A stretch of 64,000 nt of DNA from Octopus vulgaris. Taxonomy: Eukaryota. Of this stretch, positions 1-64,000 are shown one piece after another; within the stretch, counting starts at the first letter, position 1, and each line of letters opens with the position of its first letter. The stretch covers positions 55,676,001-55,740,000 of the forward strand of contig OX597831.1 of NCBI GenBank assembly GCA_951406725.2, in the 5' to 3' direction. A program made the position numbers and the translations under genes. Below the pieces are notes generated by a model. It was not told where the DNA came from and searched no databases. It saw only the letters and a program-made list of their open reading frames with translations.

Positions 1-116
1 ATCTTAATAATAATAATTATGGCTTCAAAGTTCGGAGGAGAAGACTAGCACAACGATTGGAGGGGGGGACTAGTCGATTACATCGACCCCAGTGCTCAAC
101 TGGTACTTAATTTATA

Positions 117-350
117 AGGCGGCAAGTTGGCAGAAACGTTAGCACGCCGGGCGAAATGCTTAGAGGTATTTCGTCTGCAGTTACGTTGTGAGTTCAAATT
201 CCGCCGAGGTCGACTTTGCCTTTCATCCTTTCGGGGTCGATAAATTAAGTACCAGTTACGCACTGGAGTCGATGTAATCGACTTAATACCTATGTCTGTC
301 CTTGTTTGTCCCCTCTGTGTTTAGCCCCCCTGTGGGTAATATAGAAATAG
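117..350 (+). mobile_element. tRNA-derived SINE family A (Meta/MESC-like core), representative full copy
   Basis: A-box TGGCAGAAACGTTAG, B-box GAGTTCAAATTCC, core GACTTTGCCTTTCATCCTTTCGGGGTCGATAAA and end AAAGAAATA. There are more than 20 copies or fragments in the window, e.g. 352-487(-), 6215-6420(-), 7140-7510, 8314-8700, 10325-10557, 14801-15035, 19638-19869, 56258-56490(-) and 57255-57370. Confidence 0.9.
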
Positions 351-934
351 GTGCTTAATTTATCGACCCCGAAAGGATGAATAACAAAGTCGACCTTGGC
401 GAGATTTGAACTCAAAACGTGAAGCGGGACGAAATGCTGCTAAACATTTTGTCTGGCTCGCTAATTATTCTACCAGTTCGCCGCTTTGGCAACAACAACA
501 ACAACAACAGCAGCAGCAGCAACAACAACAGCAGCAGGAGTAGCAACAAAACGTTTTGAAGTATTTAGATAATATAAGTGAAAGTCAAGTACTAGAGGTC
601 AACTTAAACTTACCACCACCACCACACCGCAAAATAACTAGTGTTCTTGTGTGTATGGTAGAAATTATTATAATCATATAACAAATTATGTTCGGTCTAT
701 TGGGTGGGGGTTGAAGTTAGCTATTGATCGTGTGTGGAGTCTGATTGTTTCCGTTTCTTTTTATTAATTCAATGACCTCTAATTGAATGTAATATACTTT
801 CTCTTCAGTATCTTCAATCCTGTGCTACTTCGTAACAATTTTATTGAGGATATTGGCTTATCTCATCGCTGTTGATAGTCTCGTGATGTAATACATGCAT
901 ATGCACGAGTTCACACACACGCACTCACTTTCCC

Positions 935-1105
935 ATAAGAATTTTTTGCGTAATAAGATAAAAAACCAAGGCTGTATAGATATTAGAGCATTTATAGATA
1001 GGTCTTACAGCTGTTTCTAGGATATTAATTAATAATATCCTTTCATCGTCTCTAATATCTATACAGCCTTGGTTTTTTTTATCTTATTACGCAAAAAATT
1101 CTTAT
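935..1105. repeat. Inverted repeat (~55 bp arms) enclosing a disrupted hammerhead motif
   Basis: Arms at 935-988 and 1050-1105. The loop on the minus strand reads CGAUGAAAGGAUAUUA..UAAUAUCCUAGAAACAGCUGUAAGACC, and the downstream sequence is homologous to 31231-31298. Confidence 0.8.
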
Positions 1106-1503
1106 ATACACACGCTGACGTAGAACCAACATTTGACGGATATTTGTCCTCAACCGAAACCTCGTGTTAACAACAAACAAGATCAAGGCAAATATACGTC
1201 AAATGTAAATAATGTCAATAATGTACATAATTCCTCATCTCTTAAATATAGAACAGTATTAGAAATATTGTTTACAATGTATTCTGGAGATGTATAACCG
1301 AATATATTAAGAAAAAGACGAGGACTATAGCATTTAAAAAACTATCTTTTCTATTTCATAACTGGATGCCAATGAAATGAAAGTTAACCACCTGGATAAA
1401 AACCAGGTTGAAAGAAAGGAAATCGAGATATTTGTTTACAAGATTTGCATGTTTATCTGGAAATGTGCCAATACTAATGCTCAAGATATATATATATATA
1501 TAT

Positions 1504-2000
1504 AATTTATAAGTAAGGGCAAAAGAAAAAAATTCTAATGCCAAAATATGCCGAAAATAGACACAACGTCAATAACCATGTAATTTATCACTACAAGCAC
1601 GCGTTTCAAAGAAAACCGACAGAAATTTCTTTAAAAATCCCGTTATTACCATATCGGACCCGATTTCAGAGTTAGTTCATAAGAACCTTCAGTGATAAAT
1701 GCGGCAAAGAAATAAGTGAAATACTTATACCCATAAGTTCTTATGAACTAACTCTGAAATCGGGTCCAATATGGTAATAACGGGATTTTTTAGAAATTTC
1801 TGTCGGCTTTCTTCGAAACGCATGCTTGTAGTGATAAATTACATGGTTATTGACGTTATGTCTATTTTCGGCATATTTTGGCATTAGAAATTTTTTCTTT
1901 TGCTCTTACTTATAAATTGTTTATAAATTTAACCTTTAAAGGTATTTTTTAATATGCTGGCCATTGATAGAATTTTTTCCGAAAAATGTTATCCTATATT
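1504..2000. mobile_element. (TA)n-flanked element with ~180 bp inverted arms (Penelope-like pLTR remnant)
   Basis: Arms at 1504-1686 and 1737-1918 with a 50 nt loop. It is the same family as 41868-42298, which has a shorter inverted arm. Confidence 0.75.
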
Positions 2001-2050
2001 AGATGTATATATATATATATATTTCTAATAAATAAATATATATGTATGTG

Positions 2051-2097
<47 letters not shown>

Positions 2098-2099
2098 CT

Positions 2100-2450
2100 T
2101 CTATGCGGCATAAACGCTATTGGGAAAGACTCATGAGATTAAGACTCTATCCCTTAAAGCGTAGGCGAGAAAGATATGCCATAATATACATCTGGAAGAT
2201 CCTGGAAGGACTTGTACCAAACTTTGGCATCGAGAGTTACACAAATACTAGAACTGGGTGCCACTGCATAGTGCCAAGGACTCCAAATTTGCCATCAAGA
2301 TGTAGGACAAGATACTGCAAGAGCCTGGGCTTCAGAGGTCCACAGCTCTTCAATATCCCCCCGAAGGACCTGAGAGACCTGCATGGGGTGGATGTAGGTG
2401 TTTTCAAAATAAAACTGGACCTCTTACTGTCAAGTGTCCCAGATGAACCA
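2100..2450 (+). mobile_element. LINE 3' fragment (CR1/L2-like C-terminus)
   Basis: YWERL..LRLY.L.RRRERYAIIYIWKILEGLVPN...FRGPQLFN..P..LR...FK.KLD..L..VPDEP is a typical CR1/L2-group ORF2 C-terminus. Confidence 0.7.
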
Positions 2451-2451
2451 G

Positions 2452-2810
2452 CTTCGTTCTGTAGCAGTAGGCCTTTTGGTGTACTCAGTTGCCAGCCCAG
2501 GCTCCGCTGTTCATCTACTCCGCAGGGTGGATGAACAGGTTGCGAAGAGCAAACTGTCAAAATATCGGTCGCTCTCTGACAGATTTATAGTCGAGCCTGT
2601 GGCAGTGGATACTCCGGTGTTCTCGGCTCCCAGACCATATCTCTGCTCACCGCTATCGGGGTGAAGATGGCTATCCGCAAACGTGAGGCCCATGTGTCAG
2701 AGTGGTTGTTCCAGCGCATCTCTCTCGCCGTCTTCCAGGGCAACGCCGTTTCCTTTTTGTCTGCTGGGACCAAGAAGTGGTCTGAATTACAGGAAATCGA
2801 GAGACCGTAA
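2452..2810 (+). mobile_element. Non-LTR retrotransposon fragment, restriction-like endonuclease domain (CRE-like)
   Basis: KLSKYRSLSDRFIVEPVAVDT followed by WLFQRISLAVFQGNA (frameshifted). Confidence 0.6.
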
Positions 2811-3289
2811 GAATTTCACCGCTTACTTACATCGTTATATTTCAGGCTAATCATTTATTGACCCTACTTCCTCCAAAGATATGCTTACGAACGATAGTCT
2901 CGACTAAATAGAGGCTTTTATCGAGACTATATAAAGGAGCGTCTCTAATCAAAGAGGAAAAGGATTTGGGCAGAGTTTACCGGTTAATCACCGCCAACTC
3001 CTGTTCTACAACTTCGCCAGCAAACAAACACGACTCAGTAATCGCAGAGTGAAACACACCCAGCTTTATAATTTGTGCAGAAAAACAAAACAGTGAGCTT
3101 CATAAGTTACGTAGGAAAACACACCCATCCATTTCCACTAATAATGTTAAAACCTTTTTAGTATTACGGAGATGTACTTGCATAGCAAGTGACCTGATCT
3201 GAGATCGTGTGCTGGAACGAAAACAATTGCAGTGTGGAAGGTGTTTATAAGCCATTTAAGAAACACACAAAATCCGTTAGATCCGTTAA

Positions 3290-3340
3290 TTTGTCAAAAT
3301 ATTTTCGTCGCTTTGAGACCGCGACCTGTTCACTGACAAA
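3290..3340 (-). ncRNA. Hammerhead-like motif with G3:C8 covariant core
   Basis: The minus strand reads UUUGUCA-GUGAACA-g-GUCGC ggucucaaa GCGAC-GAAA A ua UUU-UGACAAA. Stem I (7 bp) and stem II (5 bp) are perfect, and stem III is palindromic. Confidence 0.65.
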
Positions 3341-3461
3341 ATTCCGATGTATACGATTTCCCCCCACACTGTACAATTACACAGCATTCAGACATACATA
3401 CCTATATAAAATGCTAAGAGTACCAATACTGATAGTAGAGTAAGATAGAAGGATGCTGCTG

Positions 3462-3540
<79 letters not shown>

Positions 3541-4610
3541 AATATAGGGGATTAGTGGAGGGGAGGTACGACGACGAGCTCGGGGCGAACCTGGACGTCG
3601 ACGAGGAATACCTGACCCGCCTGTTCGGGACGACTTTCCGGCCAGGGCCCATGGACAACTTCCAGAGATCCCTGGCCTGGCAGTGCTACCGAGAAGCGCT
3701 ACCCGTTCGGGATAAGCTCTACAGACACGGCTCGAGAAGCACGGGGCCGACCTGCCCGTGATGCGGTCAGAGCGACGAAACCCGTTCTGCACGCACTCGT
3801 GCAGTGTCCAACAATTTCCGACCTGTGGGCTTATGTCTAACAACTGCTGTCACGTGTGGGACGAGTCGGTTTATCAGCTGAGTCTATCGTCAATATTGTC
3901 ACGCCTCCTTCCTTCAAACGGGAAGGAAGAGCTATTTTCATCATCCTTGTGGCTATGGCGAAGGAATGTATCTGGTGGACGCGTCTGAAAGGATTGGAGA
4001 CAAACACTTTCCTCTCTGGTCAATCTCTCATCAACTTCTTCAAGTACCACTTGAAAAGGAAAGTGAGAGTAGAGAGGCAAGTTTTGTCTAGCGAATGTTT
4101 TAAAAAAGATGGTTGAATGTAGCAAGGATGGCACGTATGAATGACGAAGCCACCTTGAGCATAGTCCTATGAACCCAGAAATTGAAAACAGAGGGTTACC
4201 CACTTGCAAACAAATGTGGTAACATATAACAATATTGACCGAGGTTACCGTGGTCTTTTTCGTAGGCTTTTCTTCCCACGGATAAACGTTATCTGCTTTC
4301 CCCTTTACACCGTACATCATGACACTGTGATACACGATCCCTATTGAACGTTTTTTTTCTTCTCCCCCATTTTTCCTCTTTTTTCTTCCTTTTTTATTTT
4401 TCTTTTCCTTTTTTTCCTTTTTTTTCTTTCCTTTTTTTCTTTTTTTCTTTTTCCCCTTTTACGATCCCTTTTAATCGAAAACCTACGCCACTTTTTTTTG
4501 TTTCTTTTGTTTTTTGTTTTTTTTTGTTTTTCTTCATCCCACAAAAGAAAAGCTCTACCTTGTAATTTGTCCCATCTGTGTGCAGCCCTGTGTGGCCAAT
4601 AAAGAAACTT
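3541..4610 (+). mobile_element. Tx1/L1-clade LINE 3' portion inside a (TATC)n tract
   Basis: RSLAWQCYREALPVRDKL...TCP.CGQSDET resembles the C-terminal zinc knuckle. It has a T-rich 3' UTR and ends AATAAAGAAACTT then (ATCT)n. Confidence 0.7.
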
Positions 4611-4630
4611 ATCTATCAATCAATCAATCA

Positions 4631-4697
<67 letters not shown>

Positions 4698-4711
4698 AAT
4701 CTATCTATCTA

Positions 4712-4792
<81 letters not shown>

Positions 4793-5517
4793 GTCTGTCT
4801 ATCTATCTACCGTCACGCACGCACAGGCACGCACGATGCACACACACGCACACATACACGCGCGCGGGCACACACACACATTTTTTTTTATATTGCAGAA
4901 GTTACAAAGTGACTCAAGGGCTTAGAGTTTCTCTGCAGTTTGATAAGTGTCAATGCATATACACATATATACACACACGCAACATACATACATACCACCA
5001 TCTTTGGCACCCAGTGTTGTCCGAAAGAAACAAATAAGTGCGCGCACGCACACCCACACACCCACACAAGTGTATGTATATACTTTGGGTAAAAGAAGAT
5101 ACAGGACTATCTGTTAATTATGATTTCATTCAACATATTCCCCTTTCAGTGTCACACACTTATTGCACCAGTCCTTCAGTTTTTCTAAGTCCTGAAAAAG
5201 CATTCGGAAAGTTTGGCGTTCAGCCAGGCCTTTCGCGACACCCTTAAAGCCAGGAACTTTTCAGCAACCCCTTCGTATATGTGTGTTATAAGCGTGTATA
5301 ACTCGCTAACAAACTCGCAGAACATAGTGCTCATCTTCATCTCGGTTTGGTGACATTCACACCTTTAGGTTTGTAATAGACTTATAACCATCTTTCCTAT
5401 TATTTTCTTGATGTCGAAATCAAAGCATCGTATTGTATGCACTATGGCGCTTATGACATCTATATTGGTTTATCGACCAGTAGAAAATTGTAAATAAAAC
5501 CCTTGTTAAATGCTATC

Positions 5518-5935
5518 TTATTTCTTTGTTGCCCACAAGGGGATAAACATAGAGGGGACAAACAAGGACAGACAAAGGGGTTAAGTCGATTACATCAACC
5601 CCAGTGCGTAACTGGTACTTATTTAATCGACCCCGAAAGGATGAAAGGTAAAGTCGACCTCGGAGGAATTTGAACTCAGAACGTAACGGCAGACGAAATA
5701 CCCATTTCTTTAATACCCACAAGAGGCTAAACACAGAGAGGACAAACAAGGACAGACATAGGTATTAAGTCGATTACATCGACCCCAGTGCGGAACTGGT
5801 ACTTAATTTATCGACCCCGAAAGGATGAAAGGCAAAGTCGACCTCGGCAGAATTTGAACTCAGAACGTAGCGGCAGACGAAATACCGCTAAGCATTTCGC
5901 CCGGCGCGCTAACGTTTCTGCCAGATCGCCGCCTT
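5518..5935 (-). mobile_element. SINE family A head-to-tail dimer
   Basis: Full copy followed by a 5'-truncated copy, junction at ~5700. Confidence 0.88.
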
Positions 5936-6652
5936 TTGTTAAATGCTATCTTGCAGTTTGGTTTATGAGGGAATAAATTTATGTTTTTTAAATTGTTCAT
6001 TCAGCATGTCTTAATGGAACAAACAAAAGGGTCAACGTCAAGCTAACAGACTTGTTTTGTTTTGGGGACAGTGAATGTCAAATCACATATAGCTATGAAT
6101 ACTGATTTTAACTTTTGGCACAAGGCCAGCTATTTAGGAGGCGGGAGTGAGTCAATTATATCGACCCCCGGGCTCAATTGATGTTTATTTTATTCTTTTC
6201 TACTCTAAGCACAAGTCCCGAAGTTTTTTTTTGTTCTTTTCTTTGGGGAGGGGGGCAGTCGATTAGATCGACCCAGTACGCAATTGGTACTTAATTTATA
6301 ATTTATCGACCCCGTAAGGATGAAAGGCAAAGTTAACCTTGGCGGAATTTGAACTCCGAACGTAAAGACGGACGAAATGCCGCTAAGCATTTTGCCTGGC
6401 GAGGTAAAGATTCTGCCAGCTTTACACTTTTAGTTATGAATATTAGCATGTAAAAACTGGGTTGAAAATCCCTTTTGGATAGAAAAGGTGGAAGATTACC
6501 CGTCGAACACGAACCCACGTCTCCTGTAGATATGACAAACGTTCTACCGTTGGACCAAAATAAATCCTTCAAATTTTTTCTATTCTTTTAAAAAGATTCA
6601 TTTTTACCAGCGAGAATCTATGCTGTTAACATCATTAATTTAGAGAGAACTA

Positions 6653-7061
6653 GGGCGGCGAGCTGGCAGAATCGTTAGCGCACCGGGCGAAATGCTCAGC
6701 GGTATTTCGTCTGTCGATACGTTCTGAGTTCAAATTCCGTCGAGGTCGACTTTGCCTTTCATCCTTTCGGGGTCGATTAAATAAGTACCAGTTACGCACT
6801 GGGATCGATTTAATCTGTTTGTCTGTCCTTGTTTGTCCCCTCTGTGTGTAGCTCCTTGTGGGTAGTAAAGAAATAAGAATCGTTAGCGCACCGGGCGAAA
6901 TGCTCAGCGGTGTTTCGTCTGCCGACTTTGCCTTTCATCCTTTCGGTGTCGATTAAATAAGTACCAGTTACGTATTGGGGTCGATGTAATCGACTTAATC
7001 CCTTTGTCTGTCCTTGTTTATCCCCTCTATGTTTAACCCCCTGTGGGCAATAAAGAAATAA
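6653..7061 (+). mobile_element. SINE family A head-to-tail dimer
   Basis: The second unit restarts at AGAATCGTTAG (~6876). Confidence 0.88.
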
Positions 7062-7541
7062 ATAATTTAGAGAGAACTTGAATTTATCTATTTCTCATTC
7101 AGTTATCACAACAAGAAGGACAAGCTGAAAAGTTTTATTTGGCGAGCTGACAGAATCGTCAGCACGCCGGACAAAATGCTTAATGGCATTTTCCGACTCT
7201 TTACGTTTGGAGTTCAAATTTCACCGAGGTCGACTTCGCCTTATATACTTTCGGGATCCACGAAATAAGGATCAGTTGAGCACTAGGGGCGACATAATTG
7301 ACTAGCCCCGTCCCACAAATTTCCTGGCCTTGTGCCTCGTAGTAGAAAGGATTATTCCTAAGGCGACGAGCTGGCAGAATCGTTAGACTGTTGAACAAAA
7401 AGCTTAGAAACATTTCTTTTGGCTACTTACGTTCCGAGTTCAAATAACGCCGAGGTCAACTTTGTCTTTTATCCTTTCGTAGTCGATAAAAGTACTGGAA
7501 TCGATGTAATTGATGTCCGTCATTCTTTTATTCATTCAATG

Positions 7542-8123
7542 TCCGGTAGTTAGTTTATTTGGGCAAAATCCGGAATCTGAGGAAATTAGTTCGAATGAAC
7601 AGTCACGGAAGAATTCTTGAGAAGGAGTGTAGAGTTTAATGATCTAATGTCCGTTTGGGTCATTAGCCTTCGTATGTGAGAGAGAGAGGAGAAAAGAAAA
7701 TAGGACGGACATCTAGTGCTCGTCAAGTACTGGGATTGGTGTAATTAATTAATCACCCCCTTCCTAATATTCCTGGCTTTTACGCCAAAATTTGAAATTA
7801 TATAGATAGATAGCTTAGGTAGGTAGGCAGGTGGGGTTACAGAAATAATAGACATTCATAAAAAATTGAAATAAACAAACAAAAGTAAAACGAGAAAACA
7901 CTTTCTCCCGAGACTGGTTACACAGGCTCGATAGCAAGAATGATAACATATATCCGGTAGTTAGATTATTTGGGCAAAATCCGGAATCTGAGGAAATTAG
8001 CTCGAATGAAAAGTCATGGAAGAATTCTTGAGAAGGAGTGTAGAGTTTGATGATCTAATGTCCGTTTGGGTCATTAGCCTTCGTATGTGAGTGGGAGGAG
8101 AAAAGAAAATAGGGCGGACGTCT
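7542..8123. repeat. Direct repeat of ~170 bp (7542-7714 and 7952-8123)
   Basis: TCCGGTAGTTAG...GGACGTCTA is present twice with few substitutions. Confidence 0.9.
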
Positions 8124-8946
8124 ATTCAAACCTTCGATATAAATGAAAGCAGTTTTTTTTTTTTTTTAGAAAACTGAAAACCTCTGCCTGAAACTATGGG
8201 CTGCCAGGAATCGAACTGACGGTCGTACGATCGTAAAATGAATACCTTAACCACTGTGCCAGACGTCTTCTCCAGAAAATGTGCTGTTGTATTAATATAT
8301 AGATATTTATTAAAGGCGGCGAGCTGGCAGAATCGTTAGCACACCGGGCGAAAAGCTTTGCGGTATTTCGTCTGCCGCTACGTTCTGAGTTCAAATTCCG
8401 CTGAGGTCGACTTTGCCTTTCATCCTTTCGGGGTCGATAAATTAAGCACCAGTTACGTACTAGGGTCGATGTAATCGACTTAATCCGTGTGTCTGTCCTT
8501 GCTTGTCCCTTCTGTGTTTAGCCCCTTGTGGGCAATAAAGAAATAAGAATCGTTTGCTCGCCGGAAAAAAATACTAAGCGACATTTCTTCCGGGTCTTTA
8601 CTTTATGAGTTCAAATTCCGCCGAGGTTCACTTTGCTTTCATCCTCTCGGTGTTTATAAAATAAATACCAATTGGGTACTGGGGTCGATGTAATCGATTA
8701 GCCGCTTTCCTCGATAATTTCAGATTGTGTGTCTCTTGTAGAAAGAATTTTTTCCTGTGAAATAGAGGAATGAAGCAACTCGAAAAGCTCGCTTTGCAAC
8801 TAAGTGGCTTCGTCCCACTACGCGGCACTTTGGGCAAGTGTCACTCACTATAGCCTCAAACCGGCACAGTGCTTTGTAAGTGAAAATGGGGATGGAAACT
8901 GCGTGGATGCCCGTCGTATCTATCTATCTATCTGTCTATCTGTCTA

Positions 8947-8979
<33 letters not shown>

Positions 8980-10883
8980 TTCTCTCTCCTCCCTCTCCCC
9001 ATCCCCCCTCTCCCTATATAACCACCTAGCTAGCCAGTTATATATATGCTTGCTAGTTTTAAGCTTGCTAATTATATGTGAATATATGTGTGTATGTCTC
9101 TGTATTTCTCCGCTCAGTATCCAGTGTTTGTTGTTTCGTTTACGTCTACTTAACATGATTCGACAAAGAAGTCCGATGGGATAAGAACTAGACTTACTCT
9201 TTTACTAACTTTTACTCTTTTACTTGTTTCAATCATTTGACTGTGGACATGCTGGAGCACCGCCTTTAGTTGAGCAAATCGACCCCAGGACTTATTCTTT
9301 GTAAGCCTAGTACTTATTCTATCGGTCTCTTTTGCCGAACCGCTAAGTTGCGGGGACGTAAACACACCGGCATCGGTTGTCAAGTGATGTTGGGGGAACA
9401 AACACATACACACATACATACACACATACATACATACATACATACATACATACATACATACATACACTCACACACACACACACATATACATATATACGAC
9501 GGGCTTCTTTCAGTTTCCGTCTACCAAATCCACCCACAAGGCTGTGGTCGGCCCGAGGCTATAGTAGAAGATACTTACCCAAGGTGCCATGCAGTGGGGA
9601 CTGAACCCGGAACTATGTGGTTGGTAAGCAAGCTACTTACCACACAGCCACTCATACGCCTATACTTGTAAAAAGAAAAACAGAAAAAAAAAAAAAGAAC
9701 TGAGGTCGAACTGTTCGGCGAAACCCTTGAAGATGGTGCTCCAACATGGCCGCAGTTCAGCGACTGAAACAAGTAAAAGATAAAAGAATGAAATGTGTAT
9801 TATAAAAGTGCATATAATCTTGAGGATCTTTTTTCCCTCAATCTCTTACTTCCCTTCTAATCCTTTATCTTTTCACCCTTCTTCGCTCACCTCATATCCT
9901 TCCCTACTCGGGTTTATCATGCATTGTAAATATTCACTGAGGTCAAAATATGATAAGTGATCAACTTCCAGTAGTTTTGACCTTTTGCCGTTCGACAACA
10001 AAATGGAGCTTATTGGCCTAAATTCTCTGTCTGTCGTTATCTGTGTCTGTCTGTGTCTCTTATTCTTTGTTTCATTCAATGTCTGTTTGTCAACTTGTCC
10101 TTTTGTCTCTCCCTGTCTTTCTCTCCCTGTCTTTCTCTCCCTGTCTTTCTCTCCCATCTCTGACCTGGCAATCACTCTCATAACTGTACGCGCTCTGACA
10201 TACAAACATAGACGTTCATATACACACTTGTGCATATTATTTATTAACTGCGGAGTTGCATAAGTGACCCAAATTACGGAGGCTCGGTTGAAGGCATTGG
10301 CAAAGCGGTAAGTAACCTCGTGTGAGGCGGCGAACTGGCAGAAACGTTAGCGCGCCGGGCGAAATGCTTAGCGGTATTTCGTCTGTCGTTACGTTCTGAG
10401 TTCAAATTCCGCCGAGGTCGACTCTGCCTTTCATCCTTTCGGAGTCGATAAATAAAGTACCAGTTTCGCACTGGGGTCGATGTAATCGACTTAATCCGTT
10501 TGTCTGTCCTTGTTTGTCCTCTCTGTGTTTAGCCCCTTGTAGGTAATAAAGACATAGGTAAGTAACCTCGTGCTAGAAAGTGGGTGGGGTGAGTGAGGGG
10601 CTCCCTTCCCATGCTCCCTTCCCATTGTGTATGTATTTGGAGCATTCCAAGAAAAAAACAAGAGGGAAATATGAAAATAAAAATAATAAAATAAAATGAA
10701 ACGCAATATGATAAAATATTTTATTCTGACATTTAATAAATTGCAATATATGCATTATTTCTACTTTTGCAGTGTTTTCTGCTAGTCATATATATATATT
10801 CCGGTCTTTCAAAATGTGACCTCGTGTGTACCGTTGTCGATTTTTTTCCCTCTGTCTTCCCTTCTCTGGATCTTTCCTTCTAT

Positions 10884-10918
10884 GTTTCCGATGAAGAGCT
10901 CCACTCGAAACGTTAAAC
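10884..10918 (+). ncRNA. Minimal hammerhead-like motif (U4C core) in a (TA)n-flanked element
   Basis: GUUU-CCGAUGA-a-GAG cucca CUC-GAAAC GUU-AAAC. The element (10800-11015) lies between TA tracts. Confidence 0.6.
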
Positions 10919-11012
10919 CCTCCTTCTTTCCTTCTTTCCTGAGCGTCCAATAATACTATATTTGTTCCACGTCCTCGCGTTGTGGTGTTTTTTTGTGCTT
11001 TCTTGTTTGGAT

Positions 11013-11072
<60 letters not shown>

Positions 11073-11076
11073 ATAA

Positions 11077-12350
11077 CTGTTGGTTCGAGGAGCATATATT
11101 AACAGCGCCAATGTGGGTGGGTTTACTGCTCTACACCAGGCATGTATTGATGACAAAACTGACATGGTGAAGTTTCTTGTTGAAAATGGTGCTGATGTTA
11201 ATGCCTGTGATAAGGAAGGTTGGGCACTTCTCCATGCTACAGCTTCTTGTGCCTTTACTGACATATCACAATATCTTATCAGCACCAGTGCCAATATAGC
11301 TGCTGTTAACAATGATGGCGATCTTCCTCTTGATATATGTGAGGAAACCAAAATGGAAAAGTTGCTTCTGGAAGAAATGAATCGCCCAGGTGTGGATGCT
11401 AAAGCAGCACGGCGAGAAGAAGAAACGATGCTTTCTGATGCTAATCAATGGTTAAATTCCAATTGTGTGACAGAGCGGCCTCATGCAAAAACAAGTGTTG
11501 TTTGCTCTTCATGTAGCAGCCGCGAATAGCTATATCAGAGTTATGCATTTATTAATCCAAACAAAAGCTAATGAGAATATCAAAGACTCAGATGGTTGGA
11601 CTCCTCTTCATGCAGCAGCTCACAGGGGCCAGGAAAAAGCTTGCAAAATATTAAGTTGGCAATTTCTGTGATATGGACTCAAAATACAATGCAGGGCAAA
11701 CTGCCTTTGATGTTGCTGATACTGGCAGAAACGTAGCCGTATTTCGGTTGCCGTTACGTTGTGAGTTCGAATTCCGCCGAGGTCGACTTTGCCTTTCATC
11801 CTTTCGGGGTCGATAAATTAAGTACCACTTACGCCCTGGGGTCGATGTAATCGACTTAATCCCTATGTCCTTGTTTGTCCCCTCTGTATTTAGCCCCTTG
11901 TGGGTAGTAAAGAAATAGATACTGAATTTCTTTCTTTACTTGAAGAACTCAAAAAGAAACAAGCTTAGGAATAAAACACCCGTACACAAAGATATTGTTG
12001 CTTAAGGAATTCATCCGAAACGAAGGACATCTGTTACACGAATGCGTGTAGATAATAAACACACTGTTGTCCTACAAACATTAGAACAAGAAAAGGCACA
12101 ACCTAAGAACTACAGAAAAGGTGAGGAAGCCAAAAAGTTCAAGTTCAACAAATGGTGAGTCCAGTTCCGAGCCAGAGACAGAACGTCAAAATGAAATTAA
12201 CAAGAACACATCCATCCCCCACACGAATAAGCCAGACTCCCAGCAAACTCCAAGCAGTGTCTCATCAGGAAATGTTTCTGCTGAGTTCACAGTGACCGTG
12301 CTTCCAGAACCGCCAACAGATGACAGATTATCCAGCCACTCGTCCAGCTA
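11077..12350 (+). pseudogene. PPP1R12A: Processed pseudogene of protein phosphatase 1 regulatory subunit 12 (MYPT1-like, ankyrin repeats)
   Basis: TALHQACIDD..DMVKFLVENGA, GVD..AARREEE.ML.DA.QWLNS, ALHVAAA, IKD.DGWTPLHAAAH.GQE.AC.IL, GQTAFDVAD and EELKKKQ follow MYPT1 colinearly with no introns. There are frameshifts near 11500 and 11660, stop codons and a SINE insertion. The copy is 5'-truncated and its 3' boundary is approximate. Confidence 0.9.
11725..11917 (+). mobile_element. SINE family A inserted in the MYPT1 pseudogene
   Basis: TSD GATACTG at 11718-11724 and 11918-11924. Confidence 0.9.
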
Positions 12351-13782
12351 GAGCCGGTTTTCTAGTCCCTATAGCTCTTTTACCAGGTATTATGTGTCTT
12401 ACTATTATAGACTTAAAGAAAAACGTGCTGAAAAGCAGAACTCCACTGTCGACACAACCCAAGGTCTGAGAGTTTCGTGCGTTGATACTTAAACTAAGGA
12501 GCGTCATGGCATAGTCATTAGGGTGTTGTAGTCACGATCATAAGGCAGTGAGTTTAATTCTTGGACCTGGCAGCGTGTTTTGATTTTGTGTATGCAGCCG
12601 TCTCTTCCTTTCGCTGTCACATACTCAGTATTCCACTGAGTCTAGATTGGGGAGGACAGAGATAGAGAGAGAAAGAGAGAGAGAGTGTGTGTGTGTGTAT
12701 ACGTCTGCTCGCAACTACACAGGCACCTAAAATAGTTAGCGAAATGGTGCCACTTCTCAGCTTTTATATGTGTATATGTATGTGTCTCTACGTGTTTGTG
12801 TGTGTGTGTGTGTATTTGTGTTCATGTTTCGCGTCCATTCTGAGGTAGTGATAACAATCGAAAGAAGGCCGCATTGTTACAGTTCTTATGATGACGAGGT
12901 CAAACTCAGAAGAAACCCAAACTCAGTCGAGAATTTTACCACAGTGGCAATGCTTACAACCTTTAACTGTCCCAGTTTCTGCCTCTTCATCCACCTGCTA
13001 GTTCAGACTCTGAAGATTATAAAGGCGACAAACCCCAAGAATTTTGTTAAGCTTACAGTTGGTAGAAATTGATGGGAATTTTCTACCAATATTCTTTGTA
13101 TTGATATGAATGTATGCATTCCGGAGCAGAGGTATTGTTTGTATTTATTCCAGGGCAGTCTTTTCTGCGGACGGCATTGTATATTGTTTTAGCAACAGTA
13201 TCACGTCTTAGTGGGAAGTAGTGTCACAATGACATTTTTGGACAGCTGTTGACTACATGTGTTATGTCCTCCATAGTAGTGTGACGTATTCGACATTAGC
13301 ATTTGCATGTTGGTATTTTGCGCTGTCCCATTTGTTCAAGAGTTATTTCGCAGCTGTCTTCCGCTCTTGTTTTGTAAAGATGTAGCCTTCGAGATGTGAT
13401 GGTCATGAGCTCAAGAAAGGCTAGACTTCATCTAAATATTGATTTCAAAAGGTAACTAACCCCAAAGCAAACTCTAAGAATAACTTACACGGCTTATTAA
13501 AAAAAGTAATTAGAAATCTATCTACAGAAAACAAACTGATGAGTAGCGAAAAAGTTTAGGCAGGGTCTCCAAGGGAAATTTGATATGGTGTAACAAGACT
13601 ATTTTGTGGCTTCGGGAAGAGGGAATATCCATAAAATTTCAATGGGTGCGAAGCCTGGGAAGCGGATTGTCACTGATCAGGGAGATAGTCACAGATCCCT
13701 CCTTGACTTACTGAAACCTAGAACGATGGATCAACTAAGTACCCCCACACACACTCTCTCACACCTGGCGTTAGGGTTTATA

Positions 13783-14397
13783 CAGGGTGTCCCAGAATTA
13801 ACTATATATTTTAATGAAATCGGGCAAATTTAAAAAAACAACTAACTACATTTTATGTTTATTACTTAATTATAATACCAAAGCAAATAGATTTATTGGA
13901 AATTTTCAACACGTGCCCGTCTGTATCCCTGAAAATTTCCAATTTATCCTTAGCGTTGCGAAACATATTTAAAAACATTTTGGGAGTTATCTCCTGCACT
14001 GCTAATTGAATGCGTTCTTTAGGTTCAGCTAAACTTATTGCTCCATCCTGGGGGAAGGGGAGGGGGTGAAGGTTCAGAAAATGATTGCAGCCAAATTTTA
14101 AAAAAAAGCTGTCGTGGACAGTTGATCGGGATCCAACAGAATTGAAAATAAAATGAAAATAAAATAAATCATAAAATTATAGAAAAAAAAAATAATAAAA
14201 ATTATACATTTTTAAAAGTAAAATTAAGTATAGGCGCAGGAGTGGCTGTGTGGTAAGTAGCTTGCTAACCAACCACATGGTTCCGGGTTCAGTCCCACTG
14301 CGTGGCATCTGGGGCAAGTGTATTCTGCTATAGCCCCGGGCCGACCAATGCCTTGTGAGTGGATTTGGTAGACGGAAACTGAAAGAAGCTTAAGAAG

Positions 14398-14436
<39 letters not shown>

Positions 14437-14763
14437 TTGTGTGTCTGTGTTTGTCCCCCTAGCATTGCTAGACAACAGATGCTGGTGTGTTTATGTCCCC
14501 GTTACTTAGCGATTCGGCAAAAGAGACCGATAGAATAAGTACTGGGCTTACAAAAGAATAAGTCCCGTGGTCGAGTTGCTCGATTAAAGGCGGTGCTCCA
14601 GCATGGCCGCAGTCAAATGACTGAAATAAGTAAAAGAGTAAAAGAGTAAAAAAGAGTATTTATACACTTTAAACACATTTTAAACATGATATACATGAAT
14701 AAATGTGATTTAAAAAAATTGTTCGATTACTCTAAAATAGATAGTTAATTCTGGGACATCCAG
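13783..14763 (-). mobile_element. Non-autonomous Tc1/mariner-type element with nested SINE
   Basis: TIRs CAGGGTGTCCCAGAATTAACTAT and ATAGTTAATTCTGGGACATCCAG are both flanked by TA. A transposase C-terminal remnant (LAEPKERIQLAVQEITPKM) is on the minus strand at ~13920-14040. Confidence 0.75.
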
Positions 14764-15064
14764 TATTTTCAAGATATATATATATATTTCAAAATATATA
14801 GGGCGGCGAGCTTGGCAGAATCGTAAGCCCGCCGGGTGAAATGCTTAGAGGTATTTCGTCTGCCGCTACGTTCTGAGTTCAAATTCCGCCGAAGTCGACT
14901 TTGCCTTTCATCCTTTCGGGGTCGATTAAATAAATACCAGTTACGCACCGGGGTCGATAAAATCGGCTTAATCCGTTTGTCTGTCCTTGTTTGTCCTCTC
15001 TGTGTTTAGCCCCTTGTGGGCAGTAAAAAAATAGATATATATATATTTCAAAATATATATTTTA

Positions 15065-15565
15065 AATGATGGAAGTACTATAGGCTCCGAAGCAGTTATT
15101 CATGAATATTCTCCTTCACACTAGCTTTCGAAGAGATTCTCACATCAACAGGGAAGATAATGCCTGTACATAGCCTTTTTTAATTCTGACCTAAATAACT
15201 AAATCAGTTCTGTTAAGCTTACAGTTGGTAGAAATTGATGGGAATTTTCTACCAATATTCTTTGTATTGATATGAATGTATGCATTCCGGAGCAGAGGTA
15301 TTGTTTGTATTTATTCCAGGGCAGTCTTTTCTGCGGACGGCATTGTATATTGTTTTAGCAACAGTATCACGTCTTAGTGGGAAGTAGTGTCACAATGACA
15401 TTTTTGGACAGCTGCTGACTACATGTGTTATGTCCTCCATAGTAGTGTGACGTATTCGACATTAGCATTTGCATGTTGGTATTTTGCGCTGTCCCATTTG
15501 TTCAAGAGTTATTTCGCAGCTGTCTTCCGCTCTTGTTTTGCAAAGATGTAGCCTTCGAGATGTGA
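15065..15565 (-). mobile_element. Decayed R4/Dong-like non-LTR fragment (partly duplicated at 13045-13400)
   Basis: The minus strand encodes HLEGYIF..QE, MEDITHVVNSCPKMS..YFPLRRDTVAKTIYN, KEYW and NRTDLVI. This is homologous to the element at 34812-36090. Confidence 0.6.
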
Positions 15566-15624
15566 CATGATGTAATGGTCATGAGCTCAAGAAAGGCTAG
15601 ACTTCATCTAAATATTGATTTCAA

Positions 15625-16450
15625 ATTTTGGCAAAATGCCAGCAAGTTTTGGAGAGGAAGTAAGTTAATTACTTCAACCCCAGTACTCAACTGCTGCTTA
15701 TTTTATCGATCTCGAAAGGACGAAAGGCAAAGTCGACCTCGGCGAAACTTGAATTTCGAACGTAATGACGAATGAAATGCCGCTAAGCATTTCGCCCGAC
15801 GCGGTAATAATTCTGCCAGCTCACCGCCTTACACTTCATATTAATATTGGTTTCAAATTTTGGCACAAGTTCAGCAAGATTGGAGAAGGGAATGAGTCAA
15901 TTATATCAACCCCAGTCCTTAACTGGTACTTATCTTATCAATCCCGAATGAATGAAAGGCCAAGTCGACTTCCGCGCAATTTGAACTCAGAACACGAAGA
16001 CGGCGCGGTAACGATTTTTCCAGCACGCCGCCGTAAACTTCAGAGTCATATTCTTTTCTACTCTAGGCACTAGGCCCGAAATTTTGGGGCAGGTGGCCAG
16101 TCGATTAGATCGACCCCAGTACGCATTTGGTACTTAATTTATCGACCCCGAAAGGATGAAAGGCAAAGTCGACCTCGGCAGAATTTGAACTCAGAACGTA
16201 ACGGCAGACGAAATACCTATTTCTTTACTACCCACAAGGGGCTAAACACAGAGCGGACAAACAAGGACAGACGAACGGATTAAGTCGATTACATCGACCC
16301 CAGTGCGTAACTGGTACTTATTTAATCGACCTCGAAAGGATGAAAGGCAAAGTCGTCTCTGGCGGCATTTGAACCAGAACGTAAAGACGGACGAAATGCC
16401 GCTCAGTATTTTACACGGCATGCTAACGATTCTGCCAGCTCACCGCCAAG
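15625..16450 (-). mobile_element. Cluster of tandem SINE family A copies (old and young)
   Basis: Four co-oriented cores (GAAAGGCAAAGTCGACCTCGG-like) at ~15722, 15953, 16158 and 16342. Confidence 0.85.
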
Positions 16451-16618
16451 TATTAAAATTAAATATTAAATTGTATGCCCAAGAAAAGGATACGTCCATC
16501 GTTATCTGTGTCAATGGAGACATTAGTTAATATCTTTAAAGTATGTCGAGATTGACGATTCAGATGGTATTTAATCGAAAGATTCCTAATTATAGTAATG
16601 TACTTTCATAGTGTAGAC

Positions 16619-18771
16619 CAGTGGTTCTCTACCGGGGTTGATATGGCCCCTGAAAGTCCATAAAAGATTTTTGGGGGTCCATACAACAAAAGAGTAAATT
16701 GGGGATCCAGAATAATATTTTAAGGGTCCCTGAAAACAATTTTACTTTAGATGTATGTGTGACGGTAATGGTCAAAATGGATGAAAAATGGTCGAGGACC
16801 CGTGGTGTAGACGGTAGAAACATTCAAGTGTTTAAAACTGCTCCTACAATACAATGTCTACGGATTGGAAAAAGGAACGTAGAGAATATTCTGCACATGC
16901 AAATCTCCAAACACCAGAACCTGAAAGTAACCCTTCACTAGCTGCCCACGTATCTCTGTCTGATAATTACTCTCTTTACGTACCAAATTATGCCAGAGCC
17001 TGAAAGTAACCCTTCACTAGCTGCCCATGTATCTCTGTCAGATAATTACCCCCTTTACGTACCAAATTATGGTTAGAAATCACAGACAACCAAAACGTAC
17101 ACCTTTATTCGTATTGTACGAAACTTATAACTACTAATCACTAAGTCTACCGTTATATCATCAGGAAGCATAAAGATAAACTTCCCAGTAGTAGACTTAG
17201 TAAGGATGTTGAGATATACACACCGCATGTGACAACCCTGTCGACTATCTCTTTCTAAGTCACGAGGCTCGCATCCACGCTCAAATATACGCCGAATGCT
17301 TCAAGCACCACTTCCTAGACAGGTATCTGTCCAAGTGTAACTTCATTTCCCCACTCGTATCGGTCTCAAAAGCCACCCCGATCCTCCCCCAAAGAAAGAA
17401 AGAAAAAAAAAAACAACACAAAAATAAAACAAAAACAAAAATACCCAATTCGATCAAATTTACTACCATGTGATTGAGAAACAAACTGCTAGACTATGCA
17501 GGCATGCCTCTACTATTTACTAACCGCGCCGGTCGTGTTTTAAAAAAATCTTCGTAAAATTGCTTTCGTATTTCTCGTAAATTTAGTACATTTTTCAATC
17601 TGGGATTATATTGATAATTTGTGATAATTCTGTAGCTCAAACTGTAACTGAAGCTTTTTATTATATTTTTGATGTTTTGTTTTGGGCATTTGTTGTAATC
17701 GCATTTTAATTTTTATTCTTCAGCAAATATATATATATATATCTCTAAATGATTTTTCTTTCCTTCGCAGGAACACGTAACGCTGAAAGCTTGATGATCC
17801 AAGGGAAATAACTCAAGAACACTGCGGAAAAGCTAATGAACTTTTTAATTTTCATTCTCTGCTTTAGTTCAATATCTATGGACTCGCAACAAAAGATATA
17901 TTTGATATAAAATTGTTTTGACTACTGTAGAACAAATTATAAAAATGAAGATAGCTCCTAGCGAGCAGAGTTCGTGACACGATTTCAATTCATAAAATGA
18001 AACCTTTTCATTTCATTTTCGCCGTCAATGATCTTGGAAAAATAAGAAAAATATGAAACATCTTATTTTTTTCCTGCACCATAACCTGAGATCTTGTGCC
18101 TAGTCAAAAACAATTCAATGTTAATATAAGCATTGGATTCTGCAACTTACAGACATGAACGAACTTTTAATTTTAAATATTGTAATTTTTTTTTAAAACA
18201 TGCTTTAATCGAATTTTCTTCATTTTCATATTAAAATCAACCGATTTTTTTTTTTTTTGGTTAACATATATAACTGAATGAGGGGGGAAAATAAGTGAAA
18301 TAAATTGTTGCCGGTATTATTTTTATAACTCTAGTTTTTTTTTATTTATTTTACTCGTAAATTGTAAAGGGACATAATCTGGATTGAACCAACCAAATAC
18401 ACTATTTTTGTTCGATGTACCAATTCCGTTTTGACCCATCCATCTGTCCGTCCGTCCGTCCGTCCGTCTATCCATCCATCCGTCCATCTCTTCTTCTTCT
18501 TCTTCTTCTTCTTCTTCTTCTTCTTCTTCTTCTTCTTCTTCTTCTTCTTCTTCTTCTTCTTCTTCTTCTTCTTCTTCTTCTTCTTCTTCTTCTTCTCCCT
18601 CCCTCTCTCCACACACACACACACACACATCGCTGAAAAAAAAACCTATCCCTTTCTTGCAATACACACTAATAAATACATCTAAAGCACACTTTTTTCA
18701 TGAGTCCTTGGACTACCAAAAATCTTATATGAATCCACAGGGGTTATATGGATCCTGGTTGAGAACTACTT
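16619..18771. mobile_element. Older hAT-type non-autonomous element (~2.1 kb)
   Basis: Imperfect TIRs CAGTGGTTCTCTACC and GGTTGAGAACTACT with matching subterminal sequence. Possible TSD GTGTAGAC versus GTATAGAA, the latter displaced to ~19871 by nested insertions. Confidence 0.45.
16920..17071. repeat. Tandem duplication of ~79 bp
   Basis: CCTGAAAGTAACCCTTCACTAGCTGCCCA...CCAAATTATG occurs twice. Confidence 0.9.
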
Positions 18772-19116
18772 GTATCAGTGGCGGCTCGTAGATCAAATTA
18801 GTTGGGGAGCCTTGCTGCTTCAGAAAATGTTTAGCCAGTTGAACACCCGGCACTGTCATTCACGCAGTGCTCTCTCTCCTTCACGTGAAGCTTCCTATCT
18901 CGGACATGTGACCATGCGCACAACAGCCAAACACCGCGTCGCCGGAACTGTGAAGCGTACAGTTCTAAACAAGGAATTTTGTATTTTTTTTCATAAACTA
19001 TGAAATAGCTACTGACATTAAGCTTAAGGATTATGTAATGTACAAGTATGAAGGAAAAATTAAAGAAAAAAAGGACTCATTATATTGAATGTTATCGAAG
19101 TCTCGACAAATATCTT

Positions 19117-19183
19117 CAGCTAGCAGGCCTCTGCTACTCTAGACTGATGATGGGCAAGACCCAGAAACGTGCATGTCTCTAGA
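19117..19183 (+). ncRNA. Type I hammerhead ribozyme motif, canonical core
   Basis: UCUAGA-CUGAUGA-UGGG caaga CCCA-GAAAC gugcau GUC-UCUAGA. The core is at 19144-19150 and predicted cleavage is after C19177. The distal stem I partner lies at 19387-19406, beyond an inserted MITE. Confidence 0.85.
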
Positions 19184-19184
19184 T

Positions 19185-19385
19185 CAGTGGTTTTCAACCA
19201 GGGTTCCGCCAGTACAGTCCAGGGGTTCCGCAAGAAGTTACAAAACTGCTAAAATCGGCAGTAATTTTTAATTCTCCTGTGCAGATATGTGTGCATAAGA
19301 CTATTAAATTATTGCACAGGGGTTCCTTGAGCCAGTGGAATGTTTCCTTGGGGTTCCGCTCCAGCAAAAAGTTTGAAAAACACTG
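19185..19385 (+). mobile_element. 201 bp hAT (Charlie-like) MITE
   Basis: TIRs CAGTGGTTTTCAACC and GTTTGAAAAACACTG, with a perfect 8 bp TSD CTCTAGAT (19177-19184 and 19386-19393). Confidence 0.9.
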
Positions 19386-20650
19386 CTCTAGATGCAGGCC
19401 TAGCTGTTGGGGGTGTTTGTCTCCCCTTCGTAAATATGTAAGGACACGGGAAATGTGCCAAGGCCGACAGGAAGCGTCGATGCTTCCTAGAGTTAAACAG
19501 CGGTGGTGTAATTCCCTTACAGGACTGTCACGTTAAGTTGACAGTATACAACCACTCTATCGATAATATCGAGTGGAAATAGGTGGGAGAGGGGCTGCAG
19601 TTCCGCAGTGCCTATATACGAGCCGCCACTGGCTGGTAGGCGGCGAGCTGGCAGAAACGTTAGCACGCCGGGCGAAATGCGTAGCCGTATTTCGGCTGCC
19701 GTTACGTTGTGACTTCAAATTCCGCCGAGATCGACTTTGCCTTTCATCTTTTCGGGGTCGATAAATTAAGTACCAGTTACGCACTGGGGTCGATGTAATC
19801 GACTTAATCCCTTTGTCTGTCCTTGTTTGTCCCCTCTGTGTTTAGCCCCTTGTGGGTAGTAAAGAAATAGGTATAGAACATCTTTGATCTCCGATACGGT
19901 ACCGAGAGAAATGCTTCAACTGAATCTGATACAATGCACATATACTTTTATTCTTTCACTTATTTCAATCATTAAACTGCGGCCATGCTGGGGTACTACT
20001 TTGAAGAATTCTAGTCGAATGAATCGACCCCAGTACTTTATTATTTTTTTTAAGCCTGATACTCATTCTATCAGTTCTTTTGCCGAATAGCTAAGTTATG
20101 GGAACGTTAACACTCCAACACCGGCTGTCAAGCGGCGGTGGTGGACACACACACACACACGACAGGTTTCTTTCAATTTCCGTCTACCAGCTCCAAGGTG
20201 CCACGCAGTGGGACTGAACCCGGAACCATGTGGTTGGTGTTGTATTTCACTCTTACAGGACAAATGTGGAATATTCGTAACAACAAGCTCACTTTTGGAG
20301 AACCACGCTGTACCGTTGCTAGTAGCATTCACCCGTCGTGATTTCCATGTGATTGCACGAGACTTCCTTTGAGAGTTCTATATACATGTGAGGATACCAA
20401 ATCAACAACCCAGTGCAACTATCACAGTTGGGAAGCAGGATTCTTACCACACAGCTACTCCTGCACCTTATGCACACAGAATATTTTTATGCCCTGCTCT
20501 AAACCATATTAAACACGAATGCACACACACTCAACGTCAAATAAAACATCAATTTACGTAAATGATTGCTAAAATGAATTAAAGTGAATTAATTACCATT
20601 TGGGCGAACAAGCAATTTATCGTCTTGAAAAATTGAAAGTAAATTGCACC

Positions 20651-20960
20651 CGGTGGAGGCACATGGCCTAGTGGTTAGAGCAGCGAACTCGCGGTCGAGG
20701 GATCGCGGGTTCGAATCTCAGACCGGGCGATGTGTGTGTTTATGAGCGAAATACCTAAGCTCCTCGCGGCTCCGGCAGAAGGTAATGGCGAACTCCTGCT
20801 GACTCTTTCGCCACAACTTTCTCTCACGCTTTCTTCCTGCATCTTGCAGCTCCCCTGCGACGGACCGGCGTCCCGTCCAGGTGGGGAACCTACACGCCAA
20901 GGAAACCGGGAAACCGGCCCTTATGAGCCAGGCGTGGCTTGAGAAGGAACAAACAACAGC
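20651..20960 (+). mobile_element. tRNA-derived SINE family C, representative copy
   Basis: TGGCCTAGTGGTTAG A-box, GGTTCGAATC B-box and (AAAC)n tail. Related heads with differing bodies or tails occur at 32363-32760, 41549-41832(-), 31363-31603(-), 40785-41119(-), 50412-50718(-) and 28480-28740. Confidence 0.85.
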
Positions 20961-21609
20961 AAAACAAATTGCATCCGAAGTGACGATTGTGGGGTTCCAT
21001 AATTGGCTGTGTGGTAAGAAGCTTGCTTCCTAACCACATGGTTCCGGGTTCAGTCCCACTGCGTGGCACCTTGAGCAAGTGTCTTCTACTGTAGCCTCAG
21101 GCTGACCAAAGCATTGTGAGTAGATTTGGCAGACGGAAACTAAGAATCCCATCGTATAATGTGTGTGTGTCTTTGTGTCTGTGTTTATACCCCACCACCG
21201 CCTGACAATAGGTGTTGGTGTGTTTATGTCCCTATAACTTAACAGTTTATCAAAAGAGACCGATAGAATAAGTACCAGGCTTTAAAAGAAAATGATTATT
21301 GGGGTCGATTCATTCAACTAAAAATTCTTCAAGGTGCAATCTAAGAAACGACTGAAACAAGTAACAGATCAAAGATAATAAAATATGCAACGGAAATAAC
21401 ACCACGGTGAGTGGCATAAATGGATTAGAAAATTTCTAGATCAACAATTTCTCTCATTTATAGGAAACATCACGAAATTAAAACAAACAATTTCACTAAT
21501 AAGGCTTCTGACTCTGGCAAGAGACACTAACCTAAAATGTCATGCAGAGGCTTCGGGAATTGCAAAACGGCCTTTTAAACTATTCGATCATGCTGATGCA
21601 TAAGACATC

Positions 21610-22297
21610 AAGACCTATCTTGAGCCTTAAATGATGTAACACGGTGGATAGCCGTTTGTGTGAGTAGAGATACTACAGCAAACCAACACAAAACGCGAAC
21701 TGTACGAGATAACCTGTACGAGATACCCGCTCAAGTTATTATAAACTGTACGAGATAACCGCTCAAGTTATTATAAACTGTACGAGATAACCGCTCAAGT
21801 TATTATAGCTCGGCCATTACTCCAGAAACACTTTAGAAATAAAGTAGCTGCTCACGACGTCTCAACCGTGTATTCTATATCCATTTGAGCAGCGGCGACC
21901 CTGTATCACAATATTATTTGAGCCATGAACTGGGAACATTTTGCTCTGTCTCCACATTTCTCTCCTGAATAAGACCTATCTTGAGCCTTAAATGATGTAA
22001 CACGGTGGATAGCCGTTTGTGTGAGTAGAGATACTACAGCAAACCAACACAAGACGCGAACTACTGTAAACTGTACGAGATACCCGCTCAAGTTATTATA
22101 AACTGTACGAGATAACCGCTCAAGTTATTATAGCTCGGCCATTTCTCCAGAAGCACTTTAGAAATAAAGTAGTTGCTCACGACGTCTCAACCGTGTATTC
22201 TATATCCATTTGAGCAGAGGCGACCCTGTATCACAATATTATTTGAGCCATGAACTGGGAACATTTTGCTCTGTCTCCACATTTCTCTCCTGAATAA
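21610..22297. repeat. Tandem duplication (~360 and ~327 bp units) with internal 32 bp subrepeats
   Basis: AAGACCTATCTTGAGCC starts at 21610 and 21971. AACTGTACGAGATA(A/C)CCGCTCAAGTTATTATA occurs three times in unit 1 and twice in unit 2. Confidence 0.9.
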
Positions 22298-23385
22298 AAT
22301 CCGAATTTAACCCATACAACATTTTGGAATTTTCGATTATTACGTTTTTGTCATTAATTAATTTGTTTTATACCATTTTATCTTACTTTATTTCACACTT
22401 AATTGAACATTAGTCGTTAATTAATTTATTTTATTTCATTTTATTTCACTTTTTTTCACTCATCTTAACTGAACATAGGAATAGGGAGATGTGAAAGAGC
22501 AGAGAAATAACCTACAAACTCATCGACAATGCAAGATTTATTTCCCTTTAATTGTCTACCTTTATATTCATTTTGTGATTACAACTTATATAAGAATGAT
22601 TTCTCTTCTGTTTGTGCTGATCAAGCAGAAGGCCGTATTTCGTATAACCACGACCACCACATTTACATCCATCCATCCATCCATCCATCCATCCATCCAT
22701 CCATCCATACATACATACATACATACATACATCCATACATACATACATACATACATACATCCATCCATCCATCCATCCATCCATCCATCCATCCATCCAT
22801 CCATCCATCCATACATACATATATACACACATACACACATACACACACATACACACACACATACATACATACATACATACATACATACATACATACATAC
22901 ATACATACATACATGCATACATACATATATACAAACATTTTTTTTACTTGTGTGAGTCATTTGACTGTAGCCATGCTGGAGCACCACCTTTTAGTTGAGC
23001 AAATCGACCCCAGGGCTTATTCTTTGTAAGCCTAGTACTTATTCTATCGGTTTCTTTTGCCGAACCGCTAAGTTACGGGGACTTAAACACACCAGCATCG
23101 GTTGTCAAGCAATATTGGGGGTGGGGGCAAACACAGACACACAAACATATATATATACATATATACGACGGGCTTCTTTCAGTTTCCGTCAAACAAATCC
23201 ACTCACAAGGCTTTGGTCGGCCCGAGGCTATAATAGAAGAAGGTGCCACGCTGTGGGACTGAACCCGGAACCATGTGGTTGGTAAGCAAGCTACTCCCAC
23301 GCCCATACATACACTCCCACGCCCATACATACACACATGCATACATACATACATACATACATACATACATACATACATACATACA

Positions 23386-23417
<32 letters not shown>

Positions 23418-23951
23418 CCTACCTACCTACCTACCTACCTACCTACCGACCCACTTACCTACCTACATAATGTTTTCAAATATGCTGACTTACACTGTTG
23501 AATTTTCACAGGTCCTGCTAGTTTTATATAAATTTGGTGTGAGTCCTGTTTCACACATATAGCAATTCCACTTGGAGAACGTTTCGTTTTCCACCAAAAC
23601 AAATCCATTATTTACTCTATCGCCCAACCCATGGCAGATAATGATACTCGGGGTCGATAAAATAATGTTGCAGTTTAGTTCTGGGGTCGATGTAAACGTC
23701 CAAACCGCCTCCATTCAATTTAGCCTTGTGCCTAAATCAAAAATAATTAAGAGAGGAGGTGGCGAACTGGCAGAATTGTCGGAGTATTTGTTCTGGTTCT
23801 CTATGTTCTGTGTTCAAATCCTGCTGGAGTCAATCCTCGCCTTTCATACCTCTGTGGGTGTCAATGAAATAGCGTTGTTGTCAAGTAGTGGGTTCGATGT
23901 AATTGACTGAACAGCTAACCCTGTACCTTAATAAGAAACCAATAACGTCCA

Positions 23952-24390
23952 GTCCTTGTTGCGATGTGGTGGTCCGTGTGCCTCAATGACCCCGAAATCT
24001 ATGCCAGCGGAGAACAAGCTTCTTATAGGGACTCCTATGCTGGACAGGCCAAAGGATAAAGGCTAGTCTATTATGGACCACCTCTTCTCGGAGATACAAA
24101 TGGGCTTGCGTAGGGCCAACACCTCCTACTTACAATAAAGCAAAGTTATGGAAGCATCGATGACAAGGACCCAGGAAACCTTCCCTCAAAGTAACCCACA
24201 AAGGAGGCGGAAGAGAGGAAGCCCCACCAAATTGCTGGAGGCGGGATACTAAGGCAGAACTGAAAAAGTAGGAATCCACCGCGAAAGATGCAGAAAAGCC
24301 AGCTCAGAGTCGATAACAGTGGAGTAAAGTCATCTTTGGCCTATGTTCCAACTGGAATGAAGGGCTTAAGTAAATAAGTAATTAAGTAAT
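23952..24390 (+). mobile_element. Internally deleted RTE-like element (5' UTR-like part joined to 3' end)
   Basis: The 5' part (CCTCAATGACCCCGAAATCTATGCCAGCGGAG...) is also found, diverged, at 34205-34385. The 3' part encodes decayed WRRD..AEL...AQ.R..W...GLCS and ends in a (TAAG)n-like tail. Confidence 0.5.
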
Positions 24391-25871
24391 TGATAGCGGT
24401 AGAGCAAAAGACTTCAGTAATATTTATTTGTGTGGGGGCAGCGTTGGGGTGACTGGAACTTATTTTGAAAATTATTGGTCTTGGATGTCAGGATAGGAAT
24501 CAGTGTCGTCTTCGTTCTGTAGTCAACATTGTCTGACTTGCTTTGCTGTGAACTTCACAGCACTAGCGTAGCTAGAGGGTGCGGCACGCTCCGGGCGGCA
24601 CTTTTATGGGGCGGCGCCACTTTTATGGGGCGGCGGCACTTTTGGGTCTGCTGTAGGCAATATGTATTTTTTGTCATTCAAATTAACTTTGCACATGGAA
24701 TCCTCTAATTGAGGAGAATGACATCTAACCACACGAGACAACAGGCCGCCGAAAACAGGCTAAAATCCGGAATTCAAGGAGAAAGTCGACGGTTGGTGTT
24801 CGTCGGTAACAAGTCGTTAGGATCTCTTTTACTCTTAATTCTTTTACTTGTTTCAGTCATTTGACTGCGGCCATGCTGGAGCACCGCCTTTAATCGAGCA
24901 ACTCGACCCCGGGACTTATTCTTTTGTAAGCCCAGTACTTATTCTATCGGTCTCTTTTGCCGAACCGCTAAGTAACGGGGACATAAACACACCAGCATCG
25001 GTTGTCAAGCAATGCTAGGGGGACAAACACAGACACACACACACACTCATATATATATATACATACATATATACGACGGGCTTCTTTCAGTTTCCGTCTA
25101 CCAAATCCACTCACAAGGCTTTGGTCAGCCCGAGGCTATAGTAGAAGACACTTGCCCAAGGTGCCACGCAGTGGGACTAAACCCGGAACCATGTGGTTGG
25201 TAAACAAGCTACTTACCACACAGCCACTCCTGCGCCTACAAAAATTTTTCTAACTTCCTCGCTCTCGTCACAATTGAATTTATCTAAATTCTTCATGTCA
25301 TTACAGTCACTGCTAAAGTAGTTTCCCTTCATGACAAATAATGTTTTATATATTTCGGCCATGTTTTTCCAATCTTTGAAAGCGCCCCCTCCCCGCTAAA
25401 ACCATGCCAACTACACTGGTATTCTTGTCGTTCTTTATCAAAGTTAATGATGATCGAATAGATCCATGATGCAAAGCGTTCCAAATATGACCACCAGTCT
25501 TCTGGTAGGATATAGTTTAATAGGACTAATAATACTCGCTCACGACGTCTCAACCATGTATTCTATATCTCTTTTTAAAATTTTATTTTGAAGACGGTAA
25601 AGTATGAATTGAGGTGTTATGATTTGTCAACATTTCACACAACTAACGAACAGCAGTATTTGATGATGTCGATGATGATGATGATGATAAAGAAGAAGAA
25701 GAAGAAGAAGAAGAAGAAGAAGAAGAAGAAGAAGAAGAAGAAGAAGAAGAAGAAGAAGAAGAAGATGATGATGATGATGATGATGAAAGTTATTTAGTTG
25801 AATCTGGGAAAATTATTAAGCGAAAGACGACCATTGATCTTTCTCTCTCTCTCTGTCTCTGTCTCTCTCTG

Positions 25872-25922
<51 letters not shown>

Positions 25923-26049
25923 TTCTTTTTTTGAGCTGAGGATGCACCGTTGCTGCAATTTTATCGCCATTTTAGTATTGGACAGTATTGATTTCTCACA
26001 TAGGCATAAGGCTGACATATCTGGTGGTGGTAGCGGTGGTGATTGGATA

Positions 26050-26583
26050 CATAGTCAATTATATTGATCCCAGTAGCTAACCGATACTTACTTTATGGCC
26101 TCCGAAAGGATGACAGGCAAAGTTGGCTTCGGGAAGGCTTGTACTCAGAACATGAAGGCGTGTTATTAAATACGTATTTCTTTATTACCCACAAGGGGCT
26201 AAACACAGAGGGGACAAACAAGGACAGACATAGGTATTAAGTCGATTACATCGACCCCAGTGCGTAACTGGTACTTAATTTATCGACCCCGAAAGGATGA
26301 AAGGCAAAGTCGACCTCGGCGGAATTTGAACTCACAACGTAACGGCAGACGAAATACCTATTTCTTTATTACCCACAAGGGGCTAAACACAGAGGGGACA
26401 AACAAGGACAGACATAGGTATCAAGTCGATTACATCGACCCCAGTGCGTAACTGGTACTTAATTTATCGACCCCGAAAGGATGAAAGGCAAAGTCGACCT
26501 CGGCGGAATTTGAACTCACAACGTAACGGCAGACGAAATACCGCTAAGCATTTCGCCCGGCGTGCTAACGTTTCTGCCAGCTC
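26050..26583 (-). mobile_element. SINE family A dimer nested in an older copy
   Basis: Two near-identical ~184 bp units at 26175-26358 and 26359-26542. Confidence 0.88.
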
Positions 26584-27163
26584 AGGTATTTCTTTTGAGC
26601 ACTAACGATTCCGCTAAGATATGATTTGTAAGGGGAAAAAATGACAGAAGCTTGAAGCATATTAAATGGAATAATTTATTCCTTAAAAAAATATGTATGT
26701 ACGTTGTACGTACGTACATATGTATGCATGTATGTATGTATGTATGTATGTATGTATGTATGTATGTATGTATGTATGTATGTATGTATGTATGTATGTA
26801 TGTATGTATGTATGTATGTATGTATGTATGTATGTATGTATGTATGTATGTATGTATGTATGTATGTATGCAGATAGTAAATACATACATACATATGTGT
26901 AAATATATACATATTATATATGTGCGTGTTATGTATGTACAATAAATGTAAATACGTAAAATACACACGTACATACCTACACACACTTACATATATATAC
27001 ATATATACACACACTTGTACGTATACTCATATATATATGTATATATATTTATATATACGTATATATATAGTTATTAGTGTTACTTTTTCCTTTATTTTCT
27101 TTGAATTGTTAAGAGCTCCTTGTAATGTTAGCGTAACTTTACAGGTTTAGAATCAGAAGTCCT

Positions 27164-28249
27164 TCAAAGTTCTATATCTGTCGGTAACGCTTTTACAAAA
27201 AGGATTTCGTTAAGTGTGCTGAACTTAAACTTCTGAGGGCAGGATGTGTTCTGAATGTTTTTGTCTGTTAACACTTTACCGTCCTTCATGTAATTCTTTT
27301 TGCTTTTTGTCTGGCACCAAGTTATCAATTTGTCAATCACGGGCGTTTCTTGCTGAAGAATTTCAGCCACACCTCGAATTACAATTAAACCATACGATAA
27401 ATATTCTGAGATTCGCTCTTCTAAATCTGGTGTGTATTCTGACTTTTTCCTATCTTTTTTCATTGGGTGCTTAATGTCTCCCCATATCTTACAAGTTTTC
27501 AATGTTGTCAGTAAGCTACTGCTGTCTCCAATGCTGTCTTTAAATCCTGCAAACCATTCTTCTATTCCTTTATAGTCGTTGATTTTCAATTCTGGTTTGC
27601 CTGTTTTTATAGCCTGGATAATTTTAGAACATTCATTAGAACACTTTGAAATCATTTCGGCTGTCTTTTCGCTGACGTCTTCGAATAATCCCAGTTCACT
27701 TTCCAGCGGCTTTTCGTCCCATTCACTCCATCTTCCAAACAAAAGACAGCATTCGAGATATACGAAGGGCGACAGGAGTACAGACATAAAGTTAAGAGAA
27801 TTTTGAAGAGCACAATCACCGCCAAGTATTAACTGCAAAATTGACAGTGGCCCACGTTTCGGGGGAGATGTCCCGAACAGAGTAGAGGTTACGATCGATG
27901 CTACTGTCACCTTGACATCAATTTGAGAACCAAATTTGACTTGTTCGCATACCCAAGGACACGTCTCTAAGTTAACGATGGTACATTGTTCACCAAGCTC
28001 TTCCAGACTTGTCCGGCACTGATATTCAAAACCTGATCTGCCAGGTACACCGATGATAACCGTTCTCTTTTTAATGTATTTCTTCATGGCTTTTAAATAA
28101 TCTTGGAAATGGTTTGGAGGAGAAGACAGTATGATAACATCACTTTCAGCGACGAAATCTCCTGCTTTATCCGTTATTGTTCCAGGTCTTCCGTTTTCGG
28201 GAAACATAGAACCGTCTTTTCTTGGAAAATTGATCACCATTTTTGCATC
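27164..28249 (-). CDS. Opine (octopine/tauropine) dehydrogenase-like gene, coding exon 2 (361 aa plus stop)
   Basis: Uninterrupted ORF with acceptor TTTCAG|GAT GCA AAA ATG in phase 0 with exon 1 (intron 28250-32796). Motifs SDVIIL, GFEYQCR, ETCPWVC, LFGRWSEWD.KP, CSNEC, DKLITWCQ and CPQKFKF align with octopine dehydrogenase (recalled GFEFQCR, ETLPWAC, LFGRWGSWDGKP, CSNEC, CPQRYGF). Confidence 0.92.
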   Translation of the reverse strand, partial: DAKMVINFPRKDGSMFPENGRPGTITDKAGDFVAESDVIILSSPPNHFQDYLKAMKKYIKKRTVIIGVPGRSGFEYQCRTSLEELGEQCTIVNLETCPWVCEQVKFGSQIDVKVTVASIVTSTLFGTSPPKRGPLSILQLILGGDCALQNSLNFMSVLLSPFVYLECCLLFGRWSEWDEKPLESELGLFEDVSEKTAEMISKCSNECSKIIQAIKTGKPELKINDYKGIEEWFAGFKDSIGDSSSLLTTLKTCKIWGDIKHPMKKDRKKSEYTPDLEERISEYLSYGLIVIRGVAEILQQETPVIDKLITWCQTKSKKNYMKDGKVLTDKNIQNTSCPQKFKFSTLNEILFVKALPTDIEL

Positions 28250-29328
28250 CTGAAATATTAAATAATAAAATTGTCTGTTAGAAAATATACTAAAAAAAAA
28301 AAGCTAATAGAAAAAAAATCAGAAAAGAAAATTTATTTGCGACAGAAGCTGTATTGGTTCAGAATAGCATTCTGTATATTTTACTCAACGTGTGTACACT
28401 ATAGAAAGCCACAAAACTACAGTATTCGTCTTGAGAATACTCAAGTGGTTTGTGGCTTTCTATAATATATGAACGTTAAGTCAGGTTGTGTTCTTGAGCA
28501 AGGCACTTTATTTCACGTTGCTCCCGTTCACTCAGCTGTAGAAATGAGTTGCGACGTCACAGGTGCCAAGCTGCATCGACCTTTGTCTTTCCCTTGGATA
28601 ACACTGGTGGCGTGGAAAGGGGAGGCTGGTATGCATGGGCGACTGGTGGTCTTCCATAAACAACCTCGCCCGGACTTGTGTCTAGGAGGGTAACTTTCTA
28701 GGTGCGATCCCATGGTCTGTGTCGTGACCGAAGGGGGTCTCAGAAGTCAGGTATACAGAAATAAGAAAAAAACATTACTGTAATCCGACATCTTCCCTCA
28801 GAGTTACTGTCGTGGCTACCTTGAGTAAAGTGATAACACAAAATTTCCAAATTGGTAAAACTAACCTTGTGGATTCTTCATCGCTATCGACGATGAGCAT
28901 CCAATTGTCGAATAATTGAATTCTTACATCTGAAATTAAGCTGTGAACCACTTCGTAATTTCACAGACATATGTATCCTTAACACTTTAACACTAGAGTC
29001 AGGTCGAATCAGCGTCTCACGCTATGATTAGCCTAGATCTTTGAATTGCATCTACAAGCCAGACAGAAAAGGGAAAACCAACAAATTTCAGTGCTGCATT
29101 GACAGTGTTTGTCAACTTCGGCGAGACTTGAACTTTGAAACGGATGGAACCAGAGTGAATACTGCAAGGTATTTTGCGTTACATGATGGCGATTTTGAAA
29201 ATTCATCCCCTTATGAATCCTTACAACATTAGAGAAATATATGATTTCCCAAATTGATAAAGTTAGCTCAGATTAAATTTTATTCGCCTTGAGAAACAAA
29301 AATCTGCCCTTTCGAGTCTGACGCTTGA

Positions 29329-29461
<133 letters not shown>

Positions 29462-29517
29462 GTAGATAGAGAGATAGAGATAGATAGATAGAGATAGATC
29501 GATAGATAGCTAGATAG

Positions 29518-29596
<79 letters not shown>

Positions 29597-30312
29597 TTAG
29601 ACAAAAAAAAACAGTTTTAAATTTCAGATTCGTCGTTCCCCAAAGTAACACCAAATGCTCGAAATACGAGGCTAGAAAAACAGCCAACAATTGATGAAGG
29701 GATGTTCTTTATTTTGTTTGTTTTGTTTTCCATTTGTGTCTTTCGTTGTTCGAAAGAAGAGTTCATGTTCCATGTATTCGTGGTTCGTACATTTTTGTTG
29801 TACACGTTTCGTGACGTCCTGTGCTTACATATGCATATATATACGTATAGATGTAAGTATGTACATATACGTATGTATATATGCATATATATATAAAATA
29901 CAAAATGGAACAAGAACGTAAAACATCCGGACAACTAGGTGATACAAAAAGGGACAACAAAACGTCAAGATAGACGATACAAAAAAACAAGGACGGGTCA
30001 TTCGAAGCTTTCTATCCTCAGTCAAGAACCGGATCATTCTCGCAATTTCGGCTGATTAATCTTGAGATTGCTCCAATCTGGCCAGCTCCAAGAAAAAACT
30101 AAGCTAAGAGCATTAGATTCCTTGGAAGAAAGCATCGAATGTATATGAAAACAAGGACAGAAAAACAGACGATGTTACCCGAATATAAATATAAAATACA
30201 ATAAAAAAATAATAATATTAACAGGACAAAACAACAGGTGTCTTTCGACTGGGGTCGAATTGAATTCAGCTGGCGTGTGTGGAAGTGAAGCCTTACGGCA
30301 GAGATACAAAAC

Positions 30313-30345
<33 letters not shown>

Positions 30346-30353
<8 letters not shown>

Positions 30354-30583
30354 TTAGTGAATTGAAGAAATGGAGTTGAACGAAGATTGAACAGAAATCT
30401 TCGTTCAACTCCATTTCTTCAATTCACTAATAATATTAAAATTCAATTATCCGCACCAACGCACGGTTGCAACACCATATGGTTGTACCTCCAACCGTGC
30501 TGTCTTCTGCTGTGATTTTTGCTACCAAGGTATCGGTTAAACTTTTGATTAATCTGCAACAAGATTATTCATCTTTCTATTTC

Positions 30584-30587
<4 letters not shown>
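30346..30587 (+). mobile_element. (TA)n-flanked element with palindromic 5' end
   Basis: Palindrome at 30346-30438. A near-identical body occurs at 53786-54058 with a different palindrome centre. Confidence 0.75.
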
Positions 30588-30682
<95 letters not shown>

Positions 30683-30684
30683 TT

Positions 30685-30885
30685 ATTTATTTTATAGAAG
30701 GAGCTTCTACAGGACTAGAACTGTTTCATTCAAATGAAATCATCAGGAAGCCTGGCTTCCTGATGATTTCATTTGAATGAAACAGTTCTAGTCCTGTAGA
30801 ACTCCTTCTATAAAATAAATTAATTTACTCTGCTATGTATTGAGTACCTTATTTACTGTGGTTAACCCCGACTCAACCCGGGACC

Positions 30886-30888
<3 letters not shown>
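30685..30888 (+). mobile_element. (TA)n-flanked element with a 136 bp palindrome and hammerhead-like core
   Basis: Palindrome 30685-30820 centred at ~30752. It contains CUGAUGA-u-UUCA uu UGAA-u-GAAAC a GUU at 30760-30787 and the mirror copy on the other strand. Confidence 0.65.
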
Positions 30889-30948
<60 letters not shown>

Positions 30949-31198
30949 TCTTCCTGTTTTTGACTTCCTTTTAAGTCACTTTAAAAAAAACCCTCGATTC
31001 AATAACAATGACCAATTTTAAATACCATTGGAACTTACTCACAAAGTACAGGAATCTTATATGTATACCATTCTGCCTAAATAAGGGAACTACAGATACA
31101 ACATCCCTACCTAACTCACGTCTATTTCCATTCCTCCACTTCACTCTCTATTTCATATCTTATCTAGAATAACTATTGCTTAACCATTTTCTCACATC

Positions 31199-31246
31199 GT
31201 CTCTGATGAAGGGATATATAAAAGATCCCGGAAACAGCTGTAAGAC
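31199..31246 (+). ncRNA. Minimal type I hammerhead ribozyme motif (Penelope-like pLTR type)
   Basis: GUCU-CUGAUGA-a-GGGAU..AUCCC-g-GAAAC agcu GUA-AGAC, with palindromic stem III (ACAGCUGU). It lies in a ~350 bp element (30946-31298) flanked by (TA)n on both sides. Confidence 0.8.
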
Positions 31247-31294
31247 CTATTTATAAATGTTCTGAAATCTTTCACAGTCCTGGATTTTTATCTC

Positions 31295-31344
<50 letters not shown>

Positions 31345-31601
31345 AAATAAAATAAATGCACCCTTTTTAAAGCCTACCCAGGCTCATGGACCCGGTTTCC
31401 CGGTTTCTATGGCTTATGTGTTCTCCAGCTGGATGGGACGCCAGTCCATCGCAGCGTTACTAATTTTTGCCAGCTGAGTGGACTGGAGCAACGTGAAATG
31501 AAGTGTTTTGCTCAAGAACACAACGCGTCGCCTGGCCCAGGAATCGAAACCACAATCTTACGATCTTGATGTTGACACCCTAACCACTAAGCCATGCGCC
31601 T

Positions 31602-31679
<78 letters not shown>

Positions 31680-32796
31680 GCGGATTTTGTTCCGTCGTTT
31701 TACATTCTTAGTTCACCTGCGACGACATTTGAGCTAAGTGGTATCGGCCGTTGGCTTTCGCCTGGGCAATATCGATGGTAAGAGGACGGGAAAATTTGTT
31801 GGATGAACAAATGGTTGTCTTCCATAAGAAACATTGCTCTGGTGAGTGATCTTTCAGTTATGGCTACAATATCATGTACATCGATCGACGGAGACCGTAA
31901 AGATCGTCACTATATTGCCGTGTCTATTTGGCTGAAAGTCGCACGCACACACACGCTGTTATGTGTAGTTTGGGTTCTAATGGGAAAGACAACCAGTTGA
32001 AAACCATTGTTATGTGTACGTCTTTATTTTACATTACTTGATAGACGAACGACGACATTAGCGTAGTGATACATTATATACTTAACACACAGTTTGTACT
32101 GTTCACTAACAAATAGTGCCAAGAGTAGGGAGTAGTTTGGCATTCGTAAACACACAGATATGAATGTGTAACACACGCATATACGTGCATACAAGCACGC
32201 ACACAAACGTATTCAATCATACGCACAAACAAACGCACAAACACATACATAGAATGGGTACCGAAAAGACAAACATAGATTACACCTTTGGTCATAGATG
32301 GAGCAATACAGTGATCAGAGTCAAAGGCGCTCATCTGTATACCAACAACAATAGCAGCAGCAGTGGAGGCGCAATGGCCCAGTGGTTAGGGCAGCGGACT
32401 CGGAGGATCGCGGTTTCGATTCCCAGACCCGGCGTTGTGTGTGTTTATTGAGTGAAAAAACACCTAAAGCTCCACGAGGCTCCGGCAGGGGGTGGGGGTG
32501 GCGACCCCTGTTGTACTCTTTCGCTTCAACTTTCTCTCACTCTTTCTTCCTGTTTCTTGTCTCTGACTTCCTACGCAACCACTGAGCCTGGATGCGCATT
32601 CATCCATCCGTCGATGCTCTCGGTGTCGGGGGTTGACCTGCTTTCTCCTCTGCGGGTCTTACGAATAGCAAAGGACCACGTTTCGGACTTCTCCCGAGGC
32701 GCGATCTTGCGAGCTCTGGGACGAAGACCGCTTCGCTCAATAAACAAACAAACAAACAAACAAGCAGCAGCAGAAACAACAGTAACAACAATATAC

Positions 32797-32949
32797 CTTT
32801 GCTTTCAGAGCAGTTTTCCAGTTGTCTGCTGCTTTGCTCTCTGTGGCAAAAACCGTGACTTCCATGTTTGGTCTTGACGAAGCCAATCCTGCTATAAGTT
32901 GAGAAGTAGGATTACTTCCACACACCGTAATCTTCACTGGGCTACCCAT
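32797..32949 (-). CDS. Opine (octopine/tauropine) dehydrogenase-like gene, coding exon 1 (51 codons, start of the Rossmann fold)
   Basis: MGSPVKITVCGSNPTSQLIAGLASSRPNMEVTVFATESKAADNWKTALKAK matches the N-terminus of molluscan octopine dehydrogenase (recalled as VKVCVCGGGNGAHTLSGLAASRDGVEV). A pyrimidine-rich AG acceptor lies at 32956-32955, 5 nt before the ATG. A phase-0 donor AAG|GTATAT lies at 32796. Confidence 0.88.
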
Positions 32950-33213
32950 TGTACCTTCAATGAAACAAGAAAAAAAAAAAAGAAGACATTTTATTATTAA
33001 ATCTTTGTTCATCCTATTTAGAACAATCCTGTCTCTGCTAATTAAAACAGAAATATTGGTCTCAAATTTTCCCGGCAATTTTAAGTCAGTTACACTGACC
33101 TTATTGTTCAACTGGTACTTATTTGATCAACCGCGGGAGAATGAAAGGCAACGTCGACCTCGGTGGTATTTGAACCGGAACGTAAAGCCCGTGTGCCAAC
33201 GATTCTGCTAGCT

Positions 33214-33273
<60 letters not shown>

Positions 33274-34811
33274 ACCGAGGTCGACGTTGCCTTTCATTCT
33301 TCTGCGGTCGATCAAATAAGTACCAGTTGAACAATGGGGTCAGTGTGACCGACTTAAAATTGCCGGCAAAATTTGAGACCAATATTTCTGTTTATATATA
33401 TATATAATATAAAATATAAAACTTTCGTTTTATATATTATATCATATTATATTATATATATAATATTAAATTTTCGTTTTATATATTATATTATATATAT
33501 ATCGATATATAATATAAAATACCACATAGCATTTCGCCCGGCGTGTTAACGTTTCTGCCAGCTCGCCGCCTTATCATCGAAATAATATTAAAATAAAATA
33601 TATTTGAGATTAATAATTTACTTTATTCTGTTTACGTTATTGCCGCCGTGCAGTATTTGTTCAATGGGAGAAAATACTCCATCAACACTGTTCAGAAGAT
33701 GTTGATATCAACTTTATACGTCACCCTAGGCTTGGCGTCTCTATAAACGTCCTCTACAAAAATCAAGCTCAGATCACATAACATGGCGATACAACAACTC
33801 TTTTCTTTCTACCTCAATTGTTCCTGTGAAAGAAATCAATGAACCTTATATCTCGCCAAAACAACAACATCAAAAATCATTCAAGCGGTACCAGAATAAA
33901 TTCTTCCCAAAAATATCAAACAAACCACCGACACCTGAATACATCTCGGTAAACAACAGCTCCTCACTCGAGTAGGCTATGATGTCCTAAAACTTGACTT
34001 AGAAGATTACCCTGTGTGGTTCTATTAAGTTAGACCTGGTCTGGGCCAGTGCTGGCCAAAGCTTTACTTATTTAAGTTAAATTGACGGTGACGTGTCACA
34101 GTAACATTTACAATACCTAAGCTTTAGATTTAGCAACATTAAAGTTATAGTGAGAAGTGATACGCGCCACAAATTCTGATCCTTTTTGCGATGTAGAGGC
34201 AGATTGCCTCAGCGACCCTGAGAGCTATGGCAGCGGAGTGCAAATTCCTTGTAGGACCTCTCATGCTGAGCAGGTCAAAAGATAGAGGCCAGATTAATAC
34301 GGGTCACATCTTCACAGAGATAAAACAAAATGGTTTGAGCAGGGCCGATACTCCTACCTAGTCATGGAAGCATCGATGACATGGCTATGTAGTCAACAAC
34401 TTGATTCAAAAGTATGTGATTTAACGTTCGACCCTAGTACGTAGCACCTCGAAGCAGTGTCTTTTACAATAGGCTCGGATCGACTGAAGCCTTCTGAATG
34501 AATTTTGATTATCGGAAACTGTGTGGAAGCTTAACTATGTGGGAGACTTAATTTGTCTCCCGATTTAACAATACAGTCTGACCCTTGGGAGCATTAAGCG
34601 GGGTTCACACTGCTGCAAGCTTTCAGGTTTCTTCTCCGGTCAGAAGAGATAACAAGGCCTCTGAGATTGATGATAGTCTCAAAGGCCTTGACAAAGCGAT
34701 AAAATAATGCTCATGTATGCACGCATACATGCATACATGTATGTATGTATGTATGTATGTATGTATGTATGTATGTATGTATGTATGTATGTATGTATGT
34801 ATGTATGTATG

Positions 34812-36090
34812 TTCTTCGCTTTCTCTTTTTAATTTAGAGTAAATTTTGACTGGCCACCAACTTGGTTGCAAGGTTGTGAAGGAAAGCATCTTGTTTTAAC
34901 TAATATCTTTTAAATCTTAAGGTCTTGCAGATTTTTATAGTCCCAGATATGGTGATCATTTGTAGTGTATGAATTAAGAATCTGCGTTCTCTCCTCAAGA
35001 TCCCAAGTTCAGTCATACCTTGCTCTAGACAGGTTGGTATATATCCTGTTGCTCCAATAATAATAGGTATGAAGCCGAAAGTGTATCTTGGGTACTGGAC
35101 TTGCAAACTCCTTATTAATGGTCCATAGACGTCTTCATTCTCTTGTATTTTCTTAACCACAACGCTGTCCAGAGGGCGGCTGATTTCTACAACAGAACAT
35201 ATCTTTTCTTTATGGTCCCGCACAACAATATATAGTCGGTTGTGTTCTAACTCGGTGGATGCTTTAACTTTTAAGTTCCACCAATATTCTTTTGATCCAT
35301 TAGTTTCAATATGGTCAAATTCATCTGTAGGTGTTTTCATTTTTGTTATCATGTTCCAGACTGTTCTGGCCACCGCATCATACCTCATGGAAAGATAATA
35401 TCTGGAAGACATCCTCCCGTAACTGGCAATGATGTAGTTGATGTCTTCAGTGTTGGTCATATCATCATCATCATTGTTCGACCGTGGTCGAGACAATGGA
35501 ATTTACCATGCTACGCCAGACTTCACGGTCCATCATAGCATTACGGAGGTCCTGTTGCTGGATGCCTGTATCCCTGGAGATTACATCAGGGTAGGAGAGT
35601 GTGCGCCCTCTGGTATTGCGAGTAGATGGCTTCCAGAGGAGAAGAGTAGAAATTGCCTCGTTTTCAGCTCTACAACAATGTCCAGCAAACTGGACTCTCC
35701 TACCTTTCATATACAGTCATATACAGTCTACATTTGTTGTCTATCAACGTTTTCGGCCGTTTTATACTGTAGGTACTTGGTGGAGATCTCTTGTTCTTGG
35801 GTTGCATGGATGTAGCCTTCAAAGTGGGGTGTCACAAACTTGTCGGTACTCCGTGCCAAGTTCTTGATGTCATCAGTCCCTTCTATAGTTTGTGATTTAC
35901 GTGCCAAGTCTTCATGCACCATCTTCTTAGTGAACTGGTCCATTTCTTTTTATTCTGTTGTTCTGATACATAAATTTTAATAACGCTGCTTGGGGAGAGA
36001 TCTGTATTAGCCCCTATTTCATACCACACAAGTTCATTAGCTAACATAGTTATGTTGTTGATTTCATAGTCACAAACTTGGGCGCGATAG
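34812..36090 (-). mobile_element. R4/Dong-like non-LTR retrotransposon 3' portion (zinc knuckle and restriction-like endonuclease), interrupted by an RTE fragment
   Basis: HFEGYIHATQEQEISTKYL, TEDINYIIAS, RYDAVAR, HNR..IVV.D..K.C.VVEIS.P and FIPIIIGATG. Flanked by (TATG)n on both sides. Confidence 0.7.
35455..35710 (-). mobile_element. RTE-clade LINE 3' end
   Basis: RRVQFAGHCCR...MMDREVWRSMV with a (GAT)n tail. Near-identical to 48785-49032. Confidence 0.75.
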
Positions 36091-36690
36091 TTATGTATGT
36101 ATGTATGTATGTATGTATGTATGTATGTATGTATGTATGTATGTATGTATGTATGTATGTATGTATGTATGTATGTATGTGTGTGTGTGTGTGTGTATAT
36201 TTCTATATCATTATTATTATTAAGGTTCGTGTCGGCGTATACGTACGGCGTCACTGTGATAGTATCGGACATCTCGGAAACCGAGATGGTCGGCACTACT
36301 CTAAGGGATTACGAAGCGGTGACAGAAGCAATGATCAATGGGACCGAGGTCAGTGGGTCTGCAGCTCGGTAACTGGAGAGGCAGGCTCATGCCAACCGAC
36401 AGCGTTGTGGTGCGCTGGACGGAAGGACCTGTTAAGTTACTCGGGGTCTGGTTGGATCCGGATCTCCATATGTCTGCATTAAGTATGAATATATCTGTTG
36501 TAATTTCTTAATATTGGTTGAGGAACTGTAATATTCAATATAGAACATTATTATGTTTATTGATATATATTGATTTATATTATTTATATTATTATGTATG
36601 TGTATATGTGTATATATATAAGGATATGAGTATATATGCACTCATATTTATATTTATATGTAAATGATTTTTGGGTATGTACTCATACTT

Positions 36691-36820
36691 ACATTAGAAT
36701 CTCCGAAGAGGCCGTAAGATATTTTTGTTAATGTCTCATTTATACCTGCAATATATGGCTAATATAGGTTAAATGAGGCATACCTATCTGCATGGCCGAA
36801 ACAGCTGTCAGTTATAATGT
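36691..36820 (+). ncRNA. Hammerhead-like motif with U4C core and long stem II
   Basis: ACAUUAgaauCU-CCGAAGA-GGCC(~80 nt hairpin)GGCC-GAAAC agcu GUC-AGuuaUAAUGU. The AT-rich host element ends in (TA)n at ~37006. Confidence 0.7.
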
Positions 36821-37001
36821 ATATGTATTTTTATATCTTGTTATTTTATTTAGTTATATCTCATTATATTGATTGTAATTATTGTACTGTATTAATGTCT
36901 AATCTTAATGCTCTTGTGTAGTGTTTTAATAAAGTATATGATTCGGTATTATCTGATAGTTGATGAATGATTTAGATATATTTCTCCATTTTCTTATTTT
37001 G

Positions 37002-37075
<74 letters not shown>

Positions 37076-38287
37076 TTATATATATATGTATATATGCATA
37101 TATAAGTAATGTTTATCGCCACCTCAATATGGCTGTTCCATAGGAATCGACGTTACTACTGTTTTTAATCCGGAACCACGTTTTTAACCACTTTCATCTC
37201 TTACAGATATTTTCTAACTAGCTGCTTTGCTTATTTATATATGTATATATTTGAACGGTCGACACTTCCTCTCATTTTCAGTGTCTTCTTCATATTTCTG
37301 AAGGGAAAGTTAAAATAAACAAGAAACAAATAAAAAAAACAAAAAAAACATTCCTGTTCTTATTCGATGAAGTCTGAGTGTATTTTGAAGGAAGCACAAC
37401 CAACCTCATAATGAGGAAGGAATGCAATGTAAGCTAAATTTACACCAACGCGACATTTGTGCTACATTCATAGATACATTCATGCATACATCCTCACGAA
37501 TTTGCATACGCGCAAATGAAAGAGTACGTCTGAGTACTCTAGTTAATATATGTATGTTTGTTGATCATAGTTTGTTTCTCTGTCAGTCTGCCTGTCTCTT
37601 TCTCTCCCTCCCTCTCTCTCCCTCTCTCTCTCTCTCTCTGTTCCTCTCCCCTTTGAGTGTGTTTGTATTTGTATCCTCACACACACATGCAAGTACACAC
37701 GCATAGATCAAAGGGACGACACGTCTAAAGAAACATATATGTACGCAGGTAACACAACACAATAAATTCTACAGGACATCCTTGATCAGCTCAGCCAGGA
37801 AAACCGTTCCTAAACGTCTTTTTCTTCTTCTCTGCTGTAATCAAGCAAGCAGCCATTCTAGCAGAGAGAGGTGGAGAGAAAGAAAGAAAGAAAGAAGGAA
37901 AGAGAGAGAGAGGGAGAATGAAAGAGTGGGGGGAAATAAAAATAACTTCTCGCGTGTAAATCACTCACAGCACCATACATGTCCTTGATGAAGGCTAGTG
38001 CGTAGTAACTGTATACCTTAGCATTGTGGGGGTAGGTATACACTGCCCTACAGCACACAATCATTAGTGCCAGTTGATGGCAAGTAAGCGTGATGATAGA
38101 CGGCTGGAGGGCAGAAATACATGACGTAGTACCGGAGACGGAGGAGAAGGTGGGGGTGAGATGGGACGGGGGGGGGGATAAAGATGAACAGGAGGAGGAG
38201 GGAGAGGAGATGAGCATAAGGTGGAAGGCAGCAGTAAAGTCAGTATGTCAGAGAATCTCGTCAATGACTACTAGGGCCTTATGCTAA

Positions 38288-38617
38288 ATGTATGTATGTA
38301 TGTATGTATGTATGTATGTATGTATGTATGTATGTATGTATGTATGTATGTATGTATCTATGCATGTATGTATGTATGTATTATGTATGTATGCATGTAT
38401 GTATTATGTATGTATGTATTATGTATGTATGTTGTATGTATGTATGTATGTATGTGTGTGTGTGTGTATGTATGTGTGTGTATAATGCATGTATGCATGT
38501 AACTATGTAAGCAAGTATGAATATGTATATATCTACCGTATGTCTACCTGTATGTATGCATATATGTAAGCATGCATATATGTATACACACACACACGCA
38601 CGCACACACGCACACAC

Positions 38618-38679
<62 letters not shown>

Positions 38680-38756
38680 CATACATACACACACATACAT
38701 ACATACATACATACATATGCATGCATACATACATGTATGTATACACAATCATACAC

Positions 38757-38805
<49 letters not shown>

Positions 38806-38914
38806 TGAATGGATGCATGTAAATGTGCATACATATATGTATGGATGTATGCATGTATGATGCATGTACACACGTACACACATACACACATATATATATA
38901 TACATATGTATACA

Positions 38915-38952
<38 letters not shown>

Positions 38953-39121
38953 TATATGTATGTGTGTGTGTATACATACATGTATGCATGTATGCATATA
39001 TGTAAGCATGCATATATGTATACACACACACATATAGTATACATACACACACATACATACATATACACATACAGACATACATACATACATATGCATGCAT
39101 ACATACATGTATGTATATACA

Positions 39122-39155
<34 letters not shown>

Positions 39156-39190
39156 TGAATGCATGTATATATGCATGTATGTATGTATAT

Positions 39191-39242
<52 letters not shown>

Positions 39243-39299
39243 ATGTATACATATATGTATGTATACATATATGTATGCATGTATACATATGTATGTATG

Positions 39300-39331
<32 letters not shown>

Positions 39332-39341
39332 TGTATGTATG

Positions 39342-39372
<31 letters not shown>

Positions 39373-39402
39373 GTATGTATGTATGTAAGTATGTGTGTAT
39401 AT
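38288..39402. repeat. 1.1 kb compound alternating purine-pyrimidine microsatellite (TATG/CATA/TA/CA)
   Basis: Seen directly. Other large tracts: (TTC)n 18490-18596, (CATC/CATA)n 22666-22925, (AAG)n 25690-25764, (TATG)n 26728-26870, (TA)(GATA)(GA) 29333-29592, (AAT)n/(ATT)n 50027-50173 and (GATA)n 50817-50947 and 51435-51660. Confidence 0.95.
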
Positions 39403-39659
39403 ATGCTATCTTTTTTCTTCTTGTCGTTTTATGGATAAGAAATTCGCTTCGCAACCACTTAATCATGTTATGTTAGCATTTGGCAGAAGTTTTGTTGGGA
39501 ATGCTTTTTTTCCTTTGTATCCTTGTGATGAAGCTAAAGTATGTACTTAACAGAACTATATTCTATATTTGTCCCAGAGCTGTCATAGTATTTTAGTTTA
39601 GCAACAACTTTAAACCGCACTGGAAACAGACTGAGAAATGCAAGTGCGCCTCCTCCTCC

Positions 39660-39965
39660 TCCCAGAGGAGGTCGCGGTAACATCACTCCTACAAGATACG
39701 TTCCAGGTCTCCAGAAATGGATAAAGAATCATCTTGGTTGATGTTACAGTACTCTGGGAGGACAGGGGCGGCAGTTCTCTCCAGCTAAAGAAAATCAAAT
39801 ACCAGGACTTGGTCAAGGAGGCACTTGTCAGGGGATAACACGTGGCCTCGTTCTTTATTGAAATCCAGCTAGATTGGTGTGCCATCAGCTGCAGACGATT
39901 GGTCTGGAACCAAGAGAACTGAAGAAAGCCACCAAGGACATGGGCACGGCAGCTGAAACCAGTTC
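39660..39965 (+). mobile_element. Decayed restriction-like endonuclease fragment of a HERO/R2-group retrotransposon
   Basis: RIILVDVTVLWEDR....QLKKIKYQDLVKEA...G....FFIEI resembles the ELTVPWE...K..KY..L motif. Confidence 0.55.
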
Positions 39966-39970
39966 AAGAT

Positions 39971-40386
39971 AGGCGCAGGAGTGGCTGTGTGGTAAGTAGC
40001 TTGTTTACCAACCACATGGTTCCGGGTTGAGTCCCACTGCGTGGCACCTTGGGCAAGTGTCTTCTACTATAGCCTCAGGCCGACCAAAGCCTTGTGAGTG
40101 GATTTGGTAGACGGAAATTGAAAGAAGCCTGTCGTATATATGTATATATATATGCGTGTGTTTGTTTGTGTGTCTGTCTGTGTTTATCCCCCTAGCATTG
40201 CTTGACAACCGATACTGGTGTGTTTATGTCCCCGTTACTTAGCGGTTCGGCAAAAGAGACCGATAAAATAAGTACTGGGCTTACAAAAGAATAAGTCCCG
40301 GGGTCGAGTTGCTCGATTAAAGGCGGTGCTCCAGCACGGCCGCAGTCAAATGACTGAAACAAGTAAAAGAGTAAAAGAGTAAAGAG
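39971..40386 (+). mobile_element. tRNA-derived SINE family B (CORE-like), representative full copy
   Basis: A-box TGGCTGTGTGG, B-box GGTT.AGTCCC, CCTTGGGCAAGT core, an internal microsatellite and a (GTAAAAGA)n tail. Other copies: 9205-9662(-), 14231-14657, 19945-20240(-), 21004-21380, 22945-23300(-), 24826-25237(-) and 60628-61195(-). Confidence 0.9.
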
Positions 40387-41829
40387 CATGGTTATGGTTT
40401 ATGTGAGGCTGCAAGTGGAACGTGTCCGCCGGCGAAGACTAATTCAGTCCTCGCTGCCCAACTCAGGAAAAGTGTACAGGCGAAGGGGTTAAACGCTTAT
40501 GACCCAGAGTTAACTGTTGACAGAACGGAAGGTCTTCCGTCACCCTGATAGATTTAAAAGAGCTTGCAGTACCTCTGAGTAGCTCCTGCAGTAATTTCTG
40601 CATGGAGCAAACCAATTTCCAATTTATAATTCATCAGTAATGTATTTTGAAGCAGAAATTACATAATCGACATTTTTTGGTCGCATCATGAGTATTTTAA
40701 GGGTTTCACTGACCCTTTCGCTCACTAGATAGTTTGTAGTTATCTCCGGTCACTGGACGGGGAAATCACAATCTTTAAAATAAATACCCACTTCGGTCAT
40801 GAATGACCATGAAATTGCACTTAGAGAAATTACCCCCCGATGCATAAGTCCGGGCAAGGTTGCTTGCAGAAGACCAGCTGTTGCCCATGCATACCAGCCT
40901 CCCCTCTTCACGCCACCAGTGTTATCCAAGGGAAAGGCAAAGGCTGATACAGCTTGGCACCAGTGACATCACAACTCATTTCTACAGCTGAGTGAACTGG
41001 AGCAGCGTGAAATAAAGTATCTTGCTCAAGAACCAATACACAGCTCGGTCTGGGAATCGAACTCACTACCTCGTGATTGTGATCCCGACGCTCTAACTAC
41101 TGAGCCATGCGCCTTCACCATATTTAATATCTGACGCCTTATAATAATCATGACTCGAAAATATTCTAGGCTTCAATTCAATGTCAGTATAATCTAAAAA
41201 GAAAGTATGACTATGCATATCAACTTATTTTTTGTGCAAAATATTCCACTTCCTGGTTTTGGATGAGGAGGTGCACTAGTTTAGCAATTCTGGGGTCATC
41301 GGAGAATGAATATTTCTTGAGTTGTTCACTACAGATCCGTAGGAGGCTGTACTTTTCCCATTTGATTATCTGGTTGCTGTATTTATTTTTAATACTGTTG
41401 TTTATCAGATGTTGTCTGGATAACAACATACGGCACTCGAAATCTGTCTGTCTGTTTGTCTGCCTCTCTATATGAATCTATGGATGTATGAATGTATTGA
41501 TGGAAGTATGCATACATCTATTCATGCACATATATATATATATATATATCACGTGATCACGTGACCGACCAGACCATCAGATGTTGTTACACATCGCTGG
41601 TCACAATGCGTTCGCATTGTTTTAGCCTTCAAATGACGCCACCCCGCTGGCTAAGCGAGCAGGCCAACAGAAGAAAGAGAGAAAGAGTGGTGAAAGAGTA
41701 CAGCAGGGTCACCCCCACCCTCTGCCGGAGCCTCGTGGAGCTTTTAGGTGTTTTCGCTCAATAAACACACAACGCCCGGTCTGGGAATCGAAACCGCGAT
41801 CCTACGGCCGCGAGTCCGCTGCCCTAACC

Positions 41830-41867
<38 letters not shown>

Positions 41868-41869
<2 letters not shown>

Positions 41870-42298
41870 TTATAAGTAAGGGCAAAAAAAAAAAATTCCA
41901 ATGCCAAAATATATCGAAAATAGACACAACGTCAATAACCATTATAATTCATCACTACAAGCACGCTTCTTCCATGGGTGTAAGTAAGTATTTCATTTAT
42001 TTCTTTACCGCATTTATCACTGATGAAGGGAAGGTTCTTATGAACTAACTCTGAAATCGGGTCCGATATGGTAATAACGGGATTTTTTAGAAATTTCTGT
42101 CGGCTTTCTTCGAAACGCGTGCTTGTAGTGATAAATTACATGGTTATTGACGTTATGTCTATTTTCGGCATATTTTGGCATTGGAAATTTTTTCTTTTGC
42201 CCTTACTTATAAATTGTTTATAAATTTATCCTTTAAAGGTATTTTTTAATATGCTGACCATTAATAGAATTTTTTTTCGAAAAAATTTTAATCCTATA
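41868..42298 (+). mobile_element. (TA)n-associated element with inverted 5' arm and hammerhead core (Penelope-like pLTR remnant)
   Basis: A ~100 bp inverted arm (41868-41966) is complementary to ~42117-42214. The element is highly similar to 1504-2000. Confidence 0.75.
42005..42074 (+). ncRNA. Type I hammerhead ribozyme motif
   Basis: UUACC..UAUCA-CUGAUGA-AGGG aag GUUC uuau GAAC uaa CUCU-GAAA ucgg GUC-CGAUA u GGUAA. The core is at 42020-42026. Confidence 0.7.
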
Positions 42299-42594
42299 CT
42301 AGCAGTATCGCCCGGCGTTGCTCGGGTTTGTAAGGGAAATAACTATATAAGCATTTTTAGAGAGTTATAGCCAAAAAATAGCAAAAAATGCATTAAAAAT
42401 GGAAAAAAAAATGATGGTAATTTTTTTTTAAATCGTAGACTCATCGTAGACGCGCGCTAATACCCAGAAGGGCTCGATATGAATCACGACTATAAGATAC
42501 CCGGTTTTGGTTAAACTGCACCGCAAAATGTGGGAGTAGTTAGGAATCTAAATCGTAGGAGACAGACACACAACCTTTCTTTTATATATAAAGA
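42299..42594 (-). mobile_element. Non-autonomous Helitron-type element (296 bp)
   Basis: On the minus strand it starts TC and ends with a GC-rich hairpin (CCCGAGCAACGCCGGG) then CTAG. It is inserted between A and T with no TSD. Confidence 0.75.
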
Positions 42595-43574
42595 TTATAT
42601 ATATATATATATATATACATGCATACATGTATGTATACATGGCTATGGAAATGCATGAATATATTTATGCATTTATGCTATTTTTCGTGCAATTTTAATG
42701 TTTAGATTGATCTGGATGAGTATATATACATACAGACATGTAGATATATTTACATGTACATACTAAGCTGCTCATTCATACACCGATCCAATATACTTAC
42801 ACGTAAACATATAGATTCATACATATATTATTGTTAGTAAAAATGTGCGAACACAAATTCATGCAATTCAATGTGGTAAATATAAATGATGCATTAAATG
42901 TGTGTTTCCCGCCTAACATGCATGGGTTTAGTCCTTGGTTGTGGCTCTGATCGTTGTGAGTATAACTGAAAAACAGTTGTTAGCTTGATAACAGTTTTGT
43001 ATATACATGCATACATGTATACATACATGTATGTATGTATATATATGCATGACGAGATATATACATGCGTACATGCATGTATGCATACTTCCATCAATAC
43101 ATAGGTTAATATAGAGAGGCAAACAAATAGACAGACTTCGAGTGCCGTATCTATTATGTACTTAATAATACCCCATATATAACGATGTGTATTTACGAGG
43201 TTTCATTAAGACACGTTATATATTGTGCTTTTACCTCTTCCTATTCAGGACTCAATGTACTGTTTTTATAGTTTTGTAAAAGATTTAAATAGAATGACAA
43301 TAGTATCAAACAGTGTGTAACAGATGACTATGGCATGATCAAAACAAAAAACGTGAGTTGAGGCGAAAGAAGCAGCAATGGAGTCGAGTATGCAACGTGG
43401 TTTCGACATCAATTTTATGACCTGCCTTTCCATTTATGTAGTTAATGCCTTCGGGAAAGAAATCCCAGTAATATATTCCTAATCTCATAAGGCAGTTTAC
43501 AAGATACGTTTGATTGGTCGAAAGAAGAGGCTACATATAGTGGAGGCTCTCGAGAAAGAGAGCTCTAGACTGAG

Positions 43575-43666
<92 letters not shown>

Positions 43667-45146
43667 ACGTTTATGTGTGTATGCATATATTTATGTATAT
43701 ATGTATATGCACATATTTTTGTATATATATATATGTACATGTATTCAGTGTTACAAATTCACAAAAATATTGAAATAAAGGAAATCAAAAAAAGTCGATG
43801 TAATAGTGAATATTATATTTATTAACCAGTTTGTTTAACACCAAAGTGAATGGAATCAAATATATTTTCCTGTATCCATACGCATTTTTAATTAAATTAT
43901 TGGAATATATTCATTGTTTCTAAATTTCTTTCTTCCAAATATGTACTGTGATGTCAGATCAGAGATGTTTCAGTTTTCAAAGCTTCGGAAATAAATAGAA
44001 ATAAAAGTCAAAATTAATCGAGGGCAGAAAGGATAAAATCTCTTTAAAACGTTTCGTTAAAAACAATTCATCTGTGCATTGGTCTGTGAGGACGACTGCT
44101 TTATTTCTGGCAAGATTATTGTTGGTTTAAAACACCGCAGCATTTAGCTCTTTCTAACGTCTATTTTCAACAACTCTATGTTTTGCCGAAAATAGTAATC
44201 GAGGGAAATATTGTCAAGGAACGAGAAATAGTAGGCTATCTTATTTTATCCTTTTAACATATCATATATTCTCTAAAGGTCATTCAATCTTTCATTCAAA
44301 TATCATTCAGTTCAGTTAGGTTTCTGTCATCAATGATTTGGCTGTGAATATTTTGGTGAACTCAGATTAATTTTCTGTTTGGCTTTGTTTTCCGTCTCGT
44401 TCTATAACTTTCATTGAATCAAACTTGACATATTTTATTGAATTAAGCTGAATATTTCCACTTTAGAACACATTGAAGGATCTCATTAGTAATCTTTGCA
44501 CTATTTATAAATTGGGAACGGTGTACACTTGCTGGAGAACGTTGTGAGTCCTTAACGTCATGGAAAAAATACACGGATAGTCAATTCCGGCTATGATACG
44601 GTTTAGTCGATACAGTTGGTTAATGTCTGTTGGAATCATGTCTTACTCTATTTTCTTTTTCTTTCTGGTCTCATGCATCAAAACTCTTCTCTTCAGCGTA
44701 ATATTTCCCTTGTCTTCAAGTCTTCTCAATGATTTAACATGGACTTGACCTGAAATTTTCTGTTTGCATGTAAATTTGATTAATTGAAGATGACAATTTT
44801 TGGTTTGGCAGGATATTTGCTATTTATCTGGCCGCTTTTAAGAAAAAGTAATTTACTGTTTGTTCATTTTCAAAATTATATATATATATATGTTGTTCAA
44901 ACGATGAATAGTTTGCGTAAATCATTGGTTCGTTTTGTTCTCTTACTTTATTATCATCTTATAATCATCTCATAATAATGACTTTTATGACTCGTATTAC
45001 TACCTCAGTCAATCTAAATATATATATTTGTCGTTACCTGTCATAAATAGCCTTTTTCTATTTGCAATATCCATTTTCATTGATTTTTCATATTTTACCC
45101 TTACGTTTCCACATGTATTTTATATTTTCTTTTCGTAACATATTTC

Positions 45147-45224
<78 letters not shown>

Positions 45225-45322
45225 GGAGAGTTTACGAAAAAAAAAACAAAAACAAAAGACGAAGACAGGTGGTGTACAAAACAAACAGATATATTAATAT
45301 AACGCTCAGGAATAGAAAAAGT

Positions 45323-45358
45323 CTTTTACGTTTCGAGCCTACGCTCTTCTACAGAAAG
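45323..45358 (-). ncRNA. Minimal hammerhead-like motif (A6U core)
   Basis: Minus strand CUUU-CUGUAGA-a-GAGC guag GCUC-GAAAC GUA-AAAG. The element (~45222-45428) lies between two long (TA)n tracts. Confidence 0.55.
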
Positions 45359-45425
45359 GGACACAGAAAAAACAAGGAGAGAAAGGAGAGAAAAAATGTG
45401 TAGTGGCTAACGATCTATCATGGCA

Positions 45426-45477
<52 letters not shown>

Positions 45478-47175
45478 CTATGTATAATACGCTACATGTA
45501 CCAGGTATACAATATATAGCAGTATATAACGCGTATCTCGATTTGGGGACCTAATTTTTTTTTAAAACCCATTACACCATGTATAGATGTACTATAATCC
45601 AGTTTATTAGTTTTAATATATTAGTTTTGACCGTATATGATTTCTTAAATAGGCACATGTCCAGAAACTTTGATGGGAGAAAACTGTCGATTATATCAAC
45701 CTCAATATTTGATAGGAATTAATCTATATTAACACTTAAATTACCTATAAGCATGCATTATGTCCAATAAGTGAAAAAGTTTATTTTTTGATACGCTTAC
45801 CGCATATTGTCCATGTGAGCAAATTTTGTTTTTAATAAACGTGGATGAGACAAAAACTGCAAAGTAATACCTTCTAGTATAGGCACCTTTAATTTTGATG
45901 GAAAAATTGCTTATTATTCTGGGATTATTTATTCCACAATTTAAACAAAAATGAGCTAAGAGACATTGCTCAAAGTGGTTAGTGGCATAGACAACATAGA
46001 CAAATACAGGTATATCAAAAACCATATAACATAAATTCTCGATTTATTCATCTCAAGAGTATTAATTACCAAATGGTAATTAAGACCAGCTCCACCTGAG
46101 AAGGGGAGATAATCTCAAGAAACAAGAATTTCTCCAAAACTAACATGCCTTTATGGAAAACGATCGGCTTATTGTTAGGAAATAAGAAAAAAGTCGTGGA
46201 CATGTGTTGTTGGTTTAATAGCCATCATCAGTACGATAACCTTATCTCCAGCAGTCAAGGGACGGAGATAATTTTGATAAATCAAAATTTATGTTGTAAA
46301 GTATAGAAGCCATCTTATCATGGCTAACCACATTGGGGATGGGGTGTTACTGTAGCTTTATAGCCCCAAGAGATCTTCGTCTCTAGCTGGCTTTACACAC
46401 AATATCTGTGTCCTTGGAGTATTTGCAAAGGGAGGCCATCCCTTCCTCGCAAGCCTGAGTGATACGCTCGAACTAGTTTCGGGATTGTTGTCCCTCGTCA
46501 ACGGGCGGTAACCACCAGGTAGCGATGAAAGTGAAGGCTCCTTTGCAAATATATATAAGTTTTTCTAATGGCGTCTGCCACTGATGTCGAAAAACGAACA
46601 GTAAGCATAATTAAATCTCAGAATGAGATTGAAACAGTAATCGCTCGATAATGTATTAATATACATGTATTTGTTTATGCTGTTCAAATACATCCCACCG
46701 GCCGTTCTGAGTTATTTCTCTTAGTTCATTTTTGTTTAAATCATGCAAATTATCCTGACCTTAATGTATTCCACCCTTTTTTGCACGGGCCTTATATCCT
46801 TTGGATACTGGAGAAAAAAGTTGGTGATTATTGTGCAGATGACAAATATTGAGACAGAAATACATGCTCATAAGTATCCTCTTATCTCCAGAAAAAAAAA
46901 AAACACCTCCTTTTCCGCAATGGCATATCAGTTTTGAAGAATTCTTGATTCATCTGATTATTTTCCCTTCTCAGGTGGAGCTAGTCATAATTACCGTTTG
47001 GTAATTATGATGCATCCTCTAGAGTTTGATGGAGATAATTTTAATAAATCAAGAACTTATTTTGTATCGTATTTGATATACCGGTATTGGTTTATTTATT
47101 CCATCACAAATTGGGAAAAGTTATGCCCCTTCGTTTTAAGCCCTATGTTCCAAAGTGAACTATATGCAAATACAT

Positions 47176-47270
<95 letters not shown>

Positions 47271-47272
<2 letters not shown>

Positions 47273-47635
47273 CACTTGCAAACAAATGTGGTAACATATA
47301 ACAATATTGACCGAGGTTACCGTGGTCTTTTTCGTAGGCTTTTCTTCCCACGGATAAACCTTATCTGCTTCCCCCTTTACATCGTACATCATGACACTGT
47401 GATACACGATCCCTATTGATCGTTTTTTTCCCTCTTCCCTTTTCTTCCTCTTTTTTCTTCTTTTTTCCTTTTTTTTTCTTTTGTTTCTTTTCCTTTTTTC
47501 CCCTTTTTTTTCCCTTTTACGATCCCTTTTGATGGAAAACCTACGCCCCTTTTTTTTTTCATCCCTCAAAACAAAAGCTCTACCTTGTAATTTGTCCCAT
47601 CTGTGTGCAGCCCTGTGTGGCCAATAAAGAAACTT

Positions 47636-47636
<1 letters not shown>
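47271..47636 (+). mobile_element. 5'-truncated copy of the same Tx1-like LINE (3' UTR) inside (TATC)n
   Basis: Highly similar to 4200-4610, with (TATC)n on both sides. Confidence 0.8.
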
Positions 47637-47726
<90 letters not shown>

Positions 47727-48667
47727 CCCTCCTCCTTTTCCCCTATAACTGACTTATTTGCTTAAAGAATACGATCCCGAGGTAGTGAAACTAGTAATTC
47801 ACTACCAATATTCAGGTGTTCTTTGTGCGTGTGGCGGGGGTGGGGTAGTTTAGTGTGTGTGTGTGTGTGTGAGTGTGTGTTATATGTGTGTATGCATCTG
47901 CGTTTATATGTAAGGAGTATACTAACACACATACATACCAAAGAACCTACATACAGAAGAGTATAGGCGTTGTCTAATCGCAATTCCGTCCTGATTGGGT
48001 AGACTCAATAAAAACTTTTGAAACCATGACAATCACCTTCTAGTTTTTCAGGATTAGTAATAAAATATGACAACCTACTTCGTCCAACATGTCCATTCCG
48101 TTTTCCTTTCCTTTCTTTTCTTTCTTTCTTTCTTTTATTTTTTTTGGACAAAAGGGGTTGTAATTAAAGAGTGATTAAGATTACGTGCTGACATTCACAT
48201 TTTCTACAAGGATTTTTGTGGCCCGAGTGCAATGAATTGAATTGTACACAATATAGAGCAGAAACCGAGGTCTGCATCGGTTCACAGAGAGACCTTAACG
48301 CCATTATGATGACATCTTTGATGTTATGATAATTGATCATGACTTGCTGAAGAGCTAAGCGACCTCAATGAAGTGACATGGTCCCCAGTCAGGAATTATT
48401 GAAGAGTTGGCTTACATCTGCTATACAACGGCAAACATGTCTTCTTACCCATCCATCCATCCACCCCGCTCACTATTCCGGGAGTAAGTCATTAGACTGG
48501 GGTCCCCAGGCACCTCTTTCATAGGGCTGTATCAGAAGCAGCCACCATTACACATTCTGGTTGGTTTCTCAAGCGTGACCAACTGAGGCTATCGATATTT
48601 TCTAGCTATCTCATTCTTGGTCTGCCTCTAGGTCTCCTGCCGGTTGAATAGGCTTGAAGAATCTGTC

Positions 48668-49032
48668 TTGAGAGGCGGTTGGATGGAACCCACACTCGCC
48701 TCCTTATGAGAGCTCAAAATCTCTCGTGGAAGCGCCATCCAACCAAAATGTAAATATATGGGAAACTACCACCTGTGTCATCTCTTGTGAAAGGTAGGAG
48801 AGTCCAGTTTGCTGGAGATTGTTGTAGAGCTGAAAACGAGGCAATTTCTACTCTTCTCCCCTGGAAGCCATCTTCTCACAATACCAGAGGGCGCACACTC
48901 TCCCACCCTGATGTAATCTCCAGGGATACAGGCATCCAGCAACAGGGCCTCCGTAATGCTATGATGGACCGTGAAGTCTGGCGTAGCATGGTAAATTCCA
49001 TTGTCTCGACCACAGTCAAACAATGATGATGA
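48668..49032 (+). mobile_element. RTE-clade LINE 3' end
   Basis: TRLLMRAQNLSWKRHPT...RRVQFAG.C.R...MMDREVWRSMV with a (GAT)n tail. Confidence 0.75.
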
Positions 49033-49794
49033 CTCTTGTGAGTCTTTCCCTCGACATTCTGACCACATGTTCGTAGCGTCGGAGCTGTAACCTCTCAATT
49101 TAGGATGCTTTGTAAGAATTGATTTCAGTACTTGTATGGTGCTCTATATTATCGAACCCGGAAGGTATGAAAGGCAAAGTTGACCACGACAAGATCTGAA
49201 CTCAGAACGTGAAAAAGTCGCACGTAAATACTACTGGCATTGTGGCCAACATGCCAATGCAATGTTTCTCAACCGTTTTTTTTACCTATGGAAGTCTTTG
49301 ATTCTTTATTTTCTTTTTATTCTAGAAGACCCTTATTCGATCACATTCGACGTTTAAAAAGTAGTTTTTAAAGACTTATTTCAAAATTCCTATTTGCTAA
49401 TTTATCACTACGCTAATGATAATGAACATGATATTTTCCTAATTACAAATACAAATAAGAAAAAGTGCTAGTGAAGCAATTAAATTATGAGACCGCCAAG
49501 ATTTTCTCAAGATATGAACAATACAAATAAAATCTTCGACAAGATACGAAAGCGGATCAGTAAAATATAAAGATTTACAACAAAATCGCTAAACTCTCGA
49601 TACAGAAATAACACCAATTATTCCTCAATATTTCTTGCACGCGCGCGCACACGTGTGAGTGTGTGTACATATATACATACATATATACATACATACATAC
49701 ATACACACACACATACAATTATTTAGACTTACCTATATATGTATAAATTTGTATATATGTGCACACACACACATGTATGTATGTATATATGTAA

Positions 49795-49861
<67 letters not shown>

Positions 49862-50026
49862 TTATATCTTTTAAATTCGTTTACGGGAAACGTTTCGATT
49901 ATGCATACAAAAGCTCCTATTCTATTATGCCGGCTATAGCCTAATGATGCCAGCTGGCGATACCAGATTTTTGTGGTCACAACAAGCTGTGCCAATACAA
50001 TGAGGATAAATACAGTAATAACAATG

Positions 50027-50211
<185 letters not shown>

Positions 50212-50311
50212 TGTGTATATATGAATATATATATATATCTATATATCGCTTACCTCTGATGAGTGTAGGGTTACATAAAAAGGATTTTACTTAACACTCC
50301 ATTGAATTCCT

Positions 50312-50366
<55 letters not shown>

Positions 50367-50372
50367 AAGTGT

Positions 50373-50414
<42 letters not shown>

Positions 50415-50768
50415 GACGGATTCTCCCGTCGTTAGGCGACGTATGAGGGTTCGACAATTTCTTAGTGAACAGCCACACAGATGATTTTTTCATAGTGATC
50501 AAATGTTTGTGTAGATATAAGTTCACTCCCTCCATCAGATCGACATTACCTGTACAGGTACAACGGGTACCACACGTAAGATGTCGTAATGATCGCAGAG
50601 CAACGTGAAATGGAGTGCTTGGCTCAAGAACACAACGCAACTCCCGGTCCGGGAATCGAACCCGCGATCTCGCAATCGTGAGTGCAATGCCTTAACCACT
50701 AAGCCGTGCGCCTTCACGTACTTACATACATGTTTGTATGTATGTGACTTGAGGGTGTATAACAAAGA

Positions 50769-50809
<41 letters not shown>

Positions 50810-50816
50810 GACAGAC

Positions 50817-50949
<133 letters not shown>

Positions 50950-51143
50950 TCGTCACTGAAGGGAAGAATACTCAGTAAAAAGATAGCCGTGTTTATAGTG
51001 TTGCTTTTAAATGCGAAACCCCGATCTTCAACCACCAGTTTCGAGATTCCGAGGAACGAAAGAACAAAATGTGTGGTCGTGATTCGAGAAGTTTCCTTCA
51101 AAACGCAAAACTACATATAAACGCGCGCGTGCGCATGTGTATA

Positions 51144-51207
<64 letters not shown>

Positions 51208-51297
51208 CATACATATGTTTATATATATATACATATATGTATATGCATATAAATATATGTACTCATACACTCACACACACATATATACGTGTACATG

Positions 51298-51352
<55 letters not shown>

Positions 51353-51387
51353 ATACATATACATACATATATACATAAATACATACA

Positions 51388-51418
<31 letters not shown>

Positions 51419-51450
51419 GTATATACATACATACAGATAGATAGATATAT

Positions 51451-51660
<210 letters not shown>

Positions 51661-51913
51661 GTATTTTTATGTTGTCACGCATTATATTCCTGGTTATGGC
51701 TTATAACCGGTCTGAAAGTTATCATTAGTTATACGTCTTCTACTGCGCCTGGAAATAGTCGACGTGAAGCCGATGATGCCTTTCTGACCAGCTGTAGGCC
51801 ATAACCCGTAATATAGGAATATACTACGACGCAACGACATAAAAGTTCTAACCGCTCAAATTTTCTTTTGCGGTGTGCCTTTTTTTTTCTTTCTTACGGA
51901 CAACTGACCTTTA

Positions 51914-51975
<62 letters not shown>

Positions 51976-53079
51976 CCAACTGCATGATGTGAACGAAGCT
52001 GTGTTTAGCAACAGGTAAGAAAGGCAGTGTGTGCAAAACGTGTTGAAGCCACTGAGGAGGAATCGTGAGAGAAAATTCCAGTATTTTTACGTTTGTTTGG
52101 CCCTGCTTTTTTTTTTTTTTTTTTTTTTGTATTTATCTTTGGCTGTTTGTTAATTAAAATTAAAATACCCATCGTCATTATCCAAAAAAACGGTCGAGTT
52201 CAAATACATGGGTGAAATAGCAAGAATCATGCAGTGCCGGCGGTGTGAAAGAGAGAATGAAAGGCAGACGGAGAGAACATATCGAAACAAAAATAAATCA
52301 TCATCGTGTGCAAAATATTATCGGTATTATATTTTTTACTTACAAACGTCACGACAGCAACTTGGACTTTATAAGCAGACGATAGAAATTTCAAGAAAAA
52401 TATTAATTTGTAAGAAGGGCTTTCTACTTCCGCTCGTTCTTTCGTTCTTCCTTTTTCTTCCCCTAAAGTTATTTAGTTTTAGACTTTAAAAATTATAATC
52501 TTAAAACTTTGAAATGTTGAAAGGAATAAAGTAGTGTGCCACAGAAAGTCTGAGAAAAAGGGGACGTAGGCGCGAAAAGAGAAAGAAGAAAGAGAAAGAG
52601 GAAGACCGGTAGAGAGAAAGCGAAAAAAGAGAGGGAGAGGGAGAGAGAAAGAGACAGGGAAGGAGAGAAAGAAGCTGACTAAGAGACACAGATAGAAAGA
52701 AACAGAAAGAGAAAGAAAAGAAGAGAGAGGATGAGTGTCAAACAGAAAGAAAAGTGCAAAAGCAAAATGAAAATTAGAAAAGTAACGAGTGGATGTGAGC
52801 AGGCGAAACAGATAGAGAGGAAGAGAGAGAGAAAGAGAGAGAAAGGGAGAGCAAAAGAGGGAGAGAGAGAGAGAGAAAGAAAGAGAGAGGGGGTGGGGGC
52901 TGGGCAGAGAAAGAGAAGTGGCAGGAAGAGGTGTTGAAAGGATGAGAAAGAAGATGCAGATGTTATAACAGAAAGTAGCTGTGAGTCACAACTGAAAACA
53001 GATATTGAGAGTAACTTGGATGGAATGTTCATTAGTTTATCGAAATTAAAATATTCATGTAAATATCAGTGAGAGTGTG

Positions 53080-53114
<35 letters not shown>

Positions 53115-53246
53115 TGTGTTTGGGTATGCGGTTGAGCATATACGTGTATTGTTAGTATATGAGAGACAGAAAGAGAGTAATACATACACTTATGTATATA
53201 CACATGTATTTGTACATATATGTTTATGCGCTTGTATATACATACC

Positions 53247-53307
<61 letters not shown>

Positions 53308-53425
53308 GTATATATATATATAAAGTTATACCAAACATGAAAACACAAAGAGAAAACACAACAACGCGAGGACGTGGAACAAATATAGTATTATTGGACG
53401 CTCAGGAAAGAAGAAAAGAAGGAGG

Positions 53426-53460
53426 GTTTAACGTTTCGAGCGGAGCACTTCGTCGGAAAC
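53426..53460 (-). ncRNA. Minimal hammerhead-like motif, same family as 10884
   Basis: Minus strand GUUU-CCGACGA-a-GUGC ucc GCUC-GAAAC GUU-AAAC. The element (~53325-53500) is homologous to 10845-11015 and flanked by (TA)n. Confidence 0.55.
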
Positions 53461-53498
53461 ATAGGAGAAGGAAAGATCCAGAGAAGGGAAGACAGAAG

Positions 53499-53548
<50 letters not shown>

Positions 53549-53734
53549 TGACGTATTTTTGCCATGTCAATATGGCTAACTCCTAAGGGTGGATGCTACT
53601 GTAGTTTTTAGCCCCAGGAGGACACACTCCTCCAGCTTGCCATAGACACACTATCTGTGTCCTGTCAGTATTTGCAAAGGGAAGTCATCCTTCCCGTCTT
53701 CAACTTATGATACACACGGACTCGAGTTTCGAGT

Positions 53735-53785
<51 letters not shown>

Positions 53786-53787
<2 letters not shown>

Positions 53788-54058
53788 TGAATTGAAGAAA
53801 TGGAGCTGAACGAAGATTGAACAGAAATCGTTTTATTTCATTGAATGAAATAAAACGATTTCTGTTCAATCTTCGTTCAGCTCCATTTCTTCAATTCACC
53901 AATAATATTAAAATTCAATTATCCGCACCAACGCACGGTTGCAACACCATATGGTTGTACCTCCAACCGTGCTGTCTTCTGCTGTGATTTTTGCTACCAA
54001 GGTATCGGTTAAACTTTTGATTAATCTGCTACAAGATTATTCATCTTTCTATTTCACA
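53786..54058 (+). mobile_element. (TA)n-flanked element with palindromic 5' end (second copy)
   Basis: Near-perfect palindrome at 53786-53900. The body matches 30400-30587. Confidence 0.75.
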
Positions 54059-54065
54059 TAATATA

Positions 54066-54185
<120 letters not shown>

Positions 54186-54429
54186 TATATGTGTGCATAT
54201 ATACATATATATATATGTGTGTGCATATATATTTACATATGTATGTATCATCAATATCGACCAGACTTTCGGATGTTGTTACACACTGCTGGCAACAATG
54301 CATTTCCAATTCTTTCTTTTTTGCGCTCTTCTGTTACATTTTGGTCCTAATCGTTTAACTGAATCTTCTTCCCGTCATTGTGGAGGCCTCCTGAGGGTCT
54401 TTTTCCAATCTCTTGGACACTACTTGACA

Positions 54430-54474
<45 letters not shown>

Positions 54475-54568
54475 AATTCAAATAAACGAATAAAAGAAGA
54501 AAGGAAAACAACGAACGTGAGGACGTGTACAAGAAGTGCATTAGCATGACGCTCAGTGAAAGGGGAGA

Positions 54569-54603
54569 GTTTAATGTTTCGAGCATAGCTCTTCGTCGGA
54601 AAG
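54569..54603 (-). ncRNA. Minimal hammerhead-like motif, related family
   Basis: Minus strand CUUU-CCGACGA-a-GAGC uau GCUC-GAAAC AUU-AAAC. The element abuts (TA)n at 54432-54471. Confidence 0.5.
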
Positions 54604-55062
54604 AAGAAAGGGAAAAGTCCAAAGAAGAAGAAGAAGAAGAAGAAGAAGAAGAAGAAGAAGAAGAAGAAGAAGAAGAAATCGCTAACGGCACACGTGTTGT
54701 TACATTGCTATATAAGTAGTAAGATCTTACATAATATCGTATCGAGAGTTGAAAAACTTCGCGAAGAGCTAAGATTATCTATGCAATCAATAGACAAAAA
54801 TTATCCCTAAGATAGCTTAAATTCTAACCACACCGAACAAAGAAGAAAACTCAAATGAAATCAACTAGTCGAAAATTTTACAAGATAATGACGATGTAGT
54901 TTAGAATGGTTTTGTCTTTTAAAACGCAACAGGCATGTTTCAGTGTTAGTAAAACTCCTCAGTGAAGAGTATTCTTTTCAGTTGGTAAGATTTCTATATA
55001 AGGAGATGACTTCTAAATCATGCCAACTGAGTAGAATATATCATTAATGAAGTTGGATAGAC

Positions 55063-55263
55063 CAGAGCTTTTCAAACTTTTTGCTGGAGCGGAACCCCAA
55101 GGAAACATTCCACTGACTCGAGGAACCCCTGTGCAATAATTTAATAGTCTTATGCACACATATCTGCACAGGAGACTTATAAATTACTACCGATTTTAGC
55201 AGTTTTGTAACTTCTTGCGGAACCCCTGGACTGTACTGGCGGAACCCTGGTTGAAAACCACTG
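55063..55263 (-). mobile_element. Second copy of the 201 bp hAT MITE
   Basis: Reverse-complement match to 19185-19385, with a perfect 8 bp TSD GGATAGAC. Confidence 0.9.
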
Positions 55264-55626
55264 GGATAGACGCAAATTGTGTGGAAGCACGTCGGATGAG
55301 TTGTAGCTGTAATTTAAAGGTTCAGCCTTGTCACACTGATTCTGCCTGAGAATCACGTCAAGGGTACACGTTTCGCTAATTCAATGAAGAGGCAGTTTAA
55401 GTTGATAGAAAAATCAACGGAACACTCATCATCGAAACCGACGGCGATCCATACTCCTTATTCTCCCTCACTCCATCACAAACACAGATGAAGTGAGGAT
55501 GCAGAAAGAAAAGAAGGCTGAAAGTAGTGTGTAACATAGGAACGTGTGAAATAGATGTTGTGACGTAGACAGGTGTAGAAAAAAAAAATAAAAGCAACAA
55601 AGCAAAACAAAACAAATATATATATG

Positions 55627-55666
<40 letters not shown>

Positions 55667-55781
55667 TATATAGCTAAGGAATGAAGACAGCATGGCACAC
55701 TTAACCAAGCTTATTTTCTGCCACCAGTGTGTGTGCGCGTGCACTTGTGTGTGTGTGTGTGTGTGTGTGAGTGTGTATGTT

Positions 55782-55851
<70 letters not shown>

Positions 55852-56048
55852 CTGTGTGCGTGTGTGCGTGCGTGCGTGCGTGTGTTAGAGAACTACCTAC
55901 TCTCTTGTTGCCTGAGTCAGGTACATACAAGTTACTTCCTTACTTGACGACTCTGATATATGACTAAACCACTATGATACACCACCAAACCTCTACGTGG
56001 TCACTCGACTCACTAAAAATAGCAGCCGAATCTTTAAATAACATCTGT

Positions 56049-56114
<66 letters not shown>

Positions 56115-58400
56115 AAGCGATGGATGCATTTGGAAAATGTTATCTTCGGTAGCTTTTACTTAAAAGAAACGGGTTGGAATTATTTAATTACTTTGGTATT
56201 TGATGTGCTCGATCAAGGCAAACCTAGGGCTATATACAACAACAGCCAGTGCACACCTATTTCTTTACTACCCACAAGGGGCTAAACACAGAGAGGACAA
56301 ACAAGGACAGACAAGCGGATTAAGTCGATTATATCGACCCCAGTGCGTAACTAGTACTTATTTAATCGACCCCGAAAGGATGAAAGGCAAAGTCGACCTC
56401 GGCGGAATTTGAACTCAGAACATAACGGCAGACGAAATACTGCAAAGCATTTCGCCCGGCGTACTAAAGTTTCTGCCAGCTCGCCGCCTTCCAACTAGTG
56501 CACACCTGTTGTACATAAGTCACTAATAAAACCTCTATGAGATCGCTTGTTCTGCTAGAAGTAGCAGCCAAAACTACCACACGAATCATACCATATGTCT
56601 AAAAACAAAAAAAAAAAGGAAACATATTGGATAATGCATTCCTACATGTCAGAAAGAAAAAAATCATGGAATGACTAAAGGTTGAACAGTGATTGGAGTG
56701 TTATATGGGGTGGGATTGGGAGGATACGCAAGGTGACGACATTCCTCTGTCCTTCAGGTAAATGAGAGAGTGGAAGGTAACTTATAGCGTCTTGCCTCTG
56801 CTTCTTGGACTTTAGCCTACCCTATTCCTGCTATCTACTTCTATTACTGGATTTGAATATCTTTGAATTTAGGTTTACTTAGCAACAACAGCTATAGCAG
56901 CAATTACAACAATGTTCAAAGAATGATTTTTTTTTCACTCAACTCGGCTCATGGCCAGGTATGTTTGTCGCGTGGGAGTCACCATCAAAGGCTTGGCTTC
57001 GCGAAGGAAGATTCATGACAGCAACTGTATATGCAATCTCGCTGTTGGCTGCCGATGATGCCAATACGGGACAGGTAGACTCAGTCTCATCGACTGCAAA
57101 GGAAATTCTATTGTGGATTTAGTGCTGCTGTGTTACAGTTCTTCCTCATTCTTCATTTATCCTCGAGGTCAGGAATCAGAACGGTGAGAGGTGTATCGTT
57201 AGGCCTCGCGATTGCAGGCTACAGTAGATCACTGGCAATGATGAAGCGATCTAAGGCGGCGGGCTGGCAGAATCGTGAGTGACATTTTGTCTGTCTTTGC
57301 GTTCGAGGTTCAAATTCCGTTGAGGTCGACTTTGCCTTTCATCCTTTCGGAGTCGATAAAATAAGTGCCAGATTTAGTCTGGTCAGCTATTTGTAGGCCG
57401 GGAAAGGGGAACAAGAGATTTATTCTTTGGACTGTTTTTGGATCGAACGAACTCTCCCGGGATTAGTTAGCGAAATGGCAATCCCATGCTTGCACAGGCA
57501 GCACTTGTAATGGATGTATGGTGTGAAGATTTCTTAGCGAGTATTCAGTGATTCTGGTCTCAGTGAGTCTTTGAGTATCCTAGCTCACTCGGTTATGCAA
57601 AGCTTGCAGCGTATGCTCCCGTTGATACAGGGTCCTGGCCGTTCTAAGATCTTCTACTTGATATCGTATGGAGCCCGTCATCTTTGAGGCGCTACACATG
57701 GCTGGCCAGGGATGTGACGAATCCGCTTTCCGGGACCCTGCAGGACGACCTGTGGTTGTAGAGGCGTCGCTTCAACGCTGTCCCGTCTGACCCGATATAT
57801 TTCTAGGCTTGGGTGTTGGTTGCGCGTTCGCATTACTGATGCATCTTTGGTTGGCTCCGGGCCTGGTGATGTTGTTGTTGCCACCGGTGTTGTTAGGGCT
57901 GCCGTCAGTGCTGTTACCATTACGATGTGCGGGTCTGGCAATGCCGCTGTGGTTGCTGTCGTTGTGGTGGTCGTCCCTGGCCGTTGGGTTTGTGCTACGT
58001 TGGTGATGTATGTGCCGTCGTTGGTAATGTTGGGCGTGGGGCCGCTAGCCTCGCTGGTACTGCTGGTGTCGGCATGGTCATCTTCTCCGGCCGTAGTGCT
58101 TGTACTGGGGTCGTTGGCGTCAGTGCTGGTGTTTCTGCCGCTGTCGTTGCCCCCCGATGCCGTCGATGTTGTTGGATGATCCGTTGCTACTATTACAGTG
58201 GTCGCTAGGCCTGGGTATCACCACAGCCTCATAGATGACTCTCTCGGCCTCGCATTGGCCTCCTGCTGGACAGTCATTGTACACCCAACAAGAGCAACTT
58301 GCCTCTCCCCGTGTTTTATAGGTGTTAGCTAATATACTTTTCCTGTTGGGTGCACAACTAAAGAGTGTGCTTCTTTCTCGGAAGTTGTGTGTGTGAGACT

Positions 58401-58669
58401 CTGTCTCCTCCGATTTAGATTCCTAACTACTCCCACATTTTGCGGTGCAGTTTAACCAAAAGCGGGTATCTTATAGTCGTGATTCATATCGAGCCCTTCT
58501 GGATATTAGCGCGCGTCTACGATGAGTCTACGATTTAAAAAAAATTTACCATCATTTTTCCACATTTTTAATGATATTTGCTCGGGTTATATAAGGGAAG
58601 TAACTCTCTAAAACTGCTTATATCGTTATTTCCCTTACAAACCCGAGCAACGCCGGGCGATACTGCTAG
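58401..58669 (+). mobile_element. Second copy of the Helitron-type element, followed by a related 5' end from ~58670
   Basis: Reverse-complement match to 42299-42567, ending CCCGAGCAACGCCGGGCGATACTGCTAG|T. Confidence 0.75.
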
Positions 58670-59574
58670 TATATATATAAAGCTGATGTTGTTTGTGTAT
58701 AGCAGGTTTGGTAGCCTTCAACTAACACTGTCTCCTCCGAGTCTCTGCGGCGCAAGTTGACCAAAATTGAGAGTATGATAGAAGAAGGCCTGCTCTTCCT
58801 TCCGTAGAAGACAAAATTCAAATCGGACCATGTTAACACCAAAAATTTTTTACATCAAAAAGGTGCTTTTTTTCTATGAAAATCCCTATTTTTTACGATC
58901 TTTTGACTTCTGTGGAAATAAAATGTATTTTGTGAGACGTGGGGAGCAAATCTAATATGATTTGTCATTCATTCATACACTTGGCATCCCGTCCGTAATA
59001 CTGCCGCATTAGACGTATGGCAATTTTGTTATTACATTTGAGAGTAATACTGTAGCTCATAGTTGCTAGTTACGTTACACTTTATTTTGCTGTCTATTAA
59101 ACTGTATGTAAGCTGAACAATTGAAATATTCTATCTCAATGAGTCTTGGTGAAATATGATGCTTATTATGCTCTGCTCGGTGTAACCACCATAAATGAGT
59201 TTTACAGGTATCTACACTCATCTGTCTGTGTGGTATTTAAAAAAACAAAAATGAAATAAATAAATATAATAAAATTGAAAAATAAATAAATCAGCAAACA
59301 TCAAGTTCGCAACACTTGTAAATAAGTTTACTCTGGATAATATAAACCACAATAGACTAAACATGCTTTGTTTTTTTAAATCTTACCGAGCCGTTCGCTC
59401 ACTACCACAACTTTCGTTGTTGATGACATTGTTGCTGTTGCTTAGCACCCAGGTCAGCCTTGATGAGCAGACCTAAAATGAAAGGCATTTCGTACTTAAC
59501 CTAACTTCAACTTTAGACATAGAACATCCAGTACTATATCGTCTAATGTAACATTAATTTCTTTAAAATTACAG

Positions 59575-60171
59575 TATTTTTTCTTTATTGCCCACAAGGG
59601 GCTAAACATAGAGGGAACAAACAAGGACAGACAATGGGATTAAGTCGATTACATCGACCCCAGTGCGTAACTGGTACTTTATTTATCGACCCCGAAAGGA
59701 TGAAAGGGAAAGTCGACCTCGGCGGAATTTGAACTCAGAACGTAACGACAGACGAAATATTTATTTATTTACAACCCATAAGGGGCTAAACACCGAGAGG
59801 ACAAACAAGAACAGACAAAGGGATTAAGTCGATTACATCGACCCCAGTGCGTAATTGGTACTTTATTTATCGACCCTGAAAGGATAAAAGACAAAGTCGA
59901 CCTCGGCAGAATTTGAACTCAGAACGTAACGACAGACGAAATACTTATTTATTTACTACCCATAAGGGGCTAAACACCGAGAGGACAAACAAGGACAGAC
60001 TGAGGGATTAAGTCGATTATATCGACCCCAGTGCATAACTGGTACTTATTTAATCGATCCCGAAAGGATGAAAGGCAAAGTCGACCTCGGCAGAATTTGA
60101 ACTCAGAACGTAACGGCAGACGAAATACCGCTAAGCATTTCGCCCGGCATGCTAACGTTTCTGCCAGCTCG
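59575..60171 (-). mobile_element. SINE family A head-to-tail trimer
   Basis: Three units with junctions at ~59760 and ~59945. Confidence 0.88.
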
Positions 60172-61431
60172 TTTCTGACAGTAGGTGGGATCTGAACAAG
60201 ACTTGGTAGCAATCTCTTCAGGCGGTGGAGTGGTAATTTAGAAGCCTCCGAGGTGGTTTGCCGCTAGTTCTCATCTTCAAGTACTTTATAAAAGGCAAGT
60301 AGCACACGAAGTCAATGTTTCTCAAGACTCTAGTCTGCAATTGAAATTACCAGTTACTTTTCATAAAATAAAATATGTATTGACCAAGAATAGCTTAAAT
60401 TTAGAATCCCACCAAAATATAAGAGAAGTGCAATTTCTGTTTAGCTCGGCACAAAGACCGAGTTTTTTTTAAGAATTAGGACGAAATAGAGTTATCATGT
60501 TGTTCATCTCATTTCCAACATGTAAGGATGTGGCAACATGTAAGGATGTGGGTTAAAAAGTTCTCATGGTGGTCGTGCCATTTCCAAAATTATTAGCATT
60601 GTTGTAGCTGTTAAACACGAGGTCATTCTTTTACCTTTTGCTCGTTTCTGTCATTGGACTGTGACCATGCTGGGGCACCACTTTGAAGGATTTAGTGGAC
60701 AAATCGATCCTAGTATTTATTTTTTTGAAATATGTGTTGTGGAAGGATTCCGACTATCCCTCAAATGACTAAAATGTTGGCAGTTCGTGTCGGTAGAAGT
60801 TCACTGTGAGCCTTTGATTATTAATAGAAGTGCGTCGTGCATATAATTCCTCCCTAATCCCTGCTTCGTTTTGTTATATATCTAATACAAAGATATAAAA
60901 GTCTGGTACTTATTTCATTGGTCTCTTTTACAGTTCCCGAACCGCGAAGTTACAAGGACGTAAGCAAACCATCACCGGTTTTCAAGCAGTAAGGGGACAA
61001 GCACAAATACCTACAAACACACGCTCACGCATATAAAACGACGGTCTATTTTCAGTTTCCGTTTACCTAATTTCTCCTTAAGACATTGGGCAGCTCGGGG
61101 CTATAGCAGAAGACACTTGCTCAAAGTGCCGCACTGTGGTTCTGAACCAGAAACCTCGTGGTTACAAGCTAACTTTTTAACCTCACAGTCGTGCTTGTTT
61201 AAAATGTACAATAAAAGGCAGTAGATAGATCATCTGGTACTTAAACTGATATGTGTCTGATAGCGAAAGTGACCGATATGTTTCGGTTTTATTAGACCTC
61301 CTCAGTCATGATATTCTTCTCAGTTGGCAGTAGCACGAGTTAAAAATATATATTGTAATAGAATGTAATGAAGCTGATTATGAATGTAAACAATATTGTT
61401 GAGAGAAAATATTCTAGGAGCTTGTTCTGCA

Positions 61432-62658
61432 AACGGGTGTGGGTTGAAAAGTTCCTAAGCTAGCTATGAAGGGGTGATGTTAAAGCTGTGAAATCTTACG
61501 TACGTTAATTTCAACCCTTCTTATTAATAACAGCATTGTTTCTTTCCAGATAAACTGACATCTGACTGCTCAAAGAAGACTTCAAAAGTAACTAATAGCG
61601 ACTTCTCATGAAAATGGGCAAAACTTGTCATCGTGGTGTTATCAAATACTTGCAGAAAAAAGGGTGTAGCCCCCAAGGACATTCATGTTGACATGGTTAT
61701 TATATCAGAGGATGACGCTCTAGCTTTATCAAAAGGGGGCAGCCGAATGGAGGAGGGGAAGGGAGAGTGTTGAATGTGACTCAAGATCTAACATCTTGCA
61801 AGTGCCACCATCGGGGAAAACACTGATCGTGTTCACCACATGGTGATGAATGACAGGCGATTAACTTTAAATCAAATAGCCAATGCTATTGGCTTATCTT
61901 GTGTGAGAGTTGAGAATATTCTACACTATGAACTTAGTTTCACGAAACTTTCTGTTCGGTGGGTGCCATGCCTTCTGATACCGGATTAAAAGCGCACCAG
62001 GCTATCACACTACGGGAAAATCTGACATTGTTTGAGGCAGATTCAGCTAGTTTCCTTGAAGGTTTCCTAATCCAGGATGAGTGTTGACTTCATCACTTTG
62101 AGCCAAAGCCAAAACGACAATCCAAGCAGTAGAAGCACCCTCCTCACCTGCTCCAAAGAAGGCCAATGGGGGAGGCAAAATACATTTTATTTATTGATTA
62201 TCTTCAAAAGAGCCACACCATCAATGGAATGTAATATGCCATTTTGCTGAGGCAGTTACGAAAGGCTATCAAGACCAAACGCTCAGGAAAACTGACGAAA
62301 GCGGTCTTGTTTCATCTGGACAATGCTCCAGCATATAAATCCTTGGTTTCAAAGGCTGCTGTGCGTGACTGTGGCTTTGAACTGGTTGATCACCATCCCT
62401 ATTCTCCTGATTTGGTCCCATCTGACTATCATCTGTTCACCAACCCGAAAAAGCACTTGGATGGGAACCAGCATCGGGGTGATGAGGACGTCACACCTGC
62501 TGTTGATGACTTCTTCACCACTTGGATTCAAGCTCAACAACACCGCTGGAAGAAGTGTGTGAACTGCAAGTGGGAGTATGTTGAAAAATAAACCTCATTT
62601 GGTAGTATTTTGTGAGTGCATCTCGGTCAACTTATAAACTTTTCAGCCGACCCTCGTA
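61432..62658 (+). mobile_element. Decayed full-length mariner (DD34D) transposon
   Basis: ~1.23 kb with imperfect TIRs (right end CTTTTCAGCCGACCCTCGTA). Transposase remnants run from the ATG at ~61614: RGVIKYL, WVP, QDE, LDNAPA and PYSPDLVPSDY, with many stops and frameshifts. Confidence 0.9.
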
Positions 62659-62931
62659 CAAATTTACATGTACGATTGGGTTTCCCATATGCAATATCGT
62701 GAGTTTAAAGACCAGATCCACTTTCGTATTCTTTGCTTATATTACCCAAAAATTTCAATCAAGTACTCAAGCTCTCTTATTGAAGTGCATTCCCAAGCTC
62801 CTTTGTTTTAAATTTTTTAACATTGTTAGAGAAAGATTTGTGTTGATTCTTATGGTGCTTGTTTCGACTAAAAAAGTTTTGTTTGAGCCGAGATATGTGC
62901 ATCTAAATTTAAAGGTTAAAAACCGCAAATA

Positions 62932-63398
62932 CTTTCTTGACAACCTAATATATTTATAGGTTCCCGCTACCAGCTAATTGGTGCTCACAAGCTGCAATCT
63001 CAGAGTCACGTACAGTATGTGATCTGGGGACTGATGCCTCGTTTCACATACACATCACCTAGATGGCGACCATGTGCAGACGAATGACCTGATGGATTCT
63101 GAGAACCTTCAAAACATACTAGTTCTATAGGGAACATTTGTACTTAGCCGCCTGGACAATTGCTCTGAACTGTGATCACCCTACAGTGTAAAATTAATTG
63201 CATAACATGGAGCAATTTAGTGGTGCTATACCAGGAAGATTTCATCAATGGAACAGCTGAGCTACTAAGAGAGACTGAAAGCGTTACGGCTCTATTCCCT
63301 GGAGCGAAAACGAGAGAGGTATGCAGTGATATATATATGGAAAATCCTGGAGGGGCTGACACCAATCGTTGGAGTATATATAGATATATATATATACT

Positions 63399-63448
<50 letters not shown>

Positions 63449-63890
63449 CATATCCGAGAAAGAAGCACACTCTAAAGCTGAGAGCAGTAAAGAGCAATAA
63501 TGTGTTTTTATGCTGTTAAGTCTATGTCCGGTCATATAACTCTGAGCTCAGAGTTGAAGTGCTAAATAGATTCGGCTTTAAAGTCCGACGAGTCGTCCAT
63601 GGGGCTAGGCCCTTTAGGGATGCGAAACTATTGGTCACTCTGTGACCGGATATAGACTTAACTGCATATACATATATATATATATATATAGGTTCCCGCT
63701 AAGAACTTTCTTGACAACCTAATATATATATAAGTTCCCGCTACCAGCTAATTGGTGCTCACAAGCTGCAATCTCAGAGTCACGTACCGTGCGTGATCTA
63801 GGGACTGATGCCTCGTTTCACGTACACGATCACCTAGATGGTGGCCATGTGCAGGCGAATGACCAGATGGATTCTGAGAACCTTCAAAAC
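62932..63890. repeat. Direct repeat of ~185 bp (62932-63116 and 63705-63891)
   Basis: CTTTCTTGACAACCTAATATAT...GAGAACCTTCAAAACA occurs twice. Confidence 0.88.
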
Positions 63891-64000
63891 AAGGGACCAG
63901 GAAACTATGCTGGTTCTATGGAGGATGAACCTATATCAAGGCAGGAAACTCAAAAGAGGGCAGCAGTGTCGAGCTGCCTCTTTCACCAAAAGCCAATTAC

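What the first reader, a model, noticed from the sequence alone, without database searches (positions are those of the whole stretch)
3290..3340. Natural hammerhead core with compensatory G3:C8 swap
Seen on the minus strand: perfect 7 bp stem I (UUUGUCA/UGACAAA), core GUGAACA instead of CUGANGA, perfect 5 bp stem II (GUCGC/GCGAC), GAAA and palindromic AAUAUU stem III. Established: C3 and G8 form a tertiary Watson-Crick pair in the active hammerhead, and the double swap rescues activity in engineered ribozymes. Inference: both positions changed together, which suggests selection for catalysis. A standard CUGANGA search would miss this family. The UUU cleavage triplet is suboptimal.
Basis: partly seen in the sequence, partly recalled or inferred. 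Interest (0 to 1): 0.75.

Follow-up and report, generated by a model that had tools for sequence, protein, structure and literature searches.

The report
Natural G3:C8 hammerhead in Penelope retroelement
A jumping gene with thousands of copies in this animal genome carries a likely self-cutting "hammerhead" RNA in which the two bases of a key catalytic pair have traded places, while related jumping genes use two other complementary pairs at the same spot, which suggests the active shape is under selection, although cutting has not been tested.

Summary
Largely confirmed. Stems I and II, GUGAACA, GAAA, the AAUAUU palindrome and the predicted cut (3297/3296) are at the stated coordinates. The motif lies in a solitary 185-bp end fragment (pseudo-LTR plus tail) of a Penelope-like element encoding RT and GIY-YIG. 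G3:C8 is the family state: 7,710 of 8,432 pattern matches. Related elements carry the same motif at the same place with C3:G8 (7 families) or U3:A8 (4); all 12 families pair 3 with 8. One sister family differs in the core only at positions 3 and 8. The tree suggests G3:C8 is derived. Cleavage is untested: no RNA evidence, and copy ends are not enriched at the cut (1 of 138). Natural U3:A8 is published; five searches found no natural G3:C8 report, but key papers were not held. The scan noted a different G3:C8-like core beside a Penelope RT in another genome, left unsettled. New variant of a known kind.

The parts
3162..3346 (-). Solitary, 5'-truncated pseudo-LTR plus tail copy of Penelope-like family A
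   Evidence: Similarity to other genomic copies ends at about 3162 and 3346; same sequence forms the 3' end of RT/GIY-YIG elements
3334..3340 (-). Stem I, 5' strand (7 nt)
3327..3333 (-). Core G3 U4 G5 A6 A7 C8 A9 (G3 = 3333, C8 = 3328)
   Evidence: G3 in 92 of 95 and C8 in 83 of 95 sampled copies
3326..3326 (-).
   Evidence: sequence; G in 11 of 12 related families; extra base typical of PLE minimal hammerheads (PMC4209133)
3307..3325 (-). Stem II (3325-3321 with 3311-3307, closing pair G10.1-C11.1) and 9-nt loop II
   Evidence: loop varies between subfamilies, 32-46% at five positions
3297..3306 (-). G12 A13 A14 A15.1, palindromic AAUAUU (3303-3298) that would form stem III between two copies, and U17 (3297)
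   Evidence: GAAAAU unchanged in 95 of 95 copies; palindrome duplex only -0.2 kcal/mol
3290..3296 (-). Stem I, 3' strand; predicted cut between 3297 and 3296
   Evidence: the commonest variant (18 of 95) turns a U-A pair into U-G
3285..3286 (-). Site of a 15-nt deletion in this copy, just after the ribozyme motif
   Evidence: alignment to two other genomic copies
3162..3255 (-). First 31 codons of the retroelement ORF; includes the roughly 60-nt optional tail
   Evidence: 26 of 31 residues equal the ORF start in tandem locus L156; 39 of 49 inverted partner arms end about 60 nt earlier

Best explanation
The motif is the type I minimal hammerhead homolog in the pseudo-LTR of a Penelope-like retroelement, with the 3:8 pair changed from C:G to G:C in this family, and it is predicted to cut slowly after U17 when helped by a second copy or by the element's protein. 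Shown: it sits in the untranslated leader, G3 being 78 nt before the ORF start in this copy, and about 1 kb after the ORF stop in tandem elements. Twelve families keep a Watson-Crick 3:8 pair in three different states, and stems I and II stay paired while their sequences change. Inferred from established hammerhead chemistry: the 3:8 pair positions the 2'-OH of residue 8 as acid and G12 acts as base, so base identity at 8 can change if the pair is kept. Inferred: stem III has two pairs around a 2-nt loop and cannot close within one copy, so it would form between the palindromes of two copies in a tandem transcript. Inferred: pre-existing U17 made the swap tolerable, since G3 would pair strongly with a C17. 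Inferred: cutting trims multimeric or read-through transcripts but is not the step that makes the insertion template, because copies span the uncut site. The window copy is solitary and most likely a dead insertion.
For: Host element: RT (YVDD) plus C-terminal GIY-YIG, Pfam PF01541 E 1.8e-5; tandem pLTR-ORF-pLTR in L156; inverted 5' partner in 49 of 89 loci, two 3' ends, frequent (TA)n flanks, as described for PLEs (PMC8557442, PMC11167929). Family state: 7,710 G3:C8 against 462 with another base at 8 and 260 with another base at 3. Sisters in the same genome: family B C3:G8 (4,076 matches); family C CUGAAGAG in 31 of 38 copies, differing from family A's eight-base core only at 3 and 8. Scan free at 3 and 8: 14 of 19 regions hit, every first hit Watson-Crick; shuffles hit 58 of 3,800 regions, 12 of 59 hits Watson-Crick. 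Twelve families: 7 C:G, 4 U:A, 1 G:C; permutation 41 of 200,000, not corrected for kinship. Tree: A sister to B (100/99), next L179 with C:G (89/90); about three independent switches. C3G/G8C partly restores a PLE hammerhead in vitro (PMC11167929).
Against: No cleavage data. 5' ends of copies are not enriched at the cut: 1 of 138 within 2 nt. In the anole element, hammerhead mutants did not affect insertion in vitro and no RNA-seq reads ended at the cut (PMC11167929). PLE minimal hammerheads cleave weakly in vitro (PMC4209133). A G at the extra position was strongly detrimental in a viroid hammerhead (review PMC3705267). Relatives tolerate other core changes: C at 9 in family B and L177, A at 12 in the L184 group, U15.1-A16.1 in L178, which could mean relaxed catalysis. 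RNAfold pairs G3 with U17. C8 is lost in 5.5% of matches and both arms of 4 inverted pairs share G8. Five of 17 metagenome regions lacked an intact motif. G3:C8 rests on one family.
Confidence: 0.7

Rival explanations
1. The hammerhead fold is kept by selection for a non-cutting job, such as a docking structure for the element's protein or a dimerisation signal, and cleavage is negligible.
For: [quoted passage not shown]
Against: The 3:8 pair belongs to the catalytic conformation (established knowledge); G12 is kept in 11 of 12 families and position 17 is never G in the scan hits, though the scan required that. A natural U15.1-A16.1 variant does self-cleave (PMC3088659).
Confidence: 0.2
2. The ribozyme died in the founder of family A, and the two changes were fixed by drift or by DNA-level constraint such as an internal promoter; their complementarity is luck (about one in three for the second change).
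For: G3:C8 is seen in one family only; 5' ends of short copies pile up 20-23 nt before G3, which may mark a start site so that the motif overlaps promoter-proximal DNA (inference).
Against: Against family C the eight-base core differs only at 3 and 8. Loop II and flanks change between family A subfamilies while core and stems keep pairing. Stem II has a compensatory G-C versus A-U pair between A and B/C. No amplified sublineage with a broken pair was seen among 40 loci fetched for variant cores.
Confidence: 0.08
3. Chance look-alike, or a by-product of coding sequence.
For: Modest folding z-scores in longer context; no Rfam hit.
Against: The motif lies upstream of the ORF start; same position and shape in 12 families whose proteins are 27-57% identical to family A; 0 hits in 10 shuffled windows; Rfam also misses canonical-core sisters.
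Confidence: 0.02

Closest known systems
Minimal type I hammerheads of metazoan Penelope-like elements (Cervera and de la Pena 2014, PMC4209133; read: parts 1-2 of 4 of the text, supplement part 2 and search passages)
   Same: In the pseudo-LTR; extra base between 9 and 10.1; G10.1-C11.1; palindromic, unstable stem III; U17 common; thousands of solitary and opposite-strand copies. In D. virilis an intron ends at stem I; here an acceptor-like sequence ends 14 nt before it.
   Different: Published consensus is CUGANGAH; rows seen start CUGA or UUGA, none GUGA. The extra base is G here, in 11 of 12 families of this clade.
Natural U3:A8 hammerheads (PMC3088659 section 8 read in full; PMC4209133)
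   Same: Natural compensatory change of the same tertiary pair; four relatives of this element use U3:A8.
   Different: G3:C8 needs two transversions and puts a pyrimidine at position 8.
Engineered C3G/G8C hammerheads, including the anole Poseidon element (PMC11167929, parts 1-2 of 4 read; PMC8495972, one passage)
   Same: Same base pair; same layout of hammerhead just before the ORF start and a tail inside the ORF's first codons.
   Different: Those are laboratory mutants with partial rescue; this one is the wild-type state of an amplified family.
Nematis clade of C-terminal EN+ PLEs (PMC8557442, passages, section 11, supplement passages)
   Same: C-terminal GIY-YIG with CCHH and a short CX3CXXC linker resembling the Nematis rows by eye; (TA)n flanks.
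   Different: Clade not tested by a tree with named elements; the RT has an RW motif recalling Hydra, but Hydra lacks CCHH.

Membership tests
Hammerhead ribozyme (type I, minimal) | Stems I and II flanking the core, G10.1-C11.1, A15.1-U16.1, H17 | tested here: met
Hammerhead ribozyme (type I, minimal) | Literal core consensus C3 U G A N G8 A | tested here: not met
   G3 and C8; replaced by a complementary pair
Hammerhead ribozyme (type I, minimal) | Watson-Crick pair between 3 and 8, supported by covariation | tested here: met
   12 of 12 families, three pair types
Hammerhead ribozyme (type I, minimal) | Stem III formed within one copy | tested here: not met
   not in the predicted fold; two pairs around a 2-nt loop; palindrome fits the dimer form of PMC4209133
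Hammerhead ribozyme (type I, minimal) | Loop I-loop II tertiary contact of fast hammerheads | tested here: inconclusive
   stem I has no closing loop in a single copy; loop II varies between subfamilies; no contact evident by eye
Hammerhead ribozyme (type I, minimal) | Match to an Rfam hammerhead model | tested here: inconclusive
   no hit, but none either for four relatives with known-type cores
Hammerhead ribozyme (type I, minimal) | Site-specific self-cleavage after residue 17 | not testable with these tools
   only assembled contigs available; no genomic 5'-end excess at the site
Penelope-like element (EN+) | Single ORF with RT and C-terminal GIY-YIG | tested here: met
   PF01541. RT recognised by motifs; Pfam RVT_1 hit only a homolog (P0059), below cut-off
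Penelope-like element (EN+) | Pseudo-LTRs in tandem or inverted arrangement with optional 3' tail | tested here: met
   L156; 49 of 89 loci with inverted partner, tail about 60 nt against the 30-40 nt described
Penelope-like element (EN+) | Spliceosomal intron in the leader | tested here: inconclusive
   acceptor-like sequence before stem I; no GT-AG joint in four runs' contigs
Nematis clade | Groups with named Nematis elements in an RT tree | not tested
Non-LTR retrozyme | Short tandem monomers each with a hammerhead | tested here: not met
   window copy is solitary; one tandem array of 426-bp units exists elsewhere (L123)

The most novel reading that the evidence does not exclude
This is the first natural, selected G3:C8 hammerhead: a wild ribozyme with cytidine at the general-acid position, reached from C3:G8 in a Penelope-like clade whose U17 and extra G permit all three observed 3:8 pairs. 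The clade is then a natural mutagenesis series showing that Penelope hammerheads are kept catalytically competent even though insertion uses uncut RNA.
Probability: 0.4. Interest if true: 0.68.

Novelty: new variant of a known kind. Interest (0 to 1): 0.52.

Why it matters
Whether the weak minimal hammerheads of Penelope-like elements do anything in vivo is open: they barely cleave in vitro and were dispensable for insertion in the one reconstituted system. Three different Watson-Crick states of the catalytic-conformation pair in one clade argue that the active geometry is under selection, and give a ready panel of natural RNAs to test. A wild G3:C8 core also extends hammerhead search patterns: this one family adds over 7,000 motifs that CUGANGA or UUGANAA searches miss.

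Tried and rejected
Rfam scans: uninformative. Idea that G3-G8 copies record an evolutionary intermediate: rejected; they are scattered over subfamily backgrounds, and 3 inverted pairs have G8 in one arm only. Idea that family A keeps a C3:G8 sublineage: 1 of the first 100 listed non-G3 matches (of 260) had C3:G8 (counted by eye), and it belonged to family C. Long-terminal-inverted-repeat DNA transposon: rejected once RT/GIY-YIG ORFs were found upstream. Coding explanation: the motif is upstream of the ORF start. Cleavage footprint in genomic 5' ends: none; 21 ends at +20 to +29 are probably alignment stops in the variable loop II. Reads: no RNA holder listed; contigs cannot show ends; no splice joint seen. 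MAFFT alignments of the motif misaligned stem II, so pair counts were taken from structure-anchored positions; one search had wrong family C coordinates and one search's 5'-end part used a reference without tail, repeated. BLASTP of the window's 31 codons against family B's N-terminus found no alignment; that likeness is by eye only. Pfam found nothing in six flanking frames. Papers not held: PMC1986816 and the 2017 RNA Biology paper on dimeric Penelope hammerheads. The supplement of PMC8557442 was cut when stored, and figures of PMC3088659 and PMC4209133 were not visible, so a published G3:C8 example could have been missed.

Full report
Observation. On the minus strand, stem I (3340-3334 with 3296-3290), GUGAACA (3333-3327), stem II (3325-3321 with 3311-3307), GAAA (3306-3303), the AAUAUU palindrome and U17 (3297) are all present. 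RNAfold finds stems I and II but not stem III, and pairs G3 with U17; z is -2.5 for the 51-mer and fades in longer context. A hammerhead scan free at 3 and 8 finds this motif and one canonical motif in the window, and none in 10 shuffles. Rfam finds no hammerhead here or in four relatives with known-type cores.

The repeat. Window 3162-3346 is a copy of a dispersed repeat in G000 (2.8 Gb; the best named protein relative is annotated Octopus vulgaris). A 30-mer over the core has 1,273 exact matches. With fixed flanks, 7,710 matches have G3:C8, 462 have G3 with another base at 8, and 260 have another base at 3 (lower bounds, and the last two patterns fix A7). In 95 copies spanning the motif, out of 145 distinct copies chosen without using the core (some are tandem duplicates), G3 is kept in 92, C8 in 83 and the eight-base core in 67; loop II differs at 32-46% at five positions and GAAAAU never changes. 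The window copy has a 15-nt deletion after the motif and no second copy in the window.

The host element. [quoted passage not shown] L156 shows pseudo-LTR, start codon, ORF (with a stop and a frameshift in that copy) and second pseudo-LTR; window 3255-3162 encodes the first 31 residues, 26 identical to L156. Among 89 loci picked by the tail (89 of the 150 scored), 49 have an adjacent inverted arm, and 39 of those arms end about 60 nt short of the tail end. This is the pLTR, tail and inverted-copy layout described for Penelope-like elements (PMC8557442, passages; PMC11167929, parts 1-2). The endonuclease linker resembles Nematis rows by eye; clade membership was not tested.

Covariation. Family B in the same genome (57% identical over 643 residues; 4,076 matches) has at the same place C3:G8, C at 9, the extra G, a stem II with an A-U pair where family A has G-C, and an unrelated but paired stem I. 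Family C has CUGAAGAG in 31 of 38 copies, differing from family A's core only at 3 and 8. A metagenome scan gave 39 related loci; 17 reach the ORF end with at least 150 nt of flank. A scan unconstrained at 3, 8 and 9 hit 12 of these 17, 97-153 nt after the matched ORF end, plus A and B: 14 of 19, every first hit Watson-Crick at 3:8. One later, non-paired hit in L178 looks like background. L180, L199, L200, L202 and L203 had none. Shuffles hit 58 of 3,800 regions, 12 of 59 hits paired. Merging four near-identical loci and adding family C gives 12 families: 7 C:G, 4 U:A, 1 G:C; a permutation gives all paired in 41 of 200,000, not corrected for kinship. In a 14-row protein tree (midpoint root, family C absent) A is sister to B (100/99), then L179 (89/90); L177 (U:A) is sister to L181 (C:G) (100/99); U:A and C:G also share the other clade. 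That gives about three independent switches, with G3:C8 most simply derived from C3:G8.

Mechanism. From established hammerhead chemistry (recalled), the 3:8 pair places the 2'-OH of residue 8 for acid catalysis and G12 is the base, so the pair matters more than its bases. The double mutant partly rescues a PLE hammerhead, which cleaved only with the element's protein present (PMC11167929). Stem III here could form only between two copies; the palindrome duplex is weak (-0.2 kcal/mol), so cutting would be slow or assisted, as reported for this class (PMC4209133). U17 is common in the clade and in the published alignment, which includes a UUU case. PMC3884650 (passages) notes that G3-C8 did better with G17 than with C17; I infer that U17 lessens a G3-C17 trap and made the swap tolerable.

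Against activity. Only 1 of 138 5' ends lies within 2 nt of the cut, while 79 lie 7-30 nt before G3, peaking at the acceptor-like AG; insertion templates were uncut, as in the anole system. G at the extra position harmed a viroid hammerhead (review PMC3705267, passage). Relatives show further core changes at 9, 12 and 15.1. C8 is lost more often than G3, though without a single amplified lineage. No run on record as RNA holds the sequence. Contigs of four runs show no substitution at 3% or more across the core, with three rows hidden, and no splice joint.

Novelty. The class, the extra base and natural U3:A8 are published (PMC4209133; PMC3088659 section 8). Searches for G3C8, G3-C8, GUGANCA, 'G3 and C8', and C3-G8 with U3-A8 found no natural G3:C8 report; of the listed papers I read passages of PMC3884650 (engineered variant) and saw PMC5389462 only as a listing (RNA duplex structures). 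The 2017 dimeric-hammerhead survey and the 2007 pair-exchange paper were not held, and figures were not visible. The 2026 retrozyme preprint (part 1 of 5 read) used standard models. An earlier scan note describes a different G3:C8-like core beside a Penelope RT in another genome, left unsettled; I did not test it.

Verdict. A real, homologous, family-wide hammerhead variant with good comparative support for a compensatory swap; catalysis likely but unshown. New variant of a known kind; interest 0.52.

Noticed in passing
window 19138-19393 (+): Canonical hammerhead (CUGAUGA at 19144, cut after GUC 19177) followed by a 201-bp insertion (19185-19385) with terminal inverted repeats and an 8-bp target duplication, landing at the end of stem I; hAT-like by recall.
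   Followed up: partly
L144:9545, L150:7564-8148, L117, L128:3180: Other repeat families in this genome carry U3:A8 hammerhead-shaped motifs, so all three pair types coexist in one genome.
   Followed up: no
L123:2627-5733 (G000:C27, 32.59 Mb): Tandem array of 426-bp units, seven with the full pseudo-LTR plus tail: a retrozyme-like arrangement in which dimers could form in cis.
   Followed up: no
21-23 nt before G3 in longer copies (e.g. L114:9346-9363): Branch-point-like, pyrimidine-rich sequence ending in AG; 5' ends of short copies pile up here, so it may be a transcription start or a splice acceptor. No splice joint seen.
   Followed up: partly
L114:9409-9488, run X7: Eleven A-to-G places in one probable RNA run, mostly nearly absent from two other runs, as expected for editing of the inverted-repeat duplex; no matched DNA, so alleles are not excluded.
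   Followed up: no
L139:6392, L177:2497, L178:4973, L184:7104: Further core variants in this clade: C at position 9 (family B, L177), U15.1-A16.1 (L178), A at position 12 (L184 group).
   Followed up: partly
L031, L032, L037, L046-L048: One palindromic insertion with the same flanks recurs at several loci, twice in opposite orientation 2.8 kb apart, apparently carried inside another repeat.
   Followed up: no
G000, one search list: C8-to-G is 29 of the first 100 non-C8 matches (counted by eye), more than C8-to-A (18), and is spread over subfamilies; possibly a mutation hot spot.
   Followed up: partly
window 2097-2810 and 3555-4170 (+): Broken reading frames that resemble non-LTR retrotransposon C-termini by recall; no Pfam hit.
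   Followed up: partly
window 55-490, 5560-5930, 6250-6420, 6650-7500: Many copies of a short interspersed repeat, recalled as an octopus tRNA-derived SINE.
   Followed up: no
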